A stretch of 32,000 bases of DNA from Methanothermobacter thermautotrophicus str. Delta H (GTDB lineage: Archaea; Methanobacteriota; Methanobacteria; Methanobacteriales; Methanothermobacteraceae). The translations under genes were made by a program, and so were the position numbers. Within the stretch, counting starts at the first letter, position 1, and each line of letters begins with the position of its first letter. Positions 1-32,000 of the stretch are shown piece by piece. The DNA lies in the NCBI RefSeq assembly GCF_000008645.1, contig NC_000916.1, forward strand, positions 540,001-572,000, read 5' to 3'. Below the pieces are notes generated by a model. The model did not search any database. It was not told where the DNA came from and saw only the letters and a program-made list of their open reading frames with translations.

Positions 1-196
1 CCACCCTTCTCGGGTGTATGAGGAATAGCACAGCATTTATTTCACCATTTAATTCGTGAAGATTCCTTTTCTCATCGATAAGCATCCTTGCAGCTACCCT
101 TATTACGTCTGACCTTCCCGAGAATCCCAGCTCATCCCTCAGGGCGTCTATCTCCTCCAGGAGCTTTTCACCGAGTGAAACACTGACAACCACCAT
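1..196 (-). CDS. nikR: NikR-family ribbon-helix-helix metal-responsive transcriptional regulator, N-terminal part only (gene runs off the left edge)
   Basis: Manual minus-strand translation from ATG 196-194 gives [65 protein letters not shown]. This fits the NikR/CopG N-terminal pattern (SVSL..LL..D......G...RS..IR.A.R), followed by the start of the metal-binding domain. It is divergent from a metal ABC importer. Confidence 0.7.
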
Positions 197-209
197 GGAA
201 GATCCTATC

Positions 210-248
210 TTAATAAATGTTTATATATTTTATGTTAAAATTTATTAA
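210..248. promoter_or_regulatory. Candidate operator dyad TTAATAAAT-N21-ATTTATTAA in the AT-rich divergent nikR/znuA promoter region
   Basis: A perfect 9-bp inverted repeat (210-218 and 240-248) lies in the 116-bp AT-rich spacer, which also carries several TATA-like boxes (tttatatatt, tttatattaa). Long-spaced dyads are typical of NikR operators. Confidence 0.3.
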
Positions 249-312
249 ATTTTATCGTTTATATTAACAATTATTATATGGTTGCGTTGACATAACTTAA
301 CAGGGTGGTTGG

Positions 313-1200
313 ATGGAGAGGTGGAAGCCAGGTCTAATTGCAGTCATAACCGTCGTATCGGTGGCCGCCATGTACCTCATAACATCCACAACATCACCCT
401 GGAGCAGTGGAGATAACATTACAGTCGCTGTGACCATAATGCCCCAGAAGGAATTCGTGGAGGCCATCGCCGGTGACCGTGCAGAGGTGGTTGTCCTAGT
501 ACCCGAGGGGGCCGACCCACACACCTATGAGCCAGAACCAGAAACCCTCAGGAAGGTTTCAGAGGCCAGGGCCTACTTCATAGTGGGATCAGGAATCGAG
601 TTCGAAAACCACTACCTCAACAAGATAAGGAGCATGAACCCCCGGATGAGGATAATAAACACCTCAAGGGGTATAGAATTAATCCCAAACCAGGGAGAAG
701 ACCATCATCCAGCCGAAAGCCCCTATGACCCCCACGTATGGACATCCCCAGGAAACGCCATGATAATGGTTAACAACACCATGAGGGGCCTGCAGGAAAT
801 CGACCCCACCGGCAGCAGATACTACCAGGAAAACGCAGGCCTCTACACTGAAAAGCTCATGGACCTCGACTTCAGGATCAGGAAGGCCCTTGAAAAAAGG
901 AGAGGAGAGAGCATGCTGGTTTACCATCCAGCATGGGGTTACTTCTGCAGGCAATACGGATTAAAACAGGTGGCGATTGAAAGAGAGGGGAAGGAACCAG
1001 GGCCAGGAACACTCTCCATGATAATCCAGGATGCCAGAGAAGGTGGTGTGAGGGTCATAATGGTATCACCCCAGTTCAGCAGAAAGAACGCCGAGCTTAT
1101 AGCCCGTGAAATAGGTGCAGAGGTCGTTGTGGTGGACCCCCTTGGTGGAAACTACACGAAAAATATTGAAGCAATAGCAGAGGCTCTGAGGAGGAAATGA
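313..1200 (+). CDS. znuA: Metal (Zn/Mn-type) ABC transporter substrate-binding protein, TroA/ZnuA cluster-9 family, with N-terminal membrane anchor
   Basis: 295-aa ORF with an N-terminal hydrophobic helix. Contains a DPHTYEP motif, an HH/acidic loop (GEDHHPAESPYDPHVW) and a YHPAWGYF motif typical of ZnuA/TroA. Its stop overlaps the next ABC gene (ATGA at 1197-1200). Confidence 0.88.
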   Translation: MERWKPGLIAVITVVSVAAMYLITSTTSPWSSGDNITVAVTIMPQKEFVEAIAGDRAEVVVLVPEGADPHTYEPEPETLRKVSEARAYFIVGSGIEFENHYLNKIRSMNPRMRIINTSRGIELIPNQGEDHHPAESPYDPHVWTSPGNAMIMVNNTMRGLQEIDPTGSRYYQENAGLYTEKLMDLDFRIRKALEKRRGESMLVYHPAWGYFCRQYGLKQVAIEREGKEPGPGTLSMIIQDAREGGVRVIMVSPQFSRKNAELIAREIGAEVVVVDPLGGNYTKNIEAIAEALRRK

Positions 1201-1949
1201 ACATGCTCGCCATTGAAATGGAGGATTTAAGCTACTGCATCAATGGTAGGGAGATACTCAGGAACATAAACCTGAAGGTGCCCATGGGGGAACTCCTTGC
1301 AGTTATCGGACCAAACGGTGGTGGTAAAACAACCCTTCTCAGACTCATAACAGGGCAGATCAAACCAACCAGAGGAACCGTCAGGGTTCTTGGAATGAAA
1401 CCAGAGGATTCAAGGTCAAGGATTGGCTACCTCCCCCAGAGGAGCCACTTTGAAACCGACTTCCCCATCAACATCCTCCAGACCGTTCTGATTGGAACCT
1501 ACAGGAGATTCGAGGCACCCACAGATGATGACAGGAAAAAGGCCCTCAGGGCCCTTAAAATGGTTGGAATGCTGGAATACAGGGACCGGAAGATAGGCGA
1601 ACTCTCAGGCGGAGAACTCCAGAGGGTATTCCTTGCAAGGGCTCTTGTAAGAGAACCGGACCTCCTGCTGCTTGATGAACCAACAGCAAGCGTAGACCCT
1701 GCATTCAGGGGTTCATTCTACAGGATAATCGATGAGCTGAGGGATGAAATGACCATAGTTATAGTATCCCATGACATAGGAACAGTGGCACGGCATGTGG
1801 ACAGTGTTGCCTGCCTCAACCACCGGCTTTTCGTGCATGGAACCGTTGAGGAGGCCCTAAAATGCATTGATGATGCTTACGGATGTCCCGTGGAGTTACT
1901 TGCACATGGAATACCCCATAGAGTTCTTGAAGATCATCCCGATGAATGA
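1197..1949 (+). CDS. znuC: Metal ABC transporter ATP-binding protein (ZnuC-like)
   Basis: Walker A GPNGGGKT, ABC signature LSGGELQR and Walker B LLLLDEP. Translationally coupled to znuA. Confidence 0.92.
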   Translation: MNMLAIEMEDLSYCINGREILRNINLKVPMGELLAVIGPNGGGKTTLLRLITGQIKPTRGTVRVLGMKPEDSRSRIGYLPQRSHFETDFPINILQTVLIGTYRRFEAPTDDDRKKALRALKMVGMLEYRDRKIGELSGGELQRVFLARALVREPDLLLLDEPTASVDPAFRGSFYRIIDELRDEMTIVIVSHDIGTVARHVDSVACLNHRLFVHGTVEEALKCIDDAYGCPVELLAHGIPHRVLEDHPDE

Positions 1950-2051
1950 TTGAAATGCTGAATTCCCGGTATCCGAGTACAATGAGAAGATGACAGCATC
2001 AGCTGAATCACAGATACTGAATCCTTATGACGTGAACGATCCAAGGAAGGA

Positions 2052-2861
2052 GTGATGGGCTTGCTGGAGTTGCTGCAGTACCAGTTCATGAGGAACGCGG
2101 CTGTCGCAGCCATACTTGTAAGTATAGCTTGCGGTGCAGTTGGGAGCTACGTTGTAACAAAGAGGATAGTGTCAATAAGTGGCGGCATATCCCATGCAGC
2201 CTTTGGTGGCGTGGGCCTCGGCTACTTCCTCGGGGTGAACCCGATCACATCTGCCATACCCTTCACGGTGGCTGCAGCCCTTACGATGGGTGCAGTGACA
2301 CGGAGGACCCGTATAAGTGAGGACACTGCAATAGGGGTGCTCTGGTCCGCAGGGATGGCCCTGGGTATACTTTTCATAAACCTCAGCCCGGGCTATGCAC
2401 CGGACCTCTTCAGCTACCTCTTCGGTAACATACTCATGGTAGACAACGGGGACCTCTGGACCATGCTGGTGCTTGACCTCATCATAATATCAAGTGCCCT
2501 CCTGTTCAACAGGGAGTTCGTTGCCATCTGCTTTGATGAGGAGTACGCCGAGGTTCTGGGTGTCCCTGTCGACGCCTTCTACCTGTACCTCCTTGTCCTT
2601 GTTGCCATAAGTGTTGTGGTTCTCATAAAGGCTGCCGGAATAATACTTGTGATGGCCCTCCTAACAATCCCTGCAGCACTTGCAAAGGATTTCAGTTCAG
2701 ATATGGCTGATATAATGGTTAAGGCATCGGCTATAGGTATAATCACGGCCCTCGCAGGCCTCTGGATCTCATATATATTCAACGTATCTTCAGGTGCAGT
2801 TATAGTGCTGGTCCTCACAGCTCTCTTTGGTGCTGTTCAGTTCATCAAAAGACGGTTTTGA
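2052..2861 (+). CDS. znuB: Metal ABC transporter permease (ABC-3 / ZnuB-like)
   Basis: 269-aa polytopic membrane protein following znuA and znuC. RBS GGAAGGAG lies just upstream. The start is GTG 2052 or ATG 2055. Confidence 0.88.
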
Positions 2862-2936
2862 TTACATTTGAACTGATTGGCCTTAAAAGGGTATGAAGCC
2901 AATAAATACATTAAAGATGGTGCAGAACACTAGAAC

Positions 2937-3143
2937 ATGAAGTGCGGATCTGACCTCAGGGATACACTTAAATCGGCGATCGGTGATTACCTCAGCATAA
3001 CCCTCATAACCGGTAAAACATATTATGGTGAGGTTAAAAGGGTGGAAACAGATTACATTAGCCTTGAATTAAAATTAAGGGGTGGTAGAACCACCACCAC
3101 TGTCATAATACCACTTGCACATATCGTGACCATAACCCTATGA
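2937..3143 (+). CDS. Small hypothetical protein, possibly Sm-like/DUF2642-like beta-barrel
   Basis: 68-aa ORF. The pattern LITGKTYYGEVKRVETDYISLE...VIIPLAHIVTI resembles Sm-fold small proteins. A TATA-like aataaatacattaaag sits about 25-35 nt upstream, so the mRNA may be leaderless. No strong RBS. Confidence 0.45.
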   Translation: MKCGSDLRDTLKSAIGDYLSITLITGKTYYGEVKRVETDYISLELKLRGGRTTTTVIIPLAHIVTITL

Positions 3144-3196
3144 TCACCTTAAAAACAGTGAAAGATATGGTAGTATCCACTGCCTTCCCAGCACAG

Positions 3197-3214
3197 CCTT
3201 AAAAACAGTAAAGG
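3197..3214 (-). terminator. Oligo-T tract (CTGTTTTTAAGG on the minus strand) immediately after the rpiA stop; a second copy lies at 3147-3164
   Basis: Archaeal terminators are oligo-T runs. A T5 run on the coding strand lies directly downstream of the rpiA stop codon, and the motif is duplicated 50 nt further on. Confidence 0.3.
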
Positions 3215-3883
3215 TCACCTGAGAATCTTAAGACCCTCAGAGGTACCTGCTATAACCATATCTGCAATTCCAGCGAATATGCCGTTCTCAACAACACCCG
3301 GTATGTTGTTCAGCCGGGACTCCATGGCTCCGGGATCATCAATAACACCAAAGGCCGCGTCAAGGACAAAGTTACCATTATCAGTAACAACAGGACCGTC
3401 CTTGCCCTCAGAGGACCTTATATTCACTGAAGCCCCCATTGACTCGAGTTTGAGCTTCACAGGCCTGCAAGCTGCGGGTATGACTTCAACAGGTAGTGGG
3501 AAGGCACCCAGTCTTTCAACAAGCTTTGATTCGTCCACAATAACTATGAAACTCGCGGCGGATGAGTCAACTATCTTCTCAAGGGTGTGGGCGGCCCCAC
3601 CACCCTTTATAAGGTTGAGGTCCGGGTCAACCTCATCTGCACCGTCAACAGCCACATCAACATCATGTTCAGCGAGACTTGTAACCTTTATCCCTGACTC
3701 CGCTGCAAGGAACATTGACTGGTAGGATGTAGGTACACCCATAACCTCCAGTCCCTCCTCCCTGACACGTCTTCCAAGCTCCTCTATGAAGTAATGGGTT
3801 GTTGAACCTGTTCCAAGACCTACAACATCCCCATCATCTATTTCGTCAACCGCCCTCAAAGCAGCCATCTTCTTGAGATTCAT
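3215..3883 (-). CDS. rpiA: Ribose-5-phosphate isomerase A
   Basis: Motifs GLGTGST, DGADEVD, KGGGAA and the overall length are typical of RpiA. The longest ORF starts at 3895 (MEVFMNLKK), but that codon run contains GGAGGT, which serves as an RBS for ATG 3883. Confidence 0.93.
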   Translation of the reverse strand: MNLKKMAALRAVDEIDDGDVVGLGTGSTTHYFIEELGRRVREEGLEVMGVPTSYQSMFLAAESGIKVTSLAEHDVDVAVDGADEVDPDLNLIKGGGAAHTLEKIVDSSAASFIVIVDESKLVERLGAFPLPVEVIPAACRPVKLKLESMGASVNIRSSEGKDGPVVTDNGNFVLDAAFGVIDDPGAMESRLNNIPGVVENGIFAGIADMVIAGTSEGLKILR

Positions 3884-3896
3884 AAATACCTCCATC

Positions 3897-4340
3897 TCAT
3901 TTTTTATCCAGAGGTCTTAAAAGGACCCTTCTCAGTTCATTCCCTGCAGGGCACTGTTTTCCAGGTTTTCCCAGATTTTTTACAATCCTGCACCTGTCAC
4001 CCTCCATGACACCCTCCGGGAAGCAGAGGTCCCTCATGCTGCACTCAACGTCACAGTCAGGGAACTCAAAGGAGATCACTGAACCTTCAAAGGCCCTCTT
4101 GGAATCTATGAGAACCTCTATATTGGCCTTCTCAACATCGACCACGCGTACCCTCTCACCGAGGTGTATGGGGCATCTCTGGTACCTGTCCTTAACCTCA
4201 TTGATGTGGTAGACTCTCCCCTCCTCGAGGGGTGCTATACATGTCGGCTGGAACCTGCAGTCTCTGCACTTCTCAGCCGGTCCGCAGAAGAGGAACATTG
4301 ACCCCTTCCTGGCAAGTTTTTCACCGATAAGAGTTATCAA
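3897..4340 (-). CDS. UPF0179 family Cys-rich conserved archaeal protein
   Basis: 147-aa ORF, MITLIGEKLARKG...CRDCRF...C, with multiple CxxC-like cysteines. TTG start directly abuts the egsA stop. Family assignment is from memory. Confidence 0.75.
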   Translation of the reverse strand: MITLIGEKLARKGSMFLFCGPAEKCRDCRFQPTCIAPLEEGRVYHINEVKDRYQRCPIHLGERVRVVDVEKANIEVLIDSKRAFEGSVISFEFPDCDVECSMRDLCFPEGVMEGDRCRIVKNLGKPGKQCPAGNELRRVLLRPLDKK

Positions 4341-5384
4341 TCATATCACTTCCGTTATCTTTGCAAGCCTTTCGGCGGCTTCACGGGTTAAACCCCTGTC
4401 TCCAAGGATGGTGTAGCGTTCCCTACGGATGTTGTGGGCCATCGTGAGGGCCTCAATGATGTACTCAGGATCTATACCAAGCTCAGCTGCAGTCGTGGGG
4501 GCGTTTATACGGGCAAGAGCGTCCCTTATGAACTGCCAGTCCCCTCCATGGAGGTGCATCATCATTATGGTTCCCACACCACACTGTTCACCGTGGAGGG
4601 CTGGTTTGGGTGCTATCATGTCAAGGGCATGGCTGAACTTGTGCTCGGAGCCACTGGCGGGTCTGCTGCTCCCGGCTATACTTATGGCTATGCCGCTGCT
4701 TATGAGGGATTTGACTGCCAGCCTGGCGCTCTCCTCAAGGCCCTCCTTTATTGCGTCGGCAGACTTTATTATCATCTTGGCTGTCATCAGGGAAAGAGCC
4801 GCTGCAGATTCACTGTACCTCTCATTCAGGAGCCTGTGGGCAAGTTTCCAGTCCATTATGGCTGTGTAATTCGATATTATGTCGGCGCAGCCAGATGCCA
4901 GGAGCCTGAATGGTGCCCTGCTTATTATCTCGGTATCAGCTATTACACCTATGGGTGATGAGGCCTCAAGGGATGCTGTACCTTCACCATTCCTTATGGA
5001 TGCCCGTGGAGATGCTATGCCATCATGGGATGCTGCAGTCGGGACACTTATGAAATGGAGGCCCTCAAGGGTGGCGGACATCTTCGCAACATCTATGACC
5101 TTACCTCCACCAACCCCGAGGACAACCGAAACGCCGTCAAGGCCATCCTGCACATTCCTCACAGATGCCATGGTGGCATCATCGACGGTTACCTGGTCAA
5201 CTTCAAATCCCTCGGCCTGGAGGCTCTCAATGGCAGCCTCCCCTGCAATCTGAAGGGTCCTTGGTCCGGTTACAACCATGGCCCTGCCCTCAAATCTCAG
5301 GTCCCTGCATATCCTCCCTGTGTCCTCGATAACACCTGGCCCTGTGTATATCTCCCTTGGTAGCTGAATTTTCCTTGGATCCAT
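4341..5384 (-). CDS. egsA: sn-Glycerol-1-phosphate dehydrogenase [NAD(P)+] (archaeal lipid backbone synthesis)
   Basis: 347-aa iron/zinc-dependent alcohol-dehydrogenase-fold protein with [12 protein letters not shown] and H..D/HGEQ metal ligands, as in EgsA. An archaeal signature gene. Confidence 0.92.
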
Positions 5385-5456
5385 GTTAACCCTCTAATGG
5401 AGTATATTTTAAGTAGGAGTAATAAAATAATTTTTGATTAGTGTTTATCTCCAGGG

Positions 5457-5470
5457 AAAAATATATTTTT
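5457..5470 (+). promoter_or_regulatory. TATA-like box (aaaaatatattttt) for proS
   Basis: An AT-rich box lies about 50 nt upstream of ATG 5517. The expected TSS about 25 nt downstream leaves a short leader carrying GGTGA (5506-5510). Confidence 0.4.
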
Positions 5471-5516
5471 GCAGAAACCTATCAAAAAAGACCCTAACCG
5501 TTATCATGGTGAAAAA

Positions 5517-6917
5517 ATGACAGAGTTCAGTGAATGGTTCCATAACATTTTAGAGGAAGCCGAAATTATCGATCAGAGGTACCCCGTTAAGGGCATGCAC
5601 GTCTGGATGCCCCACGGATTCATGATAAGGAAGAATACCCTGAAAATCCTCAGGAGGATACTTGACAGGGACCATGAAGAGGTACTGTTCCCGCTTCTCG
5701 TACCGGAGGATGAACTGGCAAAGGAGGCCATACACGTAAAGGGATTCGAGGACGAGGTCTACTGGGTGACCCACGGCGGCCTTAGCAAACTCCAGAGAAA
5801 ACTTGCCCTGAGGCCCACAAGTGAAACCGTAATGTACCCCATGTTCGCCCTCTGGGTCAGGTCACACACGGACCTCCCCATGAGGTTCTACCAGGTGGTC
5901 AACACCTTCAGGTATGAAACAAAACACACGAGGCCCCTGATAAGGGTCCGTGAGATAACAACCTTCAAGGAGGCCCACACTATACATGCAACCGCCTCTG
6001 AAGCAGAAGAGCAGGTCGAAAGGGCGGTGGAGATCTATAAAGAATTCTTTAACTCCCTAGGGATCCCCTACCTGATAACCAGGAGGCCACCATGGGACAA
6101 ATTCCCGGGGTCAGAGTACACTGTTGCCTTCGACACCCTCATGCCCGATGGTAAGACCCTCCAGATTGGAACCGTCCACAACCTCGGCCAGACCTTCGCA
6201 AGGACCTTCGAGATAAAATTTGAAACCCCTGAGGGGGACCATGAATACGTCCACCAGACCTGCTACGGACTATCCGACAGGGTCATAGCCTCGGTGATAG
6301 CCATCCACGGTGACGAATCCGGGCTCTGCCTCCCCCCTGATGTGGCGGCCCATCAGGTGGTGATAGTGCCCATAATATTCAAGAAGGCCGCGGAGGAGGT
6401 TATGGAGGCCTGCAGGGAACTCAGATCCCGGCTTGAGGCGGCCGGGTTCAGGGTGCACCTTGATGACCGTGACATCAGGGCCGGCAGGAAGTACTATGAG
6501 TGGGAGATGCGCGGAGTACCTCTGAGGGTCGAGATCGGGCCAAGGGACCTTGAAAAGGGTGCGGCAGTGATATCACGGAGAGATACTGGTGAGAAGGTAA
6601 CCGCCGACCTCCAGGGCATTGAGGAAACCCTCAGGGAGCTCATGAAAGACATCCTGGAAAACCTCAGAACAAGGGCATGGGAGAGGATGGAGTCAGAGAT
6701 CCGGGAGGCTGAGACCCTCGAGGAGGCCTCAAGAATAGTAGATGAAAAGAGGGGCATCATATCATTCATGTGGTGCGGTGAAGAGGAATGCGGTATGGAT
6801 GTTGAGGAGAAGGTCCGCGTGGACATCCTGGGAATACAGGAGGAAGGAAGCGGAACCTGCATAAACTGTGGCCGCGAGGCCCCTACAGGGCTTACCTTGC
6901 CAGAACATATTAGCTGA
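5517..6917 (+). CDS. proS: Prolyl-tRNA synthetase, archaeal/eukaryote-like type, with an aberrant C-terminus in this sequence
   Basis: Class II aaRS motifs ([21 protein letters not shown]), an anticodon-binding domain and a C-terminal Cys-rich Zn domain (CGEEEC...CINCG). ATG 5517 is preceded by GGTGA. The TTG 5469 start of the track lies inside the TATA box. The final 12 codons appear frameshifted (see findings). Confidence 0.93.
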
Positions 6918-6967
6918 TGAGTAAAATAATTCCGGGTCACGGTACATCATATGAGATGGGAGATTGA

Positions 6968-7669
6968 ATGAAAGGAAGAATAATCCTGGTCATCGGAACA
7001 ATATTCCTGTTCGCGTTCCTCAGCGGAATTATCGGGTACGTCACCATGGGCGGCCCCGACCTTGAAACAGCCTACCATGAGGGCAACGTGGAGATCACAC
7101 AGAAGAGCAGCGCCGGTGAGGTGCCCCACACCATTGAGGTTAAGAACCCCGGTCAGAGGCCGGTACGGGTTAAAACAGGGACCATCCTCAGATCTGAAAC
7201 ATCAGGAGGCCTGGTGACAGCAGAAAACACTGAGGTGGCACCGGAGTCATCTGCAGAGGTCCTCGCGTACTCCCTTGAACCTGAGAGGAGGACCATGAAA
7301 GGCGCTGGCCTTGAACCGGCAGGGACGGTACCGTCACTCATGGAGGATGTGATCTCATCATCAAACCCTGAAGATCCCCGGGACGCCTTCAGGACACAGC
7401 TCATGATATGGATCCTTGCAAGGGGAGACGACCTCAACATATACCGGGGAGAGGTCTACGCCACGGTGAAGGGGAGGGATATGAGGTTCTACCAGCTCAG
7501 GGACAACATAACAGCTGTTAAATCAGAACTTGCATCAGAATATGGCCTCACAGAGGACCAGTTAAGTGAGGTGAACATCAACAGTTCACTTCTTAACAGG
7601 AGCCAGAGCCCATTCAAGATTTTCTCCATGCTCGAGGGTCTTAAAAATAGGTTTGGAGCGATACCATGA
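6968..7669 (+). CDS. Hypothetical membrane-anchored protein (single N-terminal TM helix)
   Basis: 233-aa ORF with RBS GGGAGA and an N-terminal hydrophobic helix ILVIGTIFLFAFLSGIIGYV. Its stop overlaps the cofC start (ATGA at 7666-7669). I recognise no family. Confidence 0.6.
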   Translation: MKGRIILVIGTIFLFAFLSGIIGYVTMGGPDLETAYHEGNVEITQKSSAGEVPHTIEVKNPGQRPVRVKTGTILRSETSGGLVTAENTEVAPESSAEVLAYSLEPERRTMKGAGLEPAGTVPSLMEDVISSSNPEDPRDAFRTQLMIWILARGDDLNIYRGEVYATVKGRDMRFYQLRDNITAVKSELASEYGLTEDQLSEVNINSSLLNRSQSPFKIFSMLEGLKNRFGAIP

Positions 7670-8337
7670 AGACGTGCGCCATAATACCTGTCTCACGATT
7701 CACACATGCAAAGACCCGGCTCTCACCCACCCTTTCACCATCAGAGAGGGAGGGGCTGCTGAAGGCCATGCTCATGGATGTATCGGGGGCCCTTGCCAGA
7801 CACGTGGACAGGGTCCTGGTTATAAGTGCAGATGAGGATGTCCTGGAATACGCATACAGCCTCGGACTTAAGATACTTGAGGAGGAGGGTGAGAGGGACC
7901 TCAACGGGGCCCTTGAGCAGGCAATGGACTTCTGCGCCCCGGAATTTGACAGGGTGATCATAACCCCCTCAGACATACCACTGATAGGGAAAGCAGATGT
8001 CAGCAACCTCCTGGACCATGCATCCCGCGCAGATGTTGTTATAGCGCCGGCGAATGGTGGCGGGACAAACACCCTCATATTAAGACCCTCTGCAATGAGC
8101 CTCAGGTTCGGTGACTGCAGCTTCTTTGAACACATACATGAGGCCAGGGAGAGGGGACTCAGCGTATCGGTCTATGACTCATTCTACCTATCCCTCGATG
8201 TCAACACTGCGGAGGACCTCGGTGAGATAATACTCCACGGTGAGGGGACCCACGCAAGGGAGTACCTCAGAAAACTCCGCTTCACAGTTAAACCCTCCCG
8301 GGGTTCGGACAGGCTGGAGGTTTCAAGGTCACCCTGA
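7666..8337 (+). CDS. cofC: 2-phospho-L-lactate guanylyltransferase (coenzyme F420 biosynthesis)
   Basis: N-terminal AIIPVSRFTHAKTRLSP, the GGGTN motif and a size of about 220 aa match CofC/FbiD. Confidence 0.85.
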   Translation: MKTCAIIPVSRFTHAKTRLSPTLSPSEREGLLKAMLMDVSGALARHVDRVLVISADEDVLEYAYSLGLKILEEEGERDLNGALEQAMDFCAPEFDRVIITPSDIPLIGKADVSNLLDHASRADVVIAPANGGGTNTLILRPSAMSLRFGDCSFFEHIHEARERGLSVSVYDSFYLSLDVNTAEDLGEIILHGEGTHAREYLRKLRFTVKPSRGSDRLEVSRSP

Positions 8338-8350
8338 AGGAGGTGAAATC

Positions 8351-9112
8351 ATGCTGGCACTCTCAATCGCAGGCTTCGACCCATCAGGAGGGGCGGGTAT
8401 ACTTGCAGATATAAAGACCTTCTCTGCCCTGGGGGTGTACGGTGCAGGTGTCATAACCGCATTGACAGCCCAGAACGTGGGGAGGGTCTCCGGTATAATG
8501 CCAGTACCCCCTGGATTTGTGGAGGAACAGCTCGACCTTGTGATGGAGGACCTTCCAGTTGTGCATGCAAAGACAGGAATGCTCTACAGTGCAGAGATAG
8601 TGGAGGCCGTTGCAGAGAAGGTGCGTGAGTACGGTCTGAGGGTGATTGTTGACCCGGTCATGGTGGCTGCATCCGGGGGTGAACTCTCAGAGGGGAACTT
8701 TGTGAGGGCACTGAGGAGGCACCTCCTCCCTGAGGCCCTGATCGTGACACCCAATGTCGCTGAGGCAGAGAGGCTCTCAGATATCCCCATAGGGACCGTG
8801 GATGATGCAATAAGGGCTGCCAGGGTCATAGGTGAACTCTGCGATGTCATAATCACGGGGGGTCACCTCGGCGGGAGGAGTGTAATCCTGATCGACGGTG
8901 ATGTGGAGGTTCTTGAGGGGAAACTTCTTGATAGCCGGAACACCCATGGGAGTGGATGCTCCTTCTCAGCTGCAACGGCAGCATACCTTGAGAGGGGGCT
9001 TGACCTGGGGGAAGCCCTGAGGATGGCCGACGACTTTGTGAGGGAGGCCATAAGGCACGGGCACCACGGTACCCTCAATCAGTTCTGGATGCACGGCAGG
9101 TACCCTGAATAG
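8351..9112 (+). CDS. thiD: Hydroxymethylpyrimidine/phosphomethylpyrimidine kinase (thiamine biosynthesis)
   Basis: LSIAGFDPSGGAGILADIKT, AQN and THGSGCSFSAA motifs. ATG 8351 is preceded by AGGAGGTGA. The upstream extension to 8240 overlaps the cofC tail out of frame. Confidence 0.92.
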   Translation: MLALSIAGFDPSGGAGILADIKTFSALGVYGAGVITALTAQNVGRVSGIMPVPPGFVEEQLDLVMEDLPVVHAKTGMLYSAEIVEAVAEKVREYGLRVIVDPVMVAASGGELSEGNFVRALRRHLLPEALIVTPNVAEAERLSDIPIGTVDDAIRAARVIGELCDVIITGGHLGGRSVILIDGDVEVLEGKLLDSRNTHGSGCSFSAATAAYLERGLDLGEALRMADDFVREAIRHGHHGTLNQFWMHGRYPE

Positions 9113-9333
9113 TCCATTAACTGAAAATAATTCGGATTTTTATTTCCGGCCCCTGACGGATCATGTCATGATGAATTTTTGTGTACTGTAAGAGTCAGAT
9201 GTTTGAGTTTGAGTCATTGCATAGCACCTTAATGATCCCATATGGTCTGCAGAATTGATAGTTTGATAAAGTTGGGATCTGGAAAGCTTAACAGAAACTT
9301 CAGTCAGTGGAATAAAAAAATAAGGTATACGGT

Positions 9334-10356
9334 CTAGAGGAGTTCATCCCTGAGGTCAATCGTATCCTCAAGTGATGGCCCCGTGGATATTATGGTAACC
9401 GGGACCCCCGTCGCGGATTCTATATCCTCAATGAAACGTTTAACCTCAGCGGAAAGGTCAGAGTACTCCCTGACACGTTCACATTCAGGGTAAAGCCTGT
9501 CGACACAGGTTACAGCGATCTGCGTGGCTCCATTGATCATGCATGATTCACGGGCCATCTCCATGTCAAAGAGACCTATCCTCCTCCTTCTACCTGTAAC
9601 GGTACCGTACTCCTCAAGGCCCATCTCCTCAGCCTCCTCCTGGCTGATCTCGGTTGGGAATGGGCCCTCACCCACCCTTGTAATGTAGGATTTGAAGACA
9701 GCTATGACCTCATCAACCCTTGTGGGTCCTATGCCGACATCTGCAGCCGCAGTGCTTGCAGTTGTGTCCTTACTCGTAACGTAGGGGTAGGTCCCGTAGT
9801 AGAGGGAGAGGCCGAAGCCCTGTGAGCCCTCAACAAATACGTCCTCGCCCTCATCGAGTGCCTCATTGACCTCAAGGGGGACGTCAGTCAGGAAGTCCCC
9901 AAGTTCCTCCACTTCACGGGCGAGCTTCGCAGTCCTCATCACGCGCTCAGCATTGGCCGGGCCGCACCCGGTGCCTGTGCTCCCTATCTTCTTGGAGAGG
10001 TAACTGGAGGACTGGTCCTGCTCCTTGTGCTTCCTCTCTATTATGGCGCACCTGTAGTCAACCCCTGTCCTGTCAGCGACACTGTACTTTGAGAGGTACT
10101 CCATCTCATGGAGGAAGACCTCGGGGTCGACCAGGACCCCCGCCCCTATCAGGAGCCTTGCATCCTCATGGAAGAAACCTGATGGGGTTAACCTGAGCCC
10201 GTACTTATCTCCCCTGAACTCAACGGAATGGCCCGCGTTTGGTCCCACACCTGCCCTTGCGATTATTGATGGCTTGTCATTGTAACAGAGATATGTGATA
10301 CATTTGCCTTTACCTTCGTCACCCCATCCTCCTCCAACTAAAACGGTGCATGTCAT
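9334..10356 (-). CDS. purA: Adenylosuccinate synthetase (short archaeal form)
   Basis: [12 protein letters not shown]-loop, GPNAGH and TGTGCGPA motifs; 340 aa. Confidence 0.93.
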
Positions 10357-10529
10357 GGTGATTCTCCCTAAAATTTCTGCCTCTCATATATTAAGGGGTA
10401 TCCAATAAAAGTTTTTCCCACCTCATCATTAACCCTCCAAGTTTTCAAGGGGTTTTTCACACCTCAGGATGAACGCCCTTTTCCAGCAGGATGCAGCCGA
10501 ATTCCATCCAGGTTCTGTGATGAAATAGG

Positions 10530-11858
10530 TCATGTCTTCTTCCTTATTATACGCTCAAATAGCATTGGAGTCAGCTTTCTCTGGAGGGCTATCAGTACAT
10601 GCTGCTGCAGTGCCTCCTCCATGGTCTGGACGGTTATCCTGTCCTCACCCTTCCTTATCCTCACTGCCTGGGCTATCTGGGCGAGGTCCCTTGCATGGGC
10701 GAAGGTTGGCTGCATACCCTCTCCACCTTCACCTATGGGTCTGTATACCTGTGCAAACCTTTCAAGTACCTCAGGGTCGTAGTCCTCACCCATTGATTCA
10801 AGGTTGCGCCTGAAAACCTCGACGATCTCATCCACTGTTGGCTTTTCAAGCTGCACATGGAGGGGTGCCCTCCTCAGGTGGGCCTCATCCATTATGGTTA
10901 TGTCAAGGTTGGTTGAGAAGGCTGGTATGAAGTGGGTGTGGACGACGATGGGTGACCCCTTAACGTAGATCATATCCTTCTTGTTCTCAAGGGGGACTAT
11001 CAGGCGGTTGAGGAGGGCGTTATGGTCCTCCTTCTGTCTCCCAAGGTCGTCGATGAGGAGCACTCCTCCGTTGGCCTTTATTATTGGTGATGTTTCGTAG
11101 ACTCCCTTGTTGGGGTCGTATCTGCTCTCAAGTTTATCGCTGGTGAGTTCGGAACCTGTGAATACGAATGGTGCGTATATCTTAACCCATCGTGGGTCTT
11201 CTGGCTGTTCAGGGCACATCCTGTGGAAGTCGGGGTCATAGAACTGTATGACCTGCTCACTGAACTCAACATATCTGGGTATGACCACCGGTGGCAGGAG
11301 ATCCGACATCCTGCTTGTTATGAAGGTCTTACCGGTACCCGGGGGTCCATAGATGAAGAGCCCCTTGCCTCCTATGGCGCCTTCTATGAGGGTCTTCTTT
11401 GCACTCTCATTGCCAACCACATCCCTGAATGCCTTATCTATAACCTCCTGGGGGATATTTATGGGGAACCTTCCCTCTAGCTGTCGCCCCATGATCTCAA
11501 AGTAGGAGTTATAACTCACAGGGGCCATGCCAATGTAGGGGTTCTCCCTCATGAGTTTTTCGGCCTGTTTCTGGCCCTGTTTCTTGATTGTGTAGGTTAC
11601 GCTGGGGAAGAGGAAGCCTCCACCTGTTGGGGCGCAGAGTTCATCCTTTTCCATATCCTTGAGGCAGGCCTCCAGTATGTCGACATGGAGCCCTGTTATC
11701 TCATGGATCCTGTTGACCTGTATGCTCCCATAGGTTGCTATGATCTTCAGAAGCAGATTTTTTATGAAGTTTGCTGATAGGTCTATCTCATCAAGTGTCT
11801 TTGGCTGTTTGAGCAGCTCAAAGAGTTCCTGCATCTTTTCATCATGGTAGTAATCCAT
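10530..11858 (-). CDS. AAA+ ATPase with an N-terminal winged-helix-like domain (MoxR/ChlI-like core), function unknown
   Basis: Walker A GPPGTGKT, Walker B VLLIDDLGR, followed by NALLNRLIVPLE...FSTN, which resembles the helix-2-insert clade. The N-terminal 100 aa resembles a wHTH (SIQVNRIHEITGLHVDILEACLKDMEKDEL). RBS GGAGTGG. Confidence 0.8.
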   Translation of the reverse strand: MDYYHDEKMQELFELLKQPKTLDEIDLSANFIKNLLLKIIATYGSIQVNRIHEITGLHVDILEACLKDMEKDELCAPTGGGFLFPSVTYTIKKQGQKQAEKLMRENPYIGMAPVSYNSYFEIMGRQLEGRFPINIPQEVIDKAFRDVVGNESAKKTLIEGAIGGKGLFIYGPPGTGKTFITSRMSDLLPPVVIPRYVEFSEQVIQFYDPDFHRMCPEQPEDPRWVKIYAPFVFTGSELTSDKLESRYDPNKGVYETSPIIKANGGVLLIDDLGRQKEDHNALLNRLIVPLENKKDMIYVKGSPIVVHTHFIPAFSTNLDITIMDEAHLRRAPLHVQLEKPTVDEIVEVFRRNLESMGEDYDPEVLERFAQVYRPIGEGGEGMQPTFAHARDLAQIAQAVRIRKGEDRITVQTMEEALQQHVLIALQRKLTPMLFERIIRKKT

Positions 11859-12114
11859 TCAACCACTCCTCACATAGAAGTCTGTCTTTTGGATAATATA
11901 AGAGGTTGGATAACTTAAGTTTTGGTCCCTGATGGTCAGCAGGTGCCGGCGGAGGTGACTGCTGAAAATTAACTGCGTTAAACTTCCATATTACGAAGGT
12001 ATCAGCTGCAAAGGTTCCCCGGAGGAGTGCTGTGGACCATGCAGTACCGCGCTACCCACCACGAAAAGATATTTTAGGGACTTTTAATATAAATAAGTGT
12101 GCCAGGTGGTCCAG

Positions 12115-12387
12115 ATGCCCAAAAGAAAGATGAGAACCCGCATGGACCCTGAAAGGCCCGATACTATCAGAGGAAAAGAGCAAAATGTCAAAACCTCAGA
12201 CCATATACCATCCACAGGTAGAGAGGGTCTCAGCGCCCCTGAGTTCATCCTGATCCTCCTTTTCTCTCCACTTGCCGGTATAATAGGGTTCCTCATCTGG
12301 CACGGTGAAAAACCACGGAAGGCAAAACAATCCATCACCATAGCTGCCGTCATGTTCCTGTTCTACATGATAATCTTCCTGTTCTGA
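12115..12387 (+). CDS. Small hypothetical membrane protein (basic N-terminus, two predicted TM helices)
   Basis: ATG 12115 is preceded by AGGTGG. Hydrophobic segments FILILLFSPLAGIIGFLIW and ITIAAVMFLFYMIIFLF. No homology recognised. Confidence 0.45.
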   Translation: MPKRKMRTRMDPERPDTIRGKEQNVKTSDHIPSTGREGLSAPEFILILLFSPLAGIIGFLIWHGEKPRKAKQSITIAAVMFLFYMIIFLF

Positions 12388-12436
12388 ACAGGACACCAGA
12401 GACACCAGCACCACTCTACATGATAATCTTTCCATT

Positions 12437-12892
12437 CTACTGGCCCTCTAAAGAAACTCCTTCCATCTCAAGAAGCCTCTTTTTGAGTTTAACACCTCCC
12501 TGATAACCTCCGGCATTCCCATCGCTTCTTATGACACGGTGACATGGTATTACAAGCGGGAATGGGTTTCTTGAAAGTGCACCGGCAGCGCTGCGTGGAC
12601 TCCCACCTGCCCTTGCTGCGACCTCAGAGTAGGTGAGGGTCGAGCCCCTGGGAATTGAGGAGACCACATCAAGGACCCTCCGCTGATATTCTGTGCAGCC
12701 ACCAAAATCAAGGACTGATAAATCAAAGTCAACTTCACATCCATCCAGGAACATTCTAATTGAATCCAGGAGTTTCTTAATGGCCATGGGAGGAGAAGAG
12801 TCATTTGAATACTTCTTAACCCCCTCAAGAAGGATTATGGCAGTTACACCATCATCGCCCCATACAACACCGATATCTATCAGAGGATGCAT
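12437..12892 (-). CDS. ogt: Methylated-DNA-[protein]-cysteine S-methyltransferase (O6-alkylguanine-DNA alkyltransferase)
   Basis: Active-site PCHRV, with TYSEVA and RAAGxA...NP motifs. The longest ORF extends to 12967, but the extra 25 codons are generated by a tandem DNA repeat, so ATG 12892 (MHPLIDIG...) is preferred. Confidence 0.88.
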   Translation of the reverse strand: MHPLIDIGVVWGDDGVTAIILLEGVKKYSNDSSPPMAIKKLLDSIRMFLDGCEVDFDLSVLDFGGCTEYQRRVLDVVSSIPRGSTLTYSEVAARAGGSPRSAAGALSRNPFPLVIPCHRVIRSDGNAGGYQGGVKLKKRLLEMEGVSLEGQ

Positions 12893-12978
12893 CAAGGTGT
12901 ACATACACTTAAATGTTTCAGCTTCATGAATATTAATCAAGGTGTACATACACTCAAATTGTTTCATGAATTATTAAA
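12891..12978. repeat. Two tandem copies of a roughly 45-bp unit, each carrying the dyad GTGTA-CA-TACAC, in the ogt / histidine-kinase divergent promoter
   Basis: 12891-12920 atcaaggtgtacatacacttaaatgtttca versus 12936-12966 atcaaggtgtacatacactcaaattgtttca (one mismatch, one indel). Both are followed by catgaat(t)attaa. Confidence 0.85.
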
Positions 12979-12990
12979 TGGGGAGTCACG

Positions 12991-15240
12991 ATGGATAGGA
13001 ACCTCAAGATATTCATAACGGTGATGTTAATTCTTTCAGTCATATCCCAGTTCCTGCCCTTTAAAAGGGATGCTGTCTCACTTATAAACGTCATAACAAA
13101 CCTTGCAGCCTTCATGGGACTTTCATATGCCTGCATATACTCCAGGAAGGTTTACCCGCACCTTTACCTCACGTTGCTCCTTCTATCCGCTGCCCAGTTC
13201 TTTTCATTCCTCGGAGACTTCACCTGGTTCATACTTGAGAGTATACTGTCCCTGAATCCCTTCCCATCAGTTGCAGACCTGTTCTACCTCCTCTATTACC
13301 CCATCTTCGCAGCCGGCATATTCACAATACCCATCAAAAGATACTCTGACCTTAGATCAATCATAGACCTGCTGATAATCCTCGTGGCCTCTGCATCTGC
13401 CGCCTGGGTCTTCCTCCTTGAGCCCACAGTTTTTGCAGGAGGAGATTTCACAGAGGTCCTGGTATCAACACTGTATGTCCTGGGCGATCTCCTCATAGTC
13501 TTCATGATAATGGACCTCATAATAAACAAGCTGGGGCACCTCAGATCAAGGACCCTCCACGTGTTCCTTGCAAGCATAATCATCCTCCTTGCAGCAGATA
13601 TATCCTTCACATACCAGAACCTTACAGGAATTTATGCTGGAGGAACACCCCAGGACCTCCTCTGGGCATTCAGTTACATTCTCCTCCTCATTGCAGTGAA
13701 TGAATTCTTTAAGGAGGACTGGTCAAAGCCCTTATATGTTGAAAAAAAGGTCACAGCTGTCACATACACCCCCTATATCTTTATAATACTGTTCTATCTC
13801 TTAACGGCCTACAGCGTGATTAAGGGTGGTGCTGAAAAATCCACCGTGCTCTTAGTGTCCCTTGGATTCATAATAGTCCTCTTCATTCTGAGGCAGCACC
13901 TTTCCATGAAGGAAAACATGGCCCTCCTCAATGATGTTGAGAATGAAAGGAGGAGGGCTGAAAATTACCTGGAGGTGGCGGGGTCCCTCATAATGGTCCT
14001 CGATGAGAAAACCCGTGTGAAGCTCATAAACAGGAGGGGCCTTGAAATCCTTGAGTGTGACGCAGGGGAAGTCGCAGGGAAAAACTGGTTCATGACCTTC
14101 GTACCCCCTGAAGACAGGGGGTGGCGGGAAAAGCTATACACCGAAAAGATCAGCTCCGGGAGTAAGGGTTATCATCTGACCGGTGAGATACTCACATGTA
14201 AGGGCGACAGGAAAACCGTCACATGGCACGTTGTATTCCTCAGGGAGGATGGTGAATTCAGGGGCAGCATAATCTCAGGGGATGACATCACAGAACTCCA
14301 GAGAGCCACAAGGGCCCTCGAGATGAGTGAGATGAGGTACAGGGAGATATTTGAACTCGCCCCTAGCCCGATAATATCGGTTGGTGATGACCTGATCATA
14401 AGGGACTGTAACAGGAGGGCTGAATCCGTTCTGGGCTACCAGAGAGGGGAGCTGATTGGAAGGAACCTGATGGACCTCATACACCCCGAGGATGCAGGAG
14501 AGGACTTTGAAGGGGAAAGAAGGCTCCTGAGATCAAATGGAGATGTCATATACGCCGATATAGGGGTCGCCCGGGTTGGGGATGAACGTATAATCATAAT
14601 CGAGGACCAGACAGAGATACGCAGGTCCCTCCAGGAGAAGGAACTCCTCCTGAGGGAGATACACCACCGGGTCAAGAACAACCTCCAGATAATATCAAGC
14701 CTGCTGAGCATACAGGAGCGTCAGCTGGAGTCAGAGGAACTTTCAGATGTCCTGAGAGAGAGCCGTGAGCGTATAAGGTCCATAGCCCTTGTCCATGAGC
14801 ACCTCTACAGATCAACAAACCTCAGAACAATAAGGATCAGGAATTACCTCAACAACATCCTCTCAAAGCTGAGCCAGGGACAGACCCATGGGAAGGATGT
14901 GAGGATCAGCTCCAGCATAGAGGACCTTGAATTCAACCTTGAGACCAGTCTCCCCATTGGTCTCATGGTCAACGAACTTGTGAGTAACTCCCTCAAGCAC
15001 TCAGGGGCAGATAACATAACCGTTGAGCTCAGATCCCTCAACGGGACCCTTGAACTTACCGTGAAGGATGATGGGATAGGCCTTGAATCACCGGAGGTCC
15101 TGGAGAAATCCGGAAGCATGGGCTGGTACCTTATACGGGCCCTGACAGACCAGCTTGATGGTGAACTGAAAATAGAAACAGAGGATGGTCTATCTGTAAG
15201 TTTAAGGTTCAGGGAACTTGGATACAGAGAAAGGTACTGA
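12991..15240 (+). CDS. Sensor histidine kinase: large N-terminal polytopic membrane domain, two PAS-like domains, HisKA_2-type dimerisation/phosphoacceptor region, HATPase_c
   Basis: About 300 aa of hydrophobic helices, then PAS-like segments. H-box EIHHRVKNNLQIISSLL and ATPase motifs NELVSNSLKH, DDGIGL and GSMGW. Confidence 0.9.
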   Translation: MDRNLKIFITVMLILSVISQFLPFKRDAVSLINVITNLAAFMGLSYACIYSRKVYPHLYLTLLLLSAAQFFSFLGDFTWFILESILSLNPFPSVADLFYLLYYPIFAAGIFTIPIKRYSDLRSIIDLLIILVASASAAWVFLLEPTVFAGGDFTEVLVSTLYVLGDLLIVFMIMDLIINKLGHLRSRTLHVFLASIIILLAADISFTYQNLTGIYAGGTPQDLLWAFSYILLLIAVNEFFKEDWSKPLYVEKKVTAVTYTPYIFIILFYLLTAYSVIKGGAEKSTVLLVSLGFIIVLFILRQHLSMKENMALLNDVENERRRAENYLEVAGSLIMVLDEKTRVKLINRRGLEILECDAGEVAGKNWFMTFVPPEDRGWREKLYTEKISSGSKGYHLTGEILTCKGDRKTVTWHVVFLREDGEFRGSIISGDDITELQRATRALEMSEMRYREIFELAPSPIISVGDDLIIRDCNRRAESVLGYQRGELIGRNLMDLIHPEDAGEDFEGERRLLRSNGDVIYADIGVARVGDERIIIIEDQTEIRRSLQEKELLLREIHHRVKNNLQIISSLLSIQERQLESEELSDVLRESRERIRSIALVHEHLYRSTNLRTIRIRNYLNNILSKLSQGQTHGKDVRISSSIEDLEFNLETSLPIGLMVNELVSNSLKHSGADNITVELRSLNGTLELTVKDDGIGLESPEVLEKSGSMGWYLIRALTDQLDGELKIETEDGLSVSLRFRELGYRERY

Positions 15241-15244
15241 GGGG

Positions 15245-16180
15245 ATGGTTATGGAGTTCCGGATAACAGAGCGAGTACCGACTGCATCGCCTGGAATGTC
15301 CAGCCAGGATGCCCTCGAGATGATAAGAAGGAAGATGGGCGAATATGACACCATAGACTACGTTTACATCCTTGACAGTGATACTCTGGCCGGTGTCGTA
15401 TCAATCCGTGAGATCCTATCCCACGATGAAATCCTCGGGGACTTCATGCACCGCGACATAATATGCTTCACCCCCGAAGATGACCCATTTGATATACCCT
15501 ACCTGGCACTTTCACATGGAATTAAGGCCATTCCGGTTGTTGACAGTGGGGGTAGATTCCGGGGTGTTGTGCCCTATGATGAAATCATAAGGATACTGAA
15601 GGTTGAGGCTGACAGGAACATGCTGCACTTTGGTGGTGTCTTCCACCGCGTGGTTGATGAGAAGAGGAGCCCCGGGTCCATGGTGAAGTCAAGGGTTCCC
15701 TGGCTCATCATAGGAGTGGTGGGTGGTACCGTTACCGCCTCAATGATAGGCAGATTTGAGGACCTGCTCTCAGGGTTCATAGCCCTGGCATCATTCATAC
15801 CCGTGATGGTCTACATGAGCGACGCCGTGGGGACCCAGTCAGAGGCCCTCATAATAAGGGAGATAGCCGTTGATCCATCAATGAATCACCTCAAGTACAT
15901 AAAGGGAGAGTTCCTGGTCGCAGCTGCAATAGGCGCCCTATCCTCTGCCTTCGCCGGGCTGATGGCAGGGGTCACCCGCATGAACCCTTTACTTGGACTG
16001 ATAGTCTTCGTATCCATGTTCTTCAGTATAATAGCAGCGGTTTTAATATCCACGGTCTCACCCCTCCTATTCAGGAGGATGGGCTATGACCCTGCGGTTG
16101 CAACCGGACCCCTGGCAACCATACTCAGTGACTTCACAACCACACTGATATACCTTAGTGTCGCCTCATCACTCCTTTGA
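15245..16180 (+). CDS. mgtE: MgtE-family divalent-cation transporter (CBS pair plus MgtE membrane domain, no N-domain)
   Basis: A CBS-pair region is followed by a membrane domain with the typical PVMVYMSDAVGTQS and GPLATILSDFTTTLIY motifs. The start is ATG 15245 or 15251, just after the kinase stop; TTG 15218 is less likely. Confidence 0.85.
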   Translation: MVMEFRITERVPTASPGMSSQDALEMIRRKMGEYDTIDYVYILDSDTLAGVVSIREILSHDEILGDFMHRDIICFTPEDDPFDIPYLALSHGIKAIPVVDSGGRFRGVVPYDEIIRILKVEADRNMLHFGGVFHRVVDEKRSPGSMVKSRVPWLIIGVVGGTVTASMIGRFEDLLSGFIALASFIPVMVYMSDAVGTQSEALIIREIAVDPSMNHLKYIKGEFLVAAAIGALSSAFAGLMAGVTRMNPLLGLIVFVSMFFSIIAAVLISTVSPLLFRRMGYDPAVATGPLATILSDFTTTLIYLSVASSLL

Positions 16181-16219
16181 AGACCTATGATTTCAGATTT
16201 AATGTAAGGAGACAGACAC

Positions 16220-16624
16220 ATGGATCCTGAAGAGAAAATTGAGGAACTTGAGAACCAGATAGCTGAAAGGGACAGGAAGATCAGGGAACTTGAACTCAAG
16301 CTCGCCGATTGCATGGGACGGGTCGATGAGATCAGATCCGAAAAATCCGGGCTGCAGGAGGAGGTTAACAGACTGCAGGTTATGAGACTTGACCTCAAGC
16401 TAAGGGACTTCCAGGAACTGGAGGATGAGAATAACCGCCTGAAGCACCGCATAGAGATAACCAAGGACCTCCTCGATGAGGCAAGGGAGAGGCTCGAGAT
16501 ACTTGAAGACGTGGTGGAGGGGTTCCTGAACCAGAGCCTGCCTGAAAGGATAACAGGAAAGAAACCCGATGCCCTCATACACTACAGAGAAAGGTTCAGG
16601 GATGGCAGGTTCAACAATTTATAA
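16220..16624 (+). CDS. Hypothetical coiled-coil protein
   Basis: 134-aa ORF, highly charged with heptad-like E/K/R/L-rich sequence (EELENQIAERDRKIRELELKL...). Codon usage is consistent with the neighbours. Confidence 0.6.
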   Translation: MDPEEKIEELENQIAERDRKIRELELKLADCMGRVDEIRSEKSGLQEEVNRLQVMRLDLKLRDFQELEDENNRLKHRIEITKDLLDEARERLEILEDVVEGFLNQSLPERITGKKPDALIHYRERFRDGRFNNL

Positions 16625-16729
16625 CATTTTCAACCGATCTCTTTAATTGTTTCTTATTTTCATGCTTCCATCGAAAAATGTATATCTATCGATGACATAC
16701 TTATTACATAATATGTTAGGAGTGATTCC

Positions 16730-17590
16730 ATGGAACCATATGGTAAGGGGGACGGCCGTGTCAGGTGGGTGACGCCTGAATGGCTGATGGAGAATATGGA
16801 GGATGTTGCCATAATAGACTGTCAGCCAAACATCCACGACTACATACTTGAACACATACCCGGAGCAGTTTACCTCAACGAGGGCCTCTTCAGGGAGCCC
16901 CGTGGGAAGGCACCGGCGATGTACATCCCTGAGGGAGCAGTCGAGCTGATATTCCAGCAGGCAGGGATCGAAAACAGGCCCACCGTTGTATACACAGGTA
17001 CCGGCGGAGTCAAGGGCTGGGGTGATGGTCTCGAGCAGACCATGGTGGCCTACAGCCTTGCAAGGTTTGGCCATGAAAACATTCTGGTACTCAATGGCGG
17101 ACTCGCAGAGTGGAAGAGGGCCGGTGGAGAATTAACAAAGGTATTCCCTGAGGTTGAGGAATCCGGTTTCTCTGCTGTGACAAAGGAGGACTTCTACATA
17201 GAGTACCCTGAATTCAAAAGGATAAAGGACGATGAAGACGTTCTGCTGCTCGATGCAAGACCGGCAGAGGTCTATGAGGGGCAGGGCCCCTGGATAAAAC
17301 CCGGGCACATACCGGGCGCAGTTAACCTCCCCTGGGCTGACCTCATGGACCCAGAAAACAGGACCCTGCTGAAGCCAGAGGATGAGATACTTGAACTCGT
17401 AAATTCAGTGGGTGCAACACCCGACAGGAAGATAATCTGCAGCTGCGGCACCGGCAGGGAGGCGACGAACGAGTTCCTCCTCTTCAGGTGGTACCTTGGG
17501 TACCCTGATGTCAGGATATATGAGGGATCATTCACCGAGTGGACCCAGATAGAGGACAACCCCACAGTCACGGGTCCGGACCCACGCTGA
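16730..17590 (+). CDS. Tandem-rhodanese sulfurtransferase (thiosulfate/3-mercaptopyruvate sulfurtransferase family)
   Basis: Two rhodanese modules (HIPGAV in each). Catalytic loop [10 protein letters not shown] in the C-terminal module. RBS GGAGTG. Confidence 0.88.
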
Positions 17591-17625
17591 TGAACCCTCA
17601 AATTATTTTTTTATCCATGAAAAAT

Positions 17626-18438
17626 TCAGTGCCCCTGACCACCGAAGTCTGTTTTAAGTTCTGATCCCGCAAATAACATCACAGCAAGGGCTGCAGCCAC
17701 GTTCAGAATCATCAGGAATATTCCTCCAGCAAGGGTGCCCTGGACCGGGAAGAGGAAGTATGAGAGGTTTCCTGTTGTGTGGATTATCATGGTGGCCAGT
17801 ATACTGCCTGTGGAGTTGTAGACCCAGGTATATATCACCGAGGCAGAGATTATAAGGATCATGAAACTCCAGAATGGGACCTGGGACTGTATGCTACCCC
17901 CAATGAAGAATAGGGGTATGTGCCAGAGCCCCCATATGAACCCTATTATCAGGGCCGCGTAGATTGGCGAGTACCTCCTCTGAAGCCGTGGAAGGGCATA
18001 GCCCCTCCACCCGAATTCCTCCTGCAGTGGCCCTCCGAGGAAGAATATGTAAATGAACACCATTATGACCATGAGGGGCTGTGAGGTCCAGTAGAGGTAC
18101 GGCTGGGGGTCACCCCACAGGACACCCAGGTAGAGTGCCACTGCAGTTAGCACAGGAAAGAATAAGAGGATTACAGGCCACCAGATCCTGTGAAAGTCGT
18201 AATTAACACCTTTCCTGAGGAGTGCCAGCAGTTCATCCCGGCCGCCATACCTGTAGCTCAGGAGAACGGCTGCAAGTGTTGGGCCGAATGCTGCAGGGTT
18301 GTAGGGGCTTTCAAGGAATGCCTGCAGGGGCTGGGGAAAACTGAAGCCCGCAGAGACCATTGCTACAGGTATCCAGAGTACCCATGAAAATATGAATGCC
18401 ACAATGAAAAAGTCTGATATGCGATCATTCTCCATCAT
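17626..18438 (-). CDS. CPBP-family intramembrane glutamic endopeptidase (CAAX protease / Abi family)
   Basis: Polytopic membrane protein with CPBP motifs EEFGWRGY, WGLWH and HTTGN. Start is GTG 18444 or ATG 18438/18435 after GGTGAT. Confidence 0.85.
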   Translation of the reverse strand: MMENDRISDFFIVAFIFSWVLWIPVAMVSAGFSFPQPLQAFLESPYNPAAFGPTLAAVLLSYRYGGRDELLALLRKGVNYDFHRIWWPVILLFFPVLTAVALYLGVLWGDPQPYLYWTSQPLMVIMVFIYIFFLGGPLQEEFGWRGYALPRLQRRYSPIYAALIIGFIWGLWHIPLFFIGGSIQSQVPFWSFMILIISASVIYTWVYNSTGSILATMIIHTTGNLSYFLFPVQGTLAGGIFLMILNVAAALAVMLFAGSELKTDFGGQGH

Positions 18439-18464
18439 AATCACCAGAATCTTATCAGTGCAAC

Positions 18465-18668
18465 TTAAAGGGTATGAGGGTCACAGGGACCCTGAAGGGA
18501 TACGATGTACCTCATCTCACCCTCCATCACGATACACAGTATAGGTTTCAGTGAGACTGCATTTATACCCTTTTCTGTGAGGATGAAGCTGACCCTGAAG
18601 ACGGGTATTAAAAGCCTGCCACCGGCATCCACAGCTGCAGCGGGACATGCCCCCTCAATTATCCTCAT
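18465..18668 (-). CDS. Small hypothetical protein (67 aa) between the DUF2953-like and CPBP genes
   Basis: The ORF fills the gap on the same strand as its neighbours and has AGG/ATA-rich codon usage like them. No recognisable motif. Confidence 0.3.
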   Translation of the reverse strand: MRIIEGACPAAAVDAGGRLLIPVFRVSFILTEKGINAVSLKPILCIVMEGEMRYIVSLQGPCDPHTL

Positions 18669-18692
18669 TAACACACACCAGCATCATAAGAG

Positions 18693-19248
18693 TCATGAGA
18701 AAGCCCGGAGACCTGAGATGAATTCCCTGAAAGTTCTCCTCCTGAGGAGCATGAGAAATGTTAGAAGTGGCCTGAGGGGTGTCACCCTTAAGCTGAGTTC
18801 AAGGACACCATTCACCTCATTACCTGAAAAGTCAGGTCTGACCATTATTTCAACATTCCTCACCCCTGCAGTCAATGCTGAAATGGTCCAGAGGTAACCT
18901 GAGAGCTCTGCGGTCCCTGCCAAGTCATCCGAGGCCACATCAACAGTCAGTTCCAGTCTCTGAAGGTTAATTGAAGATAGGACGCTCCCTGCAAGATCCA
19001 TAATATCCCTTCTGGCAATTAGGGCCCTGCGTGCCAGTTCAATCAGCCTTTTAAACTCAAATTCCTCACCCTTTTCTTTATCAGCACCTTTAAATTTTTT
19101 TCTGAATATTCCAAGTCTCCAGAGCAGGATCTGAAGCCTGAAATCCATGTTCTGCCCCTTCTTAGTACCCCTGATGACCAGGGTGTAGGGTGAGATGAGC
19201 AGCGCAGCCAGCAGCCCCAGTGGAACCGCCAGAGATGAGGAATTTCAT
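18693..19248 (-). CDS. DUF2953 (YtfI-like) membrane protein, apparently frameshifted near the 5' end
   Basis: The 151-aa ORF (18693-19148) carries the YtfI-like C-terminal pattern SGYLWTISAL...VRPDFSG. In the same frame upstream, an open stretch encodes a TM helix (LAVPLGLLAALLISPYTLVIRG) but has no start codon. ATG 19248, 7 nt after the ytfJ-like stop, is in a different frame. Confidence 0.6.
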
Positions 19249-19255
19249 GAAAACC

Positions 19256-19642
19256 TTATTCTCCCCGTTTTACCTCAGAATCCCCCTTATCTGAGATCTC
19301 CCTTATTATATCGGTGACTGCGGATCCAAGTTCACCTATAACTCTCCCCCTACCTGAAGTTAGATCTATGACCCTGACACCCCCGGGTCCCTCAACACCC
19401 TTCAGCAGAACGATGACCGCCACGGGTTCAACTCCTGCCCCGGCAGCTGCGCCGCTTCCGGCGCCAGTATCCGATGTTGAAGCCCTTCCTTCACCCATAC
19501 CGGCCCCGAATCCAACCCCCATCTTCATCAGGGGTATCAGTATCTTGTCCTCGCTTTCAATGGCCTCACCCACAAGGTTCTTCACGTCGAGGAGTTTGCG
19601 AAGCTCCTCAACGGTCGTTTTAATCGGCTCTTCAATTTTCAT
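19256..19642 (-). CDS. GerW / YtfJ-family protein (sporulation-protein-YtfJ-like)
   Basis: The pattern LLDVKNLVGEAIESEDKILIPLMKMGVGFGAGMGEG, a Gly/Ala-rich linker, then VEPVAVIVL is the characteristic YtfJ/GerW layout. Confidence 0.8.
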   Translation of the reverse strand: MKIEEPIKTTVEELRKLLDVKNLVGEAIESEDKILIPLMKMGVGFGAGMGEGRASTSDTGAGSGAAAGAGVEPVAVIVLLKGVEGPGGVRVIDLTSGRGRVIGELGSAVTDIIREISDKGDSEVKRGE

Positions 19643-19756
19643 TTAAACCACATTGATATTATGTGATCGTTCAAGTATATGCACTTTCCCATTAAACATC
19701 CAAAAACATTTATAATGAAAGGACCCATATCTCTATTAAATCTGGAGGCGGTAAAT

Positions 19757-20248
19757 ATGAATTTAAAACTGGTTTCTTTAATTGTGGTGCTTCTTATTGC
19801 AGGCGCCGCTGGAGTCTACATCCTAAATGGAAATGGCAGTGCAGATGGTAACACCAGCCCGGAAACTCTGGGAACCAATAAAACAGAAACCCATAAACCA
19901 GGCTCAGCCAGGATTGTCGCAACTCAGGCAGGACCTGAAACTGCAAAACCAGGCACAAATATCACTCTGAAGTGTAAACTGAGAAATGATGGTGAGGGTC
20001 CCGCCAAAAACGTTAAGGTTTCTTCACAGGACTTCGAAAGGAGCTTCTCTGTTATAGGACCCGGTGAACAGGTGGAATTCCAGGTCCAGATTTACATACC
20101 CACAGAGGAGGAGGTTAAGAAGGACTTTGGAGATGACGCAACGCTGTCAAACCCCTACTTTATAGGGGGCTTCGGTGTAAGCTACACAGATATGACCGGA
20201 AAACACAGCACAAACTCAAATAGCGTGGAAATACCTCTGAAAACCTAA
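19757..20248 (+). CDS. Membrane-anchored/secreted hypothetical protein with a CARDB-like beta-sandwich segment
   Basis: ATG 19757 is preceded by GGAGG. Signal-anchor LVSLIVVLLIAGAAGVYIL. The segment GTNITLKCKLRNDGEGPAKNVKV resembles CARDB/DUF11 repeats (weak). Confidence 0.6.
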   Translation: MNLKLVSLIVVLLIAGAAGVYILNGNGSADGNTSPETLGTNKTETHKPGSARIVATQAGPETAKPGTNITLKCKLRNDGEGPAKNVKVSSQDFERSFSVIGPGEQVEFQVQIYIPTEEEVKKDFGDDATLSNPYFIGGFGVSYTDMTGKHSTNSNSVEIPLKT

Positions 20249-20318
20249 GACAAAAAATACTGATTGTGCTAAAAATGGTTTTAAAGTTTGAGGGGGATCT
20301 TTAGATCCCTCAAAATTA

Positions 20319-20780
20319 TCATTCTGACCGTTTAACAGGGATCTGGACCTCTGTAAGGAGCTCAGATTCGTCAACTTCCAGTGGACTGTTGAGGTAAACC
20401 TCTGTCACAGGCCCTGTAATCTCATAGCCATTCTCCATCGCATATTCGATGAGGGCATGTATAACCGGCCCCACCTCAGTGTATGGTCCCTCATGTAACG
20501 CTGCAATGACCCTGTGGGATGGTAGGTTCTTTATCTTAACCCTTTCATCCGCTTCGGCCTCACCTGCAATGGAAACACCTATCTCGTAGAGGAGTTCCTC
20601 CTCATCAACCTCCTCTGGAGTGTTGTAGTATGTCCCATATACACGGCCTGTCATCTGCAGACCGTTCTTAAGCACCCATCCCGCAACCTCAGAGATGTAC
20701 TCCGGTATACGTTCATAGCTTCCCCTGCACTCAATGTAGGCCACACGAATCCCTTCAACCATCTTCTCACTTATCTCCAT
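20319..20780 (-). CDS. GyrI-like small-molecule-binding domain protein
   Basis: Two-fold internal repeat (G..YG.YYN.PEEVDEEELLYEIGV / GP.TEVYLNSPLEVDESELLTEVQIPV) typical of the GyrI-like/effector-binding fold. ATG 20780 is preceded by GGAGAGG; the 20840 start is TTG. Confidence 0.8.
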   Translation of the reverse strand: MEISEKMVEGIRVAYIECRGSYERIPEYISEVAGWVLKNGLQMTGRVYGTYYNTPEEVDEEELLYEIGVSIAGEAEADERVKIKNLPSHRVIAALHEGPYTEVGPVIHALIEYAMENGYEITGPVTEVYLNSPLEVDESELLTEVQIPVKRSE

Positions 20781-20854
20781 AAAAACCTCTCCATTAATCT
20801 TATCAACCTCAAGTGATAAAAATTTATCTAAATTTCGCAAAAAACTGTGTTAGA

Positions 20855-21274
20855 TCACATTCTAACAAGGATCACACCAGCAACAACCATCATAAGGCCG
20901 GCAAGCCTTGTCGCCGTTATGCTCTCATCCAGAAGTAGTGCCGCAACCATCACCGTGAAGATGGGGAAGGCTGCAACCACCGGGACAACCACAGAGGCAT
21001 CCCCCGATTTGAGGGCGTAGTACTAGAATAGCTGTCCCAGGAGGGCCGCTGATATCCCATCAAGAGCCAGAAAGAACCATCCCCTGGGACCTGCCTCTGA
21101 AAGCGCCTCCGCACCCCCATTGAACATGACCCATATGAGCATGATCATGGTTATCACCGAACTCCTTATGGTTAGGGCAACACCGGGGTTAAGCCCCTCA
21201 AGACCTATCTTGCTGAAGACCGGGGCAAGACCGAACATGAGAGCTGCAAGTAGCGCGAAGACAAAGTAGTTCAA
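20855..21274 (-). pseudogene. Single-domain EamA/DMT-family small transporter interrupted by an in-frame TAG (21023-21025)
   Basis: The 83-aa ORF ends ...ISAALLGQLF*. Reading through in the same frame gives YYALKSGDASVVVPVVAAFPIFTVMVAALLLDESITATRLAGLMMVVAGVILVRM*. This is the canonical C-terminal half of an EamA domain (YYAL+.G.ASVV.P......P.FT......L.E.......G......G). Confidence 0.7.
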
Positions 21275-21417
21275 AACATCACCTCAGATTAATATATGAA
21301 ATCAGACCATTAAAGCTATGCAAAGGCAGACCACAAAGACCTACCCACAAAAACAGGCCACCAAACCTTATTTACATGTTAACAGAAATATAGACAGAAT
21401 CATATCTGTGTGATAAA

Positions 21418-22395
21418 ATGATACTAATCGTTGGCGGAGCAGGATACATCGGGTCACATGTCAATAAATTTCTATCAGAGAGGGGATACGAAACCCTCAT
21501 CCTTGATAACCTCACAAGGGGCCACAGGGATTTTGTTAAGTGGGGTGAATTCATAGAGGGTAACCTGGGTGATAGGAGACTCCTTGACAGGACCTTTGAA
21601 ACCCATGACGTGGATGCGGTCATGCACTTCGCAGCATTCACAGATGTCGGTGAATCGGTCCTCAAACCAGGAAGGTACTACCATAACAACGTCGTGAACA
21701 CCATAAACCTCCTGGATTCCATGGTGGACCATGGCGTCAGGGACTTCATATTTTCATCCACCTGTGCAGTCTACGGGAACCCCATGGAGATACCAATAAG
21801 CGAGGAACACCCCCTCAACCCCATAAGCCCCTATGGCAGATCCAAACTCATGGTTGAGGAGATACTGGGGGACTACAGGGATGCCTATGGTCTCAACTAT
21901 GTCTCGCTCCGCTACTTCAATGCAGCCGGAGCAGACCCTGAAGGAGAGGTGGGGGAGCTTCATAACCCTGAAACGCACCTCATACCCATCGTCCTGGATG
22001 TTGCCCTGGGTCTGCGGGACGCCGTGCGGATATTCGGCACAGATTACCCAACACCCGACGGAACATGTGTGAGGGACTACATCCACGTTATGGACCTGGC
22101 AGATGCCCACTGGAGGGCGCTCAGATACCTTGAGGGTGGAGAAAGCGGGGTTTTCAACCTTGGAAACGGGAACGGCTTCTCAGTCATGGAGGTTATAGAG
22201 ACCTGCAGGGAGGTCACAGGTGCCAGTATAAATGCTGTTGAGGATGACAGAAGACCAGGTGATCCACCGGAACTCGTGGGCAGTGCCGGTAGGGCCAGGA
22301 GGGTCCTTGGCTGGAGGCCGGAATTCACAGAACTCGAGGATATAATAGAAACCGCATGGAACTGGCATTCAAGGATCAGAGGGGGGATCTCATGA
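21418..22395 (+). CDS. galE: UDP-glucose 4-epimerase
   Basis: GGAGYIGSH Rossmann motif, the YxxxK catalytic motif (SPYGRSK), RYFNAAGA and DGTCVRDYIHVMDLA motifs. Confidence 0.93.
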   Translation: MILIVGGAGYIGSHVNKFLSERGYETLILDNLTRGHRDFVKWGEFIEGNLGDRRLLDRTFETHDVDAVMHFAAFTDVGESVLKPGRYYHNNVVNTINLLDSMVDHGVRDFIFSSTCAVYGNPMEIPISEEHPLNPISPYGRSKLMVEEILGDYRDAYGLNYVSLRYFNAAGADPEGEVGELHNPETHLIPIVLDVALGLRDAVRIFGTDYPTPDGTCVRDYIHVMDLADAHWRALRYLEGGESGVFNLGNGNGFSVMEVIETCREVTGASINAVEDDRRPGDPPELVGSAGRARRVLGWRPEFTELEDIIETAWNWHSRIRGGIS

Positions 22396-24323
22396 TAACC
22401 GTCACAGGAGATATAACCGTTGACTGGATACAGTGGTCCGTTAAGGGAGACTCTGATGTCTCAGAATTTAACTGGAAGAACCACCTTGGATTCAAGAGGA
22501 AGGCGCTTGAGGGCGGCGCACTCCTCACAGCAAGGATGCTGAAGAACTTTACGGAGGTTAATCACCCATCAATAGGGGATGAGCCAGGCAACACTGACCC
22601 CTCAGAGTTCATACACTCCTTCGCGGAACTCAAAGCCACAGGCGATGGTTATCATGTCAAGAAGTTCATGGGTTACACCGGCCCGGACAGCGGTCTTCCA
22701 TCAATGCCATTCAGTTTAAAGGAACATGAATCCCCCATCATAGTGATCGATGACGCTGGGAACGGGTTCAGGGAGATGGAGGAGCGGTGGCCGTCCCAGA
22801 TCATGGGTGGAGACCCCCTCATTGTGCTTAAGATGTCATCACCACTGTTCAGAGGCAGCCTCTGGGAGCACCTCCTGGAAGAACATCCAGAGAAGCTAAT
22901 AGTCATAATAACCGCAGATGACCTCAGGGAGCACGGTGCCAACATAACAAGAAGGCTCTCATGGGAGAGGACCGCAGAGGACTTCATCTGGCAGATGGAG
23001 AACAACAGATCACTCGAAGATCTCAGGGACCTCAACGTGGTGGTCCGCATAGGCCTCGAGGGCGCCATAAATTACAACAGGGGGGATGTCAGGCTATTCT
23101 ACCACCCACAGTTCTTTGAGGGCGACCTTACAGAGAGGGCCCCGGGAAAAATGCAGGGCTGTGGCTCTGCGTTCACTGCAGCATTCACCGCGGCCCTATC
23201 AGAGGGTCGTGAGATGGATGAATGCATAAGGCGGGGTATTACAGCCGCTGCCAGACTCCTTGAAAGAGGGTTTTCATCCGAACCTGACTACCCAATATCT
23301 GATGTATTCATGAGTGCAGATGATGAGATAGGGGCTGTTGAAATACCTCAACACCCCCGGGGACTCTGGACAATCGCCAGTTCACCCCCACTATTTGACA
23401 TAGAGTCAGTTTCAAGATACATTGTGATAAACGGTTACAGTAGAAAAAAATGTCCGCTACCTGTTGCCCACTTCGGTAAACTTATAACAGCAGACCGAAG
23501 GGAGATCGAGGGTTATCAGAGCATAAGGAACCTGATGGTGGAGTACATGAAAAATGATAACCCTGAGAGACCCCTCTGCATTGGAGTGTTCGGGCCCCCC
23601 GGTGCCGGCAAATCCTTCGCAGTGAGCCAGCTTGCCGCAAGTGTTGATCCTGAGCGAATAAAGCACCTAAACTTCAACATATCCCAGTTCAGGTGCGAGG
23701 ATGATCTTATAGACGCCTTCCACCAGATAAGAGACGCTGTACTTGAGGGTATGGTCCCCCAGGCATTCTTTGATGAATTCGACTCCCCTATCGGCGAGAA
23801 AAAACTGGGCTGGGTTAAGTACTTCCTTGCACCGATGCAGGACGGAGAGTTCAGGGAAGGCGACAGCATGCATCCCCTGGGCAAATGCATCCTGGTATTT
23901 GCCGGGGGTACGAGCAGCACCTTCCAGGAGTTTGAGTCACAGGACCCTGAGGTTCTGAAGGAGGCCAAGGTCAGGGACTTCATAAGCCGGCTCAGAGGAT
24001 ACGTGAACATCATAGGTCCAGACCCACAGCACAGACGCGACAAGTTTTTCATGCTACGCAGGGCAATACTCCTGAGATCCATGTTCGAAAGGAAGGCTCC
24101 CCACCTTTTTGATGCCAGCGGACGCCTTAGAATCGATGAGGGAGTTCTAAACGCTTTCCTTATGATACCTGAATACAGACATGGTGTGAGGTCAATGGAG
24201 GCCATACTTGATATGAGCATCCTCCAGGACGTCAGGAAGTTTGAAAAGGCGTCACTTCCCTCTGCAGGTCAGCTGGACCTCCACGTGGACGGCGAGCTAT
24301 TCCACAGAATGGCAATGGATTAG
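22392..24323 (+). CDS. Fusion protein: N-terminal ribokinase-superfamily-like domain (degenerate catalytic motif) plus C-terminal classical AAA ATPase; function unknown
   Basis: ATG 22392 overlaps the galE stop (ATGA) and is preceded by GAGGGGGG. The N-terminal half has GGALLTARML and GKMQGCGSAFTAAFTAALSEG motifs, comparable to THGSGCSFSAATAAYLERG of ThiD in this window. The C-terminal half has Walker A GPPGAGKS, Walker B FFDEFD and a sensor-1-like LVFAGGTS. Confidence 0.8.
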   Translation: MITVTGDITVDWIQWSVKGDSDVSEFNWKNHLGFKRKALEGGALLTARMLKNFTEVNHPSIGDEPGNTDPSEFIHSFAELKATGDGYHVKKFMGYTGPDSGLPSMPFSLKEHESPIIVIDDAGNGFREMEERWPSQIMGGDPLIVLKMSSPLFRGSLWEHLLEEHPEKLIVIITADDLREHGANITRRLSWERTAEDFIWQMENNRSLEDLRDLNVVVRIGLEGAINYNRGDVRLFYHPQFFEGDLTERAPGKMQGCGSAFTAAFTAALSEGREMDECIRRGITAAARLLERGFSSEPDYPISDVFMSADDEIGAVEIPQHPRGLWTIASSPPLFDIESVSRYIVINGYSRKKCPLPVAHFGKLITADRREIEGYQSIRNLMVEYMKNDNPERPLCIGVFGPPGAGKSFAVSQLAASVDPERIKHLNFNISQFRCEDDLIDAFHQIRDAVLEGMVPQAFFDEFDSPIGEKKLGWVKYFLAPMQDGEFREGDSMHPLGKCILVFAGGTSSTFQEFESQDPEVLKEAKVRDFISRLRGYVNIIGPDPQHRRDKFFMLRRAILLRSMFERKAPHLFDASGRLRIDEGVLNAFLMIPEYRHGVRSMEAILDMSILQDVRKFEKASLPSAGQLDLHVDGELFHRMAMD

Positions 24324-24393
24324 GTGTGGTACGGAGAGAATACCATGATAGTCAGCTTCGACGAAACAATCCATTAATGGATCAGGTGATATA

Positions 24394-25656
24394 TTGGAGA
24401 GAAGAAGAGTTCTAAGACCCGAGGACTACGTTGACAGACTAAAATACCTTAACAGGGTCGCTGATGAATACGCCGAATCAGGTGATCTAAAGAAGACCGC
24501 TGACACCCTGTTCAGAATCGGGAGGGAGTACCACAGGATCAGCAGAACAGACCTTGCCATTGAGAGTTACAGGAATGCCCTAGAGCTCTACAGGGAGGTG
24601 GATGACCCCCATGAGGCTGATGTTTCACTCTGCATGGGGAGGGCCTATGAGGGTAAGGGCAAACTGAAGAGGGCCGCATGGTTCTACAACCTTGCAGCAT
24701 CGGGTTTCCGTAAAACAGGGGATCTTAAAAGGGAATCAGATGCTGTACTCTACAGTGCAAGGATCCTCGAGAAGATGGGGAAACACGATGAGGCCCTTGA
24801 GGCATACAGAAAGTACAATGAGATCTGCATGAAGAACCAGGACAAAATCAAGGTCCTTGTCGCATATTCAAAGATGAAGGAACTGGAGGCAGAACTCAGG
24901 GAAGAGATTTTAAGGTACAACGCCTCCGTACTGCTCCTCTACCTTGCAATTCTCATCATCGCCGAGTATTCGACGACGTTCATAAGCATGAAACTGGGCC
25001 TCGTGATTCATGCGTCTCTCCTTTTCGCCCTCTTTATCCATTCGGCCCTATCAAAGAAGAAGATGAAGGTCCTCCTTGCCGCCATGATGATACTGCCACT
25101 CATAAGGATCGTGGGGCTTTCAATGCCCCTCGCGGTCATTAAACACCTTTACTGGTATGTTATAATAGCAATACCCCTGTTTGCTGCATCCGCTGCCCTC
25201 ATGAGGACCCAGAAACTTGGAAGGGATGATGTTGGATTAAATCTTAAAGGTCGGAAGTGGCAGCTGGCTGTTGCACTTACCGGTTTTCCCATGGGTTACA
25301 TCGAGTACCAGATACTCAGACCCGAAGCACTGATACCCTCGCCCTCAGTTTCAAATCTACTGGTGGGCTTTCTGGTCATGCTTATAGGGACGGGACTGGC
25401 AGAGGAGCTCCTCTTCAGGGGGATCCTTCAGAGAAATGCAGAGGACGTTATGGGAAAACTTCCAGGACTTCTGTATGCTTCACTCCTCTTCACAGCCCTT
25501 CACGTTGGCTGGAAATCCGGTTACGACCTTATATTTGTTTTCAGTGTCGCCATGATCTATGGGCTGGCTTTCCAGAGAACAAGGAGCATTTCAGGGATAA
25601 CCGTATCCCACGGCATATCGAATTCCATTCTCTTCCTGATAATGCCCTTCCTCTAA
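24394..25656 (+). CDS. TPR-like repeat domain fused to a CPBP-family intramembrane protease domain
   Basis: TTG start 7 nt after AGGTGA. The first roughly 170 aa are helical-repeat/TPR-like (A..Y..ALELY, GKGKLKRAAWFYNLAA, GKHDEALEAYRKY). A polytopic domain follows, with CPBP motifs EELLFRGILQ, FTALHV and SHGISNS. Confidence 0.82.
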   Translation: MERRRVLRPEDYVDRLKYLNRVADEYAESGDLKKTADTLFRIGREYHRISRTDLAIESYRNALELYREVDDPHEADVSLCMGRAYEGKGKLKRAAWFYNLAASGFRKTGDLKRESDAVLYSARILEKMGKHDEALEAYRKYNEICMKNQDKIKVLVAYSKMKELEAELREEILRYNASVLLLYLAILIIAEYSTTFISMKLGLVIHASLLFALFIHSALSKKKMKVLLAAMMILPLIRIVGLSMPLAVIKHLYWYVIIAIPLFAASAALMRTQKLGRDDVGLNLKGRKWQLAVALTGFPMGYIEYQILRPEALIPSPSVSNLLVGFLVMLIGTGLAEELLFRGILQRNAEDVMGKLPGLLYASLLFTALHVGWKSGYDLIFVFSVAMIYGLAFQRTRSISGITVSHGISNSILFLIMPFL

Positions 25657-25731
25657 TTTTCATTAAAATTCAAAAAAGAAATGGGAGTTCCCTTCAACAT
25701 TAAAAAATTCAAGAGTCATGGTGCCGGGAGG

Positions 25732-26589
25732 CTACCGGTAACCATCAATGAGATTCTTCAGATATTCAATTAACTCGGGCCTTATCTCATCATCGTTCAT
25801 TGCAAACTCAAGGGATGTTTTAAGCCAGTCAACCCTGTTACCAATATCATAGGTCCGTCCCCTGAAAACGCAACCATAGACCTCCTCGAGGCACCTCATG
25901 GCATCTGTGAGCTGTATCTCGCCACCAAATCCAGGTGGTACCTCCCTTATGTGGTCAAATATTTCACTCTCAAGGACGTACCTGCCCATTATGGCAAGGT
26001 TTGAAGGCGCCTCAGTTACAGGTGGCTTCTCAACCATATCCCTTATGCTGTAGATTCCCTCTGAGACCTCTTCACCATCTATGATACCGTATCGCTCCAC
26101 CTTATCCCTGGGGACCTCCTCCACTGCAATTGCAGATGCCCCGTACCTCTCATATATATCCATTAACTGGCGCGTGCAGGGGACCCCTGATGATGTTATG
26201 GTGTCCCCAAGGAGAACAGCGAAGGCGTCCTCACCGTCTATATGTTTCCTTGCACAGTATATTGCATCCCCGAGGCCCTTCTGCTCCTTCTGTCTCACGA
26301 AGTAGATGTCTGCAAGGTCTGAAATCGCCTCAACCTCGTCAAGGTAATTCATCTTGTTATTCTTTCTCAGGAAGTATTCAAGTTCAAATGAACGGTCAAA
26401 GTGGTCCTCAATCGACCTCTTACCCTTACCTGTTATTATGAGTATATCATCTATACCCGAGGCTACTGCCTCCTCAACAACGTACTGTATTGTTGGCTTG
26501 TCAAAGACCGGTAGCATCTCCTTGGGCTGTGCCTTGGTTGCAGGCAGAAAACGGGTCCCAAGGCCAGCTGCTGGTATAACTGCCTTCAT
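25732..26589 (-). CDS. galU: UTP--glucose-1-phosphate uridylyltransferase
   Basis: N-terminal AVIPAAGLGTRFLPATKAQPKEMLPV, with VEKP and GE.QLTDA motifs typical of GalU. Confidence 0.92.
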   Translation of the reverse strand: MKAVIPAAGLGTRFLPATKAQPKEMLPVFDKPTIQYVVEEAVASGIDDILIITGKGKRSIEDHFDRSFELEYFLRKNNKMNYLDEVEAISDLADIYFVRQKEQKGLGDAIYCARKHIDGEDAFAVLLGDTITSSGVPCTRQLMDIYERYGASAIAVEEVPRDKVERYGIIDGEEVSEGIYSIRDMVEKPPVTEAPSNLAIMGRYVLESEIFDHIREVPPGFGGEIQLTDAMRCLEEVYGCVFRGRTYDIGNRVDWLKTSLEFAMNDDEIRPELIEYLKNLIDGYR

Positions 26590-26631
26590 AGAAAAAAAAC
26601 CTCCGTTACTTAAAAAAAATAAAAAAAGGTT

Positions 26632-27255
26632 TTAACCACCCGCTGCAAGAGTACATAGAACTGGAGGTGCAAGCTGTGTTATTGTAACCGTCCCATCAGC
26701 ATTCACTGTTATGAGAAGCTCGACGTATATTGATTTTATACCCTTGAGGAATTCAGCGCCCCTTGCATTGTCCTGTGTGACGTTGATCTGGTTTGAAGTT
26801 ATGGTGGATGCCGGGTAGAATGCGTGTGATGCTGTAAGAAGGTATGCATTTGTTTCGTCATCGATTTTGTCCTGGCTACCTCCATTTACTGTCATGTTGA
26901 TGGTGGCGTTTCCTGTTTTGTTACCATGTGGATCGATCCACATCTTCAGTGTAAATGTTGTTCCGGCAGGTAATGATCCATTGTAGCCAAGTTCCTTTGA
27001 TAGATCCGCTGTGACCCTTCCATTTGGCTGAAGCCATGAATCCATGTATATGTTCGTTAGTGAGCCATCAGCCTTTGATACGTTCTCTATAACCGCAACC
27101 GCATGTACCTGATGGTCAGTGGCATGGTTGTCGAATGCAAGGAGTGTTGCGCCTGCTACAGGGGGTGTGACTGTCTGTTTTCCCATCATGAGGGCCGCGG
27201 CTCCCACTATGATGATTATAACCACTATGGCCAGTATTAAAGCATTTCTGTTCAT
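26632..27255 (-). CDS. Secreted/membrane-anchored hypothetical protein rich in N-glycosylation sequons
   Basis: Signal-anchor ALILAIVVIIIIVGAAALMM. By my count there are six N-x-S/T sequons (NVS, NGS, NKT, NAT, NMT, NVT). RBS GGGGGT. Immediately downstream of the small poly-Thr membrane protein. Confidence 0.65.
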   Translation of the reverse strand: MNRNALILAIVVIIIIVGAAALMMGKQTVTPPVAGATLLAFDNHATDHQVHAVAVIENVSKADGSLTNIYMDSWLQPNGRVTADLSKELGYNGSLPAGTTFTLKMWIDPHGNKTGNATINMTVNGGSQDKIDDETNAYLLTASHAFYPASTITSNQINVTQDNARGAEFLKGIKSIYVELLITVNADGTVTITQLAPPVLCTLAAGG

Positions 27256-27267
27256 CCTTTACCCCCT

Positions 27268-27507
27268 TTAGACAATTGTCAGAACCCTGTATATCACTAT
27301 CGCTGCAAACACTATCAGCAGTGGCAGAATTGCCACGTTGGAACCGGATACCAGTGCCTTTAATGTTTCGTTTCCTGTTTCATCGGAGCTGAGCACCTCC
27401 TTAACAGCCAGGAAACCAATAAGTGCAATTACTGCTATTATGCTGTATGTCATGACATCTGCGGTTGTCACCGTGGTGGTAGTTGTTGTTGTGACTGTCG
27501 AAATCAT
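27268..27507 (-). CDS. Small membrane protein with an N-terminal poly-threonine tract
   Basis: ATG 27507 is preceded by GGAGGT. The product is MISTVTTTTTTTVTTADV followed by two hydrophobic helices. The upstream extension to 27588 lacks an RBS and abuts the DUF167 gene. Confidence 0.55.
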   Translation of the reverse strand: MISTVTTTTTTTVTTADVMTYSIIAVIALIGFLAVKEVLSSDETGNETLKALVSGSNVAILPLLIVFAAIVIYRVLTIV

Positions 27508-27584
27508 TTCTAACCTCCAGTTGTTTTTTTTATCTTGATGACTAATAAAGTTTTCTGTACATTTAATAACAGCTCTTAAAACAT

Positions 27585-27899
27585 TCATGGAATTTCAAGA
27601 CCAAATTTTTCTGAGACCAGCTTCAGGAAGAGATCCCTTCCCATGCCCTGAATCCTGATTGTCTTCTGACGGCTCTTCTGCCCTGACACTATCTCAACAT
27701 CCCTTCCAAAGGTCTCTGAGAATTCCTTTATTATCTCCCTGTTTGCCTTCCCTTTCTGGGGGGGTGAATGGATCTTCACCTCAATCCTCTTCCGCCATTC
27801 ATTGTAGGATGGGATCCCAAATTTTCCCGATGCAGGTGATACCTCAATGTTCACAAGAAGGTCATCACCCACCTCCCTAAGACAGTCCATAGTGATCAC
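27585..27899 (-). CDS. DUF167 / YggU-family protein (UPF0235)
   Basis: VNIEVSPASGK...IEVKIHSPPQKGKANREIIKEFSETFGRDVEIVSGQKSRQKTIRI matches the YggU pattern (P..GKAN..l..fla...gv....i.i.sG..sr.K.i.i). Confidence 0.85.
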   Translation of the reverse strand: MITMDCLREVGDDLLVNIEVSPASGKFGIPSYNEWRKRIEVKIHSPPQKGKANREIIKEFSETFGRDVEIVSGQKSRQKTIRIQGMGRDLFLKLVSEKFGLEIP

Positions 27900-28020
27900 C
27901 CGTCAGGTCGCTAATAACTGAGAATTCAGCTTTCAGCCTATCGGTATATCCTTTCATCTGCATAAATATGATGGCACCAGCAGGTCCCGTTTCATGGCAG
28001 ATGTCTGAACTACCGCAAAC

Positions 28021-28028
28021 TTTAAATA
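28021..28028 (+). promoter_or_regulatory. TATA-like box (tttaaata) upstream of tRNA-Leu
   Basis: AT-rich box about 55 nt upstream of the mature tRNA 5' end, consistent with a TSS near 28050 and a short leader. Confidence 0.3.
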
Positions 28029-28079
28029 GTAAAATGTAGATACTTTGTTTCACTCCCCGATCAGCACTGATTTTCCCAT

Positions 28080-28166
<87 letters not shown>

Positions 28167-28285
28167 CTATTTCATCAATTTTGAGTAGGCAGTACTGGAC
28201 TTCAAAGTTTTTTTAATAGTAAGATTCCAAACTGTACTTAATCTCAGGTTCTCAATGGCTTCCAGCAAGTATAAATAGCGCAGAA

Positions 28286-28711
28286 TTAATATTCGACTAT
28301 TATCTCAACCTTGAGTTCCCTGCCCTTCCTCAGATCCCTCACAAGATTCTCATCAAGATCAAATGCCGCCTTATCAGCCCGTATCATCAGCGTCCTGCTG
28401 CAGATGTAATCACTCTTCCTGCACACTATATCTGTTGGATGGTCAAGGGTGAGTTCAGGGTGCCCGTAGCCCCTTATCTCATCATAACCATTCTCTGTCC
28501 TCAGTATAACCCTGACCAGTGATGATTCACGTGCTATGGCCCTCTTCATCTCATCGGGAAGTGTTGATATGGAATCAGATGATGAAACACCTATTATACA
28601 GTCTGCTGTTTCACCTATCTCAGGGTCCACAGTGACCTCAAAGGTTGTCCTGTGGCCTGCTGTGACATTGGGATGTCCCCTTGCCCTCAGAGTATATCTC
28701 AACACTCCCAT
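28286..28711 (-). CDS. DUF371 family protein
   Basis: The pattern RARGHPNVTAGHRTTFEVT...ETADCIIGV is typical of DUF371. ATG 28711 is preceded by GGTGAT; the 28771 start is TTG. Confidence 0.75.
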   Translation of the reverse strand: MGVLRYTLRARGHPNVTAGHRTTFEVTVDPEIGETADCIIGVSSSDSISTLPDEMKRAIARESSLVRVILRTENGYDEIRGYGHPELTLDHPTDIVCRKSDYICSRTLMIRADKAAFDLDENLVRDLRKGRELKVEIIVEY

Positions 28712-28776
28712 TGGATCACCATGGAAAAATTGGGTTTCTGCAGGGCCCAGAAAAAAGAGTTCAACTGGCAAAAAAT

Positions 28777-28947
28777 CTACTCTGCCTTCGTACCTCCCCA
28801 GAGGGCTACAAGCCCGATAATTATTTTAAGGGCAGCGTGCCATGCCGGGTCCTTGAGAGCCGGATACGGAATCCCAAGGTAACCCAGTATACCCATCAGT
28901 ACCAGTATTATACCAATTATATAAAGCAACCATTTTGCCACTGCCAT
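28777..28947 (-). CDS. Small two-TM membrane protein (56 aa), paralog of 29594-29791
   Basis: Manual translation: MAVAKWLLYIIGIILVLMGILGYLGIPYPALKDPAWHAALKIIIGLVALWGGTKAE. ATG 28947 is preceded by GGGGGTGAT. Shares P.WHAALK.I.G with the 65-aa ORF at 29594-29791. Below the ORF-track length cutoff. Confidence 0.6.
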   Translation of the reverse strand: MAVAKWLLYIIGIILVLMGILGYLGIPYPALKDPAWHAALKIIIGLVALWGGTKAE

Positions 28948-29170
28948 GGTATCACCCCCACTGGTAATGGTACCCTGCAGAAACCAGAATTAATATTAAA
29001 TTGTGATGGATATAAATTTTACTAAAAGTTTCTTGCTGTGATAATAACCATTCGATTTATTACCTGAAATGAGTGTACATCATCTTAAATTAGTAAATGT
29101 TCAGCTAAGATTATTATACATGATGTACAGAAGATATGCACCTATGAAAACGCCCAGTTAAATCCAGGGA

Positions 29171-29593
29171 ATGATGCTGATGAAGGGAACGTACTGTCTC
29201 ATTATAAACTGCAGAGGGACTGAAAGGAGGATCGGAAGCCTTGGAACCGTGAGGTTCCCTCCAGGCTTCTATGTATATGTTGGTTCCGGCTTCAGCTCCC
29301 TTGAGGCGAGGATAAAAAGACACCTCAGCTCCGAGAAAAGGAGGAGGTGGCACATAGACCACTTCCTGGACGGTGCAGAGGTTGAATGTGTCCTCTACAC
29401 AACAGATAAAAGAAGACTTGAGTGTGCAGTTTCAGAGAAGCTCCATGGAGAAAAATCTGTCAGGGGCTTCGGCTGTTCAGACTGTAGTTGCAAATCACAC
29501 CTGCATCACTTCAAAAATAAAAATGATGCCACAGAATCTGTGAAGAGGGCCTTCAGGGAACTGGGAGCTGAGGTCCATGAATGGGGGATATGA
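29171..29593 (+). CDS. DUF123 protein (GIY-YIG/Uri nuclease superfamily-like)
   Basis: GTYCLII......IGSLG...F..GFYVYVGSG...LEARIKRH.....+..WHIDHF is the DUF123 signature layout. Confidence 0.8.
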   Translation: MMLMKGTYCLIINCRGTERRIGSLGTVRFPPGFYVYVGSGFSSLEARIKRHLSSEKRRRWHIDHFLDGAEVECVLYTTDKRRLECAVSEKLHGEKSVRGFGCSDCSCKSHLHHFKNKNDATESVKRAFRELGAEVHEWGI

Positions 29594-29791
29594 CTATCCC
29601 CTCAGGAGTTTAACCCCTGCAGCCATCATCACAGCCCCAAAGATTAACTTAAGGGCTGCGTGCCATTGGGGCTCAGTTCCAAGGGCACCTGATGGGTCAA
29701 GTGCCCATACCGCCATAATCACTATCAGAAATCCAGCTGCCAGATGGAATACTCCAAGCTGCTCAAACCTCTCCATAACCATATCCTCCAT
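29594..29791 (-). CDS. Small two-TM membrane protein, paralog of 28777-28947
   Basis: 65-aa ORF with two hydrophobic helices and the shared motif EPQWHAALKLIFGAV. It is convergent with the DUF123 gene with zero gap. Confidence 0.55.
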   Translation of the reverse strand: MEDMVMERFEQLGVFHLAAGFLIVIMAVWALDPSGALGTEPQWHAALKLIFGAVMMAAGVKLLRG

Positions 29792-29845
29792 CAGAGACCA
29801 TGAAAGACCAACCTGTGATAGGATGAATCTCAGGAACCACCTTCA

Positions 29846-30643
29846 TTAACCCTCAACCCTGAATTTTCTGAAGAATTCCTCAAACTCCTCCTGATCCATT
29901 GGTTCGGGTACCGTGAATTCAGTGTTCCTGTAGATATCCTCCGCAAGTTTCCTGTAAACAGAGGCCTGTTCAGACTCAGGGAACCGTTCTATGACAGTCC
30001 TGGCCTCAAGCTCACTCTCCTGGACAAGATTGCTTCTGGGCACAGCTCCAATCAGCCTTGAACCTATCCTTGAAGCAAATTCAGATACGATTTCCACCTC
30101 ATCCCTGATGCCCCTGCAGTTACATATGACACCTCCAAGTTTACCCTTGAGCTTCCTTATGCCCCGTGCAATGTTGTTGGCTGCGTAAAGGGACATGTAC
30201 TCACCGGATGTAACTATGTAGACCTCATCTGCAAAGTCCTCCCTCAGGGGAACTGCGAAGCCTCCGCAGACAACGTCACCAAGGACATCATAGATAACGA
30301 CATCAATGTCCTCCCTGAATACTCCAAGCCTTTCCAGGAGGTTCATTGCAACTATGACGCCCCTCCCGGCACACCCCACACCTGGTTCAGGGCCCCCTGA
30401 TTCAACGCACCTTACACCCCCAAATCCTGTGTGTATTACCTCAGAAACATCGGGTTCTCTGTTCTCCTTCAGCACATCCAGAACCGTGGGGAGCCTCTCA
30501 CCATAGAGTGTCCTTGTGGTATCTGCCTTGGGGTCACAGCCTATCACAAGGACCCTGTGCTCCGATGAATAAGCCGCTGCCATGTTTGAGACGATGGTGG
30601 ATTTACCTATACCTCCCTTACCATAGATGGCTATCCTCTTCAT
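29846..30643 (-). CDS. cfbC: NifH-like ATPase, most likely the Ni-sirohydrochlorin a,c-diamide reductive cyclase component CfbC (coenzyme F430 biosynthesis)
   Basis: YGKGGIGKST P-loop and the two [4Fe-4S] cysteines (GCAGRG, VVCGGF). Short (265 aa) and not embedded in a nifHDK operon. Methanogen context. Confidence 0.8.
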   Translation of the reverse strand: MKRIAIYGKGGIGKSTIVSNMAAAYSSEHRVLVIGCDPKADTTRTLYGERLPTVLDVLKENREPDVSEVIHTGFGGVRCVESGGPEPGVGCAGRGVIVAMNLLERLGVFREDIDVVIYDVLGDVVCGGFAVPLREDFADEVYIVTSGEYMSLYAANNIARGIRKLKGKLGGVICNCRGIRDEVEIVSEFASRIGSRLIGAVPRSNLVQESELEARTVIERFPESEQASVYRKLAEDIYRNTEFTVPEPMDQEEFEEFFRKFRVEG

Positions 30644-30661
30644 TGAGACACCACTGAGCGA

Positions 30662-31165
30662 TCACTTAACAAAGGCCCCTATTATATCTCCCCTCGTTAT
30701 TATTCCGGCCAGCCTTCCATTCTCATCAATCACTGGCAGTCTCTTGATGTCATGCCTTTCCATGAGCTCAGCTGCATCTGAGACCGAGGCGTGTGGGGGC
30801 ACGGTTACAACCTTAGGGGTCATTATCTCCTCCACGCGCATGACCGCAGCCTTCCTTATACCCCTCGCTATCTCATCATATTCGTGTTTCATGCGGAGGG
30901 GGAGTTCAAGGAGGTCCAGTGGTGAGGGCATGATGAGGTTAAGGCTGGGGGAGTGGACCTCTATGAGCCTCATTATATCTCCCTCACTGATGATACCCAC
31001 AAGTTTCCCGTCCTCGTCCACAACCGGGGCACCGCTTATCCTGTTCTCCCTGAGTACCCTTGCCGCATCATGGATACTGCTGGTTCTCTTAACGGTTATA
31101 ACATCGCTCTGCATAGCATCCTTTACCCTTATCATCTCTTCACCCATCTTTAATATGTGGACCAT
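30662..31165 (-). CDS. CBS-domain pair protein
   Basis: Two CBS modules (VITV....I.DAA.....N.ISGAPVVDEDGKLVGIISEGDI and VVTV....V.DAAELM..H.IKRLPVIDENGRLAGIITRGDI). The start is uncertain: ATG 31165, 31147 or 31135. The longer ORF to 31363 overlaps the U32 gene and is rejected. Confidence 0.8.
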   Translation of the reverse strand: MVHILKMGEEMIRVKDAMQSDVITVKRTSSIHDAARVLRENRISGAPVVDEDGKLVGIISEGDIMRLIEVHSPSLNLIMPSPLDLLELPLRMKHEYDEIARGIRKAAVMRVEEIMTPKVVTVPPHASVSDAAELMERHDIKRLPVIDENGRLAGIITRGDIIGAFVK

Positions 31166-31280
31166 CACTTTTAAAAATAACAGTCCCCCTCCACATACTG
31201 ACCTGGAAAGATGATGTTTAGGAGGCCAGAAAAAAGGAACAACTGGAACATTGAAGGTGGGTTTTTCAGAAACCGGGTTC

Positions 31281-32000
31281 TCAGGAATCAGGCCTCTTAA
31301 CTCTCCTGTAGACAAGATCCCCTGGCCGGACCCTGTCCTCAACAAGGAGGCCAACCTCCCCACCTTCAGCCACCTCTACCGATTCCCCCTCTATCTGGAG
31401 GGACTTAACACGCTGTATGAGGGCCCCGGTGGTTTTTCCCTGGATTATAACCTCATCACCCACCCTGAGGGGTCTCCATAGTCGTAGTCTTGCTGCACCG
31501 ACCTTCCTGTAGTAATTAACTACCTCTCCAATGTCCTCCTTGATGTATTCGGATATGTTTCCGCTGCTACCGTTCTCAGGTTCGCTGAAATAGAATCCCG
31601 TGCTGAAGCCCCTGTTGAAGACCTTTCTAAGTTCACTGAGCCAGCGCTCCTCAAATCTCCACTCACCACTGAGGTACCTGTCCAGGGCCTCCCTGTAGAC
31701 ACCTGTCACCGTTGCAACGTAATCAGCAGGGCGCCCTCGACCCTCAATTTTAAGTGCATGGACACCTGCATCAACAAGTTCAGGTATGTGCTCGATCATG
31801 CAGAGATCCGCGGGACTCAGGAGGTAGCTCCTTACAGCCTCTGAAGCTGACACCTCAAGGTCGAATTCACCGTCCTCGGATACCAGTCTCCAGCTCTTCC
31901 TGCAGGGCTGCAGGCAGTCACCACAGTTTGCACTTCTGCCATAGAGGTAGGAACTCAGGTAGCACCTCCCTGAGATGGCGGTGCAGAGGGCTCCGTGAAC
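31281..32000 (-). CDS. Peptidase U32 family protein, C-terminal part (gene continues beyond the right edge)
   Basis: Manual translation from the window edge gives [34 protein letters not shown], the U32 signature region. It continues in frame into the listed ORF (ALKIEGRGR...). Confidence 0.85.

Follow-up and report, generated by a model that had tools for sequence, protein, structure and literature searches.

The 643-aa open reading frame that follows galE in Methanothermobacter thermautotrophicus Delta H belongs, as a stand-alone member without the RyR domain, to a very large prokaryotic family with a pseudo-ribokinase-AAA+(-RyR) architecture. We are virtually certain of its family membership and domain anatomy. 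Taken as a whole, the best explanation is that the protein is a pseudo-kinase-AAA+ switch lacking the RyR domain, that its relatives are linked to conflict systems, and that the TPR-CPBP membrane protein encoded downstream is separate from it. We put the probability of this explanation at about 0.55.

Results

The window analyzed here is the whole 32,000-nt stretch of DNA. The genes and domains relevant to this work are as follows.

21418..22395, + strand: galE-type UDP-glucose 4-epimerase (Pfam Epimerase, E 1.6e-60); context gene
22392..24323, + strand: 643-aa fusion protein, orthologue of MTH632 / UniProt O26729
22392..23291, + strand: N-terminal domain of the fusion, predicted ribokinase/PfkB fold with beta-sheet lid (residues 1-~300)
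23367..24320, + strand: AAA+ ATPase module of the fusion, with helical lid (residues ~326-643)
24324..24393, + strand: 70-nt spacer between fusion and TPR-CPBP genes (sequence reading)
24394..25656, + strand: TPR-CPBP membrane protein, 420 aa, orthologue of MTH633
25732..26589, - strand: galU-type UTP-glucose-1-phosphate uridylyltransferase (Pfam NTP_transferase, E 1.4e-28); context gene

The sequence observations of an earlier sequence-only reading were all borne out. The fusion ATG (22392-22394) overlaps the galE stop in an ATGA at 22392-22395, with galE ending GGG ATC TCA TGA by direct reading. The SD-like sequence AGGGGGGAT lies 5' of this ATG at 22392. A second ATG upstream, at 22356, gives a 655-aa protein instead of 643 aa; most database records have 643 aa and a few JGI records have 655 aa. 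UniProt O26729 (MTH632) is annotated as "unknown", and the fusion falls in one 90%-identity cluster with AAB85138.1. Pfam matches verified the bracketing by galE upstream and convergent galU downstream. The flanking proteins said to be sequon-rich are a 207-aa protein with six N-x-S/T sequons and a 189-aa protein with four. The window has no partner genes of the TIR, SIR2, SLATT, DUF4231, or 2TM type, and its other genes are all housekeeping genes.

The 70-nt gap between the fusion stop, which ends at 24323, and the TPR-CPBP TTG start at 24394 on the same strand was also as described. A GGTGAT Shine-Dalgarno sequence lies in this spacer 5 nt 5' of the TTG. Direct reading found no oligo-T tract in the spacer, so read-through from the fusion gene into the TPR-CPBP gene is plausible, and the two are probably co-transcribed in the present genome. 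At orthologous loci the spacer is 8-16 nt rather than 70 nt.

A ribokinase/PfkB fold is confidently predicted for the N-terminal half of the fusion. Its AlphaFold model has a pLDDT of 84.8, with residues 1-300 mostly above 90 and one low loop at ~21-30. Foldseek searches with this model returned 2abq, 3q1y, 4e84, 2c4e, 1rka, and others (E 2e-10 to 6e-7), and ribokinase-family kinases were matched over their full length with target TM of 0.55-0.60. The confident model and the best match (2abq, E 2e-10) support the ribokinase assignment that the sequence-only reading had made by eye for the N-terminal half. The sequence similarity is marginal, with a PfkB Pfam score of 18.8 bits, under the 25.8 cutoff. 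phmmer aligned the N-terminal half to PDB 2nwh (E 0.006), placing GCGS on GAGD and covering the C-terminal helix region. No match came from hhalign against E. coli RbsK or from searching PDB sequences with the family N-domain profile.

How does this domain compare with active kinases? It shares the alpha/beta fold and beta-sheet lid of RbsK (1RKA), B. halodurans fructose-1-phosphate kinase (2ABQ), and M. jannaschii nucleoside kinase (2C4E). The motifs quoted earlier are present as GGALLTARML (residues 41-50) and GKMQGCGSAF...LLERG (252-293), and the ThiD string quoted for comparison lies in the window at 8942-9061 (+). The placement of GDxxxD, GG, and NxxE -> DxxR on ribokinase is a by-eye mapping; on that mapping, the GG dipeptide (residues 41-42) and the N-terminal G-x4-D are equivalent in position to those of the kinases. 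However, the GAGD aspartate is replaced, by GCGS in the fusion (residues 256-259, nt 23157-23168) and by G-x-x-x-A-F family-wide, and no Asp occupies the catalytic position in any of 24 aligned family members. ADDLR (175-179) lies at the expected NxxE position, and the presumed Glu position, assigned by eye, is an invariant Arg in the 24-member alignment. The domain also scores under every curated kinase cutoff, and to our knowledge no characterized PfkB kinase is fused to an AAA+ module. The aspartate whose absence led the sequence-only reading to suggest that the domain may bind a ligand instead of phosphorylating it is thus missing as claimed, in all 24 aligned members, and we think it probable that the dead kinase domain serves as a ligand binder.

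The C-terminal half is an AAA+ module. The reported motifs were located as GPPGAGKS (Walker A, 401-408, nt 23592-23615), FFDEFD (Walker B, 459-464, nt 23766-23783), and LVFAGGTS (501-508), which contains the sensor-1 region FAGGT (503-507); SRLRG (532-536) and RRA (556-558) follow. The AAA motif columns are invariant in the 24-member alignment, and Walker A, Walker B, the sensor, and the arginine motifs are all intact. The predicted model (pLDDT 81) matched NtrC1, PspF, FleQ, p97, Vps4, and ORC in Foldseek at E ~1e-3 with probabilities of up to 1.0, and with 20.0 bits the Pfam AAA match falls just short of its cutoff of 21.2. With p97, Vps4, Mpa, NtrC1, PspF, FleQ, and ORC/Cdc6 the fusion has in common the GPPGxGKS P-loop, the hhhhDE Walker B, a sensor-1-like Thr, SRH-like arginines, and a C-terminal helical lid. 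It is close to no AAA+ clade (best E ~1e-3, TM <= 0.54), and a pore loop or substrate domain was not recognized in it.

The family is large. Our homologue search gave 2,856 matches among scored candidates, and 2,013 clusters at 50% identity carry the fusion architecture at E <= 1e-30 in bacteria and archaea. At least 548 loci were confirmed among 185,579 species-representative genomes. Most members have an extra C-terminal RyR domain that matches the RyR1/2/3 repeats (E ~1e-30), and the fusion is 46-49% identical to RyR-bearing relatives of ~850 aa across 100% of its length. Its own C-terminus falls exactly at the lid/linker boundary, and the RyR tail is absent. Pfam, NCBIfam, and PADLOC models gave only sub-threshold matches, and our literature search for a kinase-fold/AAA+ architecture found no paper describing the family. 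The statement that no kinase-fold plus AAA protein has been characterized was therefore upheld across proteins, curated profiles, and papers, and the family, though huge, is not an already characterized one. The implied rarity of the architecture did not stand, given the more than 2,000 clusters.

Most relatives of the fusion end in bona fide RyR (R12, PF02026) domains and adjoin other RyR proteins. RyR domains bind both adenine nucleotides and cADPR, and the phage RyR-domain protein RyDEP acts on 2'/3'cADPR by cleavage or sequestration (PMC13232231). RyDEP itself is a small viral dimer that stands alone, without an AAA+ fusion. The window protein lacks an RyR domain. The RyR tails and RyR neighbors of the relatives tie the family to adenine-nucleotide/cADPR recognition.

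RyR-linked and/or SLATT-like neighbors occur at 25 of 78 family loci, comprising 23/42 non-Firmicutes loci versus 2/36 Firmicutes-type loci. Among 81 same-strand immediate neighbors outside Methanothermobacter, the recurrent Pfam families were RyR (8), TrkA_N (4), TIR (3), and NUDIX (2); no CPBP family recurred in this set, and it showed no linkage to sugar genes. Single neighbors include TIR-AAA-RyR, MshEN-TIR, SIR2_2, DUF4231, 2TM, TM-TrkA_N-RyR, and SLATT_1/3 proteins, and at one locus the TIR-AAA-RyR protein is paralogous to the AAA half, with 41% identity. A rough NJ tree places as sister to the Methanothermobacter clade a pair made up of an RyR-bearing protein from a SLATT/TIR locus (L008) and an RyR-less M. 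oryzae protein. Relatives' genes thus adjoin genes of Thoeris-like and SMODS/SLATT-type systems, unlike the window gene, and PADLOC models match the fusion only at the level of P-loop noise.

The TPR-CPBP protein is a clear Pfam member of the CPBP/Rce1-like glutamic intramembrane proteases of the Abi family (Rce1-like, E 1.5e-16; TPR_1, 33.4 bits), and its cluster includes AAB85139.1. To the protease it adds an N-terminal cytoplasmic TPR region (~1-165, nt 24394-24888), followed by TM segments from ~171 by hydropathy and the CPBP domain at 321-411 (nt 25354-25626). All three catalytic motifs are present as noted before, EELLFR (337), FTALH (366), and HGISN (406), corresponding to the consensus EExxxR, FxxxH, and HxxxN, and are invariant in 20 homologues. 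Its score is far under the cutoffs for the sorting proteases MrtS, MrtJ, and myxosortase. The 299 homologues are mostly from Methanobacteriales, where the gene is syntenic with galE, galU, and other NDP-sugar genes rather than in abortive-infection or bacteriocin-immunity contexts.

Adjacency of the fusion and TPR-CPBP genes did not extend beyond Methanothermobacter, where the whole neighborhood is collinear and adjacency therefore weighs little. The CPBP cluster occurs within three genes at only 3 of 82 loci, all Methanothermobacter. The M. oryzae copies of the two genes lie on separate contigs. A Methanobacterium-like contig (L101) has galE, TPR-CPBP, and convergent galU without the fusion. 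Another locus (L098) keeps this trio with an intact TPR-CPBP gene beside a 23-aa fusion remnant (E 7e-5). Among M. tenebrarum-like lineages, one lacks the fusion and keeps TPR-CPBP, another has a frameshifted fusion, and a third has a split TPR-CPBP. The frameshift is identical in two samples and leaves TPR-CPBP intact (L094 and L095), the split TPR-CPBP lies beside an intact fusion (L096), and several M. wolfeii and THM-1 records have a split fusion gene. The omega of TPR-CPBP is 0.14-0.23 whether the fusion is present or absent. Coupling to galE was likewise not supported, and in M. tenebrarum-type genomes an opposite-strand MFS gene lies between galE and the fusion. We are fairly confident that the fusion forms no obligate module with TPR-CPBP or galE, and the module that the sequence-only reading had proposed is not supported. 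Its pairing with them looks like an accident of insertion site, and TPR-CPBP has galU as its longer-standing syntenic partner.

The fusion is under purifying selection (dN/dS = 0.08-0.17). Between species groups it evolves as slowly as galE (both 68-69% identical), and it is near-universal in Methanothermobacter, unlike typical fast-turnover defense genes. MS data from M. thermautotrophicus include the MTH632 protein (PMC4005694), which together with the dN/dS indicates that the gene is functional here. In ribosome preparations MTH632 also turned up in cross-links with aminoacyl-tRNA synthetases, a single result without follow-up by the authors (PMC4005694).

Discussion

What might the fusion do? 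We propose that the retained kinase cleft binds a small molecule containing ribose, for example a nucleoside or an ADP-ribose-like compound, and that RyR-bearing relatives would bind ligand at the RyR domain too. Binding would control ATP-dependent oligomerization or remodeling by the AAA+ module. Many non-Firmicutes relatives, tied to TIR, SIR2, SLATT, 2TM, and TM-TrkA_N-RyR proteins, may act in NAD+/ADPR-type conflict or antiviral signaling. These contexts suggest an AAA+ switch that is gated by a ligand and works in nucleotide-signal conflict systems, and we hold such a role for the family only tentatively, at somewhat less than even odds. The relatives on which this draws are just 38-47% identical to the fusion. 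Conflict-type neighbors are absent at about half of the sampled loci, including essentially all Firmicutes ones. The earlier idea of an Abi-like stress response is echoed indirectly where distant relatives adjoin TIR, SLATT, and RyR genes, with CPBP not involved.

Could the two proteins nevertheless form a joint machine, in which a sugar or nucleotide-sugar is sensed through the kinase fold, the AAA+ module engages the cytoplasmic TPR domain, and CPBP intramembrane proteolysis is tied to envelope glycan status or an Abi-like response? TPR domains are protein-interaction modules. The genes lie on one strand, 8-70 nt apart and with no oligo-T terminator between them, and their order holds in all sampled Methanothermobacter lineages, down to 68% / 46% identity. 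Because this adjacency is kept genus-wide despite saturated synonymous divergence, it may reflect a lineage-specific functional link. Membrane proteins (SLATT-like, 2TM, TM-TrkA_N-RyR) also often adjoin family members, which makes membrane partners a recurrent feature of the family. However, TPR-CPBP, TPR domain included, occurs across Methanobacteriales without an adjacent fusion, the galE/TPR-CPBP/galU unit is older, either gene can be lost or broken while the other is kept, and CPBP neighbors are confined to one genus whose collinearity devalues them. The joint machine is distinctly unlikely. An active sugar or nucleoside kinase that serves UDP-sugar metabolism alongside galE and galU, its AAA+ module being a regulatory add-on, would fit the fold, the translational overlap with galE, and nearby galU, but is very improbable given the missing aspartate, the invariant Arg (by-eye alignment), profile scores far under cutoffs, the intervening MFS gene, and relatives without sugar-gene linkage.

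A housekeeping AAA+ remodeler or chaperone, for example of translation-associated or other large complexes, with the dead kinase as a metabolite sensor of energy or nucleoside status or simply an oligomerization scaffold, accords with the galE-like rate and strong purifying selection, the fixed syntenic site, expression in ordinary culture with the synthetase cross-link (PMC4005694), and Firmicutes relatives without conflict-type neighbors. The cross-link is one result that its authors left unanalyzed, though, and the patchy distribution, recurrent pseudogenization and loss inside one genus, and TIR, SLATT, or RyR genes at more than half of non-Firmicutes loci make this role rather unlikely.

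We therefore favor an RyR-less pseudo-kinase-AAA+ switch. The Methanothermobacter copy would have lost the RyR tail and partners. Most likely the ancestor of the genus acquired it by insertion between galE and a TPR-CPBP/galU pair that was already in place. Vertical inheritance under purifying selection, with sporadic inactivation, would have followed. TPR-CPBP would be a separate, older Methanobacteriales membrane protease accompanying nucleotide-sugar genes. The window thus holds a stand-alone representative of an undescribed family.

The fusion has an intact AAA+ module and a ribokinase fold without the catalytic aspartate

The fusion, a 643-aa protein encoded directly after galE, falls in the same 90%-identity cluster as M. 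thermautotrophicus ΔH MTH632 (AAB85138.1, UniProt O26729), which is annotated "unknown". Its downstream neighbour, TPR-CPBP, clusters in the same way with MTH633 (AAB85139.1) of that strain. The locus reads as follows.

21418-22395, + strand: galE (ORF call and Pfam)
22392-24323, + strand: fusion, 643 aa (ORF call)
24394-25656, + strand: TPR-CPBP, 420 aa (ORF call and Pfam)
25732-26589, - strand: galU, convergent (ORF call and Pfam)

The layout described in the sequence-only reading is correct: the ATGA overlap between galE and the fusion is present, TPR-CPBP follows on the same strand after 70 nt, and each motif quoted occurs where it was placed, including the ThiD string at 8942-9061. A Shine-Dalgarno-like AGGGGGGAT precedes the fusion start at the galE overlap, and the 70-nt gap carries a GGTGAT Shine-Dalgarno sequence 5 nt ahead of the TTG start of TPR-CPBP. 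We looked for an oligo-T tract in this spacer and found none. A scan for sigma-70 promoters and intrinsic terminators, models that are not applicable to archaea, stayed at the level of shuffled sequence.

We built an AlphaFold model of the fusion from 24 homologues (pLDDT 84.8, pTM 0.84); residues 1-300 mostly exceed 90, with a low loop at about 21-30. In Foldseek the N-terminal half matched more than 50 PfkB structures (E 2e-10 to 9e-7, target TM 0.43-0.60), best of all 2abq (E 2e-10), and ribokinase/PfkB kinases were covered end to end, including the lid. Prediction and structural search therefore agree with the earlier proposal of a ribokinase fold in this half. Sequence profiles did not reach their thresholds, with 18.8 bits against 25.8 for PF00294 PfkB (Pfam) and 12.4 against 299.65 for the NCBIfam ribokinase model, and NCBIfam and PADLOC profiles gave nothing meaningful for the fusion.

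The sole sequence-level alignment (2nwh, E 0.006) places GCGS 256-259 on the catalytic GAGD. The aspartate position is S, C, G, A or N, and never D, in 24/24 aligned family members, so that the absence of the PfkB catalytic aspartate, already noted for this protein, extends across the alignment. Other kinase motif residues were mapped by eye because hhalign of the family alignment against E. coli RbsK (query checked as identical to 1RKA/1GQT) gave no meaningful alignment and a profile of 35 N-terminal domains retrieved nothing from PDB sequences at E <= 10. Paired in this way, without statistical support, IITADDLR (172-179) lies opposite IITPNETE of RbsK, and the invariant R179 would occupy the position of the NxxE glutamate. 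The family consensus at the anion-hole region is PGxMQGLxxAF (24 members). The domain is not a decayed scaffold, since it is rich in invariant polar residues: D7, N27, D120-D121-N124, K147, R179, S190-E192 and E243, with D11 nearly so. The simplest reading is that it would retain a ligand-binding cleft.

The C-terminal half is an AAA+ module, as had been claimed. Walker A (GPPGAGKS, 401-408) and Walker B (AFFDEFD, 458-464) are intact; G401, G404, G406, K407, D461 and E462 are invariant, as are the motifs GPPGxGKS, FFDEFD, FAGGT, SRLRG, RRA and HGxRS. The arginines of SRLRG and RRA are compatible with ATP hydrolysis and ring assembly. The model of this half (pLDDT 81) shows an AAA+ alpha/beta core and helical lid, and Foldseek matched it to NtrC1, PspF, FleQ, p97, Vps4 and ORC with probabilities of 0.9-1.0. 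Its fold resembles those of sigma54 activators, p97, Vps4, Mpa and ORC without coming close to any of them (E ~1e-3). The Pfam AAA threshold was narrowly missed (20.0 bits against 21.2), a search of viral folds in BFVD returned generic AAA matches only, and hydropathy analysis revealed no transmembrane segment in the fusion.

The fusion belongs to a large family that usually carries a RyR tail

How widespread is this architecture? RyR-bearing relatives are 46-49% identical over 99-100% of the fusion (E 1e-160 to 1e-190), and the 24-member alignment has 56 invariant columns spread across both halves. There were 2,856 matches to the fusion among scored candidates in a 90%-clustered database, at least 548 confirmed family loci in species-representative genomes, and 2,013 clusters at 50% identity in an exhaustive scan at E <= 1e-30. 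Hosts include Clostridia, Negativicutes, Planctomycetota, Acidobacteriota, Chloroflexota and several methanogen orders. Database entries call its members 'RyR domain-containing protein' or 'AAA family ATPase'. The sequence-only reading knew of no characterised protein of kinase-fold plus AAA architecture; the family is large, yet we found no description of it in the literature searched, a scope outside which most subscription journals fall.

A typical member is ~850 aa long owing to a C-terminal RyR domain. This tail matches RyR1/2/3 repeats (E ~1e-30), and RyR matches dominate a search of the PDB with the full-family profile. PF02026 RyR was not detected in the fusion, which stops at residue 643, just ahead of the linker of its relatives. 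In a rough neighbour-joining tree, without bootstrap, RyR-less forms fall at three or more separate places, and the sister group of the Methanothermobacter clade includes the RyR-bearing protein of L008, a Methanobacteriaceae MAG locus, and the RyR-less M. oryzae protein. Length alone overcounts RyR-less forms: a Methanoregulaceae candidate (L058 5992-8498) was rejected because a frameshift places its RyR tail in an overlapping 160-aa ORF.

The fusion is under purifying selection (omega 0.08-0.17) and has diverged as fast as galE (68-69% identity). Its orthologue is expressed, since O26729 occurs once in the literature searched, as a ~70 kDa mass-spectrometry match in ribosome preparations that was cross-linked to aminoacyl-tRNA synthetases and left unanalysed (PMC4005694). 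The protein may sediment as a large complex. Altogether, the fusion is a bona fide, functional member of its large and undescribed family.

A conserved module of the fusion and TPR-CPBP is not supported

The neighbour is the protein that the sequence-only reading described, a TPR domain joined to a CPBP protease with three catalytic motifs. It scores 60.9 bits against a cutoff of 22.4 for PF02517 (Pfam), and has an N-terminal TPR region and about six transmembrane segments. Its motifs EExxxR, FxxxH and HxxxN lie at 337, 366 and 406, with E337, E338, R342, F366, H370, H406 and N410 invariant in 20 homologues. Homologues are Methanobacteriales-wide (299 matches, 40-50% identity at full length). 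An epimerase or NTP-transferase gene lies within 5 kb in six of the nine loci with at least 4 kb of flank, which suggests that the family may have an envelope- or glycan-linked role.

Several further features of these loci were recorded. The galE, TPR-CPBP and convergent galU trio is kept beyond Methanothermobacter (21418-26589 in the window, 3768-7191 in the Methanobacterium-like contig L101, and homologue loci L098 2786-7318 and L093 361-8535). In Methanobacterium-type loci, TPR-CPBP has NDP-sugar genes as neighbours (GT2, NTP-transferase, epimerase, DegT), and another CPBP gene often comes next. Some 4 kb upstream of galE, the window also encodes another membrane protein of the CPBP/Rce1-like type; it adjoins DUF2953 and Spore_YtfJ-type genes, an arrangement shared with homologue locus L004. 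Two proteins encoded downstream of galU are both syntenic in L101 (7436-8338).

17626-18444, - strand: second CPBP/Rce1-like protein, 272 aa, with EEFGWRG, WGLWH and HTTGN motifs
26632-27255, - strand: 207-aa N-terminally anchored protein with six N-x-S/T sequons
27268-27588, - strand: 106-aa membrane protein with the poly-Thr run TTTTTTTVTT

The sequence-only reading had proposed that the fusion and TPR-CPBP form a module tied to galE. The order fusion, TPR-CPBP, convergent galU holds in every Methanothermobacter lineage sampled, where the region is collinear, and adjacency is not conserved outside these collinear genomes. In M. oryzae the two genes lie on separate contigs, with TPR-CPBP in a sugar cluster of GT2, NTP-transferase, epimerase and DegT genes. 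L101 has galE and TPR-CPBP ~250 nt apart, followed by convergent galU, and we found no trace of the fusion in this trio. L098 is collinear with M. tenebrarum-type loci (75-81% nucleotide identity) and has lost the fusion, of which a 23-aa remnant (70% identity, E 7e-5) adjoins an intact TPR-CPBP. Coupling to galE is not supported either: in genomes of the M. tenebrarum type, an MFS gene on the opposite strand intervenes between galE and the fusion. Among the neighbours of relatives, the CPBP cluster is confined to three Methanothermobacter loci, and CPBP is not among the recurrent families elsewhere.

Within Methanothermobacter, the two genes decay independently. Two samples (L094 and L095) share an identical frameshift in the fusion, and in a third locus (L096) the fusion is intact and TPR-CPBP is split. 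Several cultured strains (M. wolfeii, Methanothermobacter sp. THM-1, DSM 3267) have the fusion annotated in two or three pieces, of 172 aa together with 337, 470 or 512 aa (the last named 'KAP family NTPase'), and other M. wolfeii strains have a full gene of 645-647 aa, a case of recurrent inactivation inside one species. TPR-CPBP diverges much faster than the fusion (46-49% identity), with an omega of 0.14-0.23 in all pairs, whether the fusion is intact or not. Relaxed selection on TPR-CPBP after loss of the fusion was considered and rejected, as the L098 value of 0.23 lies inside this range.

Most parsimoniously, galE, TPR-CPBP and galU would be the older unit, and the fusion would have been inserted between galE and TPR-CPBP in the ancestor of the genus. 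Where the fusion was inserted, together with possible co-transcription, explains its pairing with galE and TPR-CPBP better than a conserved module does; we consider a lineage-specific functional link between the fusion and TPR-CPBP quite improbable. We advise against annotating galE, the fusion, TPR-CPBP and galU as one functional module. What is conserved is the association of TPR-CPBP with nucleotide-sugar genes, a separate lead for Methanobacteriales envelope biology.

Many relatives neighbour RyR-linked or SLATT-like genes

RyR-linked and/or SLATT-like genes lie within three genes of the family member in 25 of 78 non-redundant loci, with 23 of 42 non-Firmicutes loci against 2 of 36 Firmicutes-type loci. 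Pfam assignments of 81 same-strand immediate neighbours included RyR (8), TrkA_N (4), TIR (3), NUDIX (2) and Zeta toxin (2). Individual neighbourhoods include the following.

L008 4774-11774 (Methanobacteriaceae MAG; contig shared with L012): SLATT_1, kinase-fold-AAA-RyR, TIR-AAA-RyR, convergent TIR protein
L022 8507-10270, downstream gene: MshEN (c-di-GMP-binding) fused to TIR_2
L002 (M. oryzae), neighbour: SIR2_2
L009 (Methanomassiliicoccales), neighbour: 2TM
L073, L080, L085 and L090, neighbours: SLATT_3/DUF4231-like four-TM proteins

The L008 locus is a candidate four-gene system whose kinase-fold-AAA-RyR protein has active motifs. Its TIR-AAA-RyR paralogue has a degenerate ATPase site (Walker B FFKNFD, arginines SGLHG), and this active/inactive pair suggests a possible hetero-oligomer. 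A search of the big database with the AAA core of the paralogue yielded a single fragment; either this architecture is uncommon or it escaped the word index. We give the paralogue little weight because it is degenerate and seemingly rare, and the idea of an N-terminal effector slot was dropped on the result of that search. The MshEN-TIR protein of L022 is a further nucleotide-sensor-plus-NADase architecture beside a family member. Neighbours of ~600 aa recur (L083, L043, L053, L058, L059, L071), with two or three N-terminal transmembrane segments, and cluster with RyR-domain proteins; that of L083 (5164-6999, - strand) has N-terminal transmembrane segments and a TrkA_N-like Rossmann motif. They may act as channel-like effectors in the membrane, gated by nucleotides.

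A 2026 preprint (PMC13232231) shows adenine-nucleotide binding by RyR (R12) domains and, for phage RyDEP, cleavage or sequestration of the 2'/3'cADPR signals of Thoeris. Given these ligand data and the TIR, SIR2, SLATT and RyR neighbours of relatives, guilt by association suggests that part of the family may act in nucleotide signalling of the NAD+/ADPR type. In the window itself, TIR, SIR2, SLATT and RyR are absent among the first 25 of the 44 Pfam families of the other ORFs, which are housekeeping, transport or small uncharacterised families. Against PADLOC-DB 2.0 the fusion matched QatA only (15.6 bits, P-loop residues 376-438), and all matches of TPR-CPBP had E > 0.005.

Discussion

What does the fusion do? 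We propose that it is most likely a ligand-gated AAA+ switch, whose dead ribokinase cleft would bind a ribose-containing molecule. Many relatives may be wired into nucleotide-signal conflict systems, and the fusion here stands alone. The main rival is that the Methanothermobacter protein is a housekeeping remodeller, a role that would be favoured by its slow evolution, by its presence in nearly all of the genus and by the fact that ordinary cultures express it; we nevertheless judge it unlikely.

A broader reading of the ligand-gated switch, to which we give about one chance in four, is that pseudo-ribokinase-AAA+(-RyR) proteins are a new and widespread class of ATPases of prokaryotic immunity that sense nucleotide or ADP-ribose signals. 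The cleft, with the RyR domain where present, would read a ribose signal, and the AAA+ ring would activate TIR, SLATT or channel effectors. In a bolder sub-case, MTH632 would have been rewired in Methanothermobacter to gate the adjacent TPR-CPBP protease.

About 2,000 diverse clusters, among them an M. thermautotrophicus ΔH gene annotated "unknown" since 1997, can now be described: a catalytically dead ribokinase fold, then an AAA+ ATPase with intact motifs and, in most cases, a RyR tail. The link between RyR and cADPR-based immune signals dates only from 2026 (PMC13232231). This large cellular family unites RyR, an AAA+ motor and another fold of the ribose-binding kind, and TIR or SLATT genes are often nearby; with its archaeal members, it is an obvious candidate for the host side of cADPR biology. 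If the immune reading is true, MTH632 would be an archaeal, genetically tractable member of this class of ATPases.
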